A stretch of 64,000 nucleotides of DNA. Origin: an uncultured delta proteobacterium. GTDB taxonomy: Bacteria > Desulfobacterota > Binatia > UBA9968. Where the stretch lies: positions 523,070-587,069 of the forward strand of contig CAWFJP010000031.1 of assembly GCA_963816145.1 (NCBI GenBank). Reading direction: 5' to 3'. The notes under the pieces were generated by a model. That model was not told where the DNA came from. It did no database searches and saw nothing but the letters and a program-made list of their open reading frames with translations. Shown here piece by piece: positions 1 through 64,000 of the stretch; position 1 is the stretch's first letter, and every line of letters begins with the position of its first letter. A program made the translations under genes and the position numbers.

Positions 1-2
1 AG

Positions 3-146
3 AAGAACAATGCGTTTGTTTGGAAACCGATGGTGCGATCCGCCGACGGCCAGATTCAGTTCGCCTTTGGCGGGCCGGTGATCGTTACCGACAACGGCTG
101 CGAGTCGTTGTTCAAGCGCGAGCCTGGATTGGTGGCGACCGGTTGA
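3..146 (+). CDS. C-terminal fragment of an M24 family metallopeptidase-like protein (runs off the window start)
   Basis: Manual translation KNNAFVWKPMVRSADGQIQFAFGGPVIVTDNGCESLFKREPGLVATG* resembles the M24 C-terminal V.VT..G.E.L pattern. Confidence 0.5.
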   Translation, partial: KNNAFVWKPMVRSADGQIQFAFGGPVIVTDNGCESLFKREPGLVATG

Positions 147-184
147 GAGTGGTTCATGGCATGCTTTTGACGACGCAAAAGTCC

Positions 185-295
185 GTCATGCCGGTGAAAA
201 CCGGCATCCAGGACTGGCGGGAGGGATGACGAACAAACTGAAACCTGGATACCGGCCCCGGATCGAGTCCGGGGCAGGCTCTGCGCCGGTATGAC
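185..295. repeat. REP-like palindromic element, family A (GTCATGCCGG...CCGGCATCCA / CTGGATACCGGC...GCCGGTATGAC)
   Basis: Inverted arms visible; related copies at 1446, 4701 and 9642. Confidence 0.8.
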
Positions 296-352
296 GGGAA
301 TGGGGAACATCTCAACTTCGAACTAGCAATCGTCAATTTCTCGGGAGGCTTA

Positions 353-1349
353 ATGCTTAAAATTCACGCGATCTGCGATCTACTTGTTTTTCTTATTGTT
401 CGTATCGGGAGCAAATGCTCAAGAGCTAAAGCGCATCACCATGGGCTATCCTTCGCTGGCCTTTACTCAGAGCCATATCTGGGTCGGCAAAGAGCAGGGG
501 TTGTTTCGCAAGTACGGCGTCGAGGTCGATCCGGTGTTTTTGCGCGGCGGGCAGGTGGCGACTCAGGCGTTGGCGGCGGGGGAGCCGCCGATGGTCAACG
601 TCGGCACGGTGATCCAGGCCAACTTGAGCGGCTACAATGTCGTGTTGGTCGCCAGCATGGAGAATAAGTTTTATCAGCTGGTCTTCGTCCGCCCCGGCAT
701 CGCCAGCCTGGAGCAATTGAAAGGGAAGAAGCTGGCGATCAGCGGCTTCGGCTCGATCACTCATTATGCGGCGCAGATTCTCGCCAAACATCTTAATTTC
801 GAGATCAATAAGGATCTGATTCTCGTGCCCGGCGGTCCCGATGCCGAGCGCTTAGGAGCGATGAGCGCGGGAACGGTGGACGCGTCGTTTTTCAATCTGT
901 CGACGGCGCCGATCGCGCGCAAGATGGGTTTCGTCGATTTATTGCAGATCGCCGATCTCGGCGTCGAGGTGCAGGGCAACGGCTTGGCGACTTCGCGGGC
1001 GTATTTGAAGAGCAATCGCGACACCGTCAAGAATGTGATGAAGGGTTATTTGGAATCGATACATTTCATCTACGCGCGCAAACCGGAGTCGCAGAAAGTA
1101 TTCGCCAAATACATGCGCACCAACGATCCCGAGGTGCTGGAGAGTTCGTATCAAAATTACGTGAAGACGATTCCAAGAAGGCCGACGTTCACCCCGAAGG
1201 GAATCCAATTCATCCTCGACATGCTGGCGCCGCAGATGCCGCAGGCAAAGACCGCCAAGCCGGAGCAGTTTTTCGATGCGGGGGTGATGAATGAGTTGGA
1301 CAAGGAAGGGTTCTTCGTCGAGCTGGCGAAGCGGTATCCGGCGAAATAA
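353..1349 (+). CDS. ABC transporter substrate-binding protein, NMT1/THI5/SsuA-like (apparent +1 frameshift in the A run at 359-362)
   Basis: GGGAGG RBS precedes ATG 353; removing one A gives signal peptide MLKFTRSAIYLFFLLFVSGANA joined to ORF 384..1349; motifs GLFRKYGVEV, LKGKKLAISGFGS. Confidence 0.85.
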
Positions 1350-1354
1350 AAACC

Positions 1355-1386
1355 GTAAGGGGTTAGGGGTGAAGGGTGAGGGGTAA
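1355..1386. repeat. Heptamer-type tandem repeat (TAAGGGG/TTAGGGG/TGAAGGG/TGAGGGG)
   Basis: Four degenerate 7-mer units directly after the stop codon. Confidence 0.6.
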
Positions 1387-1445
1387 ATCTGTCACCCCCG
1401 CGCACGTAGGCAAAAACGTTCTCAAATGCCACATCACCTATCTTG

Positions 1446-1471
1446 TCATACCGGCGAAGGCCGGTATCCAT
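1446..1471. repeat. Family A palindrome, half element
   Basis: GTCATACCGGCGAAGGCCGGTATCCA. Confidence 0.75.
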
Positions 1472-1635
1472 CTTCGTTGCCGCCGCGCCGGTCCGCTATT
1501 GCGGGAAAACTCGATGTTGACAAGCTCAGGCTGACCTGATGGATATTGCAGCCGATTTTGACATTTTATTGTTTGAGCCGTTGCCGGGATAAGCCGACCC
1601 GTAATTTTCGGCGGCTACGGCGGCTCACTTAATAG

Positions 1636-3559
1636 TTAGCTTCCAACACGCACCATGAAGCTGCTCTCATTCCGGATCGAAAACTACCGCAATCTGCGCT
1701 TGGCAGAGTGCTCGGCAGTGCCCGAGTTTATGATCATATGCGGTGGAAATGGATGCGGGAAAAGTTCGCTGCTCGAAGCATTAATGACGGCGAAGGAGCA
1801 TGCGGGATCCTACGGCAATTTTTCATTTGACCCCAAGGCTGTCTCTGCAAATGCCGGGAAGGCAACGATCTCAATAAGCCTTTCTTTCTCAGCGCAAGAA
1901 CGTGAATTCGTCAAGCGCCTCCACAACGTCGATTGTCCTGAGACTGACGACATTGAAATTGAGATCCTCAAAGGCGGGAGTGCGCGCGTCCTGAAACGGT
2001 CCAAGCCTGCTAGCAGGCTGCTGAGTCACTACAGCACCACCGAAGGCTCGCCAGGCTTCTTTGACTACATCACTGCACACAGACAGACCAGCAAACAGGA
2101 TCTGAGTAGCTGGGACGCCACATTTCTCTCGGACGAAAAAGCCAAGCAGACCTTGGCGGGTGTGCAGAATAAATTTCAACAGACGAAGCAATATCTTGCC
2201 GGGCTCAAGATGTCCGATCTGCAAGCACTTCAGTCATCCCTCGCAGCGGGAGCCGCGAAGCACGTCGATTCAATGACGGACATTCGCGATACGTTCAACA
2301 GGTTCTTTGCTCCGCTAAAGTTCAAGGACGTCTACCTCGACAGATCGCCGTTCGGGTTCGTCGTGACCACTCCAGCGGGCGAGATCGACATCGATGATCT
2401 TAGCTCGGGGGAAAAGGAGATCTTCAACATTTTCGTGCGGTTTCATCAGCTTCATCCAAACGGAGCGGTTATTCTTTTTGATGAAGCGGATGCGCATCTG
2501 CACCCGGACCTAGAACGGCGCTATCTGCAGGAGTTGAGGCGCATCGCTAAGGGCAATCAGGTCATCCTGACTACGCACTCGCCCGAGATGATGATTGCCG
2601 CAGGATCAGAGTCCCTATACACGATTCACAAAGAGCCGCCAACCGATGGAGGCAGCCAGCTACGCCGCGTGACGCCAGACGACAATCTGCACAGCACGCT
2701 CGCGGAGTTGATGGGGTCCAGGGGTCTAATAAGCTTCAATCAACGCATTGTGTTTATCGAAGGAGATACCGCGTCGGCTGACCGCGAAGTGTACGAAGCC
2801 TTTTACCCACCGGCCGAGCACAACATCAGCTTTGTGCCAGCGGGAAACTCCTCGACCGTTCGGAAAACCGCTGAACGAGTCAATTCACTTCTGACGTCAG
2901 CGATAAGTTTTCAGCAGTATTTCTGCATCATCGACCATGATATTGAGCGTGGCGAGACGGACCCCAGCGGCGGCCGTCGCCTGTTTCGACTGCCCGTTTA
3001 TCACGTTGAGAATTTTCTCCTCAATGCGGATGTGATGTTCAAGGTCTCGTCGCAAATGCTAGCAAGCCAATGCCCGTTCAAGACATCGGGCGAAGTTGAA
3101 GCGGAGTTAAAGCGCCTAGTACTTGACGATGGTCACCTCCTTCCTTACACGAAGGCAGCCCTCGACGCTGAAATCGGGAGAATTGCTAAGAAGGCACACG
3201 ATGCCGTCTTCTCCGGAAGGACAGATGGCCTCGACCTGAAGGTACCGCAGTTCGACGTAACCAAGACTACAGCAAAGCAGGAATTGGAAGCTGCCTTAAG
3301 GGACGGCACGTGGACAGCCAGGGTGAAGGGGCGCGACCTACTTAGGTTCTTCTGCGCTCGTCACGGCCTCAGATACGAGCACTTTCGGAACAGCGTTATC
3401 GCGAATTTCGGAGAAGCGCCGGAAGGGCTTCAACAGATCATGGAGAAGATCAAAGCTGAAGCCCTTGCAGCTGGAACATGAAACGGTGAGTTGGAAGCTA
3501 ACAAGCGCTTGCATCCGACGTACTCGCGCGGCGCGCTCGTGCGCGGCTAAAGCGCGGCG
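1636..3559 (+). mobile_element. Integron-type gene cassette (solitary)
   Basis: GTTAGCTTCCAAC at 1635-1647 is the exact reverse complement of GTTGGAAGCTAAC at 3490-3502; one ORF lies between them, followed by an attC-like site ending in GTTCGAC. Confidence 0.75.
1655..3481 (+). CDS. ABC-type ATPase fused to a TOPRIM-like nuclease domain (OLD family / fused PARIS-like), putative anti-phage protein
   Basis: Walker A GGNGCGKS, signature LSSGE, Walker B ILFDEAD, H-loop TTHS; C-terminal FIEGD..D, IIDHD, YHVENFLL. Confidence 0.75.
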   Translation: MKLLSFRIENYRNLRLAECSAVPEFMIICGGNGCGKSSLLEALMTAKEHAGSYGNFSFDPKAVSANAGKATISISLSFSAQEREFVKRLHNVDCPETDDIEIEILKGGSARVLKRSKPASRLLSHYSTTEGSPGFFDYITAHRQTSKQDLSSWDATFLSDEKAKQTLAGVQNKFQQTKQYLAGLKMSDLQALQSSLAAGAAKHVDSMTDIRDTFNRFFAPLKFKDVYLDRSPFGFVVTTPAGEIDIDDLSSGEKEIFNIFVRFHQLHPNGAVILFDEADAHLHPDLERRYLQELRRIAKGNQVILTTHSPEMMIAAGSESLYTIHKEPPTDGGSQLRRVTPDDNLHSTLAELMGSRGLISFNQRIVFIEGDTASADREVYEAFYPPAEHNISFVPAGNSSTVRKTAERVNSLLTSAISFQQYFCIIDHDIERGETDPSGGRRLFRLPVYHVENFLLNADVMFKVSSQMLASQCPFKTSGEVEAELKRLVLDDGHLLPYTKAALDAEIGRIAKKAHDAVFSGRTDGLDLKVPQFDVTKTTAKQELEAALRDGTWTARVKGRDLLRFFCARHGLRYEHFRNSVIANFGEAPEGLQQIMEKIKAEALAAGT

Positions 3560-3565
3560 TTCGAC
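3496..3565 (+). other. attC recombination site
   Basis: AGCTAAC-AAGCG-CTTGCATC...GCTAAAG-CGCGGC-GTTCGAC: R''/L''/L'/R' spacing typical of attC, imperfect L-box pairing. Confidence 0.7.
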
Positions 3566-3792
3566 GTCCTTTATTGCGAAGTATCTCCGATAAGAAAGCG
3601 AAAGGTCAGAAGTTCATCCTGAGCTTTGGTAGAACGCTCATTTGAAACTGCCACGAATTATAGCAACAAGGAAAACAGGTAATGAACTGCTCCAAGCCTT
3701 TTCGGGGGCGATTGGAATCTCCGTGCTTGATTTCTGGCAATGGAGCGCTTCAGACCTTTTGAGTAATGCGACACGTGACCGCCGTATCTGAT

Positions 3793-4365
3793 CTATTGAA
3801 ACGTGATCAGATCCGAGCGGCTCAAGGTCGAGGCTTTCGGCTTCAACGGCTCGTTGTCGGCGTTGGCGCTGTTCTGATTCAATATTTGGAATTGGCCGAT
3901 GGCCACTTCGTAGTCGGTCGCGGCCAAGCTGGCATCCGTGGGCACCACGACGGTGTAACCCCGCAGTGTCGCTCCTACCGATGTATAGACCACCGAGCCG
4001 CTGACCTTCCAGCCGGTAAGAATCACGGTCGTAATCCCCTTGGCCTTGAGCATCTTGTCGAGGTCGGTGCTGTAGAATCGGTCCTGACCAACAGACTCGA
4101 CAATCGGATCGCCGGCAGCGGGAGCAACCGCAGGCAGCCACTTGGAAACGTTGGGAGCCCGAGTCGAGTACAAGACGAGCACACCGGCCTTTCTCGCCTG
4201 CGCCAGCAGCGAGACAATGGCCGGCACCATTATTTCAGTGCAAATCGGTTGTCTTGCGCAGATTGGCTCGACCACATCGAAGATCAACAACGCGGTGGTC
4301 GCGGGTTTGAGAACAACTCGGACCGGGTCCGGAAGGGCCGGCATTTGCAAAGTTATTAGCGCCAT
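3793..4365 (-). CDS. Isochorismatase / cysteine hydrolase family protein
   Basis: TALLIFD, DRFYSTDLDKMLKAKGITTVILTG, GYTVVVPTDA. Confidence 0.85.
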   Translation of the reverse strand: MALITLQMPALPDPVRVVLKPATTALLIFDVVEPICARQPICTEIMVPAIVSLLAQARKAGVLVLYSTRAPNVSKWLPAVAPAAGDPIVESVGQDRFYSTDLDKMLKAKGITTVILTGWKVSGSVVYTSVGATLRGYTVVVPTDASLAATDYEVAIGQFQILNQNSANADNEPLKPKASTLSRSDLITFQ

Positions 4366-4700
4366 ATTGTACCACCATAGTATTCCGCGAGTGTTAGGCC
4401 GCCGTTTTCGACGATGGTATTGATCGGCGTCCTGTTCGAGTCCCCAGCTGCCGATATCATGGACTTGCGATTACAACCGCGCCGAAGCATGCGGGCCTAG
4501 CATCACGGAAATCGAATAATAAATTTTACGCACACTGTTTTCTTTCAATCGAGCAATATCGCCGACGTGGGGGAGCTGTCAATCACATTTTGAGTTTCGT
4601 GGCAGCCGCGAGTTAGGTGCTGATGCGGGATCTGGCTCTCATATTAGTGTCGCTCTCGGGGATGGTTGAAATCCCTCCCCTTGAGGCGAAGTGAGGGTTT

Positions 4701-4851
4701 GTCATGCCGGCGAAGGCCGGCATCCATCTTCGCGCCCGCTGCAAGGCCAAACAAAACCTGGATTCCGGCCTACGCCGGAATGACGACCCCGAAGAGTCGA
4801 CTTCCAGTCGACGAATTTAGAACCCCTCGGCTTACAGCCGAGGGTTGTTCA
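4701..4851. repeat. Family A palindromic element followed by an AACCCCTCGGCT-TAC-AGCCGAGGGTT hairpin
   Basis: GTCATGCCGGCGAAGGCCGGCATCCA...CTGGATTCCGGCCTACGCCGGAATGAC, then a second hairpin. Confidence 0.8.
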
Positions 4852-4959
4852 GTTTTTTGTAATGGAAGCAGCGGTGAGTGTCAGGTTTCCGTCGCCCTAC
4901 TATTCTTCGGTGCGCATAGGGGAGGCGGTGAACCTTCGCTTCTTGGTCTTGTCCCAAGA

Positions 4960-5501
4960 TCAAAATGTTTTTGTTCCTTCGGGCGGTTGGACATCGAACA
5001 TGCGGATCACCGTGCCGATGGTGATGTAGTGGCCGAGCAGGCCGACGCACTCGATGAATTTGGCGTGGCCGAATTCTTTTTCCATGCGCGCGAACAAATC
5101 GTCCGGCAATAGAACTGCTGGTTCATCAGCGTGCGGGTGAATTCCACCAGTAGTTTGTCCTGGCCGGTGAACTTGTCGACGCCCGCATGGGCGCGGATCG
5201 CTTCGACGATTTCGGACTTGACGCCGACTTTGTGGGCGCGGATTTCGTGGCGCGACCAGGCGTAGCGGGCTTCTACTTCGCGCGCCGCGGTGAGAATGAT
5301 CACCTCGCGGACCGGGTCGGGGAGCCGCGAGTCGTTGCGAAAATAATCTTCGGTGGCGGCGAAGTACTGCGCCATCTCCGGCGAATGCATCAGCATCGAG
5401 TACGGTCCGCCGCCGCCGGTGCGGCCTTCGTGGATCTTGTCCCAGATTTTCTGTTGCTCCGTTGTCATGGATTCACGTGTCGCGTTCGGTAGTTTGCTCA
5501 T
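4960..5501 (-). CDS. Carboxymuconolactone decarboxylase / AhpD-like protein (frameshift near 5110)
   Basis: Paralog of 5663..6202 (GGGGPYSML, REVIILTAARE); the C-terminus LPDDLFARMEKEFG...EGTKTF* continues in another frame. Confidence 0.75.
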
Positions 5502-5553
5502 ATTTACCTTTCTAGGTTTTTGTCGGTGGTCCGGCGTCGTTGCGGTGGGTTTG

Positions 5554-5626
5554 TTCACCACGAAGGCACGAAGGGCACGAAGTTCGGAGATTTGGTTGTC
5601 TCAACCGTTCGGGTCTTTCGTGGCAA
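5554..5626. repeat. Family B palindromic element (CACCACGAAG-x-CACGAAG), degenerate right arm
   Basis: TTCACCACGAAGGCACGAAGGGCACGAAGTTCGGA...TTTCGTGGCAA. Confidence 0.75.
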
Positions 5627-5662
5627 ATTCTCTTTCGCACCAATCTCAGATGAAGACCTACT

Positions 5663-6202
5663 CTAAAACGTCTGGCTGCCTTCGGGCTTGGGTATTTGAA
5701 ACGTATTGGCGACGAAACTGATAGTGCTGTAGTGGCCGACGAGAGCGATGACTTCGACGAGCTGGCGCCGACTCAGCTCCTGTTCGGCGCGGGTAAAAAG
5801 CTCGTCCGATAGTCCATGCTCGCGCACCAGGCTTAGCGGGATGTCGACCAGGAGTTTCTCTCGCGGGGTAAAGCCGATGGGCGAACCTTTGGCGCGCAAT
5901 GTTTCGATCACTTCCAGGCGCACGCCGACTTGGCGGGCGCGCGCCTCGTGGCGCGCCCACGGATAGTGCGCGCCGAGCTCACGGGCTGCGGCGAGGATGA
6001 CGATCTCGCGGTCGGCGTCGCTGAGCGCCGAATCCAAGCGAAAATAATCTTCAGTGGCGGCGATGTTGGCGGCGAGCGCCGGCACATGCAGCAACATTGA
6101 GTAAGGACCGCCGCCGCCGGTCCGGACGGCGTGAATGTGATCCCAAATCTTTTGATGTTCGGGCGACAATTCATCGCGCTTGGCATGGGGAATGCGGCTC
6201 AT
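5663..6202 (-). CDS. Carboxymuconolactone decarboxylase / AhpD-like protein
   Basis: GGAGG RBS; DREIVILAAARELGAHYPWARH, LVEVIALVGHY. Confidence 0.85.
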   Translation of the reverse strand: MSRIPHAKRDELSPEHQKIWDHIHAVRTGGGGPYSMLLHVPALAANIAATEDYFRLDSALSDADREIVILAAARELGAHYPWARHEARARQVGVRLEVIETLRAKGSPIGFTPREKLLVDIPLSLVREHGLSDELFTRAEQELSRRQLVEVIALVGHYSTISFVANTFQIPKPEGSQTF

Positions 6203-6268
6203 ATTACCTCCTAGTCTAATATTCCGTGGTGTTTCGTGCGGCTTCGGCGCCGCGGTCAATAAGATTTT

Positions 6269-6351
6269 TCACCACGAAGATCACGAAGGACGCGAAGGTT
6301 TCGGATACATTTAATTTCCGAACTTCGTGCTCTTCGTGCCCTTCGTGGTGA
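6269..6351. repeat. Family B palindromic element
   Basis: TCACCACGAAGATCACGAAGGACGCGAAG...CTTCGTGCTCTTCGTGCCCTTCGTGGTGA. Confidence 0.85.
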
Positions 6352-6382
6352 GGTATCCTCATCATAAATCTGAAAGAAACGG

Positions 6383-7294
6383 TTACGCGGACAAGTTCAG
6401 CATCTTCAGCGCAGCCCGGCCGCCGATAGCGTACGGATTACCCAGGGTTTCCTGCATCTCGAAGTGGTTCAAGCTTTCGCCGACCAACAGCTCTACCGGT
6501 TTGCCGGCGGCTTTCACCGCGGCGGCGAAATCGCGGCTTTGGCGTTGGAACTCGGGCGTCTCTTCAGTGCCGTAGCAGACGGTGATCGGCGCATGAAGCT
6601 TGTCGAGGTGGCGGATCGAACTGAGCTGCTCTTCGACCTCGTCCGTGAATTTCACATACTCGCTGCGCTTTGACAGCCGAACCGGCTTTAGATCGTACAT
6701 GCCGCAGAGCAGTAGGCCGCCCTTTATAATATCGGGCGGCAGGCCGAAATCTTTTTGCCAGTCGGTGACCAGCGTGCAACCGCTCAAGTGCGCGCCGGAG
6801 GAGTGGCCGGTGATATAGACCCGTTGCGGATCGGCGCCGAAGCTGGCGGCATTTTTGTATACCCAAGCGACGGCGCGCCGGACTTGCTGCGCCATCGGCA
6901 GCAAGTTGCCGCCGGTCTCTTGGATCTGCACGAAGTCGAGGACGACGAAGTTGGCGCCGGCGTTGACAAACATCTCGGCCGGACCGGCGAAGTCTTTGGC
7001 TTGGCCGTTGCGCCAGGCGCCGCCGTGGACATAGACATTCACCGGGGCATTGGGCTTGTGAGTTTTATAAATGTCGAGCTTTTCATGCTCACTCGCGCCG
7101 TAGGCGAAGCGCTCAGGGCGAAATCGTTGCAAGACTGCTGCGCTGGCGGCGGTGCGGCGTTTGGCGAGTAAAGGTTGATTGGGCGCGTAGACGGTTTGAT
7201 CGTAGGCGTCATCGAGTTCTTTCTGATCCATGTCGAGCCAAACCAGCGGACCTTTACTGCGAGGCGGCTCTGCGTTCGTAGAATTGGTTGCCAT
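6383..7294 (-). CDS. Alpha/beta hydrolase, arylformamidase (kynurenine formamidase)-like
   Basis: HGGAW oxyanion motif, GHSSG nucleophile elbow, C-terminal NHF. Confidence 0.85.
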   Translation of the reverse strand: MATNSTNAEPPRSKGPLVWLDMDQKELDDAYDQTVYAPNQPLLAKRRTAASAAVLQRFRPERFAYGASEHEKLDIYKTHKPNAPVNVYVHGGAWRNGQAKDFAGPAEMFVNAGANFVVLDFVQIQETGGNLLPMAQQVRRAVAWVYKNAASFGADPQRVYITGHSSGAHLSGCTLVTDWQKDFGLPPDIIKGGLLLCGMYDLKPVRLSKRSEYVKFTDEVEEQLSSIRHLDKLHAPITVCYGTEETPEFQRQSRDFAAAVKAAGKPVELLVGESLNHFEMQETLGNPYAIGGRAALKMLNLSA

Positions 7295-7305
7295 GATCAT
7301 ACTCT

Positions 7306-8370
7306 CTAATTGACGCCGTAAAATATCTTGGCGTTTTTTCCCAGGATCGCTTCTTTGTCGGCCAGACTGAGATCTTCGCGGCTGAGAATATGCTGGAGCT
7401 CGATGCGGCAGGACTTGGCGTCGAAGCTCTCGTGCGGAAAGTCGGTGGCGAAGACGAAAGATTCGTTACCTGCTTCCTTGACCGCGTAGCCGAGGCCGTG
7501 ATCGTCGCCGTCGAAACCGACAAAAATTTTGCCGGCTTTGGCTTGGCGGCGGAAATATTCGCTGGCCATCACGTCAGGTTGCGAGCTCGGCAAAAAGTCC
7601 CCATGAATGTCGACCTGCAGATGATGCGGGTAGGAGCGATCGAGACGATCCATGAAGAAAGGCACCCAAGTCGCGCCGCCTTCGAGGAAACCGACGCGCA
7701 GTTTGGGGTAGCGATCGAACACGCCGTAGGACAGCATCGCGGCTGCTTGGGCCATGATGCCAAACGGATGGCCGAGGGCGTGCACCGGATAGTAAACGCC
7801 GATGCTGTCCATGCCTAAATGGTGCAGCGCGCCGACGTGAACCGCCAGGGGCGCGTTCAGTTTTTCGGCTTCCTCGTAAATCGGCCAATAGATTTTTGAG
7901 CCGTAGTGGCCTTTGATGCCCTCGCCGTTGGATGGCAGCATGGCGCCGGCCATGCCGAGTTCTTTTATCGCGCGGCGCAATTCTTCACAGGCGGCCTGGC
8001 TGTCTTGGATCGGTATCAGCGCCATGCCTTTGATGCGCGGTGTGACCTTGGTGAATTTTTCATAAAGCCAATTGTTATAAGCCCGGCAAGCGGCGATAGC
8101 CCAGTCCTCTGCGATGATCCGCCCGACCGCCAGGCCGGCTGTGGGATAGACGACGGTCCAATCGATCTCGGTCTCGTCCAAGAAATCGAGCCACTCTTTG
8201 GGCCCGACGTCGCCGGTGCGCGAGCGCTTTTCACCGCCTTCCAAATAATGAAAGTGAATGTGATCGAAGGCGGGGAATACCTGAGTGCGATTGCCCGCCG
8301 GCATGAATTTGGAAATTTCATCCATGCAGGGGCGGTCGTTGACATGGCCGTCAGCGTCGATGATTTGCAT
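7306..8370 (-). CDS. Amidohydrolase family 2 protein
   Basis: IIDADGH, AYNNWL, FLEGG, FATDFPH, ILGKNA. Confidence 0.9.
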   Translation of the reverse strand: MQIIDADGHVNDRPCMDEISKFMPAGNRTQVFPAFDHIHFHYLEGGEKRSRTGDVGPKEWLDFLDETEIDWTVVYPTAGLAVGRIIAEDWAIAACRAYNNWLYEKFTKVTPRIKGMALIPIQDSQAACEELRRAIKELGMAGAMLPSNGEGIKGHYGSKIYWPIYEEAEKLNAPLAVHVGALHHLGMDSIGVYYPVHALGHPFGIMAQAAAMLSYGVFDRYPKLRVGFLEGGATWVPFFMDRLDRSYPHHLQVDIHGDFLPSSQPDVMASEYFRRQAKAGKIFVGFDGDDHGLGYAVKEAGNESFVFATDFPHESFDAKSCRIELQHILSREDLSLADKEAILGKNAKIFYGVN

Positions 8371-8459
8371 TGTTCTGATATACCTTTCGTTGAAACTTGT
8401 ATGGGCTATAACAAGTTGTCTTCGCTGGTGTCAACGCGGACGGGGAAAGTGATTTAGAT

Positions 8460-8526
8460 GCTAGTGAATTAGTGAATGGTTCGCCCGTGTTTTTCTAATC
8501 ACTAACCCCTAGTCACTAACTCACTG
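8460..8526. repeat. Inverted heptamer-type repeats (TAGTGAA.../...TCACTAA) with no cargo gene
   Basis: GCTAGTGAATTAGTGAAT ... ATCACTAACCCCTAGTCACTAACTCACT. Confidence 0.55.
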
Positions 8527-8592
8527 CACTCGTGTTGACCGGAGAATTCGTGCCGTGATAGTTGGAGGTTTCTATCATCGATGGAGGATTTG

Positions 8593-9597
8593 ATGAAATT
8601 CGTCATAACGGTTCTAACTCTTGCGGCCTTGTTGTCGGTGTCGTCATCTTTCGCCCAGGATGCGAAAACGATTGAAGCAGCCAAGAAAGAAGGCGGCAAA
8701 GTTGTCATCTATGGTTCGCTTGAGACGCCGGTGCTGGAGGGTGTGATGCAAGCGTTCCGCAAGAAAACCGGCCTCAACGCCGAGTATTGGCGCGCCTCGG
8801 CGATGAGCGTGATGAATCGGGCGATTACGGAATATCGCGCCGGTAATCCGCTATTCGATGTCGTGCTCAATAACTCCGATCCTCTGGTCATTATGGCCCA
8901 GGACGGCATGCTCGCCAAATATGATTCGCCGACGGCAAAAAAATATCCCAGCGATCAAATCGAGCCACGCTTCGGACCGATCACGCGCTACGGTATCGTC
9001 GGCGTGGTTTACAATAAGAGTCTCATTAAACCGGAAGACGCGCCAAAGAGCGTTGAGGATATCGTCAATCCGAAATACAAAGGCAAGTTGGTGATGGCCG
9101 ATCCGACCCTGCATGTCACGACGATTCAATGGCTGAGCAGCCTGCACAGGATTATGGCTAAGGATAAGACGGAAAAATTCATCCGCGACTTGGCAGCCAT
9201 GAAGCCGGTACTGGTGGAATCCATGTTGCCGGCGTCTGAACGCGTCGCCACCGGTGAAATTCCCATCGGCCTGACCTTCGTCAAATTTGCCTATAGCGCG
9301 GCGCAAAGCGGCGCACCGCTGGACTATGTGCGGGTCGACAGGATGCTCGGTGATTCTCATTTCGTCGTGCTCGGCAACAAAGCGCCCCACGTGAATGCCG
9401 GTAAGGCGTTCGTCGACTTCTACCTCGACGATGAAACGATGAAAATTCTCGCCCAGAGCGGCGAGTTCGTGAATCGCAAAGGAATCTATCCACCTCTGCC
9501 GGGCGCGGAGAAGATTCAATATGTCCAGATGGACGTGCTCGAGTCGAAAGCGTTCGAGGAGAAGAAAAAGGAGTTCGGCAAGATTTTTTTGAAGTGA
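8593..9597 (+). CDS. Extracellular solute-binding protein (AfuA/FbpA-like family)
   Basis: Signal peptide, EAAKKEGGKVVIYGS, YNKSLI, KAPHVNAGKAFVDF. Confidence 0.85.
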   Translation: MKFVITVLTLAALLSVSSSFAQDAKTIEAAKKEGGKVVIYGSLETPVLEGVMQAFRKKTGLNAEYWRASAMSVMNRAITEYRAGNPLFDVVLNNSDPLVIMAQDGMLAKYDSPTAKKYPSDQIEPRFGPITRYGIVGVVYNKSLIKPEDAPKSVEDIVNPKYKGKLVMADPTLHVTTIQWLSSLHRIMAKDKTEKFIRDLAAMKPVLVESMLPASERVATGEIPIGLTFVKFAYSAAQSGAPLDYVRVDRMLGDSHFVVLGNKAPHVNAGKAFVDFYLDDETMKILAQSGEFVNRKGIYPPLPGAEKIQYVQMDVLESKAFEEKKKEFGKIFLK

Positions 9598-9641
9598 TGG
9601 TGCGTGGTTAATTTTATTTAGATGATCGAAAGATCGAGTTC

Positions 9642-9724
9642 GTCATGCCGGTGAAAACCGGCATCCATCTTCTGATGTGATTCGCGGGCCATAAACCTGT
9701 ATCCTGCCGTGCGCCGCAATGACG
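9642..9724. repeat. Family A palindromic element, degenerate
   Basis: GTCATGCCGGTGAAAACCGGCATCCA...CTGTATCCTGCCGTGCGCCGCAATGAC. Confidence 0.75.
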
Positions 9725-9786
9725 GAAATCGGTCTCGACTTCCGAACGGTAAGTTTAGAACCACTTAGTTTCAAGCTGCAGGTTCT

Positions 9787-10332
9787 TCAACGACTTTGTG
9801 AATCCGACTTAGCCGATTTTTTTAATTTCAACTTGTAGATTTCTTTTCGCTTCACATATCCCGCCGCCGCCCGGTGCATTTTCTCGATATCCTCATCGGT
9901 GAGTTCGCGGATGACTTTGGCTGGCGAGCCGAGTATGAGTTTGCGTTCACCATAGGTTTTCCCTTCCGGCACTAAGGCGCCGGCTCCCACTAGACAGTCT
10001 CTGCCAATTACAGCGCCGTTCATGACCACGGCTTGGATGCCGATAAGCGAGCCGTCGCCGATGGTGCAGCCATGCAGCATGGCCTGGTGGCCGATGGTGA
10101 CGTTGTCACCGACGGTGAGCGGAAATCCCGGATCGGCGTGCAGCACGGCATTGTCTTGGACGTTGCTGCCATTGCCGATGGTAATCGAATCGTTGTCGCC
10201 GCGGATGACGACTCCGAACCAAATGCTGGCGTTCTCGCCTAGAATAACTTTTCCGATGAGCGTGGCTTCGGGCGCTGTGTAGGCTGAAGCGGGGATGATT
10301 GGTTTGTCGTTGCCGAGTTGGTAGATGGGCAT
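9787..10332 (-). CDS. Gamma carbonic anhydrase family protein (YrdA/PaaY-like)
   Basis: IRGD, SNVQDNAVLH, TIGHQAMLHGC; hexapeptide repeats. Confidence 0.92.
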   Translation of the reverse strand: MPIYQLGNDKPIIPASAYTAPEATLIGKVILGENASIWFGVVIRGDNDSITIGNGSNVQDNAVLHADPGFPLTVGDNVTIGHQAMLHGCTIGDGSLIGIQAVVMNGAVIGRDCLVGAGALVPEGKTYGERKLILGSPAKVIRELTDEDIEKMHRAAAGYVKRKEIYKLKLKKSAKSDSQSR

Positions 10333-10350
10333 GGTTCGCTCCGCTGATTA

Positions 10351-10476
10351 GGTTCCAATAGTTCCAGCCGTTCCAAACGTTGCACCCCCACCTCTTTCCT
10401 CCCCCGCGTCGCGGGGGAGGATGAAGGAGGGGGATGGAACGGAGCGCGGCGGTGGAACGGCTGGAACCATTGGAAC
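10351..10476. repeat. Nested palindromes: family C (GTTCCAnnn 9-mer arms) enclosing family D hairpin at 10385-10433
   Basis: GTTCCAATAGTTCCAGCCGTTCCAAAC / TGGAACGGCTGGAACCATTGGAAC around CCCCCACCTCTTTCCTCCCCCGC-GTC-GCGGGGGAGGATGAAGGAGGGGG. Confidence 0.8.
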
Positions 10477-10484
10477 ATTTTTAC

Positions 10485-11924
10485 TTATCGCAATCCAAAA
10501 AACTTCCGCCCCAATTTAGCCAGTACTTTCTTTCGCAGCTCTGCGCTAGTTTCTGCCACCTCAGGAAATTTATTCATCCATTCATAGGGGCGGCAGGCGT
10601 CGATGACCGCGCGCGAATTCAAAAATACTTTGGAGTCGGGATGGATCATCGGGTCCAGTGCGCTGGACCAGCTGCGCCGCTGGATGTCAATGTCGTCCGC
10701 CGGATCGCAGCGCGTCGACAGCGCCCAGACGACGTCATCGATGCGCGTCGGATCAATGTCGTCGTCGACGACGATGGTAAAACGATTCTGGTAGCCGCCG
10801 GAGAAACATTGCGAGGCGATCATGCCGGCTTGTTTCACATGGCCGGGGTAGCGCTGCTTGATGGCGACGACGGTGAACTGGCGCGGCCCGGGCTCGTGAG
10901 ACCAGACGCCTTTGACGTCGGGAATGCCGGCCTTTTCCATTTCCTCCCACACATGGGCGGAGCGCGTGATCGCGCGCAATAGCGTCAGCGTGTGCGGCGG
11001 GCGCGCCGGGTTGGCGCAGGAGACGATGGGATCGTTGCGATACAGAATTCTCTTGACGCGGATGAAAGGTTCAGGACTGCGCGGGCTAGCGTAGTAGCCG
11101 GGCCATTCGCCGAATGGACCTTCGTCTTTGAATTCGCCGGGCCGGATCTCGCCTTCGACGACGATCTCGGCGTCGGCCGGATAGGGCAGGCCGGTAATGT
11201 CGCTGCGGATGACTTTTGTCGGCGTGCCGCGCAGACCGCCGGCGTAGTCGAATTCGCTGACGCCCGCCGGCACCGGACAGGCCGCGGCGAACCAGTCGAG
11301 AGGATCGCTGCCGAGGACGACGTTCACCGGCATCGCTTGGTTCTTGTCAAAATATTTCTGTTTGTGAATGAAGGCGTGCTTCCCTGGGCCGATGTAAATG
11401 CTCAGCGTGTTCTTGTCCTGGGACATGATCCTGTAGGTGCCGACGTTGATCCAATCCGAATCAGGGTCTTTGGTGATGACCAAATGACCGGTGCCGATGT
11501 ACCGGCCGCCATCTTTTTCATGCATGAGTGGCGAAGGGAAAATCGACAGGTCGATATCGTTGCCTTCTTGGACGTTTTCATGAACCGCGCCGGATTTGAC
11601 GTCTTCCATGGGCAGCGGCGCGGTGCGCTTCATGCGCTCATGATACATGCGGGTGAATTCCAACACGTGATCGAATTCCTCGGTGACGCCAAGGGTCAGC
11701 GCGATGCGCTTTGGCGAGGCGAAGTGGCCGAACAATGCGCGATAACCGGGCTGGTGATCTTTGATCTTGTCGAAGATCAGCGTCGGCGCATAGGGCGGAT
11801 GCTCGCGGTAGAGCACGTCGACGATGGCGCCCATCTCGAGGTTCCAGTCGATGTTCTCGAGAGTGGCGAGTTCGCCGAGGGCGTCGACTTTAGTCAGCCA
11901 GTCGCGCAGGCCGTTGTAGTTCAT
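10485..11924 (-). CDS. UbiD family prFMN-dependent (de)carboxylase
   Basis: DGGRYIGT, NVGTYR, EGPFGEWPGYY, VVDDDIDP, VWALSTR. Confidence 0.93.
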   Translation of the reverse strand: MNYNGLRDWLTKVDALGELATLENIDWNLEMGAIVDVLYREHPPYAPTLIFDKIKDHQPGYRALFGHFASPKRIALTLGVTEEFDHVLEFTRMYHERMKRTAPLPMEDVKSGAVHENVQEGNDIDLSIFPSPLMHEKDGGRYIGTGHLVITKDPDSDWINVGTYRIMSQDKNTLSIYIGPGKHAFIHKQKYFDKNQAMPVNVVLGSDPLDWFAAACPVPAGVSEFDYAGGLRGTPTKVIRSDITGLPYPADAEIVVEGEIRPGEFKDEGPFGEWPGYYASPRSPEPFIRVKRILYRNDPIVSCANPARPPHTLTLLRAITRSAHVWEEMEKAGIPDVKGVWSHEPGPRQFTVVAIKQRYPGHVKQAGMIASQCFSGGYQNRFTIVVDDDIDPTRIDDVVWALSTRCDPADDIDIQRRSWSSALDPMIHPDSKVFLNSRAVIDACRPYEWMNKFPEVAETSAELRKKVLAKLGRKFFGLR

Positions 11925-11951
11925 GGTTGCTCCGTTGATGTTCAAGACTTT

Positions 11952-12023
11952 TCACCACGAAGACACGAAGGACACGAAGTTCGGATGATTAATCGTCCGA
12001 ACCCTGCGTGTCCTTCGTGGTGA
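11952..12023. repeat. Family B palindromic element
   Basis: TCACCACGAAGACACGAAGGACACGAAG...GTGTCCTTCGTGGTGA. Confidence 0.85.
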
Positions 12024-12026
12024 GAC

Positions 12027-13523
12027 CTATCTCCGCGTATTACGCCGGGCTGTCGGTCTTCGAGCTGACTTCCCCAGCGTGAGCGAGATGTCGTTGCGGC
12101 GGATGTGGATATGGCTGGTGTCTTTTTTCTTGGTCAGTTCTTCGATCAGTTGCAAAAGCGGCAATTTGCCGTCGAGTTTTGGCTTGGGCGCGCCGGCGCT
12201 CATGAGGGCGTCGACGTTGTCGCTGCCGGCATAGACGCGCAGTAACAATTCTTCATCGGAAAGCGACGGGCCGCCGAATTTATTGCGGATCTCTTTGAGC
12301 GACGGTTGCGGCGGGGTCCATGCGGTCCACTCCTTGGCGCGACCGCGGTTCAGAATGCGATCCTTGACGTTAGGCTCCATGATTTCCGTCGCTTCGGCGC
12401 CCCAGACGCCGAGGGCGTACTGGATCACCTGGTCGGTGACTTCTTTGTAGCGCTCGCCGACGATGACGTTGATCGCCGCCTGGGTGCCGACGAATTGCGA
12501 CAACGGTGTGACCATGATCGGGTAGCCGAACTCGGCGCGCACGCGCGCGGCTTCTGCCAAAGTCGCCGGCAGTTTGTCTTCCATGCCGACCAAGCGCAGC
12601 TGATGACGCAGGTTAGAAATCATGCCACCGGGCACTTGATGGAGATATTGCGTATGATCATAGGCGAGCGGTTGGCCGACGGCGAGCCCGTCTCGCTCGG
12701 CGATGGCGGTGAAATGCTTGGTCACCGGCTTCAACGGCTCCTCGTTGATCTGCGGGGTGAAACCGACGGCGCGCAGATTTTTCGCCATGTTGAAAATCGA
12801 CGGCTGCGACGAGCCATTGGCCAGAGGTGGAATCGACGTGTGGATGGTTTTGATGCCGAGCTTGGCCGCTTCGAGATAGCAGAGCGGCCCCAGGCCGTTG
12901 TTGCAATGGGCGTGAAACTCCACCGGGGTTGCGCCGGCATTCCTGATGATCACGGGGATCAGCGTGCGCGCGCGCTCGGGTGTCAACAAGCCGCCGACGT
13001 CCTTGAAGCAAACGCGGTAAGGAGCGATCTCACCGGCCTCCTTGGCCTTTTGCGCGTAGTATTCGTCCGTGTGGCGCGGCGATACCGAGTAGATCAGGTT
13101 GACGATGGTTTCCATGCCCAACTGGCGCAGCTCGAACAGCTCTTCTTTGAAGCCGCGAAAATCGTTCCAGCAAGTCGACGTGCGGGTCAGCGTAATGCCA
13201 TAGGAAACAATTCGTTCCACCAGCAGCTTCATGATCGCGCTAGGTAGCTTCTCGAAGGCGCCGGAACCATGGATGCCGCCGTGCAGGCGCAGCTTGGTAT
13301 GGCGAAATTTCTTCGCGCCCTGGCGAATCCAGTCCCAGGGATTTTCTTTGTGCTCGCGGACGTACTTTTTGATCATGTTGGAGCTGAAGAACTCCAACGA
13401 CTCGAAGCCGGCCCGGTCCATCTGCTCGGCGGCGCCGAGCATGGCGTCGGTCTTCATGTTCAACGCCCACAGGCTTTGCTGGCCGTCGCGCAGGGTGGTG
13501 TCGACGAAAGAAATGTCTTTCAT
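12027..13523 (-). CDS. Pyruvate/oxaloacetate carboxyltransferase (OadA / PycB / transcarboxylase 5S-like) without a biotinyl domain
   Basis: DTTLRDGQQS, FKDVGG, HAH, HQVPGGMISNL, GYPIMVTPLSQFVGTQA; no C-terminal EAMKM. Confidence 0.88.
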   Translation of the reverse strand: MKDISFVDTTLRDGQQSLWALNMKTDAMLGAAEQMDRAGFESLEFFSSNMIKKYVREHKENPWDWIRQGAKKFRHTKLRLHGGIHGSGAFEKLPSAIMKLLVERIVSYGITLTRTSTCWNDFRGFKEELFELRQLGMETIVNLIYSVSPRHTDEYYAQKAKEAGEIAPYRVCFKDVGGLLTPERARTLIPVIIRNAGATPVEFHAHCNNGLGPLCYLEAAKLGIKTIHTSIPPLANGSSQPSIFNMAKNLRAVGFTPQINEEPLKPVTKHFTAIAERDGLAVGQPLAYDHTQYLHQVPGGMISNLRHQLRLVGMEDKLPATLAEAARVRAEFGYPIMVTPLSQFVGTQAAINVIVGERYKEVTDQVIQYALGVWGAEATEIMEPNVKDRILNRGRAKEWTAWTPPQPSLKEIRNKFGGPSLSDEELLLRVYAGSDNVDALMSAGAPKPKLDGKLPLLQLIEELTKKKDTSHIHIRRNDISLTLGKSARRPTARRNTRR

Positions 13524-13556
13524 AGCGGTCTTTTCTTCGCGGACGGCTTGCGCGGC

Positions 13557-14522
13557 CTAGCGTTTGGCCGGTAGCTGCCCGCTCTGCGCCAGTTCTTTGA
13601 GTATCGAGTAGTCGGTGAGCTTGGAGCGGTCGACGGTGGTCGCCCGTTTGTCGACGTAGGACACCATCTTGATTAGGTTCTCGATCGCCGCTTCTGGCGC
13701 TACCAGGTCGACGGTAGCGCGCTGGCGCATCTGCTCGTAGGCGTAGTCGATGGTTTCTTTTTCATTGGTGCCGATGATTTTTCGCAGCACATCGATGGAG
13801 CCTTCGCGGTTGGTAATCATGTATTGAGTCGCTTCCAAATTGGCTTTGACGAAGCGGGTCCATTTGCCGCGGTTGGCCTTTAACGATGCCGCGGTGACCG
13901 TAAGCGGGCCGTTCATAAATGGAGTTTTCTTGCTGGGGACGAGATGGAAGCCTAGTTGTTTCATTTTCGGTTCGAAAGCGAAATCCACCGGCGCGGCATC
14001 GATGCCGCCACGCAGGAGTGCCGCCAAGCGTTCCTGCGATCCGCCCAGTTGTAAGAGCGTCACATCTTTAGAGGTGTTGAGACCGGCGTCTTCGAGCATG
14101 ACCCGCAAGATCAACGACGATTTGCCGCCGAGCCGGTTGATGCCGACCTTCTTGCCGCGGAGCTGTGACAGGTCGTCTATTTTCTCTTTCGTCATCACGG
14201 TGTAGGAAACCAGATTGTCCCAGCTCCCTAGAGATACCACCGAGACGCCTTGGAGATTGGACTGGACAAGCCCCGTCGGCGCGCCCGATGTGGCGTCGAT
14301 ATCGCCGGAGATCAACGCTTGGTAGGTCGTCGGCTCGCTATTGATACGGATGATCTCCGCTTTTAAACCATTTCTCTCGAACATTCCTTTTTCATGGGCG
14401 ATCAAGACCGGATAGGATACAGTTGGGAAGAGCGGCACGCCAATACGCACGCGATCCTGCGCCGCTGCTGTCGCGGCGGCCACGATCGACAGCAATAAGC
14501 AAAATAGTGCTGAATGTTTCAT
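13557..14522 (-). CDS. ABC substrate-binding protein, NMT1/THI5-like
   Basis: Signal peptide, GMFERNGL, LRGKKVGINRLGG. Confidence 0.85.
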   Translation of the reverse strand: MKHSALFCLLLSIVAAATAAAQDRVRIGVPLFPTVSYPVLIAHEKGMFERNGLKAEIIRINSEPTTYQALISGDIDATSGAPTGLVQSNLQGVSVVSLGSWDNLVSYTVMTKEKIDDLSQLRGKKVGINRLGGKSSLILRVMLEDAGLNTSKDVTLLQLGGSQERLAALLRGGIDAAPVDFAFEPKMKQLGFHLVPSKKTPFMNGPLTVTAASLKANRGKWTRFVKANLEATQYMITNREGSIDVLRKIIGTNEKETIDYAYEQMRQRATVDLVAPEAAIENLIKMVSYVDKRATTVDRSKLTDYSILKELAQSGQLPAKR

Positions 14523-14652
14523 AGATCTCCTTGAATTTTGACGCTCTCAAACGACTGCGCGCATTATGGTTTAAGTGCTGCAACGGTTTCAAGGGTATTT
14601 CGGTTGAAACTACAGGCGTCAATATCATGAGGAAGCTGATTTTAGCTTGCCA

Positions 14653-14681
14653 TTGACATTGTTGTGGAGAAAACGTACTCT
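14653..14681 (+). promoter_or_regulatory. Sigma-70 type promoter for the RRM gene
   Basis: TTGACA-N17-TACTCT. Confidence 0.6.
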
Positions 14682-14882
14682 CCTTGTATCTTCTTCAGTA
14701 AACGGCCTTCTGGTAGAGGACATAACAAAGGTTGAAGGCCCCTGTCAGTCTCTCCTTGCGAACAAAAGTCTAAAGGACATTCCGATCAGAGCTTTGCAGT
14801 TAGCTCCCATGCTCGGTTCCCATTAGCAGATCATTTCTCAGGGTAAAAGACATTAACATTCTCTTTTAGGAGGGGAACAAAC

Positions 14883-15233
14883 ATGGGTAGTAAATTATAT
14901 GTGGGCGGTTTGCCCTATTCGGTGACCGGCGATCGGTTGCAAGAAATCTTCTCGGCACATGGCGAGGTCACCTCGGCCAATGTGATTTCCGATAAGTTCA
15001 CCGGTCAATCGCGCGGTTTCGGCTTCGTCGAAATGAGCTCGGGAAGCGAAGCGCAAAAGGCGATCGAAAGCCTCAACGGCACTCAGCTCGATGGCCGCAC
15101 CTTGACCGTCAATGAAGCCAAACCGATGGCCAAGCGTGAAGGCTTTGGCGGCGGGGGAGGCGGTGGCAATCGTGGCGGTGGCGGCGGTGGTCGCGGTGGC
15201 CGCGATGGCGGTGGCCGGGGTAACCGCTGGTAG
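14883..15233 (+). CDS. RRM RNA-binding protein with Gly/Arg-rich tail
   Basis: RNP2 LYVGGL, RNP1 RGFGFVEM; AGGAGG RBS. Confidence 0.95.
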   Translation: MGSKLYVGGLPYSVTGDRLQEIFSAHGEVTSANVISDKFTGQSRGFGFVEMSSGSEAQKAIESLNGTQLDGRTLTVNEAKPMAKREGFGGGGGGGNRGGGGGGRGGRDGGGRGNRW

Positions 15234-15256
15234 AGTTTCGCAAGGGAAATAACTGC

Positions 15257-15289
15257 AAAAAGGGCAACCGTTTCGGTTGCCCTTTTTTT
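15257..15289 (+). terminator. Rho-independent terminator
   Basis: AAAAA-GGGCAACCG-TTT-CGGTTGCCC-TTTTTTT. Confidence 0.9.
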
Positions 15290-15319
15290 ATGGTGAAAGA
15301 ACCGGGTTAGTGAATATCG

Positions 15320-16498
15320 ATGGAACAGTTTTTTGCCACCTGCCCACGCGGTCTGGAGATGATCCTGGTCGACGAATTGCGCCAACTGGGCGCCGACAAA
15401 GTCCACGCGGTTGGCGGCGGCGTGCAGTTCGGCGGCGATCTTCTGGTCTGCTACCGGGTCAATCTCGAAAGCCGGATCGCCAGCCGGGTGCTCTGGCAGG
15501 TGGCGAAGGCAGGCTATCGCGGGGAGAACGATATTTATCGGATCGCTTATGCCGTGCCCTGGACCGAATGGTTCGATGCGGCGCGAACCATTCGTGTCGA
15601 TGTCTCGGCAACCAAGAGCCCGCTTACGAGTCTCAACTTTGTCACGCTCAAGATCAAAGACGCGGTGTGCGACAAAATCCGCCGGTTGTCGCAGCGCCGG
15701 CCGAGCGTCGACACGCGCGATCCGGATATTCCGATTCAAGGGCACTTAACCGAACGCGACTTTTCGCTCTATCTCGATACTTCGGGCGAGGCGTTGTTCA
15801 AGCGCGGCCAGCGCATCGTCACCGGCGAGGCGCCGCTCCGAGAAAATCTCGCCGCGGGGATTTTGCGCTTGGCCGGCTGGTCTCCGGGTATCCCGTTGCT
15901 CGATCCGATGTGCGGCAGCGGGACGATTCTTGTCGAAGCGGCTTGCATCGCGCTTGATGTTCTGCCGGGGTTGGGGCGCCATTTCGCTTTCGAGAAATTT
16001 TACAACTTCAATGCGCTGGGTTGGCGCGAGTTGATCCAGCGCCGCACGGCGCGGAGAAAGTCGCGGATAGCGCAGCCAATCTATGGGAGCGATATCGATG
16101 GCGCCGTATTGAAAGCGGCGCAGGCCAATCTGGCCGGGGCTGGTCTAGAAAATGTCGTTAGTTTGAAGCGCGCTAGCGTCTTGGAAATCACCGCGCCGGC
16201 CAAAGCAGGCATCATCGTCAGCAATCCGCCCTATGGCGTACGGTTGGGCGAACAGCAGGCGCTGGCGGAACTTTATCCCAAGCTCGGCGATGTGCTGAAG
16301 CAGCAGTTCACCGGCTGGAGCGCTTACTTTCTCAGCGCCGACATGCAATTGCCGAAGCTGATCCGGCTCGCGACCTCGAAACGCACGCCGCTTTTTAACG
16401 GCGCCCTCGACTGCCGGCTGTTCGAATACAAGATGGTCGAAGGCGGGATGCGAAAGAAAGACCCAGCGCAAACTCGAGGCGAACCACCGGTTATTTGA
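15320..16498 (+). CDS. THUMP-domain rRNA methyltransferase (RlmL-like, UPF0020)
   Basis: FFATCPRGLE, APLRENLAAG, DPMCGSGT, NPPYG. Confidence 0.9.
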   Translation: MEQFFATCPRGLEMILVDELRQLGADKVHAVGGGVQFGGDLLVCYRVNLESRIASRVLWQVAKAGYRGENDIYRIAYAVPWTEWFDAARTIRVDVSATKSPLTSLNFVTLKIKDAVCDKIRRLSQRRPSVDTRDPDIPIQGHLTERDFSLYLDTSGEALFKRGQRIVTGEAPLRENLAAGILRLAGWSPGIPLLDPMCGSGTILVEAACIALDVLPGLGRHFAFEKFYNFNALGWRELIQRRTARRKSRIAQPIYGSDIDGAVLKAAQANLAGAGLENVVSLKRASVLEITAPAKAGIIVSNPPYGVRLGEQQALAELYPKLGDVLKQQFTGWSAYFLSADMQLPKLIRLATSKRTPLFNGALDCRLFEYKMVEGGMRKKDPAQTRGEPPVI

Positions 16499-16510
16499 AC
16501 GTCCTTACCG

Positions 16511-17806
16511 CTAAATTACCGTCCCGTCTGCAATGGTCGCGTTCTTGATGACGACAACGATGCCGTTGCGGATCACAAACCCGAGCTCTTCGCGGGTCGA
16601 TTCCTGAATATTATCTTGGTTGACGATGCGCACGTTGCGACCGATGCGGGCGTTTTTGTCGACAATCGCTCGTTGGATCGTCGTGTTAGCGCCGACGCCT
16701 AACGGGACCCTGCCGCAGTCGAGAGCTTGCTGCCGTTCGGCGGGCGACTCGTAAAAGTCCGATCCCATCAGCAAAGCGTTGTCGATGACGCAGCCGGTCT
16801 CAATCCGCGAGCGAATGCCGATAACCGAGCGCTTCACCGTGCATTCTTTCAGAATGCACCCTTCGCCGACCATCGACTCAATTACCCGCGAGTCGAGCAA
16901 TTTGGTTGGCGGCAAATAGCGCGAGCGCGTATAGATCGGTGCTTTTTCATCGTAAAAACTGAAGGAAGGAACCGGCTGTTCGGTCAGCGCCAGATTGGCC
17001 TGGTAGAACGATTCGATAGTGCCGATATCTTCCCAGTAATCCTTGAAGAGATACGCGAGAACTTTGTGATTGGCGGCCGCCGCTGGAATGATTTCTTTGC
17101 CGAAATCGGTGTGGCTCGGGTTCTGATCCAATAGATCCAGTAGAACTTGCTTCTCAAAAACATAAATGCCCATGGAAGCGATAAAGGGCAGTCCCTTGGC
17201 CTTCTCCTTCGGCAGACCAAGCACTGTCGTGTCGACGGCCATCGCTTTCAAAGCGGCCCCTTTTGGTTTTTCGCTAAAAGCGCACACACGCCCATCGCCG
17301 TCGATCTTCATCAAGCCGAAGTCGGACGCACGGCTTTCTTCGACTGGTACCACCGAAAGTGTGATGTCGGCCTTAGTGTCGCGGTGGCGCTGAATAAAAT
17401 CTTCGTAATTCATCCGGTACAAGTGATCGCCGGACAAGATCAGGAATTGGTCGACATCCCATTCGGCGAATACCCAACGGTACTTGCGCACGGCGTCCGC
17501 TGTGCCTTCAAACCAGCTAGGGCTCTCGGGAGTTTGCTGGGCGGCCAAGACTTCGACGAAGCCTTGTGAGAAGCCGGTGCCGGCCATGGCATAGGTCCGC
17601 GCAATATGGCGGTTGAGCGAAGCTGAATTAAACTGGGTGAGGACGTAAATCCGCTGGATTTCCGAGTTGATGCAGTTACTGATCGGTATATCGATCAAGC
17701 GATACTTAGCCCCGAGTGGAACCGCCGGCTTGGCGCGAAGTTTGGTTAGCGGGTAAAGCCGAGTGCCGGCACCGCCGCCCAAAATAATCGCTAAGACTCT
17801 TTTCAT
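16511..17806 (-). CDS. glgC: Glucose-1-phosphate adenylyltransferase (cyanobacterial/plant type)
   Basis: [39 protein letters not shown]-terminal [20 protein letters not shown]. Confidence 0.96.
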
Positions 17807-18125
17807 AATCGGTCTGTCAGCGTTTGCGGTCCATCGGCGCTCTGGAGTTGTTGTGCGACACTCATCATTTCGTGCCGACATTACGCAGCCAGTCGTGGTG
17901 ATGTCAAGCCGACCGGGAGATTACGCAAGCTTGGCTGTTTCCGCTGAACGATTCTTATCTTAACCGGGCTTCACTGTGCCATGCCCGCCCGAATTGCGGA
18001 ACTGCAACGATCAGGTAACCGGACATCGCTAGAATTCTTCACGCCAGCGGGGATACCAAGGCGGCGTGTTGAATTAACTAACCCGTGGGCCGTGTTTGTC
18101 AGGCGTGAGGGCAGATCAAGCCATC

Positions 18126-18419
18126 CTACTTCTTAAGCTCGCGGCCGAGCAGCCGGAGGATTTCATTGAATTGACGCTGCATGGCGATCATTTGCTCGCG
18201 CATATTGAGCGCGACTTCGGCGCCTTCGAGATTCACCCCCATCTCTTCAATGAGCAGGCGGGCGACGCGCACACGGTCGACTTGATCGAGGGGGTAAAAT
18301 TTTTCGCTGCGCCGGACTATCGGGGAGATGACCTGCTCCTGCTCCAAGCGCTTGACGAACTTCACGTCAACGCCGCAGATTTTTGTCACCTCGGTAATGC
18401 GCAGATATTTTCGCGGCAT
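18126..18419 (-). CDS. cbpM: Chaperone modulator CbpM / MerR-like HTH
   Basis: Tail of ORF 18126..19025 from MPRKYLR; EMGVNLEGAEVAL; directly downstream of dnaJ. Confidence 0.75.
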   Translation of the reverse strand: MPRKYLRITEVTKICGVDVKFVKRLEQEQVISPIVRRSEKFYPLDQVDRVRVARLLIEEMGVNLEGAEVALNMREQMIAMQRQFNEILRLLGRELKK

Positions 18420-18433
18420 CTTCGCTTTCTCCG

Positions 18434-19555
18434 TCACAGCCTCAGATCTTTGCGTACGGCCTCGCCATAGGCTTGGTCGATCTGGTTGATGACTTCTTGG
18501 GCGACCTCTGTTTTCGGCACCCGCACCATCAGGTGTAGATATAAATCGCCGGGCGCGGTTTGCCCGTGGGCGGCGACACCCTTGCCTTTGATGCGCAGTT
18601 GTTGGCCGCTCTGGGCACCGGCCGGGATTTTCACGTTGATCGCGCCATTGATCGTCGGCACCTCGATGCTGGCGCCGCGCACCGCTTCGCCGACGGTAAT
18701 CGGCAAGTCCATGGACAAATCTCGACCGGAGCGAGTGAGGATTGGATGAGACCGGATACGCGGAGTTATAAAGAGATCGCCGGCCGGCCCGCCGCGGATG
18801 CCCGCTTCGCCTTTTCCGCGCAAGCGAATGTGCTTTCCGGGATCGGCGCCAGGCGGAATATTGACGCGAATCGTTTCCGACCGCGTGACGCGGCCGCTGC
18901 CGCGGCAAACCGTGCATGGGTCGCCAGGTAGTTTTCCGCTTCCCAAGCAGCGCGGACAAGTTTGGCGAAACTGTAATGGCCCTTGGGCGACGGCGACGCT
19001 GCCGCTGCCGCCGCATTGGGGACAAGTGGTCGGCGCGGTTCCAGCTTTCGTCCCGGAGCCGTGACAGGTGTCGCAGGACACTGGCCGTTCGAGTGTGATG
19101 GCGGTTTGAAAGCCGCGCACGGCATCGAGGAAGTCAATCTCCATGCTCGACTCGATGTCACTGCCGCGCTGCGGCCCGGTTGACGCAGTCGGGCCGCGCC
19201 GGAACATGCCGCCGAGGCCGCCGAAAAGATCGCCCAAGTCGTCCGTGTCGAACGTTTGCGGGCCACCGGCGCGCGCCGACTGCTGGCGCCATTGCTCGTA
19301 ACTGCGCGCTTTTTCGGCATCGAAACCGGCGGCGAGGCCGGCCTCGCCGAATTCGTCATAAAGCTTGCGCTTTTTTTCGTCGCTCAGGACGTCGTAGGCA
19401 ACCGAAAGATCCTTGAATTTGCTTTCGGCCTCTTTGTTGCCGGGATTGATATCGGGGTGATATTTGCGCGCGAGTTTGCGATAAGCCTTGCGAACCTCGT
19501 CCTTCGATGCGCCCCGTTCGACACCGAGGATTTTGTAGTAATCACGTTCCGCCAT
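18434..19555 (-). CDS. dnaJ: DnaJ family chaperone
   Basis: J domain with HPD, four CxxCxGxG repeats, C-terminal domain. Confidence 0.92.
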
Positions 19556-19861
19556 CGTAGCCTACAAGATAACCATCGAGCGGCGACTTGCAAGGGAATT
19601 GCCCGGAGTGAGCGGGAGACGACAGGGCTGCGCCGAGGTTCAATAGCTATAATCATGGAGTCAGAGGCCGGACCGATGAGTCAGCGAGCTTTTGCACAGC
19701 TCTTGCCGTGAACGATCGGTACGCTTCACAGCATTAACGGAACGTTTCGGACAAGAGCAGTTTGGCGCGGGCAAACTGCAGCAACTCACGCCATTTGGGT
19801 TTTTGCCTTTATCACTGCCGGTCCAGGCTCCCGAAGCTTGCGGTGTAAACCTGTATTCCTT

Positions 19862-21205
19862 TTACGAGCCCATCGCTTTGCGCAGCTGGACAAAGGACTG
19901 AAGCTGCGCCTGATTGACCGCGATTGCGTTGTCCTGGACTAGGAACAGGCTGCGCTGGGTGTCGAGTAAGTTGAGATAGTCGATGGCGCCGGCATCGAAT
20001 TGCGCTTTAGCGATGTCATAGGCGTTTTGCGATTCGATCACCGATGAGCGGGCGATTCCGGCACGGTCGTTGGCGCTCTTGAGCGCGGCCAGCGCATCTT
20101 CGACTTCTTGGAACGCGGTCAGCACGGTTTTCTGATAAGTCACGGCGAGTTCCTTCTGGCGCGCCGTAACGTTCTCGAGATTTCCGGTGAGCTGTCCACC
20201 GGTGAAGATCGGCGCGAGCAGGCTAGAGGCGATCGACGATGCCGCGGCGGCCGGGTTGCCGAATCCCGCGGCGATCACAGTGCTGGCGCTCAAAGTTAAT
20301 GATGGGAAGAAGGCCGCGCGGGCGGCGCCGATATCGGCGTTGGCGGCGCGCAGGGCGGATTCGGCACTTTCGATGTCCGGCCGCGCGGTCAACAGCATTG
20401 CCGGCGGGGTCAGGTTGACCGCAGGCATCTTGAGCGAAGTCAACTGTGCGGTCGGGACGGAGTACTCTTGCGGCGCCAGGCCGAGCAGGATGGCCAACGC
20501 GTTGCCGGTTGTGCTGCGCTGTTCGATCAACAACGCCAGCGCGGTGCGAAAAGTGTTGACCGCGACGCGCTGCTGCGCGACTTCGAGGCCCGAGACGCTG
20601 CCGGCGTTGTAGCGCGCTTCGACGATGCGGAGAATCTCCTCAGCGCTTTTCAAGTTATAATCAGCGATGCTTACGCGATCATTAAGGCTGAGAATCTGCG
20701 AGTAGAAATTGGTCGCATCCGACGTGACCACTAGGCGCAGCGCTTCACGGTCGAACTGGCTGACGTCAATGTGGTAATCGGCGGATTTGGCTTGATTGCG
20801 GTTCTTGCCCCATAGATCGACTTCGTAACTGAGGTTGGCGCCGCCGGCAACGGCCGTCTTGTCCTGCGGGCTCTGAAGCGTGCGCGCCGCCGAGCCGCTG
20901 GCGCTAACCGTCGGATAAAGCGGTGATGCGGCGACTTTGGCTTGAGCGCGCGCCTGTTCGATGCGATGTAGGGCTGCTTCGAGATCGAGGTTTTGCGCCA
21001 AGACATTGTCGATCAAACGATTGAGCTCGTCACTGCCCAAGTCCTGCCAAAACGGTGTGGTATTTTGCTGGATCGCACCGACTCCGGCGACGTTGCTCCA
21101 GCCGGCAGGCAACGCGATTGGCGGCCGCTGATAGTCAGGCGCCAGGCTGCAAGCCGACAATGCCAATGAAAGGGCGATGGCGCCGCTACGTAGAATCGTC
21201 CGCAT
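19862..21205 (-). CDS. Efflux outer membrane lipoprotein (NodT/TolC family)
   Basis: Lipobox LSAC, SYEVDLWG, RPDI, ANADIGAARAAFFP. Confidence 0.92.
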   Translation of the reverse strand: MRTILRSGAIALSLALSACSLAPDYQRPPIALPAGWSNVAGVGAIQQNTTPFWQDLGSDELNRLIDNVLAQNLDLEAALHRIEQARAQAKVAASPLYPTVSASGSAARTLQSPQDKTAVAGGANLSYEVDLWGKNRNQAKSADYHIDVSQFDREALRLVVTSDATNFYSQILSLNDRVSIADYNLKSAEEILRIVEARYNAGSVSGLEVAQQRVAVNTFRTALALLIEQRSTTGNALAILLGLAPQEYSVPTAQLTSLKMPAVNLTPPAMLLTARPDIESAESALRAANADIGAARAAFFPSLTLSASTVIAAGFGNPAAAASSIASSLLAPIFTGGQLTGNLENVTARQKELAVTYQKTVLTAFQEVEDALAALKSANDRAGIARSSVIESQNAYDIAKAQFDAGAIDYLNLLDTQRSLFLVQDNAIAVNQAQLQSFVQLRKAMGS

Positions 21206-21213
21206 AAATCACC

Positions 21214-23155
21214 TCACTCCGAAGCCAAAGCGATGACGGGATCGAGCTGCGCGGCTTGCCGCGCTGGCAGATAGCCGAATATAAGCCCGGTCGCCGACGC
21301 GCAGGCAAAGGCGAGCAGTGCCGGGGTTACTGAAAAAATTACCGACATGCCGCTGTAGCGCAGCACCAGCCCAGCGAGCACGCCAACCAAAATTCCGAGT
21401 ATGCCACCAGTGGCGCATACGACCGCCGCTTCGATGTTAAATTGCAGCATGATGTCGCGCATGCGCGCGCCGGTGGCCATGCGGATGCCGATCTCACGGG
21501 TGCGCTCGACGACGCTGACGAGCATGATGTTCATGACGCCGATGCCGCCGACCAGCAACGAAATCGCCGCCACCGTGCCGAGCAGAATCGTGAAGGTATC
21601 TTGGGTTTCCATGGCGGCCTGGAGAAAGGAGGCCATGTTGCGCACGCTGAAGTCTTCGGTCTTGTGGCGCGCCTTCAACAATGTCCTCGACGCTTTGCTG
21701 GGTGGCGTCGATCTCAGCCGAGTCTTTGACTTTGATCGTGATGCTGCTGAGGTAATTCTTGCCGAAGAGCCGCACTAAGCCGGTAGTGATCGGCACGAAA
21801 ATGACATCGTCTTGATCGCTGCCGTTAGGCGAGGCGCCCTTTTCGGTCATCACGCCGATCACCAGGAAGGGCACGCTTTTCATCAGCACGTATTTGCCGA
21901 TGGGACTATCGCCGCCGGGAAAGAGTGTTTTCGCCACTGTGCGGCCGAGCACGACCACGGCGGCGTAGTGTTTCATGTCGTCGGCATTGAAAAATTGCCC
22001 TTCGCCTACCGGCCAATCGCGTGCCGAGGGGAAGTCTTCCCCGGTACCCTGCATGGAGGTTTGATAATCGATGTTGCCGAAACGCACGGTAGCCCGGCCA
22101 TTGCGCTCTGGCAGGGCGGCTTCGATATTGGGCAATGCTTTAATCGCCGCCGCGTCGTCCGGCACCAAGGTCGCGATGTCACCGGCGGCGCGAATGCCGG
22201 CGGCGCCGGGCCGGATCAGCATCAAGTTGGTGCCGAAGGAGCTGATGCGGTCGAGGACTTTTTGCCGGCTGCCTTCGCCAACGGCGAGCATGGCAACCAC
22301 GGCGGAGACGCCGATAATGATTCCGAGCAGGGTGAGAGTGGTACGAAAAATGTTTACCCGGAGCGAGCGGCCGGCGGTCACAAAGGCTTCTTGCATGCTT
22401 GCCACCAAACTGACCGCGCTGCTCAAATTGAGTTCTTGGACCTCCGGCAGGTTCGTGCTCTCAGCGAGATGCACACCGGTGTCTTCGATGATTCGGCCGT
22501 CTTGAATGCGCACGATGCGGCCGGCATGTTGTGCGACATTTTCCGCGTGAGTGATCAGAATGATCGTGCGCCCTTCGGCGTGCAACTGTTTTAACAGCGC
22601 CAGTACTTCGTCGCCGCTCTTGGTATCCAAGGCGCCGGTGGGTTCGTCGGCGAGAATCACCGGCGGATCGTTGACCAGGGCACGAGCGATGGCGACCCGC
22701 TGCTGCTGGCCGCCGGAGAGCTCGGACGGTCGATGATCGGAGCGATCGCCGAGACCGAGCTGCTTGAGAAGATCCATGGCATGAATTTTTCGTTGCCGTT
22801 TGGGCAAGCCCGCGTAGACCGAAGGTATGGCGACGTTTTCTTCAGCCGTCGCGGTGGCGAGCAGATTGTAGCGTTGGAAGATGAAGCCGAAAGTCTCGCG
22901 CCGCAGCGACGCCAGTTCGTCCGCTTCAAGATTGGCGGCTTCTTTGCCAAGCACCAAGTAGCTTCCGGTTGTCGGGCGATCGAGACAGCCGATGATGTTC
23001 ATCAGCGTCGACTTGCCGGAGCCGGACTGACCCATGACCGCGACGAACTCGCCGCGTTGAATCGTTAGCGAAACGCCGTCGAGCGCTCTTACCGTAGTAT
23101 CGCCGTTTTTATAATGCTTATGGATATCGTGCAGCTCTAGAATCGTCGCGTTCAT
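21214..23155 (-). CDS. macB: MacB-type ABC ATPase-permease (single extra base near 21685)
   Basis: [25 protein letters not shown]; C-terminus [21 protein letters not shown] in the adjacent frame, restored by removing one G from GAGGACA. Confidence 0.9.
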
Positions 23156-24369
23156 AGCTGTGGTCCTCGGACGGGGCGCTGCGCCGCGCCGTTGCCGCGC
23201 TGTTGGTTATTCGCCTGGTTATTCTGGTTCGGTGTACCTGCCGGTCGATTGCCGGCGAGTTTTTCGCCTTCCTGTAAGCCGTCGATCACTTCGGCCTGGG
23301 TGCGTGTCTGCAAACCGACATGAATGACGCGCTGTTCGCGGCCTTTATCGGTTAAAACTGTTACGCGATAGGCTTTACCTTTCTCGTTGTCTTCTGTGGC
23401 AGCGCGCCGAGTGAGGACTTCCGCCGGTACGACCAGGGCGTCGTCCGCCTTGCCGAAGATAAAAAACACTTGGGTCGTCATGCCGGTCATGAGCTTGCGG
23501 CCGTCGTTTTTGACGTCGATCAGGACATCGTAGAGCACCACGTCATTGACGATTTCCGGCGACGGTTGCACCTGGCGCACCTTGCCTTGCCAGCGCCGTT
23601 CGCTATCGCCGAGGGTGGTGAAATAGGCCGGCATGTTTTCCTTGATGCGGGTGACATCCGCCTCGGCCACCTGCGCGCGCACGGTCATGACGTCGAGATT
23701 GGCTACCTGCATCACCGTCGGCGTGGTTTGATTGGCGTTCAACGTCTGCCCTTCTTTGGTCGGCAACGTCGTCACGGTGCCATCCATCGGCGCAAAAATC
23801 TTCGTGAAGCCGAGGTTGGTGCGGCTCGCCTTGAGGTTCGATTCGGTTTCCTGAATCTGCGCGGCTATCGAATCCACCTGGGCGCGGGCCACCGCCGCCT
23901 GGCTCTCGGTCTCCTGCAAAGCCTGCTGGCTGACGGCGTTGGCGGTAATCAGATTTTGATTCCGTTTGAGATTCTGTTCAGTCAGCACCGCCGAGGCCTT
24001 CTGCTGGTCCAATTGGGCGCGCAAGCTATTTAGGTGAGCTTCGCCGGCTTCCACTTGGGCTTGGTAAACCCGCGGATCAATCTCGGCGAGCAATTGGCCT
24101 TTTTTTACCGTATCGCCGATATCGACGTGGATCTTCTTGAGCTGGCCGGAAACCTGAGTGCCGACATCGACATACTGTTTGGCCTCCAGCTTGCCCTGAG
24201 AAGTGACGACTTCCTCGATGTTGCCGCGGGTCACTGCGATCGGCCGAATTGCGCTATCCTGGGGTTTTTGCCCGGCGCTACTGTACCAATACCAACCGCC
24301 GGCGATTAAAAGTAAAAACACGAATACACCGACAATCTGTTTGCGCCGGACTTTCGGTAGCCAATTCAT
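23152..24369 (-). CDS. macA: MacA-type periplasmic adaptor
   Basis: N-terminal TM, VDVGTQVSGQL, IFAPMDGTV, EGQTLNANQTTP. Confidence 0.9.
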   Translation of the reverse strand: MNWLPKVRRKQIVGVFVFLLLIAGGWYWYSSAGQKPQDSAIRPIAVTRGNIEEVVTSQGKLEAKQYVDVGTQVSGQLKKIHVDIGDTVKKGQLLAEIDPRVYQAQVEAGEAHLNSLRAQLDQQKASAVLTEQNLKRNQNLITANAVSQQALQETESQAAVARAQVDSIAAQIQETESNLKASRTNLGFTKIFAPMDGTVTTLPTKEGQTLNANQTTPTVMQVANLDVMTVRAQVAEADVTRIKENMPAYFTTLGDSERRWQGKVRQVQPSPEIVNDVVLYDVLIDVKNDGRKLMTGMTTQVFFIFGKADDALVVPAEVLTRRAATEDNEKGKAYRVTVLTDKGREQRVIHVGLQTRTQAEVIDGLQEGEKLAGNRPAGTPNQNNQANNQQRGNGAAQRPVRGPQL

Positions 24370-24401
24370 AATTTTAGTCCTTCCTCCGCACCGTTCTTGT
24401 C

Positions 24402-24434
24402 CGATGATACGAACGAGCGCGCGGAAGTCTTCGC
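24402..24434 (-). promoter_or_regulatory. Putative ECF sigma promoter, copy before macA
   Basis: GCGAAGACTT-N12-TCGTATCATCG, same boxes and spacing as at 25912-25944. Confidence 0.75.
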
Positions 24435-24439
24435 CGAGC

Positions 24440-24472
24440 AAAAAAAAGAGCGCCGGGAAAATCCCGGCGCTC
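24440..24472 (-). terminator. Rho-independent terminator after the ECF operon
   Basis: GAGCGCCGGGA-TTT-TCCCGGCGCTC-TTTTTTTT on the minus strand. Confidence 0.85.
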
Positions 24473-24503
24473 GCCGTCAATATTCAGATTTTGCTGAGTA
24501 AAT

Positions 24504-24941
24504 CTATGATTTTGCGGGCGGAGGCGGGCGGCGCAACAGATCGGCGAAGTGGCGCCGCTCGGCGGCCGACAAGTCTTTGGTTGCGTCTTTGACGACCTGC
24601 GCCAATTGTTTGGTCATGCTTTGGCGCATCTCATTGATTTTGCTGACTTGGCGGTCATAGGCTGCTTCATCGAAAGTTTCTCTCCCGAGCAGTTCCACCG
24701 CCTCGGCTTCAGCTTGTCTGATTTGGCCGAACAAAGGATCGGCCACCGCGCGCAGTTTTTGCAATCGGTCGCGCAGCCGATTTTGTTCCGCTTCCGGCAA
24801 GTTTTTGAGCACTTGATCGAATCTTTGCTGCCGCATGGTGCCAGGGGCAAACCGTCTTGGCGACTGACCGAGTATCACGCCAAGCATCAGCACGTTCAAA
24901 ATAATTGAGATGACAAACGAAATCCGCGCAGTCCGGTTCAT
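24504..24941 (-). CDS. Periplasmic heavy-metal sensor / Spy-CpxP-like protein
   Basis: N-terminal ISIILNVLMLG TM, helical body, LSAAERR; follows sigma and anti-sigma genes. Confidence 0.75.
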   Translation of the reverse strand: MNRTARISFVISIILNVLMLGVILGQSPRRFAPGTMRQQRFDQVLKNLPEAEQNRLRDRLQKLRAVADPLFGQIRQAEAEAVELLGRETFDEAAYDRQVSKINEMRQSMTKQLAQVVKDATKDLSAAERRHFADLLRRPPPPAKS

Positions 24942-25252
24942 AACAACCCCTCAGCGTCGGCGAGAAAGCTCTCGGCATAGTTAGAGTCTGAGTCTGTGGA
25001 TGCGGCCGTTTGCGGCGCCGTGCTAAATCCCAAAAACATTCCCAAAACCAACGCGGTGGTGAGTACATAGCCCGGTTTAGGCAGATGAAGCTCGGCAAAT
25101 AGCTGGCGCAGCGACTGCCAGAGCGAATAATTCTGCACTTGCGGCATGCCCTGGGCCCTTAGAATGATCCGCGCCGCCAAATCCGGCCTCGCCGCCTCGG
25201 TCCGGCGCGAGCGCAGCATCGCGGTTAACTTGTCTTCGTCGTTCTGGCTCAT
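24938..25252 (-). CDS. Putative membrane anti-sigma factor
   Basis: PDLAARI motif, single TM, directly after the ECF sigma. Confidence 0.65.
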   Translation of the reverse strand: MSQNDEDKLTAMLRSRRTEAARPDLAARIILRAQGMPQVQNYSLWQSLRQLFAELHLPKPGYVLTTALVLGMFLGFSTAPQTAASTDSDSNYAESFLADAEGLL

Positions 25253-25259
25253 AAAAACC

Positions 25260-25814
25260 TCACAAGTAACTCTTCAGGCGCTCTTTCAAGGTGGTTTTTG
25301 CGCGCATCAGCAAAGATTGCAATGCTTTGAGATTGATCCCCATGACTTCAGCCGCCTCTTGATTGCTGATTCCTTCATCGAAACAGAGATTGAGCGCAGT
25401 ACGTTGACGCTCGGGCAACGCGGCGATTTCCTGCTCGAGGATGCGTTGTTGTTCGCGGCGCAACATCATTTGATCGGCGCTTTCCCGATCATCGATCAGC
25501 GTCATACCCTCGCTCAACTCCATTGGCCGTTTACGTTTCTGCCAATCGAGGCATAGGTTGACCACAACCCGATAAAACCAGGTGGTAAACCTGGAGTTTT
25601 TATCCGGCTGCCACTTGGCCGGATCTTCCCAGAGTTTAAGAAACGCGTCCTGAACCACGTCCTCGGCCGCTTGGCGATTTTGCAGATAACGAAAGGCGAG
25701 CCGATAAAATCGATCAGTATGGCGCTCGACCAGGGCGGCGAATGCCGGATGGCTGCCGTCCTGCACCAAGGCGAGCAAATCACTGTCATCTTTGTCGGGC
25801 CAGGCTGCCGCCAT
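25260..25814 (-). CDS. ECF RNA polymerase sigma factor
   Basis: AEDVVQDAF, FTTWFYRVVVNLCLD, LPERQR, region 4 HTH. Confidence 0.93.
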   Translation of the reverse strand: MAAAWPDKDDSDLLALVQDGSHPAFAALVERHTDRFYRLAFRYLQNRQAAEDVVQDAFLKLWEDPAKWQPDKNSRFTTWFYRVVVNLCLDWQKRKRPMELSEGMTLIDDRESADQMMLRREQQRILEQEIAALPERQRTALNLCFDEGISNQEAAEVMGINLKALQSLLMRAKTTLKERLKSYL

Positions 25815-25911
25815 ATTAGCGATTTGACGCACGCGAAATTGAAACGAATCAGCTCGATCATATATTCATCTTCCGGAAACTGCCAAAGCCTGGATAAATC
25901 CTTCCGCTATT

Positions 25912-25944
25912 CGATGATACGACTGAGCCGTGAAAAGTCTTCGC
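25912..25944 (-). promoter_or_regulatory. Putative ECF sigma promoter, autoregulatory copy
   Basis: GCGAAGACTT-N12-TCGTATCATCG. Confidence 0.75.
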
Positions 25945-25965
25945 GGCCGGCGATGGAAGCCGATT

Positions 25966-26592
25966 CTAAGCGCGGGTCGGTGGCAACCGGGGTTCGATAA
26001 GCGTGCGAAATGTCGCGATATCATGCGCCGAAACCGCGAATCCGCACCACTGGGTTTCGGCGGCATATAGGCGCACCGTCGGCTTGAAACCGTGCACCAG
26101 CGGCAGCAAATCGCGCAGCGTGTCGTACCAGGCCCGCCGCTCATCGCGGTCGATGGGCGTGTCATCCACGGCAGCGATCTCACGGCAAAGATCTTGCCAG
26201 CGGCTCACCGAGAAGCCGACGGTAACATTATTCGGATAGTTCGCCAGTGTCACCCATCGGGGGCGAGAAAAGTGTTGGTTCTCGTCGAATTCTACGATAA
26301 AAGGCGGGTCGGCGATGAAGTAGTCGCAGGGCGGCATTTGCGCGCTCTTGATGAAGTCGCGATGGCCGCGCAGGTCGCCGAGGGCAGCGCGGATCTGCTG
26401 GAGCGTTTTGCCGATGGCCGTGTTGGCGTAATCTTCCGGCTGGGCGGACCAGGTGAACGAGTGGCTGACGCGGCATTCGCCATAGATGGCGCATAGCAAT
26501 TCGCGCACGCGCTCTTTGCAAGCGCGGCAGTGGGGTGGGTGTTGGCAGTTCACGATGCGAGCTAAACTAATCATTACAAAAGTCTGAGGCAA
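25966..26592 (-). CDS. Hypothetical protein with Vsr/DUF559-like nuclease motif (start uncertain)
   Basis: CDYF....FIVEFDENQHF and RAWYDTLRD. Confidence 0.55.
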   Translation of the reverse strand: MPQTFVMISLARIVNCQHPPHCRACKERVRELLCAIYGECRVSHSFTWSAQPEDYANTAIGKTLQQIRAALGDLRGHRDFIKSAQMPPCDYFIADPPFIVEFDENQHFSRPRWVTLANYPNNVTVGFSVSRWQDLCREIAAVDDTPIDRDERRAWYDTLRDLLPLVHGFKPTVRLYAAETQWCGFAVSAHDIATFRTLIEPRLPPTRA

Positions 26593-26609
26593 CTGAAGGA
26601 GTAAGGTTC

Positions 26610-28850
26610 ATGGCCAAGAACAGTTCGATTATCGGTGCGGCGGTCGGTCGAGTCGAGGGCGCGGACAAAGTTGGCGGCACGGCGATTTATGGGGCGGATG
26701 TGCATTTTGCCGACGCCCTATGGGGGAAGATTTTGCGCAGTCCCTATCCCCATGCGCGGATCAAGAACATCGATACTTCAAAGGCGTGGAAAGTGGCGGG
26801 AGTGAAAGCGATCGTCACCGGTAAGGACGAGCCGGACCATTATCAAGGCAAGAGCATTCGCGACATTCCGGTCTTGTGCTGGGACAAGGTGCTTTTTGTC
26901 GGCGACCGGGTCGCTGCCGTGGCGGCCGAGGATAAGGACGCCGCCGAGGAATCCTGCAGCTTGATCGACGTCGAGTATGAAGAGCTGCCGGCGGTGTTCG
27001 ATGTGCTCGACGCGATGAAGCCGAATGCCCCGGTGCTGCACGACAACGCGCCGGCTTATGACGGCGCGCCCAAAGATATCATGGCGCCGGCCGGCGGCAA
27101 CGTCGTCAACAAGCTCACCTTCGGCAAGGGCGATATCGAAAAAGGTTTCGCCGAAGCCGATCTGGTGTTGGAACATACCTTTCGCATGCCGATCCATCAC
27201 CAGGGCTATCTCGAACCGCAATCGTTTCTTGTGAAAATCGCAGAGGACGGCACGGTTAACGCGTGGGCTTCGACCAAGGGGCCGTTCGGCACGCGCGCGC
27301 AATTCGCCAAGGCGGTCGGCATTCCAGCCAGTCAGATTCATCTGCAGGCGGTCCATGTCGGCGCCGACTTCGGCGGCAAGAGCGGCGCCGGCGAGTTGCC
27401 AATTTGCTACTTCCTTGCCAAGCAGGCCAAGCGGCCGGTGAAGATCGTGCTCTCACACAGCGAAGAGTTGACGGCGATGAATCCCGACCACTACACGGTG
27501 GTGAAAGTGAAAACCGGAGTCAAGCGCGACGGACGGATGACCGCACGCTATTTGCAAGCGATCCATGGCACCGGCGCTTACGCCGGCATGAAACCGGGAC
27601 GGGCGAGCATCGGCGGCGCCGGCTCGGCGACACCGTACAAGATCGCCAACAGTTTCATGGAGGCGCTGCAGGTCTACACCAATACCGTGCCTTGCGGTTT
27701 CTGGCGCGCCCCGGGCGCGATCCAGGCGACTTTCGCCTCGGAGTCGCATATGGATTTGATCGCCAAGGAATTGAAGATGGACCCGGCGAAGTTTCGCATG
27801 ATGAACCTCGTCGGCGAAGGTGAAGAAAACGCACTGGGGAGATCTTGGAGCGGCGTGAAGGCAAAGGAGACGTTGAAAGCCGCGCTCGACGCTGCCGGCT
27901 GGAAGTCGCCCAAGCGCCCCAATGTCGGCCGCGGCGTGGCGATGTACGAGCGCGGCACCGGCGCCGGCAAGGTTTGGGTGAACCTCACTGCGGAAGCCGA
28001 TGGCAGCTTGACCGTGTTCACCGTCGCCGGCGATCAGGGAACGGGTTTGCAGACCGTGCTCTGCCAGACGGTCGCGGCCGAAATGCAGGTGCCCTATGAA
28101 AATGTCCGTTGCCGCATCGGCAACACGGCGGATGTGTCCTACAGCGTCGATGTCGGCTTCGGCGGCAGCCGCTCGACCAACATCAACAGCGCCGCGGCGT
28201 ATCAGGCCTCGGCCGAGCTGCGCAAGAATCTCTGCGCGCAAGCGGCGGCAATGTTCGGTTGCACGGAAGATCAGGTGATCTATAAGAACGGAAAATTTAC
28301 CGCTACCGGCGTAAAAGCGAAGCCGCTGGCATTAAAGGATGTCGTCAAGGCGAGCGGCGGGCCGGTGACGGTGAGCGTCGAAACCGAGGTGCCGCGCAAG
28401 GGCTCGTCGACTTCGTTTATCGCTCAAGTCGCGGAGGTTGAGGTTGATCCAGAGACCGGGCGCGTAAAGCTCAACAAATTCGTCACCGCCCATGATGTCG
28501 GCACGATCATCAACCCACTCGGCCATCAGGGACAGATCGACGGCGAAGCGATCATGGCCATCGGCAGCGGCCTGATGGAAGAGCTTACCCACGATCAAGG
28601 CAAGGTGACGACGACGAATTTGGGTGAATACAAGATTCCCAACATTCTCGATATCCCGAAATTGAAAACCGTCCTGGTGAAAGGGAAAAACGGCCCCGGC
28701 CCCTACGAAGCCAAAGGCATCGGCGAGCACGCCAACGTCACCCCGCCCGCTGCCATCGCCAACGCCGTCGCTGACGCCTGCGGTGTGCGGATATTCGAAA
28801 CGCCGGTGACGGCGGAGAAGGTGTATGCGGCGTTGCACGGGAAGGCTTGA
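26610..28850 (+). CDS. Xanthine dehydrogenase family molybdopterin-binding subunit
   Basis: LRSPYPHARI, GADFGGK, WRAPG, VEVDPETG, GQIDG, AKGIGE. Confidence 0.93.
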   Translation: MAKNSSIIGAAVGRVEGADKVGGTAIYGADVHFADALWGKILRSPYPHARIKNIDTSKAWKVAGVKAIVTGKDEPDHYQGKSIRDIPVLCWDKVLFVGDRVAAVAAEDKDAAEESCSLIDVEYEELPAVFDVLDAMKPNAPVLHDNAPAYDGAPKDIMAPAGGNVVNKLTFGKGDIEKGFAEADLVLEHTFRMPIHHQGYLEPQSFLVKIAEDGTVNAWASTKGPFGTRAQFAKAVGIPASQIHLQAVHVGADFGGKSGAGELPICYFLAKQAKRPVKIVLSHSEELTAMNPDHYTVVKVKTGVKRDGRMTARYLQAIHGTGAYAGMKPGRASIGGAGSATPYKIANSFMEALQVYTNTVPCGFWRAPGAIQATFASESHMDLIAKELKMDPAKFRMMNLVGEGEENALGRSWSGVKAKETLKAALDAAGWKSPKRPNVGRGVAMYERGTGAGKVWVNLTAEADGSLTVFTVAGDQGTGLQTVLCQTVAAEMQVPYENVRCRIGNTADVSYSVDVGFGGSRSTNINSAAAYQASAELRKNLCAQAAAMFGCTEDQVIYKNGKFTATGVKAKPLALKDVVKASGGPVTVSVETEVPRKGSSTSFIAQVAEVEVDPETGRVKLNKFVTAHDVGTIINPLGHQGQIDGEAIMAIGSGLMEELTHDQGKVTTTNLGEYKIPNILDIPKLKTVLVKGKNGPGPYEAKGIGEHANVTPPAAIANAVADACGVRIFETPVTAEKVYAALHGKA

Positions 28851-28891
28851 GGCGAGAGGCGTGAGTATGACCGGGAAATAACGGAGGAACT

Positions 28892-29902
28892 ATGAAGGAT
28901 TTCAGTTGTCGCTGGCGCAATATTTTTTATTCTCTTTCGGTCCTGCTGATGATCTCGGCCAGTGCTGCGCAGGCGCAGGATAAGATTCGGATCGCCTACA
29001 GCTCCACGGATACGCTGAATCAATTGTGGACGATTCCACTTGAGACCGGGTTCTACAAAAAGAACGGACTCGATGTCGACATGGTTTATATCGGCAGCAC
29101 GACGGTCGGTATCTCGGCGATCGTGGCTCAGGATATCTCGATCGGCAACGCGGCCGGCAGCGGTGTGGCCAATGCCAACGTGCGCGGCGCCGATACCGTC
29201 AGCGTCGGTTGCATGATCAATGTTTTGGCTTACGAGTTGGTTGTACTCGACAGCATCAAGTCGCCGGAAGACCTCAAGGGAAAATCCATCGGTATCAGCC
29301 GTTTCGGCAGCGTTTCCGACGTCGCCGCGCGGGAGTTGCTGAGAGGAATGGGGCTGCGGCCGATGGACGATGTAAAAATATTGCAGGTCGGCGGGGCGGC
29401 GGAGCGGGCCGCAGGGTTCAGCCGCGGAGTGATCGCAGGATTTCCATCGCCTCCGGGCAACGTGCATCTTACTCCCTCCGGCGTTCCCTATCGCATCCTT
29501 GCCAACATGGCGGATCTGAAGAAACCGTACCCATTGCCGTTCATCTGCGCGGTGACAACCAAAAGCTACCTGGCGAAGAACCGGCCGATCGTGAAAAGAG
29601 TGATGATGGCGCTGATCGAAGGATCGCATTACTTCAAAACCAACAAGGAGGGCGCGCAGAAGATCGTCGCCAAATATCAGCGCACCGCCAACAAGGCCTA
29701 TCTCGACAGCTCCTACGATTCCACAGTGAAGATCCTCGAACGCGTGCCCTACACGACTCGCGAGGGCATGAAGATTCAGCTCGACGACGCCTTGAAGCAA
29801 ACGCCCGGCAGCAAGGTAACCGTGGACAGTCTGATCGACGACAGCATCGTGCGCGAATTGGAGAAGGAAGGGTTTATCGATCGGGTTTACGCTAGGCAAT
29901 AG
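28892..29902 (+). CDS. ABC substrate-binding protein, NMT1/THI5-like
   Basis: Signal peptide, GFYKKNGLDV, LKGKSIGISRFGS. Confidence 0.87.
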   Translation: MKDFSCRWRNIFYSLSVLLMISASAAQAQDKIRIAYSSTDTLNQLWTIPLETGFYKKNGLDVDMVYIGSTTVGISAIVAQDISIGNAAGSGVANANVRGADTVSVGCMINVLAYELVVLDSIKSPEDLKGKSIGISRFGSVSDVAARELLRGMGLRPMDDVKILQVGGAAERAAGFSRGVIAGFPSPPGNVHLTPSGVPYRILANMADLKKPYPLPFICAVTTKSYLAKNRPIVKRVMMALIEGSHYFKTNKEGAQKIVAKYQRTANKAYLDSSYDSTVKILERVPYTTREGMKIQLDDALKQTPGSKVTVDSLIDDSIVRELEKEGFIDRVYARQ

Positions 29903-30331
29903 GCAACAGGCATTAGGCAATAGTAAGAAAAAGCGATCTTAGTGTTGGCGAAATATGGTAAACAGCCACAAGGATCTGCTTGTTTGGCAACGGTCTATGG
30001 ATTTGGTCGAGTCCGTATACCGGACAACAGCAAGATTGCCCACTAGCGAACAGTATGGGCTAGTTGCTCAAATGCGGCGGTCGGCGGTCTCGGTACCGTC
30101 GAACATAGCCGAAGGATACGGCCGTCAGGCAACGGGCGAATATAGACACCATCTTTCGTTTAGTCGTGGCTCGTTGCTGGAATTGGAAACGCAATTGCTG
30201 TTATGCCGCCGACTTAACTACATGCAAAAGGATGAGGTCGACGCGGTCTTAGAAGAAATTGCCGAGATCAGCAAAATGCTCGGATCTTTGATTTCGAAAC
30301 TATCCTAACTATTGCCTAATGCCTATTGCCT
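29893..30331. mobile_element. Putative miniature element: four-helix-bundle gene between inverted (TAGGCAA)n repeats
   Basis: 29901-29923 AGGCAACAGGCATTAGGCAATAG matches the reverse complement of 30309-30331 at 22 of 23 positions. Confidence 0.55.
29955..30308 (+). CDS. Four helix bundle protein (23S rRNA IVP / bAvd-like family)
   Basis: HKDLLVWQRSM, QMRRSAVSVPSNIAEG, RGSLLELETQ. Confidence 0.92.
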   Translation: MVNSHKDLLVWQRSMDLVESVYRTTARLPTSEQYGLVAQMRRSAVSVPSNIAEGYGRQATGEYRHHLSFSRGSLLELETQLLLCRRLNYMQKDEVDAVLEEIAEISKMLGSLISKLS

Positions 30332-30345
30332 TCCCGGAGGTTCCC

Positions 30346-31041
30346 ATGATCGATCTCTACTACTGGACGACACCCAATGGGCACAAGATCACGATCTTCT
30401 TGGAAGAGACCGGCCTGCCTTACAGCATCAAACCGATCAACATCGGCAAGGGTGAGCAGTTCGCGCCGGAGTTTTTAAAAATCTCGCCGAACAATCGGAT
30501 TCCAGCGATTGTCGATCATGAACCGGCTGACGGCGGCGGGCCGTTGAGCATTTTCGAGTCGGGCGCGATTCTCGAATATCTCGCCGACAAGTGCGGCAAG
30601 TTGTTGCCGCGGGACACGCGCGGCCGCGCTGAGGTTATGCAGTGGCTGTTTTGGCAGATGGGCGGGCTCGGGCCGATGCTCGGGCAGAATCATCATTTCC
30701 GCGGCTACGCGGCCGAGAAGCTTACCTACGCCATCGAGCGTTACACCAAAGAGACCGAGCGGCTGTACGGAATCCTTGACGAGCGCTTGGAAGATCGCGA
30801 GTTTGTCGCCGGTGCGTATACCATAGCCGATATCGCCTGCTACCCGTGGATTGTTTTGCACCCGCGCCAGGGACAGGACTTAAATGACTTTCCCAACTTG
30901 AAGCGCTGGTTCGAAACGATTCAAAAGCGTGCCGCGGTGGTGCGCGCTTACGAGATCGCCAAGACAATCAACGTCGGTTCGGCGGGCATGACTGAAGAAG
31001 GCAAAAAAGTTTTGTTTGGCCAGGGAAGACGCCGGAAGTAG
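30346..31041 (+). CDS. Glutathione S-transferase, YfcG/YghU-like
   Basis: TTPNGHK, SPNNRIPAI, FESGAIL, WQMGGLGPM. Confidence 0.93.
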   Translation: MIDLYYWTTPNGHKITIFLEETGLPYSIKPINIGKGEQFAPEFLKISPNNRIPAIVDHEPADGGGPLSIFESGAILEYLADKCGKLLPRDTRGRAEVMQWLFWQMGGLGPMLGQNHHFRGYAAEKLTYAIERYTKETERLYGILDERLEDREFVAGAYTIADIACYPWIVLHPRQGQDLNDFPNLKRWFETIQKRAAVVRAYEIAKTINVGSAGMTEEGKKVLFGQGRRRK

Positions 31042-31046
31042 AACTC

Positions 31047-31082
31047 GTTCCAGACGTTCCAATCGTTCCAGCGGTTCCAACC
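31047..31082. repeat. Family C 9-mer tandem repeat (GTTCCAnnn x4)
   Basis: GTTCCAGAC GTTCCAATC GTTCCAGCG GTTCCAACC. Confidence 0.8.
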
Positions 31083-31106
31083 GTTTCGGAGTCGGAGGCA
31101 AGGCGT

Positions 31107-32102
31107 ATGAAGTTACGATGGCTGGTGTTCGCTTCTGTTTGCTTCATGCTTTCGGCGGTGGCTCGGGCGGCGGAACCGCCCACTAAGTTTCTCTTTGCTT
31201 ACGGCGCCATCGGTGGCAACGCGATGCCGCTGTGGATCGCCAAGGAGCAGGGGATCTTTCGCAAGTACAATCTTGAGCCGCAGTTGATTTACATCATCGC
31301 CGGGCGGGCGATGCAGTCGATGATCGCGGGCGATATTCAGTTCGGCCTGCTCGGCGCCTCCCATGTGACCAACGCCGTGACCGCGGGCGGCGATATGGTG
31401 ATGCTGCTCGGCATGGAAGACAAGCTGAACTACTTTTTGAACGTGCGCCCGGGGATCAAGAGCGCTGAAGATTTGAAGGGCAAGAAGGTTGGCATCGGCA
31501 CGCCGTCCGGGTCGCTGGCCATGGCCACCTACGTGGGGCTGGATCATCTGGGCTTGGTGCCGCGGCGCGACCGCATCACGCTTTTGAATACCGGCAGTAC
31601 GCCGGAGCGTATGAGCTCGCTGTTTGCCGGTGGCATCGACGCAGCATTCTTCAATCCTGAGGTCGAGCAGGTGGTGCTCCAGCAGGGCTTTCCTATGCTG
31701 TTCGATCTTGGCAAGGCGAACGTGCCCTACCAGGCATCGGGTTTGGTGACCTCGCGCAAATACCTGCGCAGCAATCCGCTGATCGTGGAAAATCTTGCCA
31801 AGGCGGTCGTCGAGGGTGCCGCGTTCGTGCAAAATCCGGCGAACAAGAAGATCGTTGTCGACAGCATCGCGCGTAACTTGCGGCTCGACCGGCCCGATCG
31901 TTTGGAACGCGCCTACCAATTTATCGCGGAAACGATTCCGCGCAAGCCCTGTCCGAGTTTGACGGGCATCGCTTCGGTGTTGAAGTTGATGGCCCAACAT
32001 GGCATCAACCCCAAAGCCGCGGAGCTTAAGCCGGAAGATATCGGCGATATGAGCTTGTGTAAAAAGTTGGATGACAGCGGCTTCTTCGCGCGCCTGCAAT
32101 GA
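31107..32102 (+). CDS. ABC substrate-binding protein, NMT1/THI5-like
   Basis: Signal peptide, WIAKEQGIFRKYNL, LKGKKVGI. Confidence 0.87.
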   Translation: MKLRWLVFASVCFMLSAVARAAEPPTKFLFAYGAIGGNAMPLWIAKEQGIFRKYNLEPQLIYIIAGRAMQSMIAGDIQFGLLGASHVTNAVTAGGDMVMLLGMEDKLNYFLNVRPGIKSAEDLKGKKVGIGTPSGSLAMATYVGLDHLGLVPRRDRITLLNTGSTPERMSSLFAGGIDAAFFNPEVEQVVLQQGFPMLFDLGKANVPYQASGLVTSRKYLRSNPLIVENLAKAVVEGAAFVQNPANKKIVVDSIARNLRLDRPDRLERAYQFIAETIPRKPCPSLTGIASVLKLMAQHGINPKAAELKPEDIGDMSLCKKLDDSGFFARLQ

Positions 32103-32150
32103 GGTTTTGGCGAATCACGATGCAGGTGTTGATCTCGCCACAAAGGGCGA

Positions 32151-32198
32151 CCCCCACCTCTTTCCTCCCCCGCTCGCGGGGGAGGAAAGAGGTGGGGG
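32151..32198. repeat. Family D perfect hairpin (23-bp arms)
   Basis: CCCCCACCTCTTTCCTCCCCCGC-TC-GCGGGGGAGGAAAGAGGTGGGGG. Confidence 0.88.
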
Positions 32199-32269
32199 AT
32201 TAGCCGCATCCTTCAAGTGGGCTCAGGACGATCGGGACGCAAAGGGGCACTAAGATTCGGAGGAAGAAT

Positions 32270-32339
32270 TCACCACGAAGCACACCAAGAGCACGAAGGT
32301 AAGAAAACTAATTTCCGAACCCTCGTGGCTTCGTGGTGA
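32270..32339. repeat. Family B palindromic element
   Basis: TCACCACGAAGCACACCAAGAGCACGAAG...CTCGTGGCTTCGTGGTGA. Confidence 0.8.
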
Positions 32340-32372
32340 GATACTCTGGTTGTCTAGGAAAGGGATCTGACT

Positions 32373-33353
32373 TTGTTGAAAACTATCGCCGCACTCAATC
32401 TCGCACTCGTCTTGCTTTTTGGCGTGTCGACGCATTTGGCGGCGCAGGAACGGGTCACGGTGCTTTATCCCAGCCCCGCCGGCAGTTGGATGATTCCGGT
32501 GATCGCCAAGGAGGCGAAGTATTTCGAGCGCGAAGGAATGTCGCTCGAATACGTTCGCGTGGGAGGCAGCACGCGCATTGTCGCGGCGCTGCTTGGCGGC
32601 AGCGCACCGATCATTCATGCCGGCGAGCCCGCGGTGATCCCCGCTGTCCAGCGCGGCGCGGATGCGGTGATCATCGCCGCCTTCTGCAATGCCGCGCAGC
32701 ATCGCTTGATTGTTCGCCCGGAAATCAAAGACGTCAAGGATCTCAAAGGCAAGCCGGTCGGCATCACGACTTTCGGCTCGACGTCGGATTATATTCTCCG
32801 TTTTGCACTCCAGCGCTCTGGACTCGATCCCAACAAAGACGTGTCGATCATGCAGACCGGCGGCCAGCCTGAAGGATTGGCGGCGATGACGGCCGGGAAA
32901 ATCTACGCCCAGCGCATGGGCTTTCCGTTCCATATCAAAGCCCAGCAAATGGGCATGCGCGAATTGATCGATTTTTCCAAGCTTGGACTGGAGGAAAATA
33001 TCGGCGCGATGATTACGACTCGCTCGTTCCTAGCTCAGCGGCGCGAAACCGTGCTGCGTTACCTGCGCGCCTACATTCGCGGCATGCACCGGTTCAAATC
33101 GGACAAAGAATTCGCCAAGCGAGTCTACGGCAAGTTCGCCTTAATCAACGATGAATCCTTGCTCGAAGCCAACTGGCAGGAATATGCGGCGCATATGTTG
33201 CGCTCGCCGCGGCCTACGCTCAAAGGTATTCAGCAAGTCATCGACAGCGGCACGATCGGGAAAATAGACGTCAAAGCAGAGCGGTTGGTGGATATGTCGC
33301 TGGTCAATGAGTTGGAAAAGAGCGGCTTCATCGAATCGGTCTACAAAGAATGA
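32373..33353 (+). CDS. ABC substrate-binding protein, NMT1/THI5-like
   Basis: Signal peptide, LKGKPVGITTFGS, ELEKSGFI. Confidence 0.87.
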   Translation: MLKTIAALNLALVLLFGVSTHLAAQERVTVLYPSPAGSWMIPVIAKEAKYFEREGMSLEYVRVGGSTRIVAALLGGSAPIIHAGEPAVIPAVQRGADAVIIAAFCNAAQHRLIVRPEIKDVKDLKGKPVGITTFGSTSDYILRFALQRSGLDPNKDVSIMQTGGQPEGLAAMTAGKIYAQRMGFPFHIKAQQMGMRELIDFSKLGLEENIGAMITTRSFLAQRRETVLRYLRAYIRGMHRFKSDKEFAKRVYGKFALINDESLLEANWQEYAAHMLRSPRPTLKGIQQVIDSGTIGKIDVKAERLVDMSLVNELEKSGFIESVYKE

Positions 33354-33476
33354 ACGGAACAGGCGGTCTTGCAATATCGCTGGCTGCGCCTTGAGTTCCC
33401 GGCGATGGCATTCGCTGCGTAGCCCGTGAGCTGATATGTTCCTGCTACGGAACCACGTGTGTAGCGGAGCGCAATC

Positions 33477-34205
33477 TTGATCGAATCACTGCTATTGGCG
33501 GTTACCCGGGTGTCAACCTTCTTGGGCAACCAGCCGCTGACCGGCGCCACCGGTTTTTTCTTCGAACGCGATGGCCGTTTGTTTTTAGCGACCAGCCGGC
33601 ATGTCGTGTTGGATGAGGCCAGCCATCATCGGCCGGACCGTTTGGCAATCGAGCTGCACTTGGATGCCATCAATATCGGGGTGGTGACACAGTGGTCGAT
33701 GCCGCTCTATCGCGGCAGCCAACCGCTTTGGCGCGAAGGGGTCGATTCCGGCGGCAGCGTTGACGTTGTTGCCTTGGAGATTCAAAGGTCGGCTCTGCCT
33801 GAGTCGACGCTTCTGGCCGCGTTTACGCCGGCCCATTTGGTTGCTCAATTGGATGACATCGAAGTTGGCGCGCCGGTGTTGATCGTCGGTTTCCCATTGG
33901 GCTTTCATGACAGTTTGCATCACCTGCCGGTGGCGCGCCAAGCGGTGATCGCCTCGGCGTTCGGCATTCGCTTCCAGGGCCAAGGCTATTTTCTCACCGA
34001 CGCGACGATGCACCGCGGCACGAGCGGCGCACCGGTAGTCGCGCGCATGACCGCTGAGCGATCCGGACGGGCAGAACTTGCTTGGCTCTTGCTCGGGGTT
34101 CATTCGGCGCGTATGGACGTGAGCAACCGCGATATCGTTGAGGACGAACGGCTGGACCTCAACTGTGCCTGGTATGCCGATGTCCTGCTGACGCTCACAA
34201 CATAA
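33477..34205 (+). CDS. Trypsin-like serine protease (no signal peptide)
   Basis: ATGFF, TSRHVV (His), DVVAL (Asp), RGTSGAPV (Ser). Confidence 0.85.
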   Translation: MIESLLLAVTRVSTFLGNQPLTGATGFFFERDGRLFLATSRHVVLDEASHHRPDRLAIELHLDAINIGVVTQWSMPLYRGSQPLWREGVDSGGSVDVVALEIQRSALPESTLLAAFTPAHLVAQLDDIEVGAPVLIVGFPLGFHDSLHHLPVARQAVIASAFGIRFQGQGYFLTDATMHRGTSGAPVVARMTAERSGRAELAWLLLGVHSARMDVSNRDIVEDERLDLNCAWYADVLLTLTT

Positions 34206-34251
34206 AGCCGAGTTGCGCCGTGGCAATCCGCCGCAAGACCGAAGCGGGCTG

Positions 34252-35154
34252 CTATGAGATGGGTGTGACGGTAACTTTAACTTCGAGTTTTTGTTCGCCG
34301 CCGCCGTTGATGACGCCGCGCAGCGGCGTCACATCGGAGAAATCGCGGCCCCACCCGACGGTGATATGCTCCAATGAAGGCATGACGTTGTTGGTCGGGT
34401 CGAAGTCGATCCAGCCATGGTCGGGAACGAACAACGAGACCCAAGCGTGGGATGCATCGGCGCCGACGCGGCGAGATTTGCCGGGAGCCGGACGGGTCAG
34501 CAGATAACCGCTGACATAGCGCGCCGCCAGTCCGGTGGAGCGCAAGCAGGAGATCATCAAGTGGGTGAAATCCTGGCAAACGCCGTGCCTGTGGGTGAAA
34601 AAAGTCATCACGGGGGTCGTCACCGTGGTTGCTTTGGCATCAAACTTAAACTCTGCGTGAATCTTCGCCATCAGCGCCATGGCCGCTTCGAGAATTGGCC
34701 GTCCAGCGGTAAAACAATCGCTTGCATAGGCGCGCAGGCTGCGTTTGACCCGGATGTGCGGCGATTCGAAGAGAAACTGGGTCGCTTCCAATATGGCGGG
34801 CTGAGGATGCCTCGCGGCTTGGTAGGCGAGCACGTCGCGAACGCTCTCCCAAGCCGAGGAACCGTCAAGTTCGCTCTGCGCCGCCGCCAACTTTACCGTC
34901 GTATAGGCAATAATATTCAAAGCTGTGTGCCCCGACTCAATCGCAACCTCGGTCACCGGGTTGCCGAATGCGTCGATGAATTCACGCCGCAGGGTTGGCG
35001 TGGGGGTGATCGCGACGGCATGTTTGATGACCTGTTGATGCTCCAAAGGTCGCGGCGTCAGATGCAATTGCTGATGGGACAGCATCACCGGCTCCGAGTA
35101 GTGATAAGCGGTGAAGTGTTCGATCTGATAGAGTTGCTCGCTGTTTGGCGTCAT
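34252..35154 (-). CDS. Transglutaminase-like protein with Bact_transglu_N domain
   Basis: Triad GVCQDF, ASHAW, FDPTN; GRDFSDVTP. Confidence 0.93.
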   Translation of the reverse strand: MTPNSEQLYQIEHFTAYHYSEPVMLSHQQLHLTPRPLEHQQVIKHAVAITPTPTLRREFIDAFGNPVTEVAIESGHTALNIIAYTTVKLAAAQSELDGSSAWESVRDVLAYQAARHPQPAILEATQFLFESPHIRVKRSLRAYASDCFTAGRPILEAAMALMAKIHAEFKFDAKATTVTTPVMTFFTHRHGVCQDFTHLMISCLRSTGLAARYVSGYLLTRPAPGKSRRVGADASHAWVSLFVPDHGWIDFDPTNNVMPSLEHITVGWGRDFSDVTPLRGVINGGGEQKLEVKVTVTPIS

Positions 35155-37664
35155 GCGGCAACGCTCGTTTGCGGCCGCTCGCCGGCGTGGACAAAAAACC
35201 GCTGCGTGAACTCATCGGACAATCCCTGGGCAAAGCGTTCGCAAGCGGCCAGCAACGGCATCAGCGGTTCGCCATGGGACGGCAGGATCTCCGACAGATA
35301 CGCGAGATCGAGGCCGCGCAGCGCTTGGAGCATGGAATGAGGATGGTTGTACGGCTTGAAGTCGAGATGTTCCTGGAGCCGCTGCAAGCGCGCGCCCAGG
35401 GTGGCGAGCTGATAACACACCGAGTGCGGATTCGATTCGTCGAGCAGGATCAGATCGAGGGCGGGCAACAGTTCGGCTTGGCGCTGGTAGCGCGCCCGGT
35501 AGGTGATGCTGACGTTGCCGATTTCGAGCATGGCATCGAGCACGGCCTCGCACTCGTCGGCCGGCAAGGCCAGAACCTGCGTGACGGTCGAGCAGAGAAA
35601 CACCAGACGCTCGATCTCGCGGCCGATGACGAGAAATTGCCAGGCGTCATCCCGGGTCATATCATCAAAGGCGAAGCCGGCCAGGGCGGTGCAAGCCGGC
35701 AGCACGGCATCGAGGACGGTTAGCGCGGCGTCGAAGCTTTGCGGCGCCGGCTCATGGGCGTGCGCCAGGCGCTGCACCGTGCGCCAATGATCGATGGACA
35801 TGCGCTCGCGCAATTGCGCGGCGCAGTAAAGCAACCGGCCGGTGTTGGCAGGCACGCCGTTGACAATCTTGGGATCGCCGACTGCCGCCAATAGCCAGTC
35901 GGCGCTTAAATGCGATGGGGAGATTTTTTTCGTTGCTAGAGTTTGTACGGTTTGACCGATCATTGTCTGTAGCCCAGCGCGTTCCGATAGGCTGGTCAGC
36001 ACTTTGACGGCGGCGAGACGCGACGGATCGCTCTCGCTCAAGCGCTGGGCGACGCAGCGCAGCAAGCGACCGGCGTTGTCGACGCGCTCGACGTAGCGCC
36101 CCATCCAAAACAAATTTTCCACGGTGCGGGAGGGCGAGTAGAAACCGCCCCGGACGATGTCGCGGGCGCCCAAGCGGGGCAAGAGCAGCGAGTTCCACGG
36201 CGTCGCGCCATCGCCCAATACCCAGACGTCTTTGCTCGAACCACCGCGCTGCATGGTAATCACTTCGGCCGCCGATTCGGGAGCGACGCGAGCCAGGCCG
36301 CCGGGCATCACATCATAACCATTGCCATTTGCCGTTGCGTAAAGCCGCAAACCAACAACGCGCGGCTCGAATTGCTGCTTTTCCGTCGACCAGGTCGGCG
36401 CCTGGGACAGCCGCACCCGTTCCTGCGCGACAAAGGCGTGGGGGGTTGCTCTCAAGCGATCGATCATGGCGTCGCGTGCGGCACCGTCCAGGGTATGGCC
36501 AAAGGTCGGCTCGAGCTTCATCGAGGGAAACGCCGGCTTGATGACCAACTCGGGCAGATGTTTGATGACATATTCGAGTGCCGGCGCTTCGCCGCACCAC
36601 CAGGTGGCCACCGACGGCAAAGCCAGTGATTCACCGAGCAGAGTCTGGCACACGGCCGGCAGAAACCCAGCCAAGGCGGGCGATTCGAGCACGCCGCAGC
36701 CGAGCGCGTTGGCGATCACGACATTGCCCGCGCGCGCCGCCGAGATCAGGCCGGCGACGCCGAGTGTCGAGTCGGTGCGCAGCGCAGCCGGATCGCAATA
36801 TTCGTCGTCCAGACGGCGCAACAACACGTGGACGCGTTTCAGCCCTTGCAAGGTCTTCAGATAAACGCGATTTTCGCGCACCGTGAGATCCGAGCCCTCG
36901 ACCAGGGGAAAGCCGAGATAGCGCGCCAGAAAGATATGCTCGAAATAGGTTTCGTTGTATGGACCGGGGGTTAACAGAGCGACTAGCGGCGCTTCGCCGG
37001 CGGTCGGCGCGAGGGCCGCCAGTTGTTGCTGCAGCGTGCGAAAAAAGCTCGCCAATCGCTGCACACCGAGGGCGCGAAAGATGTTTTCATACTGCGGCGT
37101 GACGATCAGACGATTTTGCAATGCATAGCCTGCCCCGGACGGGCCTTGGGTGCGATCGCCGATGACCCACCAGCGGCCATCGGGCGAGCGGGCTAGGTCG
37201 CAGGCGTATAAATGAAGGAAGATCCCCCCCGGCGGCTCGATGCCGCGGCAGGGCCAAAGATAGTTGTGATGACCGTGAATGAGCGCTGGCGGGATCAATC
37301 CCTCGGCGAGCAATCGGCCGGCGCCGTACAAGTCGGTGAGCATGCGGTTCAATAAGTGGGCGCGCTGGGCAACCGCGCCGGTGAGATAGTGCCATTCCTC
37401 TTTGCCGATGACGAACGGCAGCACATCGACTTCCCACGGGCGATCGGTTCCTTTGGGATCGCCGTAAATGTTATAGGTTACGCCATGCTGTTCGACGGCG
37501 CGGCGAATGGTGCTGGCGCGCCGGGCCAGGGCGGCACGGCTCGACCGGCGCGCCGCTTGAGCTAGGCGCCCCCAGTGATGTCGCGGACGTCCTTGCAGGT
37601 CAAAAACTTCGTCGTAGCGTCCGGGCTCAGGTACGTAATTCATAAAGATTTGAGATCGGGCCAT
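35151..37664 (-). CDS. Circularly permuted ATP-grasp (type 2) fused to an alpha-E domain
   Basis: DRTQGPSGAGYAL, LTPGPYNETYFEH, MPGGLAR, GGSSKDVWV, then LFWMGRYVER. Confidence 0.92.
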   Translation of the reverse strand: MARSQIFMNYVPEPGRYDEVFDLQGRPRHHWGRLAQAARRSSRAALARRASTIRRAVEQHGVTYNIYGDPKGTDRPWEVDVLPFVIGKEEWHYLTGAVAQRAHLLNRMLTDLYGAGRLLAEGLIPPALIHGHHNYLWPCRGIEPPGGIFLHLYACDLARSPDGRWWVIGDRTQGPSGAGYALQNRLIVTPQYENIFRALGVQRLASFFRTLQQQLAALAPTAGEAPLVALLTPGPYNETYFEHIFLARYLGFPLVEGSDLTVRENRVYLKTLQGLKRVHVLLRRLDDEYCDPAALRTDSTLGVAGLISAARAGNVVIANALGCGVLESPALAGFLPAVCQTLLGESLALPSVATWWCGEAPALEYVIKHLPELVIKPAFPSMKLEPTFGHTLDGAARDAMIDRLRATPHAFVAQERVRLSQAPTWSTEKQQFEPRVVGLRLYATANGNGYDVMPGGLARVAPESAAEVITMQRGGSSKDVWVLGDGATPWNSLLLPRLGARDIVRGGFYSPSRTVENLFWMGRYVERVDNAGRLLRCVAQRLSESDPSRLAAVKVLTSLSERAGLQTMIGQTVQTLATKKISPSHLSADWLLAAVGDPKIVNGVPANTGRLLYCAAQLRERMSIDHWRTVQRLAHAHEPAPQSFDAALTVLDAVLPACTALAGFAFDDMTRDDAWQFLVIGREIERLVFLCSTVTQVLALPADECEAVLDAMLEIGNVSITYRARYQRQAELLPALDLILLDESNPHSVCYQLATLGARLQRLQEHLDFKPYNHPHSMLQALRGLDLAYLSEILPSHGEPLMPLLAACERFAQGLSDEFTQRFFVHAGERPQTSVAA

Positions 37665-37670
37665 GAACAA

Positions 37671-40600
37671 TCAAATTTTACGCAAATCGAGGGTGAAGGG
37701 AAACTCCGGGTCGATGCGCGGCTCGCTAATTTCGATGATCCCCGGCGTGTGGCCGATGCGGAAGAAGCGCTCGAGACGGCGGCTCTCGGCTTCGAAAGCG
37801 TTGACGGGAAAGACCTCATAGCTGCGGCCGCCGGGATGCATGACATGGTATTGACAGCCACCGAGGCTCCGTTTCATCCAGCGGTCGACGATATCAAAGG
37901 TGAGCGGTGTGTGGACTGCGATGGTGGGGTGCAAGGCCGAGGGCGGCTGCCAGGCGCGATAGCGCACGCCGACCACGAATTCACCGACGGTGCCGGTGGA
38001 TTGCAGCGGCAGCGGCACTCTATTGCAGGTGATCGCATAGCGATCGGGCGGCAGTCCGGTGACTTTGACCTGCACTCTTTCCAGCGACGAGTCGACGTAG
38101 CGCGCGGTGCCGCCGGGGGCGCCCTCCTCGCCCAGCACATGCCAAGGCTCCAAGGCGGCGCGCAGCTCGAGCTCGATGCCACGGGTCGCGAAATCGCCGT
38201 ACTTGGGAAAGCGAAATTCAAAGTGCGGCGCGAACCAGCCGGCATCGAAGCCATAGCCGGCTTGATTCAGCTCTGTGATCACGTCTTGAAAGTCGAGCCA
38301 GACGAAGTGCGGCAGCATAAAACGGTCATGCAGTTCGGTGCCCCAGCGCACCAGTCGCGGCGGCGCGTAGGGGGTTTTCCAGAAGCGCGCGATCAGCGCG
38401 CGGATCAACAACTGTTGGGTCAGACTCATGCGCCCGTGCGGCGGCATCTCGAAGGCGCGCATCTCAAGCAAACCCAGGCGCCCGGTGGCGCTGTCCGGCG
38501 AATACAGTTTGTCGATGCAGAACTCGGCGCGATGGGTGTTGCCGGTGACGTCGATGAGCAGATTGCGCAGCAGCCGGTCAAGCAGCCAGGGCGGGCAATC
38601 TTGTTTCGCCATGCGCCGCTCCAACTCGCGAAACGCCACTTCGATTTCGCGCAGCGAGTCGTTGCGTGCCTCGTCGATGCGCGGCGCCTGCGAGGTCGGG
38701 CCGATGAAAAGGCCGCTAAAAAGAAAAGACAGCGACGGGTGATTGAGCCAATAGCTTAAAAAACTGCGCAAGAGATCCGGGCGCCGCAGCCACGGCGAAT
38801 CCGCCGGCGTGGCGCCGCCGAGGGCGAAATGATTGCCGCCGCCGGTGCCGGTGTGGCGTCCGTCGATCATGAATTTCTCCGTCGAAAGACGCGACTCGCG
38901 CGCCGTCTCGTAGAGAAACGCCGTCTGTTCGCTTGATTCGTCCCAGCTCGACGAAGGTTGAATATTGACCTCGATCACACCCGGGTCGGGGGTGATGCGA
39001 AAGTGCGGCAGGCGCGGATCGCGCGGCGGCTCGTAGCCTTCAAACAGAACCGGCTGATTCAGCGCTTCCGCTGTCGCTTCCACGGCGGCAACCAGTTCGA
39101 GATAATCTTCTAGGGCGGCGCTCGGCGGCATAAAGATGTAAAGCACGCCGTTTCTCGCCTCGGCGCAAATCGCGGTGCGCGAGATCCACGGCGCGCTCTC
39201 ATGCATGGTTGGCACGCGCTCGCTTGCACCGCCATTCTCCGTACCACCAGTACGCCGTACTGCTTCGTTGTCCGCGGATTTTGCCGCGCTAACTTGAAAA
39301 CGAATTTGCCCGTGAGTCGCAAGCGGTGGCAGCGGCTGGGTGGGATCCGGTGGAAAAATATAGGGGTAATCTGTGGCGCTGGTCCACGGCAGCGAGTCTA
39401 ACGGCAGCCGATAGCCCATGGCCGAGTCACCGGGAACGAGGTAGCAGCGCTCGCCGCGCAAAAACCACTGTCCGCTGCGCCAACGTTCGGTCGCGGGGTC
39501 GCGCGCCACCGGCAGGGCATAACCGACGACATAATTTAATCCTTGGTCGAACACGCGCATGAGACGCGCGCGTTCGAGCGGATCTTCGAGCCGCGAATCG
39601 AAGGGATCGACGTTGGCGGGCAAGCGCCGCTCGCGCCACATGTAGTAATACAAATCTTCGTAGGCAGGAAAAATATCGCGCGGGTTCAAACCAAGCCGTT
39701 GAGCCACGCCGCGGAGAAATTCGCCCGCAGTAACGTCGGTCGCTGTGTCGGCTTGGGTCTCGTCGGCGATCAAAGAGTCATCGCGCCAGATGGGCTCGCC
39801 GTCGGCGCGCCAGAAGCAATTGAGCGACCAGCGCGGCAGTTGTTCGCCGGGATACCATTTCCCCTGGCCGAAATGGACCAGGCTATGAGCGCCGTAGCGT
39901 GTGCGCAGGCGATGATAAACCTCGGTCGCGAGCCGGCGCTTGTTCGGTCCGAGCGCCGCCGTATTCCACTCCTCGCCCTCCGGATCGTCCATCGAGACAA
40001 AAGTCGGTTCGCCGCCCATGGTGAGTCTGACGTCGCTATCTTTCAGGTCGATATCGACAGCATGACCGAGTCGGTCGATCGCCTGCCATTGCTCCTCGGT
40101 GTAGGGTTTAGTGACGCGCGGCGCTTCCCAGATTCTTGTGACCGACATTTCATGGGCAAATTCTACTTTGCATTCATCGATCGCGCCGGTCACGGGAGAT
40201 GCCGATCCGGGTTCGGGCGTGCAGGCGAGCGGCAAATGGCCTTCGCCGGCGAACAAGCCCGAGGTCGCATCGAGACCGATCCAGCCGGCGCCGGGCAGGT
40301 ACACCTCGGCCCAGGCGTGCAGATCGGTGAAATCTTTTTCCGGTCCGGACGGGCCGTCGAGAGATTTCACATCGGCGGTGAGTTGAATCAGATAACCCGA
40401 CACAAAGCGTGCGGCCAAGCCTAAATGGCGTAGCAACTGGACCAGCAGCCAAGCGGAGTCGCGGCAGGAGCCCGAACCTTTGGCGAGCGTTTCTTCCGGT
40501 GTTTGGACACCCGGTTCCAGGCGGATCAGATATTTAACATCGCGCGCCAATTGCGCATTCAAGGCGACGAGAAAATCCACGCTGCGCCGCGGCTCGCGCG

Positions 40601-41003
40601 GGATCGCGCCGAGATAACGTTTAAACAGCGGCGTGAGCGGCTCGCGCTTGACGTAGGGCGCAAGCTCATTTTGTTGCCAAGACTCGTATTCGAAGGGGAA
40701 TTGCTCGGCATAAGGCTCAAGAAAAAAGTCGAAGGGATTGATCACCGCCATCTCGGCGACCAAATCGACCTCGATGCGAAACTCGTCGGTGGTCTCGGGG
40801 AAAACCAGGCGGGCCAAATAGTTTGCCTGGGGGTCCTGCTGCCAATTAATAAAGTGCTTTTGCGGCGCGATCCTGAGCGAATAACTCAAGACGCGGGTGC
40901 GGCAGTGCGGCGCCGGGCGCAAGCGCAGGACCTGCGGGCCGAGATTAATCCGCCGGTCATAGCGATAGTGAGTAACATGATGCAGCGCAACGTGGATGGA
41001 CAT
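37671..41003 (-). CDS. Transglutaminase fused to DUF2126 putative amidoligase
   Basis: MSIHVALHH start, GSCRDSAW, DLHAW; LTMGGEPTFVS, TPDPGVIEVN, GTGGGNH, EMRAFEMPP. Confidence 0.92.
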   Translation of the reverse strand: MSIHVALHHVTHYRYDRRINLGPQVLRLRPAPHCRTRVLSYSLRIAPQKHFINWQQDPQANYLARLVFPETTDEFRIEVDLVAEMAVINPFDFFLEPYAEQFPFEYESWQQNELAPYVKREPLTPLFKRYLGAIPREPRRSVDFLVALNAQLARDVKYLIRLEPGVQTPEETLAKGSGSCRDSAWLLVQLLRHLGLAARFVSGYLIQLTADVKSLDGPSGPEKDFTDLHAWAEVYLPGAGWIGLDATSGLFAGEGHLPLACTPEPGSASPVTGAIDECKVEFAHEMSVTRIWEAPRVTKPYTEEQWQAIDRLGHAVDIDLKDSDVRLTMGGEPTFVSMDDPEGEEWNTAALGPNKRRLATEVYHRLRTRYGAHSLVHFGQGKWYPGEQLPRWSLNCFWRADGEPIWRDDSLIADETQADTATDVTAGEFLRGVAQRLGLNPRDIFPAYEDLYYYMWRERRLPANVDPFDSRLEDPLERARLMRVFDQGLNYVVGYALPVARDPATERWRSGQWFLRGERCYLVPGDSAMGYRLPLDSLPWTSATDYPYIFPPDPTQPLPPLATHGQIRFQVSAAKSADNEAVRRTGGTENGGASERVPTMHESAPWISRTAICAEARNGVLYIFMPPSAALEDYLELVAAVEATAEALNQPVLFEGYEPPRDPRLPHFRITPDPGVIEVNIQPSSSWDESSEQTAFLYETARESRLSTEKFMIDGRHTGTGGGNHFALGGATPADSPWLRRPDLLRSFLSYWLNHPSLSFLFSGLFIGPTSQAPRIDEARNDSLREIEVAFRELERRMAKQDCPPWLLDRLLRNLLIDVTGNTHRAEFCIDKLYSPDSATGRLGLLEMRAFEMPPHGRMSLTQQLLIRALIARFWKTPYAPPRLVRWGTELHDRFMLPHFVWLDFQDVITELNQAGYGFDAGWFAPHFEFRFPKYGDFATRGIELELRAALEPWHVLGEEGAPGGTARYVDSSLERVQVKVTGLPPDRYAITCNRVPLPLQSTGTVGEFVVGVRYRAWQPPSALHPTIAVHTPLTFDIVDRWMKRSLGGCQYHVMHPGGRSYEVFPVNAFEAESRRLERFFRIGHTPGIIEISEPRIDPEFPFTLDLRKI

Positions 41004-41206
41004 GGTTTGAATTTTGTCGATCGATGGAGACTCAATGTAGAAGAAGGGCGGACCGGGTTCAAGCGGTGTCGTTCGAGCCGGCAGGCATCCGACAAAGTGC
41101 TGGTTGTAAGTTTTCTGTCCCAGCCGAGTTGCCGCGCAGGATAAGTTTAACGAAGGGATCGTCAAAAGCTCCACGTCGGCAAATTAAAACTTTAGGGAAT
41201 CTTAAA

Positions 41207-41222
41207 AGCAAATTTTGTTCCT
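41207..41222 (-). promoter_or_regulatory. Candidate sigma-54 promoter for the transglutaminase operon
   Basis: AGGAACAAAATTTGCT (GG-N10-GC). Confidence 0.4.
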
Positions 41223-41400
41223 CGGCGAAATCGGATTTTCATACCGATTGATCGTAGTACTGTTAGGCCAAGTTTTACCGATGCCAATTAATCAATCAGT
41301 GGATGCATGGTTTTGCAGCAGACCAAAGAATCGCGGCTCCGGGGACGCAAAGTAAAAGAACGATTTTACCGTGCTAGCGGCGATTCACGCGCTCCGAGCC

Positions 41401-41416
41401 TGGCATAACCCTTGCC
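41401..41416 (+). promoter_or_regulatory. Sigma-54 promoter for pfk
   Basis: TGGCATAACCCTTGCC (GG-N10-GC, near consensus). Confidence 0.65.
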
Positions 41417-41502
41417 CGTAGGACGGCAAAGACGCTGCCGTTGTTACGGAGGTGGGACTGGGCGGCCGGCCCACCAGGGGTCATCATGGGGGAAAACGGA
41501 AT

Positions 41503-42825
41503 ATGGCCATCGAATCAGGTTCAAATCACCTAACACACGTTGGCATTGTCGTCGGCGGTGGTCCGGCGCCGGGAATTAACGGCACGATCGGCGCCGTAAC
41601 GCTCGAGGCCGGCAATCGGGGCCGCGAAGTCGTTGGCATCTACGATGGGTTTTCCCATTTGATGACCGGCTGCACCGAGCGCGTCAAAAAACTGCAGCAT
41701 GACGATGTTTCACGGATCCATTTCGAAGGCGGATCGATTCTCGCAACCTCGCGCGCCAACCCGACCAAGAATGGCGCCGATTTAGCGTGTGTCGTCGCTT
41801 CGCTAAAAACGCTCGGCATCGGCTACCTTGTCACCATCGGCGGCGACGACACCATGTACGCGGCGAGTCAGTTAGCGCAAGCCTCGGCGGGGCAAATCCG
41901 GGTGTGCCATGTGCCGAAGACCATCGACAACGATCTGCCGTTGCCTAGCGAAACGCCGACGTTTGGTTTTGAAACGGCTCGTCAATACGGTTTTGAAATC
42001 GTCCATAACTTAATGGAAGACTCACGCACCACCGGCCGTTGGTACTTCGTCGTCATCATGGGCCGGACCGCGGGCCATTTGACGCTGGGGGTCGGCAAGG
42101 CAGCGGGCGCGACGCTGGCCGTGATACCTGAGGAATTTCCCGGTCCCATCCACCTTGAAATGATCGGCGATATCTTGGAAGGGGCGATTCTCAAGCGCCA
42201 GGCGCTTTGGGGACGCAATGACGGTGTCGCGGTGATCGCGGAAGGATTGCTTGAACGGATGCCGGAACAAGAGTTGACGGCGATCGAGGGCGTGCAGATC
42301 CAGCGCGACAGCTACGGCCATCTGCGCCTGGCGGAACTCGATCTCGCCTATATTTTAAAGACCTTGGTGGAACGGCGCTTCGCGGCGCGCGGCCAGGGTC
42401 TGACAGTGGTGCATAAAACGGTGGGTTATGAACTGCGCTGCGCGCCGCCGGTTGCCTTCGATTGTGATTATGTCAAAACCCTGGGCTACGGCGCGGTCGA
42501 GTTTCTCCTCAACCCCGATCCGCTGACTGCAACCTTCGATGGCGCGCTGGTTTGTCTCATTGACGGCGAATTGCAATATCTCAAATTTGACGACCTGCTC
42601 GACGCCAAGACGAAAAAGACCACGGTGCGCACCGTCGACATCTCGAAGCCTTCATATAAAGTCGCGCGCGAATATATGATTCGCTTGGAGCGGGAAGATT
42701 TTGCAGATCCGCAAAAGCTGGAAAAATTGACGCGCGCCGCTTCGAGCAAAGACTTGCAGCTATCGTCGGAAGCCTTCAAACAGCGGTTCGAACCCGTCGT
42801 AAGCCAGCTTCTTGGAGGTTTTTAA
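41503..42825 (+). CDS. pfp: Pyrophosphate-dependent 6-phosphofructokinase
   Basis: GGGPAPG, GGDDT and PKTIDND (PPi-type Asp/Lys), MGR, GYELRC. Confidence 0.88.
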   Translation: MAIESGSNHLTHVGIVVGGGPAPGINGTIGAVTLEAGNRGREVVGIYDGFSHLMTGCTERVKKLQHDDVSRIHFEGGSILATSRANPTKNGADLACVVASLKTLGIGYLVTIGGDDTMYAASQLAQASAGQIRVCHVPKTIDNDLPLPSETPTFGFETARQYGFEIVHNLMEDSRTTGRWYFVVIMGRTAGHLTLGVGKAAGATLAVIPEEFPGPIHLEMIGDILEGAILKRQALWGRNDGVAVIAEGLLERMPEQELTAIEGVQIQRDSYGHLRLAELDLAYILKTLVERRFAARGQGLTVVHKTVGYELRCAPPVAFDCDYVKTLGYGAVEFLLNPDPLTATFDGALVCLIDGELQYLKFDDLLDAKTKKTTVRTVDISKPSYKVAREYMIRLEREDFADPQKLEKLTRAASSKDLQLSSEAFKQRFEPVVSQLLGGF

Positions 42826-42856
42826 AGCGTGGCCGAACCCTTGTCGCTGCGGGCCG

Positions 42857-43069
42857 TCAAAGCTCTCTTTTTGTCGCGACGTTTTTACTTGGCTTTCTTG
42901 CCTTGGATGGGATGGCCCGGCGTTTTTTTGGCGCATGGGTTTCCAGCCAAATTTCTTGGGCTTTCAGCCAATGCTGAACGTCGGCTCCGTCTGGGCACCC
43001 CGACTCCTGCCAAATTTTATATGCAAGTTGCCGGATCTCTTCGTTGCGATCGATCTGCGTCGCTTGCAT
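42857..43069 (-). CDS. DUF2934 family small protein
   Basis: IRQLAYKIWQESGCPDG....HWLKA. Confidence 0.85.
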   Translation of the reverse strand: MQATQIDRNEEIRQLAYKIWQESGCPDGADVQHWLKAQEIWLETHAPKKRRAIPSKARKPSKNVATKREL

Positions 43070-43198
43070 GACTCATGCTCCTTTCTCTTGGCTACAGGAC
43101 AAATTCAAATCGGTGTTTCTTCTGTGAACAACTGTCTGGAGGCGCAGCGGCGCTCTTGATTCAGCTGTCGGCTCCGGTGCGCCTATGAGCTTGACGGA

Positions 43199-44200
43199 TC
43201 ATTGCCATCCGGCCATCAAGCCGAGCAAATCGCAGACGCGGTTAGAGTAACCCCATTCGTTGTCGTACCAACTGAGACACTTGAGATACTTGCCGCCGGT
43301 GACCGTGGTAAATCCGGCGTCGAAAATTGATGAATGGGCGTTTCCTATAATATCCGAGGACACCACCGGGACTTCCACGAACTGCAGAATACCTTTCATG
43401 CGCTTGGATTCGGCGGCCGCGCGGATCTCAGCATGGACATCGTCAGCGCTCACGCTTTTCTCAAGTTCGACGAACAGGTCGACAACCGAACCGTCGGGCA
43501 CCGGCACGCGCGCGGCGATGCCGTCGAGCCGGCCTTTCAATTGCGGCAACACCATGCCGACTGCTTTGGCGGCGCCGGTCGAGGTCGGGATGATGTTTTC
43601 CGCCGCGGCGCGGCTGCGCCGCCAGTCCGAGTGCGGCACGTCGGCGAGCCGCTGGTCGTTGGTATAGGCGTGCACCGTGTTGATGACCCCCTCGACGATG
43701 CCGAAAGAGTCCTGCAATACCTTCGCCAATGGCGCTAGACAATTGGTGGTGCAACTCGCGTTGGAAATAATCCGGTATTCCGGCTTAAGTCCGTCATCGT
43801 TGACGCCGAGGACGACCGTGTAGTCGATCGCATCCTTCGCGGGCACCGTGAGCACAACCCGCTTCGCGCCAGCGCGCAGGTGCTGGGTCAGCTGTTCCTT
43901 GGCGGTGAAGATGCCGGTGGACTCTATGACCGCATCGATGCCGAGATCGTTCCAGGGCAATTTTAGTGGGTCCCGTTCACACAGCATCCGGGTACGGCCA
44001 TGGGAAGTAACCAAATCATCGCCTTCGAGCCGCAGGGTGCCGTCGAACGGACCCATGACCGTATCGTAATGGAGCAGGTAGCGCAGCGCTTCATTGTCAA
44101 AGAGGTCGTTAATCGCGACTACGTCAACGTCTCCACGCTTGTCGAGAATCCGGAATACCGTGCGGCCGATGCGGCCAAATCCGTTGATTGCGACTCTCAT
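43199..44200 (-). CDS. gap: Type I glyceraldehyde-3-phosphate dehydrogenase
   Basis: INGFGRIGR, SNASCTTNCL, TVHAYT, SWYDNEWGY. Confidence 0.96.
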   Translation of the reverse strand: MRVAINGFGRIGRTVFRILDKRGDVDVVAINDLFDNEALRYLLHYDTVMGPFDGTLRLEGDDLVTSHGRTRMLCERDPLKLPWNDLGIDAVIESTGIFTAKEQLTQHLRAGAKRVVLTVPAKDAIDYTVVLGVNDDGLKPEYRIISNASCTTNCLAPLAKVLQDSFGIVEGVINTVHAYTNDQRLADVPHSDWRRSRAAAENIIPTSTGAAKAVGMVLPQLKGRLDGIAARVPVPDGSVVDLFVELEKSVSADDVHAEIRAAAESKRMKGILQFVEVPVVSSDIIGNAHSSIFDAGFTTVTGGKYLKCLSWYDNEWGYSNRVCDLLGLMAGWQ

Positions 44201-45216
44201 TGCACACCTCCGACGCTATCGAGCTTGCCATAGTGCCGCACCACGTCGAGCACGCGGCAGGCATGACCCAAACTCTCGTACCAGGCCAGGACTTTGACGA
44301 TGTTTTTCCCGGCTTTGAGGGTTGCTTGCGCATCAAACAGTAAGGATTGCCGGGAGCCAATGACATCGGAAGAAACGATCGGATCATCGGTAATGCCGAT
44401 CAGCAGCGGATGACCGTTAGCGGCGGCCCGCATGGCCTCGTTTACTTGCGCCTTGGTCACGTCGCTGTCGTGCATCACGCAGTTCAGATCCAGCAACGAG
44501 CCCTGTTGCACCGGCACGTTGAGGGCATAGCCGCTTAGCTTTCCAGCGAATTTCGGCAAGATCAGCTCTACCCAATGCGCCGACTCATTGCTGTTGGGGA
44601 TAATGTTCTGGGCAGCGGAGCGACTGCGGCGAAAATCCTCGTGGGCATAATCCTGCAAAGATTGATCGCTGCTGTAAGCATGAACCGTGGTCATCGAAGC
44701 GTAGTCGACTCCCAGCGCGGCGTCGAGAAAATATAAAAGCAGCGCAAGCGCGTTGGTGGTTGCCGAACCAGCCGAGATCAGTCTGTCGCCACTGACCGCG
44801 CTCGCCTCATTGATGCCGGGAACCAGCACGCGGTCAATAGATTCCGCCGGCAGCGATGCGAGAATCACCCGGCCCGCCCCCGCTTGTAGGTGGGTTTCCA
44901 GATATTCACGGCGTCGATAACGGCCTGTGGCGTCGATAACGCAATCGACCCCGAAAACGTCCCATGGAACGTCCCCAGGTTTGGCAATCTGTAGCATCCT
45001 GGTGCGAAACTTATTGTTGACCAGATAATTGTCGTAGAGTTCGCACGGTGGTGCGTCGGCAGTGTCGCTCTTGAGGAGATAGTGGAGAATTTCTGGCTTG
45101 CCGATATCCGCCACCGCGACGATCTCAAGATCGTCGCTTTCCGCCGCAAGGTGATAGAGGTGTCGACCGATTTGCCCTAAACCCATAAGTCCGACTCGGA
45201 TCTTCCTGTTCAGCAT
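44197..45216 (-). CDS. GAPDH homolog lacking the catalytic cysteine (pseudoenzyme candidate)
   Basis: GLGQIGR, SAGSATTNAL in place of SNASCTTNCL, TVHAYSSDQ, RRSRSAAQNIIP; ATGA overlap with gap. Confidence 0.88.
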   Translation of the reverse strand: MLNRKIRVGLMGLGQIGRHLYHLAAESDDLEIVAVADIGKPEILHYLLKSDTADAPPCELYDNYLVNNKFRTRMLQIAKPGDVPWDVFGVDCVIDATGRYRRREYLETHLQAGAGRVILASLPAESIDRVLVPGINEASAVSGDRLISAGSATTNALALLLYFLDAALGVDYASMTTVHAYSSDQSLQDYAHEDFRRSRSAAQNIIPNSNESAHWVELILPKFAGKLSGYALNVPVQQGSLLDLNCVMHDSDVTKAQVNEAMRAAANGHPLLIGITDDPIVSSDVIGSRQSLLFDAQATLKAGKNIVKVLAWYESLGHACRVLDVVRHYGKLDSVGGVQ

Positions 45217-45419
45217 AGATTTTTCACCTGAGTTTCATCTACTTGCGGCCAAACATTTACCAGCGCTGGAACGCATTTACCCTCAGTTACGCCGCGAAAG
45301 TCGAAAACGCAGTCAAAAATGAAAAATTTGCAGTTTTCGAATTGCACCAGTCTATATGCGTTGCCATTGATAGTACTCGAAAGCAGGGAGAGTATCCAAG
45401 CGTTAGATTGAATCGTAAA

Positions 45420-45435
45420 TGCAAAGACCACGCCG
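45420..45435 (-). promoter_or_regulatory. Candidate sigma-54 promoter for the gap pair
   Basis: CGGCGTGGTCTTTGCA (GG-N10-GC), similar to the site at 56342. Confidence 0.45.
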
Positions 45436-45783
45436 TGGCAAAGGGCCTAAAGCTGACTCGATACGGTGGCGTTCCGCCGCTGTAGGCAACTCAAGATGCC
45501 CTAATACTGATCGCGGACTGCACAGCAGTTAGGCAGTGCGCGTGAAAATCGAGGGTCACATAGTGCTGGGTTCGGATTTTCCGAACCCCAGCACCATGTA
45601 GCCATTGGCGGAAGAGATTCTCGACAGGGAATCGGTGCACCCTAACCCGCTTCGAAGCAGTAGATAACGACGATTGTCGTGGCAGCCGTTCAAGTTAGCT
45701 GAAGAACCTCCATGCGGCAGTGAGCTTCGCGGTGAACTCTAGCGCGTTCTTTGACGCCGTAAAGGTCCGGTAGCCATGCGCGC

Positions 45784-47655
45784 TCATTCAGCCAGTGTGC
45801 GGATCTCAGCGTCGGCGCGGCGCAATTTTGCCGAGAGTTCGCGGGCAATATTGAGAATCAGTTTGTACTTGATCTGCGGGTGATCGAGCGCAAGGGCATT
45901 GAGCCTCTCGGTGGACAGGATATAGCAGACCACCGGCATATCAGCGACGACATCCGCAGATCGACGCCGGCCGTCGAGCAGCGAGAGTTCGCCAAAAGCC
46001 AATCCGGCGCTCAGTGAACTCAGCCGCTTGCCCCGGCTACCATTCGGCAAATTCAGATAGACGCTGACCGATCCGGCGGCAAGCAGAAAGAGCGAATCGG
46101 CCGAGTCACCCTCGTGAATAATCTTGTCTCTGGCACTGTAGTGCCGTTTTATCAACACCGATTCGAGCAAGGCGATCTCGGCGGCGTCCAGGCCGGCGAC
46201 GATATCAATCGCCGCAATCGGCACTGGGGCGTTGGTGCAGCTCAGGGCTGGACCCTCCTCGGCTATCAGCTGGCTTTCGCACCACTCCAGAGCCGCATCG
46301 ATATCGGCAAAGATGCTATCCGTTCCCCAGGGAGGGGTGGTGCGGTGTTGTAAATAAGCCGAATCGGCTTGCGGCAGATGCGCCAGGATTAGTTTTTTAT
46401 CATCTGCCGTGAGGGTGCCCCGCAATTGGACCAAAAGAGTCAGGGCGCAGTCGTCGATTTCCGGGACGCGCTTAAAATCGAGAATCAAATACGCTGCTGA
46501 ATCAATATCGTTCGTCATCTGGCGCAAGAGCCGCTCCATGGTCGCGAAAAACAGATTGCCCTGAAGTTCGTAAACGCAGATTGCCCGGCCTTTGCGGTTC
46601 AGGATGGCTTGTTCGGCGTTGCTGCGCTGAAGTTTCGAACGAATCCTGTCGCCCCGGTAGGTCCTGCGCACGGCCACCGCGGTGGACGCGCGGGTGCCAA
46701 ACATATGCAATTTGAAACGCTCGGAAATCGCTTGGCAAACTTGAATGCCCCGGCAACTATTACCCTGGGCATCGAGCAGCGGCGAATAGGTGCCGATGCC
46801 CAACTGGCCAGGTAACGCCGCGATGATGCCGCCGCTGACGCCGCTTTTGGCCGGTAGGCCGATGCGATAGCACCATTCGCCAGAGTAGTCGTACATGCCG
46901 CAGCTCTGCATCACGGCGAGGACGTTTTTGACGTAACGCGCCTCGATGGCGCGTACACCGGTCAACGGATTGATGCCATTGTTGGCGACCGTGGCGGCGA
47001 TCATGGCCAAGTCACGGGGACTCACCAGTATCGAACATTGCTTAAAATAGAGATCGAGATGTTCGTCCACCGGCTCGGCGATCATGCCGGCGTTGAGCTC
47101 GAGATAGCCGATGGCGCGGTTACGATGGCCGGTGCTGTGCTCCGAAGCGTAGACCGCGCGATCGATCTGCACCGGGCGACCGCAAAGATCGGAAAACTTG
47201 CCGAGTAGTCGCTCCAAACGCTCTGCATGATTGGCGCCGTTGATCAACGCGGTGGTGGCGATGGCGCCGGCATTGACCATTGGATTAAAAGGCCGGTTGC
47301 TGCGTTCGTCGAAAACAATCGAGTTAAACGCTTCGCCGCTGGGCTCGACGCCGACTTTTTCCAAAATCCGTTCGATGCCATTGTCTTCCAGGGCAAGCGC
47401 GTAAACGAACGGCTTGGAGATTGATTGAATGGTAAATAACTGTCTAGAATCGCCGACCTCGTAAATTTCACCGTCGGCGGTGGCCAGCGCGATGCCGAAC
47501 TGCGCGGGATCCGCCTTGGCAAGTTCGGGAATATAGGTGGCGATTTGCCCGGAGAAATTTTCCCGGTACTCGCGGTAAATTTCAAAGAGCGTGGTAAGAA
47601 TCGGCGAAAATGTAGTCTCGTCGGAGTCCAAGTTTTGGGCCAGTCTAGAGCGCAT
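45784..47655 (-). CDS. glsA: Glutaminase A with C-terminal STAS and cNMP-binding domains
   Basis: ATYIPEL, IQSISKPF, NPMVNAGAI, PAKSGVSG; ELQGNLFFA (STAS); FGELSLL...RSADV (cNMP). Confidence 0.92.
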   Translation of the reverse strand: MRSRLAQNLDSDETTFSPILTTLFEIYREYRENFSGQIATYIPELAKADPAQFGIALATADGEIYEVGDSRQLFTIQSISKPFVYALALEDNGIERILEKVGVEPSGEAFNSIVFDERSNRPFNPMVNAGAIATTALINGANHAERLERLLGKFSDLCGRPVQIDRAVYASEHSTGHRNRAIGYLELNAGMIAEPVDEHLDLYFKQCSILVSPRDLAMIAATVANNGINPLTGVRAIEARYVKNVLAVMQSCGMYDYSGEWCYRIGLPAKSGVSGGIIAALPGQLGIGTYSPLLDAQGNSCRGIQVCQAISERFKLHMFGTRASTAVAVRRTYRGDRIRSKLQRSNAEQAILNRKGRAICVYELQGNLFFATMERLLRQMTNDIDSAAYLILDFKRVPEIDDCALTLLVQLRGTLTADDKKLILAHLPQADSAYLQHRTTPPWGTDSIFADIDAALEWCESQLIAEEGPALSCTNAPVPIAAIDIVAGLDAAEIALLESVLIKRHYSARDKIIHEGDSADSLFLLAAGSVSVYLNLPNGSRGKRLSSLSAGLAFGELSLLDGRRRSADVVADMPVVCYILSTERLNALALDHPQIKYKLILNIARELSAKLRRADAEIRTLAE

Positions 47656-47705
47656 AAGAAGTACAAGGTGCCGGGGGCAATTTCTAGCAGGTGACCTCTC
47701 TATTT

Positions 47706-49409
47706 TTAAGGTTCAACGCCAAGGTACGAATTGCGCACATATTGTAGGACCATTCGCTGGGTGTGGAAGTACGAACCGTTGAGGGAGATGGCGGAGCGGC
47801 GGATTTCCGCATAGACGTCGGGCTTGCCGTAATAGAGCGGCAAGATCGCGTGCTCGAGTTTATTATAAAGCGATTGCGCTTCGCCGGCGGCATCGGCCTC
47901 GCCGTCGTCGCCGATCGCCCAACCGGTCACTCCCTCGACATGGCCCTCGATCCACCAACCGTCTAAGACGCTCAGGCTCGGCACGCCATTGAGAGCGGCC
48001 TTCATACCGCTGGTACCGGAGGCTTCCAGGGGCCTTTCCGGGGTATTCAACCAAAGGTCGACACCCGCGCAGAGAGTGCGCGCCAGATCCATGTCATAAT
48101 TTTCCAGGTAGACGACAGGCAGTGTGTCCTTTAATTTTTCCGAAAACTCAAATATGCGGCGGATCATCGCCTTCCCCGCTTCGTCGCGGGGGTGCGCCTT
48201 GCCGCTATAGATCACCTGAAACGGGCCGGCGTGTTCGGCAATCGATTGGAGCCGTTCGAGATCGGTGAACAACAAATCGCCTCGTTTATAGCCGGCGGCG
48301 CGCCGGGCAAAACAAATCGTCAGAACATTCTCGGTGAGATGGATCTTGGTGCGCTGGGCGATTTGCGCCAGCATCTCGCGTTTGGCGAGCCGATGCGCGC
48401 GCTGCACTTCAGCGAGCGGGATTTTAATGGCGTAGCGCAGGTAAAAATTGTCGCGGCGCCACTCAGGAATGAAGCGGTCGTACAAATTGCGAAACGGCGG
48501 CGCGGTCCAGGTTGCCGCGTGCACGCCGTTGGTAATCGAATCGATGGCGTGACGGGGAAACATATCCCGGGAAATTTCCCCATGGCGCATGGCAACGCCG
48601 TTGATGTAGCGCGACAATCCGATCGCCAATGAGGTCATGTTGAGCGTCCCGTTGTCAATGCAATGTAACGCTTCGAGGGCGGTCACCCGTTCGCTGCCGA
48701 GAACCTCGCGGACCAGGTCGACGGAAAACTGATCATGGCCGGCTGGAACCGGAGTGTGGGTTGTGAAAACACAGCGCTGGCGCACCGCTTCACCATCCGA
48801 ATCCGTCACCGCGGTCAAATCGCCGCGCGTGACTTCCCGCTCCAGGAGCGCCAAAGTCAGGAACGCCGCGTGCCCCTCGTTCATGTGGTGGGTGCTGACG
48901 TTTTTATAACCGAGCGCCTGGAGCATCGCCACGCCGCCCATTCCCAAGACGATTTCCTGACAGAGGCGATGGCGGGCGTCGCCGTCGTAGAGGGCCTCGG
49001 TCAAAGTTTGCTCCCAGGGCTCGTTTTCCTTCAGTCCGGTGTCGAGAAAATAGACCGGCACCGTATGACCGAAGACCCCGCGCACGACGTAGCGCCAAGC
49101 GCGGATTCCCACCGCTCTACCGGCGATCGGCACAAACGCGCGCGGCACCATCGGTTCCAATATCTCTTCGTAGCGCCATGTAACCGGTCGCTCGGTCTGA
49201 TTGCCGTTGGCGTCCAGGGTTTGGCGAAAATAGCCTTTACGGTGCAAGAGGGTGACGCCGATCATTGGCAAGCCGAGATCGGCCGCCGCGCGCAACGTGT
49301 CGCCGGCAAGGACGCCGAGGCCGCCGCTATAGGTCGGCATGCCGGAGTCAAGGCCCACTTCCATGGAAAAGTAAGCGATATAATTCGGGCGAATTTCTTT
49401 TAAGATCAT
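47706..49409 (-). CDS. glgP: Alpha-glucan phosphorylase, short form
   Basis: [33 protein letters not shown]. Confidence 0.93.
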
Positions 49410-49977
49410 TGGTGTTCACCGCTGTTTAGGCTGCCGTCTAGGCGTACCACAGGATCGCAACCATTAAATTTATAGGTCGATTGTTTTTGCCAGCGGGTCT
49501 CCGGCTTGACTGCTGAGCGGTGTGATAGCGATTTGAACATGCTGATAATCCGGCCAATGTTGGGAGCCGTCAAATGGTATAAAATTATCGATAGCCACCA
49601 AATCGGCAAACGATACCAAAAAAACCTTACGCAGAAAGCATACCACCATCGAAAAGTGCGAATTTCGGCAAAGTTCCCGCGATTCGAACGCAGGTTACAA
49701 GCGAAGTCAGATCGGAGCGCTAAAAATTAAGCAGCGGGCGCTTAAAAAACGGGCGAAGACCATGGACGCCATCTCTTCCCGACCGTAACGAGATCGAATA
49801 TCCAGAACCATGAACAGTGGCGGATTCGCTGCACTCTAATGTGGGATTGCGTCTGCCGGCTCCGATGGGAGTGTGCACGAGCGCATCTTAATTTCCGGCA
49901 CCGAATTCGCACTGAAAGCCGCATAGGACAAATCTTGCGCGCCAACGATGCGGCCGCGCGGATGCGCGCTGGAAACA

Positions 49978-52743
49978 ATGGATCCCATTGACGACGCTGA
50001 GTTGGGTCTCGATAAAGATCAGCCCCTGCGGGAAGACGTTCGTCTACTTGGCCGTCTGCTCGGGGATACGCTGCGCGAGCGACAGGGTCACGCGGCCTTC
50101 ACTCTGGTCGAAGCCATTCGACAAACGGCCGTGCGTTTCCGCCGCAACGGCCAGCCCGACGCCCGCACGCAACTGCAGCTAACTCTCAGTGGTTTGAGCG
50201 ACGACGCCACCGTCGCGGTTGCCCGCGCTTTCAGTTATTTCTCACAGATGAGCAACATCGCCGAGGATTTGCACCGTAACCGGCGCCACCGGGCGCATCA
50301 ATTCGCCGCCTCCGCGGCACTGCCGGGGAGTCTGGCGCACGCCATCCGGCGCGCCAAGGTCAAGGGAATTACCGCCTCGGAAATTCAAAAATTTTTCAAC
50401 GGCGCGCTGGTCATGCCGGTGCTCACAGCCCACCCAACTGAAGTGCAGCGCAAGAGTATTCTCGACGGCCTGCGAGATATCGCAGTGTTGCTCCATGAGC
50501 GCGACCGGGTCCAGCTCACGCCGAGCGAACGGGCGCACAATGAAGACGGGCTACGACGGGCGATTCTGACACTCTGGCAGACCCGCGTGTTGCGCGAATT
50601 GACGCTTTCGGTCCGGGATGAAATCGACAATGGTCTATCTTATTTCGACACGACGTTTCTCGAACAGCTGCCTCGGCTTTACGGTGAAATCGAGGATTCG
50701 CTCAATAGCCATTGGCCGGGCGGTTTTTCTCTCCCGGCTTTTATGAAAGTAGGCACTTGGATCGGCGGCGACCGGGACGGTAATCCTCAGGTCAACGCGG
50801 CGGTTTTGCACTATGCTCTCGAGCGCCAGTCTGCCGTCGCGATCGACTATTATTTGGCCGAAGTCCGTCAACTTCGTCGGGAGCTTTCCCAGTCGCAGCG
50901 CTTGGTGCGGGTGACGCCTGCCGTCGAGCAGCTCGCCGGGCGCTCCGTCGATCAATCAGCGCATCGGCGCGACGAACCTTACCGCCTGGCTTTGAGTCAT
51001 ATGCATGAGCGGCTTTTGGCAACAGCTGCGGCTTTGAACCGTGGTGCGCCGGCTGCGCCGAGCGAAAAATGCGCGGCTCCTTTCGCCGTATCCGGCGAAT
51101 TAGCCGGCGATCTCCAACTCATCACAGATTCTCTTGAGCAGCATGGTTCGGCGCGGGTTGCCCGGGGACGTCTGCGCAGCCTGCAACGCGCCGTCTCCAT
51201 ATTCGGCTTTCATCTGGCGCCGGTGGATTTGCGGCAACATAGCGAGGTATATGGACGGGTGGTCGCCGAGCTGTTCCAGGCCGGCGTGCGCCGCGCCGGT
51301 TATGATCAGTTGGCCGAAGCCGAGCGTCAACGCTGGCTGATCGAAGAGCTCACGCTGCCTCGTCTGCTGCGCTCACCGCACGAGACTTACAACGGTGAGA
51401 CCGAATCGGAGCTCAAGATCTTCGATATGGCGGCGCTGCTGCAACGCCGATACGGCGTGGAGGCTCTCCCGACCACGATCGTCTCGATGGCGACAGCGGT
51501 GAGCGACCTGCTGGAAGCGGCATTGCTCCTTAAAGAAGCAGGTTTATTGCTGGCGCCGCCGCAGGCGCGGCTGGCGATGAATATCGTGCCTTTGTTTGAA
51601 ACCATCGCGAGTCTGCGCGATGCCGGCCGAATTATCGACCAGCTGTTAAGTTTACCATTATACCGCCAATTGCTAGCCAGCCGCGGCGATGTGCAGGAGG
51701 TCATGCTGGGCTATTCCGACAGTAATAAGGATGGCGGCTACCTGACCTCGAACTGGGAACTCTATAAGGCGGAGATCGATCTCATTGAAGTCTGCCGGCG
51801 GCAAAGCATAAAGCTTCGGCTTTTCCATGGCCGGGGCGGCACCGTGGGCCGCGGCGGTGGTCCCAGCTATCAAGCGATCCTGGCGCAGCCGGCGGGCAGT
51901 GTCTCGGGACAGATTCGCATCACCGAGCAGGGCGAGGTGATCGCCAGCAAATATGCCGATCCTGAAATCGGCCGGCGCAACTTGGAGACGTTGGTGGCGG
52001 CGACCATGGAAGCGACGATTTTTTACACCGATGGCGGATCGAATGACAGCTTTCACGGGACCATGGAGGAGCTTTCTGAAGCGGCCTTGCGAGCCTACCG
52101 ATCCCTCGTCTACGAGACCCCGGGTTTTCTCGATTTCTTTCGCAGTGCGACTCCGATTGAAGAAATTGCCGGCATGCACGTTGGCAGCCGACCGGCGGCG
52201 CGCAACGCGTCGCGGCGAATCGAAGACTTGCGAGCGATTCCCTGGGTATTTAGCTGGTCGCTGGCGCGCATCATGCTGCCAGGATGGTTTGGCTTCGGGA
52301 CGGCGGTCGATGTTTTCGTTGCGCGTCAAGGCGAAGCTGGGATTGAATTGTTACGCGAAATGTATGATCGCTGGCCATTCTTTAACACGCTGCTGTCGAA
52401 TATGGACATGGTTTTGGCCAAAAGCGATATCCACATCGCGTCGCGCTATGCTGAGTTGGTGGGCGACATGACGCTGCGGGAATCCATCTTCAAGCGCATT
52501 CAACATGAGTATCAGCGCACGGTCGCACGCTTACTGAAGATCACGCGACAGTCGGAATTGCTCGCCGGCAATCCCTTGTTGGCGCGCAGCCTGCGCAATC
52601 GCGTGCCTTACATTGACCCGCTCAATCATATCCAAGTCGAAGCTCTCAAGCGTTATCGTTGTGGCCAAACCGATGAGCGGGTGAAGCGCACTATATTGCT
52701 CACGGTCAATGGCATCGCCGCCGGCCTGCGCAACAGCGGCTAG
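49978..52743 (+). CDS. ppc: Phosphoenolpyruvate carboxylase
   Basis: VLTAHPTE, WIGGDRDGNP, QEVMLGYSDSNKDGG, FHGRGGTVGRGG, terminal RNSG. Confidence 0.96.
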   Translation: MDPIDDAELGLDKDQPLREDVRLLGRLLGDTLRERQGHAAFTLVEAIRQTAVRFRRNGQPDARTQLQLTLSGLSDDATVAVARAFSYFSQMSNIAEDLHRNRRHRAHQFAASAALPGSLAHAIRRAKVKGITASEIQKFFNGALVMPVLTAHPTEVQRKSILDGLRDIAVLLHERDRVQLTPSERAHNEDGLRRAILTLWQTRVLRELTLSVRDEIDNGLSYFDTTFLEQLPRLYGEIEDSLNSHWPGGFSLPAFMKVGTWIGGDRDGNPQVNAAVLHYALERQSAVAIDYYLAEVRQLRRELSQSQRLVRVTPAVEQLAGRSVDQSAHRRDEPYRLALSHMHERLLATAAALNRGAPAAPSEKCAAPFAVSGELAGDLQLITDSLEQHGSARVARGRLRSLQRAVSIFGFHLAPVDLRQHSEVYGRVVAELFQAGVRRAGYDQLAEAERQRWLIEELTLPRLLRSPHETYNGETESELKIFDMAALLQRRYGVEALPTTIVSMATAVSDLLEAALLLKEAGLLLAPPQARLAMNIVPLFETIASLRDAGRIIDQLLSLPLYRQLLASRGDVQEVMLGYSDSNKDGGYLTSNWELYKAEIDLIEVCRRQSIKLRLFHGRGGTVGRGGGPSYQAILAQPAGSVSGQIRITEQGEVIASKYADPEIGRRNLETLVAATMEATIFYTDGGSNDSFHGTMEELSEAALRAYRSLVYETPGFLDFFRSATPIEEIAGMHVGSRPAARNASRRIEDLRAIPWVFSWSLARIMLPGWFGFGTAVDVFVARQGEAGIELLREMYDRWPFFNTLLSNMDMVLAKSDIHIASRYAELVGDMTLRESIFKRIQHEYQRTVARLLKITRQSELLAGNPLLARSLRNRVPYIDPLNHIQVEALKRYRCGQTDERVKRTILLTVNGIAAGLRNSG

Positions 52744-52821
52744 ACAAAATCATCGCCCCCTGGGACGATGCGCACTTGTTGGTCAGGTATTAAGCAGAAT
52801 GATCACGAAGGGATTTAGATC

Positions 52822-55491
52822 ATGAGTCAAACTCAACACACGCACCTGGCTGCGGATTACGTTCTGACTTTGGAAGAAATCGCGGCGTTGGCTGCCGAAG
52901 CCGGCAACCCGGCTGAAACTTTGATGAATGTTGTCGCGTTGATCGCTCAGCGATTTCAGACCGACGTATGTTCGGCGTATTTACTCGAGCCGGATCGCGC
53001 CAACCTGGTCCTGGCCGCCACGCTTGGACTGCGCCCGCAATGCATCGGCACCCTGCGCATGCCGATTCACGAGGGGCTCTCCGGTCTGGTGGCGGAGGAA
53101 GTGCGCCCGGTCGCGGTGCAGCAAGTGAAAAACCATCCGCGCTTTAAATATTTTAAAGAAGCTGGTGAAGAGGCTTACCAATCCTTTCTCGGCGTCCCGC
53201 TCATCGATCGGGGAGTTTTGCAGGGAGTCCTGGTGGTTCAAACCATCGAGGATCGTTGTTTTCAAGATGTCGAGATCCTCATGATGACCGAGGCCGCCGT
53301 GCAGCTTGCGCCGGTGGTCTCTGAAGCGCGCACTCTGGCGCGCTTCATCGCGCCGCTTCAGGAGCGGCTCTGGTCCTTGGCGCGTAATCTCTGGTGGAGT
53401 TGGGATCAAGACTCGGGCAACGTGTTTCTCGACCTCGACCCGACGCGCTGGCGCCAGCTCAATCACAACCCGGTCACCTTGCTCAGCGAGATGCCATTAT
53501 CGGGGATCGAGCACCGGGCTCGGGAGCTGGTGCTGCACGGCCGGATCAATTACGCCTACCGGCGCCAGCAGGAATATCTCCAAGCGGACCGCACCTGGGG
53601 GGCGATCCACGCGGGCGTGTTGCGGCCGCACCCGGTCGCGTATTTTTCCGCCGAATTCGGCTTGCATGAATCGATACCGATTTATTCCGGCGGACTCGGC
53701 GTTTTGGCCGGCGATCATATCAAGAGCGCCTCGGATCTCGATATCCCGCTGATCGGCGTCGGCCTATTTTACAGTCACGGTTATTTCCGCCAGCAGCTCA
53801 ATCTCAACGGCTGGCAGCAAGAAGTCTACCTCCAAACCGACGTGAACGAACAGCCGATGGAGCCGGCGATCGGCGTAAATGGCGAGCCCGTCACCGTGCA
53901 AATTGAGACGCGCGGCAGCTCGATCAAGGCTAAAGTTTGGCGCATGAAAGTCGGCCGCTGCGACCTGCTGCTGCTTGACTCAAACGTAGAAGGCAACACG
54001 CCGGAAGATTTGGCACTCACCGCGAACCTGTACGGCGGCGACGCGCGTACGCGCATCCGCCATGAGCTGCTCCTCGGCGTCGGCGGGTTTCGCGCTCTAA
54101 ATGCGATGGGAATCACGCCGAGCGTGCTGCACATGAACGAAGGCCATAGCGGATTTGCGGTGCTCGAAGCGATCCGGACGCGCATGGAGGAAGAGGGCCT
54201 GAGCTTCGACCAAGCTGTGCCGCGGGTTTCACGTCAGGTGGTTTTCACGACTCACACCCCGGTGCCGGCGGGCCATGACCGCTTTAACTCCGACTTGATG
54301 GAGGAACATCTCGGACCGCTGCGCGAGCAGCTCGGCTTGTCGCATGATCGACTGATGGCGCTTGGGAGGGAAAATCCCGACAATTCTTACGAAGAGTTTT
54401 GCATGACTGTGCTGGCGCTTAAGCTGTCGCGCCGGGCCAATGCCGTATCGGCATTGCACGGCGAAGTGTCGCGCAATATGTGGACTGGGCTCTATCCAAA
54501 CAAGCCGGAAGATGCCGTGCCAATCGGCCATATCACCAACGGCGTGCATGTCCCCACCTGGTTGGCGCCGCAAATGTTCCGGCTTTACGACCGCCACTTT
54601 GGCAGCGGCTGGCACCAACACCGCGCCGACGCGCGTACTTGGGAAGCGATCGAGTCGGTTGACGACGGCGAGCTTTGGGAGACCCACTTGAGCTTGAAGT
54701 CGAGGTTGATCGACTTCGTCCGCCGGCGCGCCGTTGAGCAGGCCGAGCGCCGCGATGAGCCGCCGCTAAACTTGCGCCGAATCGCCGGAGTACTGAGCCC
54801 GGATGCGCTTACCATCGGCTTCGGGCGCCGCTTTGCCACGTACAAGCGAGCGAATCTATTGCTGAAGGACATTAAAATGCTCGCCTCCATGGTCAACGAC
54901 CCAAAACGCCCAGTGCAATTTATTTTCGCCGGCAAAGCGCATCCGCACGACGAACCCGGCAAGCGGGTCCTGCAGGAGATCGCCGAGTTGATGCGTAACC
55001 CGGAATTCGCTGAAAAGTTCGTGTTCGTCGAGGACTACGACATCAATGTCGGCCGCCATTTTGTCCAAGGCGTCGACGTTTGGTTAAACAATCCGCGCCG
55101 GCCGCTGGAAGCTTCCGGGACCAGCGGTATGAAAGTGGTTTTGAACGGCGGACTAAACCTCTCTGTTCTCGATGGCTGGTGGGCCGAAGCTTACGACGGG
55201 CAGAATGGTTTCGCCATCGGCACCGGCAAGACCCATACGAACATGGATGTTCACGATACCCGCGACGGTGAAGACTTGTACAAGACCCTGCGCGAAGAAG
55301 TGATCCCGCTTTACTACCAGCGCGACCGCGATGGCCTGCCGCGCGGCTGGATCAAACGCATGAAGCGCACAATCCGCACCCTTGGCTGGCGCTTCAACGC
55401 CGATCGCATGGTGATGGACTACACGACACAGTGCTACGTCCCCGCCGCCGGCGGCAGATCGAGCGATATGAGCCAGACGCTGGGCGGTTGA
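52822..55491 (+). CDS. glgP: Alpha-glucan phosphorylase with N-terminal PtsP-type GAF domain
   Basis: N-terminal DVCSAYL..EGLSGLVA..HPRFKY..SFLGVP..GVLVVQ; then [29 protein letters not shown]. Confidence 0.93.
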   Translation: MSQTQHTHLAADYVLTLEEIAALAAEAGNPAETLMNVVALIAQRFQTDVCSAYLLEPDRANLVLAATLGLRPQCIGTLRMPIHEGLSGLVAEEVRPVAVQQVKNHPRFKYFKEAGEEAYQSFLGVPLIDRGVLQGVLVVQTIEDRCFQDVEILMMTEAAVQLAPVVSEARTLARFIAPLQERLWSLARNLWWSWDQDSGNVFLDLDPTRWRQLNHNPVTLLSEMPLSGIEHRARELVLHGRINYAYRRQQEYLQADRTWGAIHAGVLRPHPVAYFSAEFGLHESIPIYSGGLGVLAGDHIKSASDLDIPLIGVGLFYSHGYFRQQLNLNGWQQEVYLQTDVNEQPMEPAIGVNGEPVTVQIETRGSSIKAKVWRMKVGRCDLLLLDSNVEGNTPEDLALTANLYGGDARTRIRHELLLGVGGFRALNAMGITPSVLHMNEGHSGFAVLEAIRTRMEEEGLSFDQAVPRVSRQVVFTTHTPVPAGHDRFNSDLMEEHLGPLREQLGLSHDRLMALGRENPDNSYEEFCMTVLALKLSRRANAVSALHGEVSRNMWTGLYPNKPEDAVPIGHITNGVHVPTWLAPQMFRLYDRHFGSGWHQHRADARTWEAIESVDDGELWETHLSLKSRLIDFVRRRAVEQAERRDEPPLNLRRIAGVLSPDALTIGFGRRFATYKRANLLLKDIKMLASMVNDPKRPVQFIFAGKAHPHDEPGKRVLQEIAELMRNPEFAEKFVFVEDYDINVGRHFVQGVDVWLNNPRRPLEASGTSGMKVVLNGGLNLSVLDGWWAEAYDGQNGFAIGTGKTHTNMDVHDTRDGEDLYKTLREEVIPLYYQRDRDGLPRGWIKRMKRTIRTLGWRFNADRMVMDYTTQCYVPAAGGRSSDMSQTLGG

Positions 55492-55519
55492 AATCCGCTT
55501 ATCTCTTCAGCCCGGATTG

Positions 55520-56175
55520 ATGTTTTTATTCTCGTATTGGTGCTCAACTGTGGCAGCTCGTCAGTGAAGTTTCAGCTGATTGAGACCTGCGACTTAGTTG
55601 CTCCCCAGGGCGATCGCAAAATCGCCACCGGTTTGGTGGAACGGCGCAGCACGGATTCCACGTTGGCGTTCCGGAGCATCGGTGCAAGCGCCGGAACGGT
55701 GGAAAAAATCACCGTGCCGGATCATGAGGCTGAGGTTGCGCCTCTTGCGCGGATTTACGCCCGATCTCAAGATTCGCTTCATCAATGTCGTCGATCCGAT
55801 GACGCTGCAGCCGGCCGAGGAGCAGCCGCATGGTTCATCACCTAAGGATTTCGGCGCGGTTTTTAACCCCGATAAGCCGATTGTCTTCGCCGCTCACGGC
55901 TATCCCGGGCTAATTCACCGGCTGACCTACCGACGCACCAATCATGACAATTTTCACGTCCGGCGCGAGGAGGGGACTACAGTCACGCCCTTCGACAGGT
56001 GGTGCGCAACGACATGGACCGCTTTCATCTGGTGGCCGATGTGATCGACGGGATGACCAAACTGGGTTATCACGCGGTCTGCGTCAAGCACGCGATTCGC
56101 GACAAGCTGATCGATCGTAGTGAATACATCACCAGCCACGGCGACGACTTGCCGGAGATTCGCAATTGGCACTAG
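55520..56175 (+). pseudogene. Deletion remnant joining the acetate kinase N-terminus to the phosphoketolase C-terminus
   Basis: VLNCGSSSVKFQL (AckA), then in other frames [45 protein letters not shown] (Xfp). Confidence 0.85.
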
Positions 56176-56341
56176 CCGGCTGACTGAGCAACCCGTAGTA
56201 GAATGAGGATCTTGCTTTATCAGAGGCCGCGCGAACCGATCACAATCACCACTGATCAAAGCGCGGGCACTGGCGTGTTTAAAATATAGTCGGCTGCTCG
56301 AACTCAAGGCAATTTGCTATACAGAATGCGACGGGGCGTCT

Positions 56342-56357
56342 TGGCATGGCCTTTGCT
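56342..56357 (+). promoter_or_regulatory. Sigma-54 promoter for the second ATP-grasp operon
   Basis: TGGCATGGCCTTTGCT (GG-N10-GC, near consensus). Confidence 0.7.
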
Positions 56358-56434
56358 GTAGACGATCGGCTTAGGTAATATGCCACCAGGTTTAAAATGT
56401 TATTGATCGGATGCAAGGCTCCTGCGGCTTGAAT

Positions 56435-57868
56435 ATGCTTTTTAATTCTTACGATACCGACAATTTTCACGATGAGATGTTTGTAACCAACAAAGCGCCT
56501 CGCGCCGGTGCGCGCTTGCTGAAAGAGTTAATTGAGTCGTTGCCCGACGGCGAGCTACTGGCGCGCCAAGCGGCCGCCGAAAGGTTGCTGTTGCAGAACG
56601 GCATCACCTTTAACGTTTATAACGACAGCGCGGCTACCGAAAAGATATTCCCTTTTGACGTCATCCCGCGGATTGTCGAAGCGGCTGAATGGGATTGGAT
56701 CGAAAAGGGCTTGAAGCAGCGCGTCTACGCCCTCAATTTGTTTATCGACGATATTTATCACGAGCAGAAAATCGTCAAGGACAACGTGGTTCCGGAGTAC
56801 CTGATCCAATCGGCGCGCTCCTTTCGAAAAGAATGCGTCGGACTAAACCCGCCGCAAAAGGTTTGGTGCCATATTACCGGCACCGATCTGGTGCGCGACC
56901 GCGATGGCCAGATGTATGTTTTGGAAGACAATCTGCGCTGCCCTTCCGGTGTCTCCTACGTCCTGGAAAACCGCCGGATTATGAAGCGGACCTTTCCTCA
57001 GGTCTTCGAAGCTTCGCGGGTGCGGCCGGTGGACGAGTATCCGAGCCGCTTGCTATCGACCCTCCAGTCGCTGTTTCCAGGGGCGATCGACTCGCCAAAA
57101 GTCGCTGTGCTGACGCCGGGCATTTATAATTCGGCCTATTACGAACACTCCTTCCTAGCCCAGCAAATGGGCGTCGAATTGGTCGAGGGGCGCGACCTAG
57201 TGGCGGTCAATAATCGGATCATGATGCGCACCACCAAAGGGTTCGAGCCGGTCGATGTGCTTTATCGGCGCATCGACGATGATTTTCTCGACCCGCAGGT
57301 GTTTCGCGCCGATTCGTTGCTCGGTGTGGCCGGGCTGATGGATATTTATAAGAAGGGGCGTGTGGCGTTGGCGAACGCGCCGGGAACCGGCATCGCCGAC
57401 GATAAATCGATCTACGCCTATGTGCCGAAGATCATCGAATACTATCTTGGCGAAAAGATCGTGATCCCCAACGTGCCGACCTATATTTGCGCCGAGCCCA
57501 AGGAACTCTCCTACGTGGTCGGTAATTTAGACAAATTAGTGGTCAAAGCCGTCAACGAATCGGGCGGCTACGGCATGCTTGTCGGTCCCCACGCAACGGC
57601 CGAGGAGCGCACCGAGTTTGCCCGGCGGATACAAGACAATCCGCGCAACTATATCGCCCAGCCGACGCTGGGCTTATCGCGCGTGCCGGTGATCGCCGGA
57701 GGCGAGGTCGTCGGGCGCCACGTCGATCTGCGCCCGTATGTGCTCTACGGCAGCGACATTTATGTGCTGCCGGGCGGCCTTACCCGGGTCGCGCTCAAAG
57801 CGGGGTCATTGGTGGTTAACTCGTCTCAGGGCGGCGGGAGTAAGGATACTTGGGTGTTACAAGCGTGA
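56435..57868 (+). CDS. Circularly permuted ATP-grasp type 2 protein
   Basis: LEDNLRCPSGVSY, LTPGIYNSAYYEH, YRRIDDDFLDP, VVNSSQGGGSKDTWV. Confidence 0.94.
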   Translation: MLFNSYDTDNFHDEMFVTNKAPRAGARLLKELIESLPDGELLARQAAAERLLLQNGITFNVYNDSAATEKIFPFDVIPRIVEAAEWDWIEKGLKQRVYALNLFIDDIYHEQKIVKDNVVPEYLIQSARSFRKECVGLNPPQKVWCHITGTDLVRDRDGQMYVLEDNLRCPSGVSYVLENRRIMKRTFPQVFEASRVRPVDEYPSRLLSTLQSLFPGAIDSPKVAVLTPGIYNSAYYEHSFLAQQMGVELVEGRDLVAVNNRIMMRTTKGFEPVDVLYRRIDDDFLDPQVFRADSLLGVAGLMDIYKKGRVALANAPGTGIADDKSIYAYVPKIIEYYLGEKIVIPNVPTYICAEPKELSYVVGNLDKLVVKAVNESGGYGMLVGPHATAEERTEFARRIQDNPRNYIAQPTLGLSRVPVIAGGEVVGRHVDLRPYVLYGSDIYVLPGGLTRVALKAGSLVVNSSQGGGSKDTWVLQA

Positions 57869-57918
57869 TGCTGCCCAAATGAGCCAATCGCAGTGCGGCG
57901 GAATCGTCGAAACCAGCT

Positions 57919-58896
57919 ATGCTAAGCCGAGTCGCTAATTCGATCTACTGGTTGAGCCGATACATGGAACGGGCCGACAATGTCGCCCGTTTCATCGACG
58001 TCAACTTGCAAATGATGCTCGATCTGCCAAGCGCCTCACAGGAACAGTGGCAGCCGTTGGTGAGCATCTCCGGCGACGATGCGGCGTTCTCGGCGAACTA
58101 TGCTGTGGCGACGCGCGACAACGTCATCAAGTTTCTTGCCTTCTCCAGCGAGAACCCCAATTCGATCGTGTCCTGTCTGCGCGCGGCGCGGGAGAACGCC
58201 CGGACGATTCGCGAGTCGATTTCCCCCGAGATGTGGGAGCAGGTCAACAGCTGTTATTTGATGGTCAATGCCGCGGCCGCCAACGAATTGCTGCGCTCGC
58301 CGTCGAGTTTTTTCAGCGAAGTGAAAAAAGCCAGCCAACTTTTTCACGGCATTACCGACGCGACTCTGTTGCACGGTGAAGAATGGCATTTCTATCGAAC
58401 CGGGCGCCTGCTCGAACGTGCCGACAAAACCTCCCGGCTGCTCGACGTAAAATATTTCATGCTGCTGCCCTCGGTCACCGATATCGGCTCGCCCTTGGAC
58501 GATATTCAATGGGCCGCGGTGCTGCGATCGGCGAGCGCTTTAGAAATGTACCGCAAGCGCCACGGCCATATCGCGCCCGAACAGATTATCGAATTTCTCG
58601 TCTTGGATCATGAGTTTCCGCGCTCGATCCATTTCTGTCTGACGACGGCGAACGATGCCCTGCACGCGATTTCCGGCACGCCGATCGGCATGTTCCGCAA
58701 CCCCGCCGAACAGCGCCTCGGCCAGTTGCGCGCGGAGCTGGCGTACACCGACACGCGCCAGATCGTCACGCGCGGCCTGCACGAATTCCTCGATGCCTTT
58801 CAAACCAAGTTGAATGCGGTGGATCAGGGAATCTACGACACCTTTTTTGCGCCTCGCCCAGTGGTATCGAGCGGGCAGACTCAAGTCAGCCAATGA
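57919..58896 (+). CDS. Alpha-E domain protein
   Basis: MLSRVANSIYWLSRYMERA, ARENAR, LERADKTSR. Confidence 0.94.
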   Translation: MLSRVANSIYWLSRYMERADNVARFIDVNLQMMLDLPSASQEQWQPLVSISGDDAAFSANYAVATRDNVIKFLAFSSENPNSIVSCLRAARENARTIRESISPEMWEQVNSCYLMVNAAAANELLRSPSSFFSEVKKASQLFHGITDATLLHGEEWHFYRTGRLLERADKTSRLLDVKYFMLLPSVTDIGSPLDDIQWAAVLRSASALEMYRKRHGHIAPEQIIEFLVLDHEFPRSIHFCLTTANDALHAISGTPIGMFRNPAEQRLGQLRAELAYTDTRQIVTRGLHEFLDAFQTKLNAVDQGIYDTFFAPRPVVSSGQTQVSQ

Positions 58897-58939
58897 TCGG
58901 CAAGTCAACGGTGCGGACAAACTAGACGGAAACACAACC

Positions 58940-59798
58940 ATGTTCTTCGAAATCAGTCACAAAACCACTTACACCTACAGCCGGCCGGTTTTTCTCGAGC
59001 TGCATCAACTGCGCATCCGTCCGCGCTGCGACGGCGTGCAAAACCTGACCTACTTCGAGTCCAAGGTAGAGCCGCGGCCAAGTGGATCGGCGGACGGGCT
59101 CGATATCGATGGCAACTGCGTGGAGAATGTTTGGTTTCAAGGTCTGACGGACAAATTGATCGTCGAAAGCCGCGCCAAGATCATCACCCAATACCGCAAT
59201 CCGTTTAACTACATTCTCGCCGAACGGGCCGACCGATTGCCGGTGAGCTACCAGGACCCGTTTCAGGCTTATCTCGCGCCTTATACCGTGCGCCGGAATG
59301 AGAGCCATTTAGTCGAACAATTCGCCCGTCACATCGCCAATCGGACCGAATGGAAAACCTTGCGCTTTTTGACGATGCTGACGCGGGAAATATCCGAAGG
59401 CTTTCAAAAAGCCGCCCGTGGAGTTGGCGCGCTGCGCAGCGCGGAGGAAACCTATTTGAGTCGAGTCGGCTCTAGCCCCGATCTGGCGGTGCTATTTATG
59501 GACGCCTGCCGTTACGTCGGCATCGCGGCTCGTCTGGTCAACGGCTATTACGACGACGGCGGCGCAAAAGATCGACTCACGCTGCACTCTTGGGGCGAAG
59601 TGTATCTACCGGGCGTCGGTTGGCGCGGTTACGATCCCAGTCTGGGTCTTGCTGTAACCGACCGCCACGTGGCGATCGCCGCGGCCGGCGACCCGCTGTT
59701 GTCGGCGCCGGTCAGCGGCACGTTTCGCGGCAACGCGGTTTCGTCGGAACTTGCACGCCGAGATCGACATTAAAATCGCCAACGCCGACGCAGCGTAG
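58940..59798 (+). CDS. Transglutaminase-like protein with Ser at the catalytic Cys position (probable +1 frameshift near 59752)
   Basis: ISHKTTYTY, GSSPDLAVLF, LHSWGEVYLPG, YDPS; as read it stops at 59773, and removing one base gives ...ELHAEIDIKIANADAA*. Confidence 0.82.
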
Positions 59799-59914
59799 AA
59801 AGCCTGACTGTCTGGCCGTTGCCGTTCTTCCTATTCTTCGGCGTTTAATGCGAAGACAAGCTGTAAGCAGCAGCTGGTGTCGAGCTGATTTACGGGCTAA
59901 AATTTTGGCTTTGA

Positions 59915-59950
59915 CATGTGGTTAAATTACGCGCGTAATTTAACCACATG
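59915..59950. promoter_or_regulatory. Perfect 36-bp palindrome overlapping promoter and start codon
   Basis: CATGTGGTTAAATTACGC|GCGTAATTTAACCACATG; TTGACA at 59911, TAATTT at 59936. Confidence 0.85.
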
Positions 59951-61105
59951 CTGACAATGGCTCTGGCGCAGACACTGCGGGACAGCAAAAAGAGTTTCCT
60001 GCTTTTAGGACCGCGCCAGACCGGCAAATCGACGCTGGTATCGTCGCTCAATCCCGATCTTTCGATAAACCTGGTGCACGAGCCCACCTACCTCGAATTC
60101 GCCCGCAATCCACGCGAACTGGAAGAGCGCTTGGATGCATTGCCTTCTGGCACAAAAACTCAGAACATCTTCATTGATGAGGTGCAACGGTTGCCGAGTT
60201 TGCTCAACACCGTCCAAGCGCTACTCGACGGTGATCCCCGGCGCTACAAGTTCTTCCTCACCGGCTCCAGTGCTCGCAAACTGCGCCGCGGTCAAGCCAA
60301 CCTGTTGCCCGGACGAATTTTCACCTATCGTCTCGGGCCGGTGGTGTCCTGCGAAATGGCTTACCGGCTCGACACAACCGAAGCGCTTTCTCATGGCACG
60401 CTGCCAGGAATCTTATTCGAACCGGACTTAAAGACCAAAGAGAAAACCCTCACCTCTTACGCGGCGACTTATCTGAAAGAGGAGGTTCAGGCCGAGGCGC
60501 TTACACGCAATATCGAGGGATTTGCCCGTTTCTTATCGATCTGTACCGAACACGCCGGACAGTTTTTGGACTTGAGTAAAATGGCGGCCGACTCCCATAT
60601 CGCCCGGCAGACCGCGGTCCGTTACTTCGAGGTGCTCGAAGACTGCCTGATTGTCAATCGCCTGACGGCGTTCGCCAAGAGCGCGCGCCGCCGTTTGGTG
60701 CAGCATCCGCGCTATTATTTCTTCGATAACGGAGTCTTGAATGGTTTACTCGGCAACTTCAACTTGTCCGCGGACCGTGTCGGCAACCTCTTCGAACATC
60801 TGATCTGCAATCAGATCCTGTCGAGTGCAGCAGCCCTCGATCAAACCATCAAGCTCTCCGCCTACCGCACCGAGCATGGCGCCGAAGTGGATTTTATCCT
60901 CGACATGAAGCGCGAGACTATCGCCATTGAGACCAAAGCCTCGCGCAACATTGGCGCACGGGATCTCCGCGGCTTCGATAGCTTCGCCGATTATTTTGGC
61001 AAGCCGCACCGCGCCGTGGTGCTTTATTTGGGCGCCGAACGGCGAAGAATAGGCGCCGTTGAAATTTTTCCATGGCAGGAAGGGCTGCGGGAACTCGGTT
61101 TATAA
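59948..61105 (+). CDS. AAA_14 ATPase with HTH and DUF4143 (PD-(D/E)XK-like) domain
   Basis: GPRQTGKS, FIDEVQR, LTGSS, YFFDNG, GNLFE, EVDFI..AIETK. Confidence 0.9.
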   Translation: MLTMALAQTLRDSKKSFLLLGPRQTGKSTLVSSLNPDLSINLVHEPTYLEFARNPRELEERLDALPSGTKTQNIFIDEVQRLPSLLNTVQALLDGDPRRYKFFLTGSSARKLRRGQANLLPGRIFTYRLGPVVSCEMAYRLDTTEALSHGTLPGILFEPDLKTKEKTLTSYAATYLKEEVQAEALTRNIEGFARFLSICTEHAGQFLDLSKMAADSHIARQTAVRYFEVLEDCLIVNRLTAFAKSARRRLVQHPRYYFFDNGVLNGLLGNFNLSADRVGNLFEHLICNQILSSAAALDQTIKLSAYRTEHGAEVDFILDMKRETIAIETKASRNIGARDLRGFDSFADYFGKPHRAVVLYLGAERRRIGAVEIFPWQEGLRELGL

Positions 61106-61376
61106 TAGGACGGCAAATCCAATGCTCGGATCCGTGCCGGCAAGCAATTTACCTCTAACGGTGGTGCGGGAGTTCATAAATATTAACTGCCGCGCCTATG
61201 GCTGAATGGACGTGGGCGGCACCAGGAATGGAGTTCGCGACGTTGTGATAAGGCAGGAGGGAATCGGTTGTACCGCTGTGTAACGTGGGAGTCCGTTGGA
61301 TCAGCGGTCCGAGGGCGTTTATCATTACCCGCCTGCCAAGCGAGGCGCCGCATAGCTCACTCCGCGAGGCCGTCTG

Positions 61377-61461
61377 CTCGTATATTGAATATACGAGACC
61401 AGCGATATTGGATATACGAGCGGAGTAAGCATTGACAACTTCTTGTTTGTAGAAGTAAATT
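61377..61461 (+). promoter_or_regulatory. Operator-like repeats and a Pc-like promoter upstream of the cassette array
   Basis: CTCGTATATT-G-AATATACGAG palindrome, near repeat ATATTGGATATACGAG at 61405-61420, TTGACA (61432)-N18-TAAATT. Confidence 0.55.
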
Positions 61462-61513
61462 TCGCGCTCGTGATCCTTTGGAGTCCAAAATACGTGATCA
61501 GTTCGATCAATGG

Positions 61514-62733
61514 TTGGGCGGCATAATTGATCTAACGGCCATGGAGGAACGGGTCATGTCGACGAAAGACGGAAGGTCCGGTTTCGATCAAGCAAAGGCA
61601 GAAACGTTCGCTGGAGGATTGCTGGCCACGCTGAACCATGGTGCGCTCTGCCTGATGATCTCAGTGGGCCATCGCACCGGCCTATTCGACATCATGAGTA
61701 AGATGGCGCCGGCCACGTCGAACGAGATCGCGGCGCGAGCCGGGCTCAACGAACGTTATGTTCGCGAGTGGCTGGGCGCGCTGGTCACGGCGAAAGTCAT
61801 CGAGGTGGATTCCTCAACGTTGCAGTTCTCGCTGCCGGCGGAACATGCGGCGTTCCTGACTCGGGCGGCTGCCGCCGACAACCTCGCGGTATTCGCCCAG
61901 TACATTCCGGTGCTCGGCGATGTCGAGGACGACATCGTCGAGTGCTTCAGGAGGGGCGGCGGAGTGTCCTACGCGAGGTATTCACGATTCCACGAGGTCA
62001 TGGCGGAGGATAGCGGCCAGTCCGTTCTCTCATCGCTCGAGTCGCATATCCTCCCGCTGGTGCCGGGTCTGCACGATCGTCTGTCCAACGGCATCCTCAT
62101 GCTCGACGTGGGGTGCGGTCGGGGGCGCATCCTCAACAGGCTTGCGTCGCGTTACCCGGTCAGCCGATTCGTCGGGATGGACCTCTCGAAGGAGGCGATC
62201 ACATACGCGCAACAGGAAGCATCGACCCCCGGCCGCGACAATATCGAGTTCCGCACCGTCGATCTGAGCGACTTCGACCGGACCGCGGACCCCGAATCCT
62301 TTGACTTCATCACGACCTTCGATGCCATTCACGACCAAGGCAAACCGCTCAATGTCCTCAAGGGCATTCACCGGGCCTTAAAACCGGACGGCGTGTACCT
62401 GATGCAGGACATCAGCGGTTCCAGCCATGTCTACAAGGATATCGAGCATCCGATCGGCACGCTGCTGTACACCGTCTCCTGCATGCACTGCATGACGGTA
62501 TCGCTTGCGCAAGGCGGGGAAGGTCTGGGTGCGATGTGGGGTGAAGAGAAGACGCGCGAGTATCTCGGGAAGGCGGGTTTTCGGTCTGTCACGACACACC
62601 GCCTCGCTCATGACATTCAGAACAACTGGTACGTGGTGACGAAGTAAGCCGCGATCTTCGTCAGCGCCATGCCGCCGCCCAACAAAGCCATGCAGGGGAC
62701 GCGCCGCAAGCGGCGCGCCCCTGATGGCTGTCG
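61514..62733 (+). mobile_element. Integron gene cassette 1
   Basis: Begins at G|TTGGGCGGC (61513), complementary to GCCGCCCAAC (62674-62683) of its attC. Confidence 0.85.
61556..62647 (+). CDS. Class I SAM-dependent methyltransferase with N-terminal wHTH (Rv2258c-like)
   Basis: GHRTGLF, ERYVREWL, LDVGCGRG, FDAIHD, MHCMTVSLA. Confidence 0.9.
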   Translation: MSTKDGRSGFDQAKAETFAGGLLATLNHGALCLMISVGHRTGLFDIMSKMAPATSNEIAARAGLNERYVREWLGALVTAKVIEVDSSTLQFSLPAEHAAFLTRAAAADNLAVFAQYIPVLGDVEDDIVECFRRGGGVSYARYSRFHEVMAEDSGQSVLSSLESHILPLVPGLHDRLSNGILMLDVGCGRGRILNRLASRYPVSRFVGMDLSKEAITYAQQEASTPGRDNIEFRTVDLSDFDRTADPESFDFITTFDAIHDQGKPLNVLKGIHRALKPDGVYLMQDISGSSHVYKDIEHPIGTLLYTVSCMHCMTVSLAQGGEGLGAMWGEEKTREYLGKAGFRSVTTHRLAHDIQNNWYVVTK

Positions 62734-62739
62734 TTAGGT
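62677..62739 (+). other. attC recombination site
   Basis: GCCCAAC-AAAGC-CATGCAGG...CCTGATG-GCTGTC-GTTAGGT; L boxes pair with one extrahelical base. Confidence 0.92.
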
Positions 62740-62786
62740 GCCACACGAAGTCGGCTCAGGCATACGAAAGGAGAAGGCGGACTAGC

Positions 62787-63800
62787 ATGTGTCCTTTGCT
62801 CAACCCTTTGAGGTGGAAGGGATTACCAACGGTACGCTTACTACTCGTGAACCTCCTGGTCGCTGGCCTGAGCAGCGCTCTCTTGATTCTCGGTATCGAG
62901 GTATTCCAAAGGCTCAAGGCACCATATCGAGCTTTCGGCGGAGCCTACGAACTCACCCAGTTCCGACAGAGCGCACCCAATGGGCTCTCCTTCGTAGTAG
63001 ATCCTAGCTTCGGCTTCCGACCTGTGCTCGGCGATGGCCCCTACACGCGCTTTGGCACGCACGCAAACGACTATGCTGCAGCGAAGCCCCCGGGGGTGAA
63101 TCGGCTCCTGTTCATCGGAGACTCCGTCACCCATCGTGGTCAGATTGTCGAGGCCCTCAGAGCCGTGTATGGCTCGCAGAAGTATGAGTACTGGAATGCG
63201 GGAGTCGAGTCCTTCAATACCGTGCAAGAAGTCGAGTATTACAGGCGATTCAATCGAGCTATTCATCCTGATCACGTCATCTTGACGTTTCACCTCAACG
63301 ATTTCGAGACGACGCCAGTGGCGTTTCGGGAGGCCGACGGGACCTTGGTCGTCTTCGCACCCAACTGGCCGGTTCGTCGCCTGAACCCGTGGCTCTTCCA
63401 GCACAGTTACACCTACCGTTACTGGCTCGGACTTGTAACCCCAAAGAAGACCGCGCGCTCTGAGATCATTGCAGAGGTCCGCGCGAGCCTGACAGACTTG
63501 CAGCGCATGGTCGGCGTCGATAGGGCGCGGCTCACGGTCTTGGTGTTGCCGATTCTACGGCCGTACAGCGACTGGAAGCCTGAGTACCAAGAGTACCGGC
63601 GCCTGATTCTCGGCACACTCGAATCCCTGCGGCTCCACTATTTCGACCTGCTGAAGCCTTTGAACGAGGCGCTGGCAGATGGCGTCGTCGTGACCGAGAC
63701 TGGCGACAATCTTTTCTGGCACCCAAGCCGTGAGGCTGCTACATACTTTGCCAAGTACCTCAGGACACAACACCTCCTCGACGGAGTGGACGCTCCGTAA
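62787..63800 (+). CDS. SGNH/GDSL hydrolase family protein with N-terminal TM
   Basis: FIGDSVT, NAGV, LNDF, WHPS. Confidence 0.82.
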   Translation: MCPLLNPLRWKGLPTVRLLLVNLLVAGLSSALLILGIEVFQRLKAPYRAFGGAYELTQFRQSAPNGLSFVVDPSFGFRPVLGDGPYTRFGTHANDYAAAKPPGVNRLLFIGDSVTHRGQIVEALRAVYGSQKYEYWNAGVESFNTVQEVEYYRRFNRAIHPDHVILTFHLNDFETTPVAFREADGTLVVFAPNWPVRRLNPWLFQHSYTYRYWLGLVTPKKTARSEIIAEVRASLTDLQRMVGVDRARLTVLVLPILRPYSDWKPEYQEYRRLILGTLESLRLHYFDLLKPLNEALADGVVVTETGDNLFWHPSREAATYFAKYLRTQHLLDGVDAP

Positions 63801-63915
63801 TGACATTGCGGGTTGGCTGCAGAAACTTGGGTAGATGCGTATGCATTCCTACATCCTGTCCCAATGTCGGAGGGTATAGAAAGGCGAGGTAGAATTCTGT
63901 CCCAGTCCGGTCGGA

Positions 63916-64000
63916 ACCTAACCACGCAGTGGAGCGTACGGGCCACAGTGTAGGCTCGTACACATGTGGGCATCTGCGGATGTGGCCCGCCCGCTCACCG
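63916..64000 (+). other. attC recombination site (truncated by the window edge)
   Basis: ACCTAAC-CACGC-AGTGGAGC..GGGCCACA...TGTGGCCC..GCTCACC. Confidence 0.85.

Follow-up and report, generated by a model that had tools for sequence, protein, structure and literature searches.

A recurrent gene pair that probably encodes an undescribed non-catalytic partner subunit of bacterial glyceraldehyde-3-phosphate dehydrogenase

Glyceraldehyde-3-phosphate dehydrogenase (GAPDH) ranks among the most studied of enzymes, and its bacterial form is taken to be a homotetramer, the assembly that GAPDH paralogs normally form. In chloroplasts, two paralogs, GapA and GapB, are thought to make up a single A2B2 heterotetramer in which one subunit has a regulatory character. 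Both of these plant subunits are catalytic, and GapB exerts its regulation through a C-terminal extension carrying a pair of cysteines. Epd and the ArsJ-associated GAPDH also use the catalytic Cys. Outside the GAPDH family, AdoMetDC and deoxyhypusine synthase of trypanosomatids are described as being activated by dead paralogs, the prozymes (PMC6221367, PMC3663545).

The locus considered here lies in a window of 64,000 nucleotides (the whole stretch of DNA analyzed, to which all positions refer) from contig CAWFJP010000031.1 of an uncultured delta proteobacterium. Two genes stand together on the minus strand. ORF A (44197..45216, minus; 339 amino acids) is a GAPDH-fold paralog without the catalytic Cys, and ORF B (43199..44200, minus; 333 amino acids), directly behind it, is a canonical type I GAPDH (gap); the two are 39% identical over 327 residues. 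Where ORF B reads SNASCTTNCL, ORF A reads SAGSATTNAL, the codons at issue being AGT TGC ACC ACC AAT TGT (S C T T N C) in ORF B and TCG GCA ACC ACC AAC GCG (S A T T N A) in ORF A. The GCA codon of Ala152 (44761..44763, minus) occupies the position of catalytic Cys149, and the GCG codon of Ala156 (44749..44751, minus) that of Cys153; the catalytic Cys150 of ORF B is encoded by TGC at 43751..43753 (minus). An earlier note, made from the letters of this DNA, had described a full-length Cys-less paralog ahead of gap and held that the loss of both cysteines was no sequencing slip. Both ORFs were confirmed, and the second claim stands as well: replacement of Cys by Ala (TGY to GCN) takes at least two base changes in each case, and among the best 120 database relatives of ORF A (76-95% identical), 119 read S[AT]GS[AP]TTNA[FL], the pattern having fallen on another site in the remaining one, where the motif was left unread. 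The pair is accessory to a third, housekeeping-type gap elsewhere in the genome.

The stop of ORF A overlaps the start of ORF B in ATGA (44197..44200, minus), a signature of translational coupling that the earlier note had also seen. From the junction sequence, ...GGAGGTGTGCAATGAGAGTC..., it is evident that the TGA of ORF A and the ATG of ORF B share 4 nt. Both genes are whole in 17 same-genus loci, and all 17 retain the overlap. Among 71 clear junctions from other lineages, it measures 4 nt in 54, 1 nt in 9, and 7 or 10 nt in 2, while one pair abuts and five are separated by spacers of 3-15 nt. A Shine-Dalgarno-like site for ORF B, GGAGG, lies within the last codons of ORF A (44207..44211, minus), and the majority of the 71 junction strings, judged by eye and uncounted, show GGAGG or GGAG at the equivalent position. 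Metatranscriptome matches came only from runs with 0.05-0.08 of the sampled words, all soil or sediment contigs. Pieces at 88% likeness fell mostly on conserved parts of ORF B, where other organisms are a possible source, and the few near-identical pieces covered the 3' end of ORF B (43114-43391, 2 differences) and the region upstream of ORF A (45232-45453, 2 differences). None of the contigs listed bridges the A-B junction, a result uninformative on co-transcription either way. A scan of 42700-45900 gave two promoter-like and four terminator-like sites, no excess over the 1.5 and 3.9 given by shuffled sequence.

ORF A has the fold of a GAPDH. Both Pfam domains are matched (Gp_dh_N, 2.2e-16; Gp_dh_C, 1e-41), as they are in ORF B, and the AF2 monomer model (pLDDT 88.4) is matched by Foldseek to solved GAPDHs at TM 0.84-0.90. 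All 60 PDB sequence matches listed for ORF A are named GAPDH, and the Cys is present in the 7jwk alignment. The Protein Atlas offered generic 'GAPDH' cluster names only. Against NCBIfam TIGR01534, ORF A scores 262.5 bits, under the cut-off of 367.2, and ORF B 420.9, over it; against the models for Epd (TIGR01532) and ArsJ-associated GAPDH (NF033735), ORF A scores 188.6 (cut-off 530.55) and 192.6 (cut-off 450).

Residues are named here by the numbering of the Bacillus stearothermophilus enzyme, in which Cys149 is the nucleophile, His176 the general base, and Arg231, with Arg195, the binder of substrate phosphate; the NAD site we take to comprise GxGxxG, Asp32, Asn313, Tyr317 and Arg10. The earlier list of lesions was right about both cysteines but too short, as ORF A also has Asn233 (44518..44520, minus) in place of Arg231, Ser in place of Asn313, and an altered 208-212 loop. 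His176 is kept (His179 of ORF A; 44680..44682, minus), and so are GLGQIGR, TVHAY and the interface segment RRSRSAAQNIIP, all three of which had been picked out before and were found again. Conservation within the A family is highest in the S-loop (residues 181-207, ...DQSLQDYAHEDFRRSRSAAQNIIP; 44596..44676, minus), with invariant columns at D184, Q185, R196, S198, R199, S200, A201, N204, I205, I206 and P207, and in the monomer model of ORF A its residues 184-204 have pLDDT below 50. The C-terminal tail, ...RHYGKLDSVGGVQ, contains no Cys, and the alignment with ORF B spans 6 to 326. Judging from these residues, thioester-forming GAPDH chemistry is impossible for ORF A, which is best explained as dead at least for the phosphorylating oxidation of G3P. 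ORF B has every catalytic residue and looks fully competent alone.

Related loci were sought with a six-row alignment of the A family. Eighty were fetched, the last of them cut by a contig end, leaving 79 that could be counted. The earlier note had proposed a search for homologs next to gap, and in the genome contigs, a B-like gap begins directly behind the A-like ORF in 79 of 79 loci, across phyla. Of these B-likes, 72 are whole or nearly so (7 are partial ORFs at contig ends), and all 72 have Cys at the catalytic position and Arg at 231, being canonical at every site read save for a single row at Asn313 and a single row at Tyr317. The carriers, by record title, include delta-proteobacterial, Binatia and Syntrophobacteraceae MAGs, Halieaceae, Cellvibrionales, Pseudomonadales, Neomarinimicrobiota, Bacteroidales, Lentisphaeria, a Clostridia MAG and Acidoferrum. 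Parahaliea aestuarii S2-26 is a cultured carrier.

Within the genus, ORF A is present in 19 of 24 other genomes, and the five that lack it have no ortholog of ORF B (best match 52-54% in four, nothing in G007). A has never been seen without B, either in the 79 A-likes or in 30 more distant partners with Asn at position 231. Even samples of genomes indicate that the pair is patchy. In that of its own phylum, the A profile was matched (E <= 1e-90) in 8 of 301 genomes, G000 included, with a close A in G000 only; in that of the Bacteroidota, a B-like gene at 66% occurs in the centre genome only, the next best match being 60%. Five own-phylum regions were fetched, and in two of them, from G239 and G107 (family f57), a more distant Cys-less partner accompanies gap. 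Two other members of that family, G269 and G299, have two adjacent matches each. The Pfam domains of 109 neighbors in 25 loci revealed no third conserved gene. Nor was any convincing natural A-B fusion found among 8000 long candidates. The single match, P0271 (677 aa), has an Arg-rich, garbled linker and no second member and is probably a frameshift, and P0126, a partial read-through from the C-terminus of A into the N-terminus of B, was also set aside as unconvincing. The recurrence of this two-gene unit in several phyla probably signifies an undescribed non-catalytic partner subunit of GAPDH.

What the A-likes have lost and what they have kept bears on whether they might instead be enzymes. 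No Cys is found at position 149 in the 79 sequences (Ala 60, Ser 14, Pro 5), position 153 is Ala in 75 and Val in 4, and position 231 is Asn in all 79. Among more distant partner genes, 10 of the 31 read retain Cys149, yet Arg231 is absent and gap still follows; Ile, Val and Asn also occur at position 149. Loss of Cys, which the earlier note had made the defining lesion, therefore describes the A-likes but not the distant partners, and since the latter can lack Arg231 while keeping Cys, the change from Arg231 to Asn appears to be the older lesion. Meanwhile, all 79 A-likes conserve His176, Ser148, Thr150, Arg194 and Arg197, and 78 of them conserve Arg195, so that the anion pocket (Ser148, Thr150, His176, Arg195) is retained. 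In the NAD site, the adenosine half (GxG, Asp32) is kept too, with Gly7 in 78, Gly9 in 79 and Asp32 in 74, while the nicotinamide/catalytic half has drifted, with Asn313 in 27, Arg10 in 11 and Tyr317 in none; Gly12, found in 62, varies as well, and Thr208 and Gly209 are not conserved, their loop being hypervariable.

Conservation of the anion pocket at this level exceeds what a pure scaffold would need, so A may have a chemistry or a ligand of its own. Perhaps it is a working enzyme that acts in series with B, by a Cys-independent chemistry or on another substrate and with no stable complex, the retained pocket and NAD serving, for example, to oxidize a hydrated aldehyde or an alcohol. An engineered Cys149Ala GAPDH reportedly oxidizes substrate slowly by another route. 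The invariant Asn at 231 is not drift but a fixed change, and distant partners with Cys149 but without Arg231 could reflect an altered substrate rather than death. However, an enzyme of this sort accords poorly with the drift at residue 149, the decay of the nicotinamide side and the variability of the 208-209 loop. Among the neighbors, no conserved third gene defines a pathway, and an overlap of 4 nt and strict one-to-one pairing with a single gap lineage fit subunits better than neighbors in a pathway. A separate enzyme is thus considered unlikely.

The earlier note had called ORF A a paralog of its neighbor, and it is a GAPDH paralog, but not a recent one. In a tree of 117 rows, ORF A falls in a starred set of 17, of which 16 lack Cys and 1 has it. 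The set stands apart from the canonical GAPDHs, among which ORF B is placed; to judge from the tree, A is an old separate clade. The idea that A is a recent duplicate of B was rejected on this ground and because their identity is only 39%. Over 52 paired loci, A-A and B-B distances are correlated with r = 0.92, a value reached by none of 2000 Mantel permutations, and A has evolved 1.5 times faster than B.

A complex of the two is also predicted by co-folding, from alignments of 52 rows for each protein. The co-fold gave an ipSAE of 0.82 (0.82, 0.81 and 0.83 in separate runs), a score that cannot separate A-B from A-A or B-B assembly, and the best of three controls gave 0.00. Of 157 solved complexes, 116 come up to this mark, as do 2 of 215 mismatched pairs. 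Contacts coincide between runs to at least 98%, with partner pLDDT of at least 91. Resemblance to GAPDH homotetramers of solved structure, rather than real pairing of A with B, may account for the pass. The predicted interface takes in S-loop residues 195-196, 199-200 and 203-207 of ORF A. At the modeled interface, conservation is 0.78 in A and 0.80 in B, compared with 0.64 and 0.77 elsewhere; the difference between interface and remainder is significant within A (p = 4e-5) and not within B (p = 0.47), though related sequences are not independent, so these p-values overstate the case. The old active site is lined by these same interface segments, so what their conservation serves could instead be a ligand pocket.

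Another possibility is a regulator or buffer that stands alone, co-expressed with B only to match amounts. Such a protein might moonlight, for instance as a binder of nucleic acid, or it might form its own oligomer, with NAD(H), an adenine nucleotide, G3P or 1,3-BPG as the ligand. The retained adenosine-side motifs and anion pocket would give it something to bind with, homotetramers are the usual state of GAPDH paralogs, and A-A assembly looks the same as A-B assembly to the co-fold. Against this, no B ortholog is found without A within the genus, and A is without B in none of the 79 A-like loci and none of the 30 more distant partners. Direct contact more easily accounts for the co-divergence and for an interface in A that is conserved as well as that of B. 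An independent regulator is accordingly judged quite improbable. Last, A as a decaying or neutral relic of duplication, or an artefact of annotation or sequencing, would be in keeping with the one same-genus copy (G018) that reads as frameshifted near residue 48, but it is exceedingly improbable given the same lesions across phyla, the two base changes behind each Cys-to-Ala replacement, unbroken frames in the 18 remaining same-genus carriers as well as the 79 A-like ORFs of other loci, and a dN/dS of about 0.1. This last figure answers the earlier proposal to look for decay: by the NG86 method, over 16 same-genus loci (120 pairs), the median is 0.096 for A (0.036-0.151) and 0.062 for B, and ORF A is under strong purifying selection.

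The preferred explanation, and a fairly likely one, is that ORF A serves a heteromeric GAPDH as its non-catalytic partner subunit. A and B would be made from one transcript by coupled translation, and A would most likely join B in a mixed oligomer, for example A2B2, assembled through the normal catalytic-domain and S-loop interfaces; the co-fold model suggests such a physical association. As a guess, A might determine how many active sites there are and how cooperative they are, or be the subunit that binds an effector. Sugar-breakdown genes lie in the neighborhood of the pair and suggest that its role is catabolic and glycolytic. A literature search found no description of a non-catalytic GAPDH partner of this kind. 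A bolder proposal, possible but rather doubtful, is that part of the glycolysis of many bacteria runs by way of an obligate GAPDH holoenzyme encoded by two genes, in which the partner lost Arg231 first and Cys later and is now regulatory or architectural. Loss of Cys would then have come in several branches of an ancient partner lineage, and the partner's S-loop and retained anion and adenosine pockets would tune the two active sites remaining to the canonical subunit, perhaps by removing NAD cooperativity or adding effector control.

If the pair does form a heteromer, it would represent a new type of subunit in central carbon metabolism, tied to gap by overlapping codons in several phyla. If the holoenzyme is moreover obligate, the quaternary structure and regulation of GAPDH in carrier phyla would differ from the textbook homotetramer. 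There is a practical side as well. Judged by their residues, thousands of proteins named 'glyceraldehyde-3-phosphate dehydrogenase' are incapable of the reaction, so any pathway reconstruction in which they count as gap is wrong. With only two genes, the pair is a simple system open to test.

How, then, does ORF A compare with what has been described? With type I phosphorylating GAPDH (GapA; TIGR01534; EC 1.2.1.12; structures 7jwk, 1hdg and 1gd1) it shares domains, length and fold, and its family keeps GxG, Asp32, His176, Arg194, Arg195 and Arg197; it differs in lacking Cys149 and Cys153, in having Asn for Arg231, and in not conserving Asn313, Tyr317, Thr208 and Gly209. Epd (TIGR01532) and the ArsJ-associated GAPDH (NF033735) are, like A, specialized bacterial offshoots of GAPDH, but A falls far under the cut-offs for both. 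The chloroplast GapA/GapB enzyme has in common with this pair two paralogous GAPDH subunits, the heteromer being in our case predicted only; here, however, A would be non-catalytic, and it has no C-terminal extension, aligning with B end to end. Trypanosomatid prozymes belong to other enzymes and another domain of life, and their active subunits are nearly inactive alone, whereas B looks competent. Yet in both, a dead paralog is retained by selection, and prozymes form hetero-oligomers with their active paralogs, as A is predicted to do with B. If that prediction is true, the pair would be a bacterial case of the 'prozyme' principle.

ORF A (339 aa; 44197..45216, minus strand) and ORF B (333 aa; 43199..44200, minus strand) encode GAPDH-type proteins, each matching Pfam Gp_dh_N and Gp_dh_C, and they lie head to tail. 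The tetranucleotide ATGA is common to the stop of A and the start of B, and GGAGG stands 6 nt 5' of B's ATG, within the last codons of A. At the active-site motif, A has TCG GCA ACC ACC AAC GCG (S-A-T-T-N-A) and B has AGT TGC ACC ACC AAT TGT (S-C-T-T-N-C). The proteins are 39% identical, and the NCBIfam model of type I GAPDH scores B at 420.9 bits, above its cut-off of 367.2, and A at 262.5, below it. An earlier note, made from the sequence alone, had described a Cys-less pseudo-GAPDH coupled to an active GAPDH, and every detail checked (coordinates, ATGA junction, motif codons) holds. We think that A is probably a noncatalytic partner subunit, produced coordinately with B and forming a complex with it.

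The pair is flanked by a PFK-family gene (41452-42825, plus strand), which faces it, and by a glutaminase gene (45784-47655, minus strand), the next upstream of A, whose 623-aa product combines glutaminase, STAS, and cyclic-nucleotide-binding domains (Pfam). A glucan phosphorylase gene lies just past the latter. The gap of roughly 570 nt between the glutaminase gene and A (45217-45783) is a long noncoding stretch; a sediment metatranscriptome contig matches 45232-45453 with 2 differences, perhaps representing a long leader, or perhaps library DNA. Also nearby (37671-41174, minus strand), a gene encodes a protein of 1167 aa that combines transglutaminase-like domains (N-terminal and core) with a DUF2126 domain ("putative amidoligase").

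Residues were counted in an alignment of 79 relatives of A (A-likes) and 72 relatives of B (B-likes), using B. stearothermophilus numbering and roles that we take to be those of the numbered residues in GAPDH. Cys149 is present in all 72 B-likes and in none of the A-likes, which have Ala (60), Ser (14), or Pro (5), and Cys153, likewise found in 72/72 B-likes, is replaced by Ala (75) or Val (4). Arg231 (72/72 B-likes) is Asn in 79/79 A-likes. Tyr317 is retained in 71/72 B-likes and no A-like, Asn313 in 71/72 and 27/79, and Arg10 in 72/72 and 11/79; Thr208 and Gly209, retained in all 72 B-likes, are hypervariable in the 79 A-likes. The earlier note was thus right that both cysteines are replaced but missed the further lesions (Arg231, Asn313, Tyr317, Arg10, 208/209). 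Retained in every protein of both groups are Ser148, Thr150, His176, Arg194, and Arg197, and the B-likes also all have Arg195, Gly7, Gly9, and Asp32, which persist in 78, 78, 79, and 74 of the 79 A-likes. Judged by these residues, A's site appears to have lost its catalytic and nicotinamide half; the adenosine side of the NAD fold, an anion pocket, and the S-loop appear to be preserved. The AlphaFold model of A is a complete GAPDH fold (pLDDT 88.4, pTM 0.88), closest to solved canonical GAPDHs (TM 0.84-0.90), and all 60 of the PDB sequence matches listed are named GAPDH (Cys is present in the one alignment shown).

It is unlikely, though less so than the other alternatives, that A catalyzes a separate reaction or acts on a different substrate. 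The strict retention of the pocket formed by His176, Ser148, Thr150, and Arg195 speaks for this, as do relatives that keep the cysteine; the lesions just described must be set beside them. Such relatives come from the wider clade of partners, i.e., the upstream genes of GAPDH pairs. In family f57 of the same phylum, the two genomes read (G239 and G107) have a more distant partner, 38-40% identical to A, with SCGSSS as its motif and LNVPV at position 231. It is coupled to a B-like gap of 60-65% identity, and in locus L105 the two genes overlap by 4 nt. A metagenome scan made with a second subgroup gave 79 loci, 32 with two adjacent GAPDH-like ORFs. The downstream ORF has Cys149 in 32/32 and Arg231 in all 30 readable cases; upstream, residue 149 is Cys (10), Ala (9), Ser (7), Ile (2), Val, Asn, or Pro (1 each), or unread (1). 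Loss of a substrate-phosphate arginine is common to nearly all partners read, since the upstream ORFs have either Asn231 (30/32) or, with Arg231, Leu195 (2/32). The expectation that homologs of A lack the cysteine therefore stands for the 79 A-likes but not for 10 of the 31 distant partners in which the residue was read. Cysteine loss appears confined to some partner branches, that of A included, and arginine loss may have come before it, as read from an unrooted picture. Another 47 loci have just one GAPDH, which is canonical in 45; the remaining two carry Asn231 and run up to the edge of their contig.

The sister partners with Cys149 (SNGSCTAHCA) and Asn231, directly 5' of a canonical gap on metagenome contigs (L109-L127, L161, L174), may represent intermediates or may differ in activity. 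Two loci from another family of the phylum (L106 in G112, L107 in G073) have tandem canonical GAPDHs, both with Cys149 and Arg231, an arrangement different from the A/B pair.

Within the genus, A occurs in 19 of 24 other genomes (75-93% identity). Wherever both genes are complete (17 loci), the 4-nt overlap is retained, while the flanking genes vary. The five genomes without A (completeness 60-99%) also lack a B ortholog, the best match to B being of housekeeping type (52-54%) in four and absent in the fifth, G007. No match to A above 36% identity was found in 16 genomes from the order's other families. Outside the genus, when one genome was scanned per species, A-likes (46-92% identity) came up at 80 loci, their records titled delta-proteobacterial, Binatia, and Syntrophobacteraceae MAGs, Neomarinimicrobiota, Bacteroidales, Lentisphaeria, a Clostridia MAG, Acidoferrum, Halieaceae, Cellvibrionales, and Pseudomonadales, including the cultured Parahaliea aestuarii S2-26. 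The A-like ORF could be read in 79, the 80th being truncated where its contig stops. A B-like gap (442-714 bits to B) directly follows in 72; the remaining 7 have less than 1 kb of contig left, on which the start of a B-like ORF is visible. Hence the search that the earlier note proposed, for Cys-less homologs adjoining gap, finds Cys149 missing in 79/79 A-likes, each before a B-like gap. Among 71 clear junctions, the genes overlap by 4 nt (54), 1 nt (9), or 7 or 10 nt (2), abut (1), or are separated by 3-15 nt (5).

No third conserved gene accompanies the pair (Pfam of 109 neighbors, 25 loci). The sugar-catabolic neighbors that recur in these loci are glucokinase, 6-phosphogluconolactonase, PEP carboxylase, genes for GH57, GH77, and amylase together with TrmB regulators, and KDPG aldolase, the last immediately 5' of the pair in two Cellvibrionales/Halieaceae loci. 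The distribution is patchy, the pair being rare where two phyla were sampled evenly. It is accessory to the housekeeping gap, since a third gap of that type is present on contig C29 of this genome; five carriers from other phyla have 3-5 GAPDH-family genes each. The C29 gene (locus at 107325-110795; 337 aa, fully canonical) has a gene for a CBS-domain protein on one side and another PFK-family gene on the other; a gene of the PFK family also faces the pair in the window.

As a noncatalytic partner subunit, A would assemble with B; we infer the assembly and its effect, and the genomic and evolutionary steps are those observed at the loci. A-A and B-B divergence correlate over 52 paired loci (r = 0.92, reached by 0/2000 Mantel permutations), some correlation being expected from shared phylogeny alone, and A diverges 1.5 times as fast as B. 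Co-folding A and B from custom alignments of 52 rows each gave an ipSAE of 0.82 (runs 0.82, 0.81, 0.83; best of 3 controls 0.00), a mark reached by 116/157 solved complexes and 2/215 mismatched pairs, but because GAPDH homotetramers have been solved many times, this pass is one of likeness, not of binding, and it does not rank A-B against A-A. Contacts agree by at least 98% between runs, and partner pLDDT is at least 91. The modeled interface is pseudo-symmetric, joining catalytic-domain segments (A 172-310, B 170-309). Conservation there is 0.78 in A and 0.80 in B, against 0.64 and 0.77 elsewhere (interface versus rest, p = 4e-5 in A, 0.47 in B). The S-loop is A's most conserved stretch, and its residues 184-204 (pLDDT < 50) are the sole part that the monomer model cannot place. 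Both features would fit an A-B contact, with the caveats that the interface is taken from the model, that its segments are also part of the lining of the former active site, and that sequences sharing ancestry are not independent. Also unlikely, and slightly more so than a separate chemistry, is that A acts as a free-standing ligand-binding regulator; the preserved adenosine half and anion pocket speak for this, the constant B-like neighbor against it.

Among the best 120 database relatives of A (76-95% identity), 119 have S[AT]GS[AP]TTNA[FL] at the motif; in the 120th, the pattern caught another site. For A, dN/dS (Nei-Gojobori, 16 same-genus loci, 120 pairs) has a median of 0.096 and spans 0.036-0.151; the median for B is 0.062, and A has the higher value in 101/119 usable pairs. 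Without locus L013, whose genome carries an unpublished flag, the medians are 0.093 and 0.062. That genome, G005, also counts among the 19 carriers and 17 overlap loci but is never the sole support of a claim. This check, which the earlier note had suggested, places A in the purifying range, and that A is a decaying gene or an artefact is excluded to our satisfaction. One of the 19 carriers (G018:C18:24514-28332) has an A copy matching in two pieces, with a frame shift near residue 48 and a 25-nt spacer instead of the overlap, by decay or assembly error. In a quick, unrooted IQ-TREE tree of 117 cluster representatives and this genome's three GAPDHs, A falls within a starred set of 17 rows, 16 without Cys149, divided from canonical GAPDHs by a 99* branch. 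B falls in the canonical part, beside a representative of 74% identity, and the C29 gap is apart from both. We reject A as a recent copy of B, as A is in a separate clade and B is among canonical GAPDHs. The representatives include two giant proteins with a GAPDH domain (P0123, 2089 aa; P0144, 1455 aa).

The chloroplast A2B2 GAPDH is presumably a looser likeness to A. From functional type I GAPDHs, A differs in three defining features and so falls outside them: it has neither Cys149 nor Arg231, and it scores below the family cut-off. Open-access full texts yielded no account of a naturally Cys-less GAPDH partner in bacteria, though a subscription-journal paper could exist; the relevant passages of a 2025 review of aldehyde dehydrogenase superfamilies concern ALDH16 and aldolase/AlDH complexes, not GAPDH (PMC12041015). 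In working mode, the closest likeness would be to the trypanosomatid prozymes of AdoMetDC and deoxyhypusine synthase, catalytically dead paralogs that pair with an active paralog in a hetero-oligomer (PMC6221367, PMC3663545).
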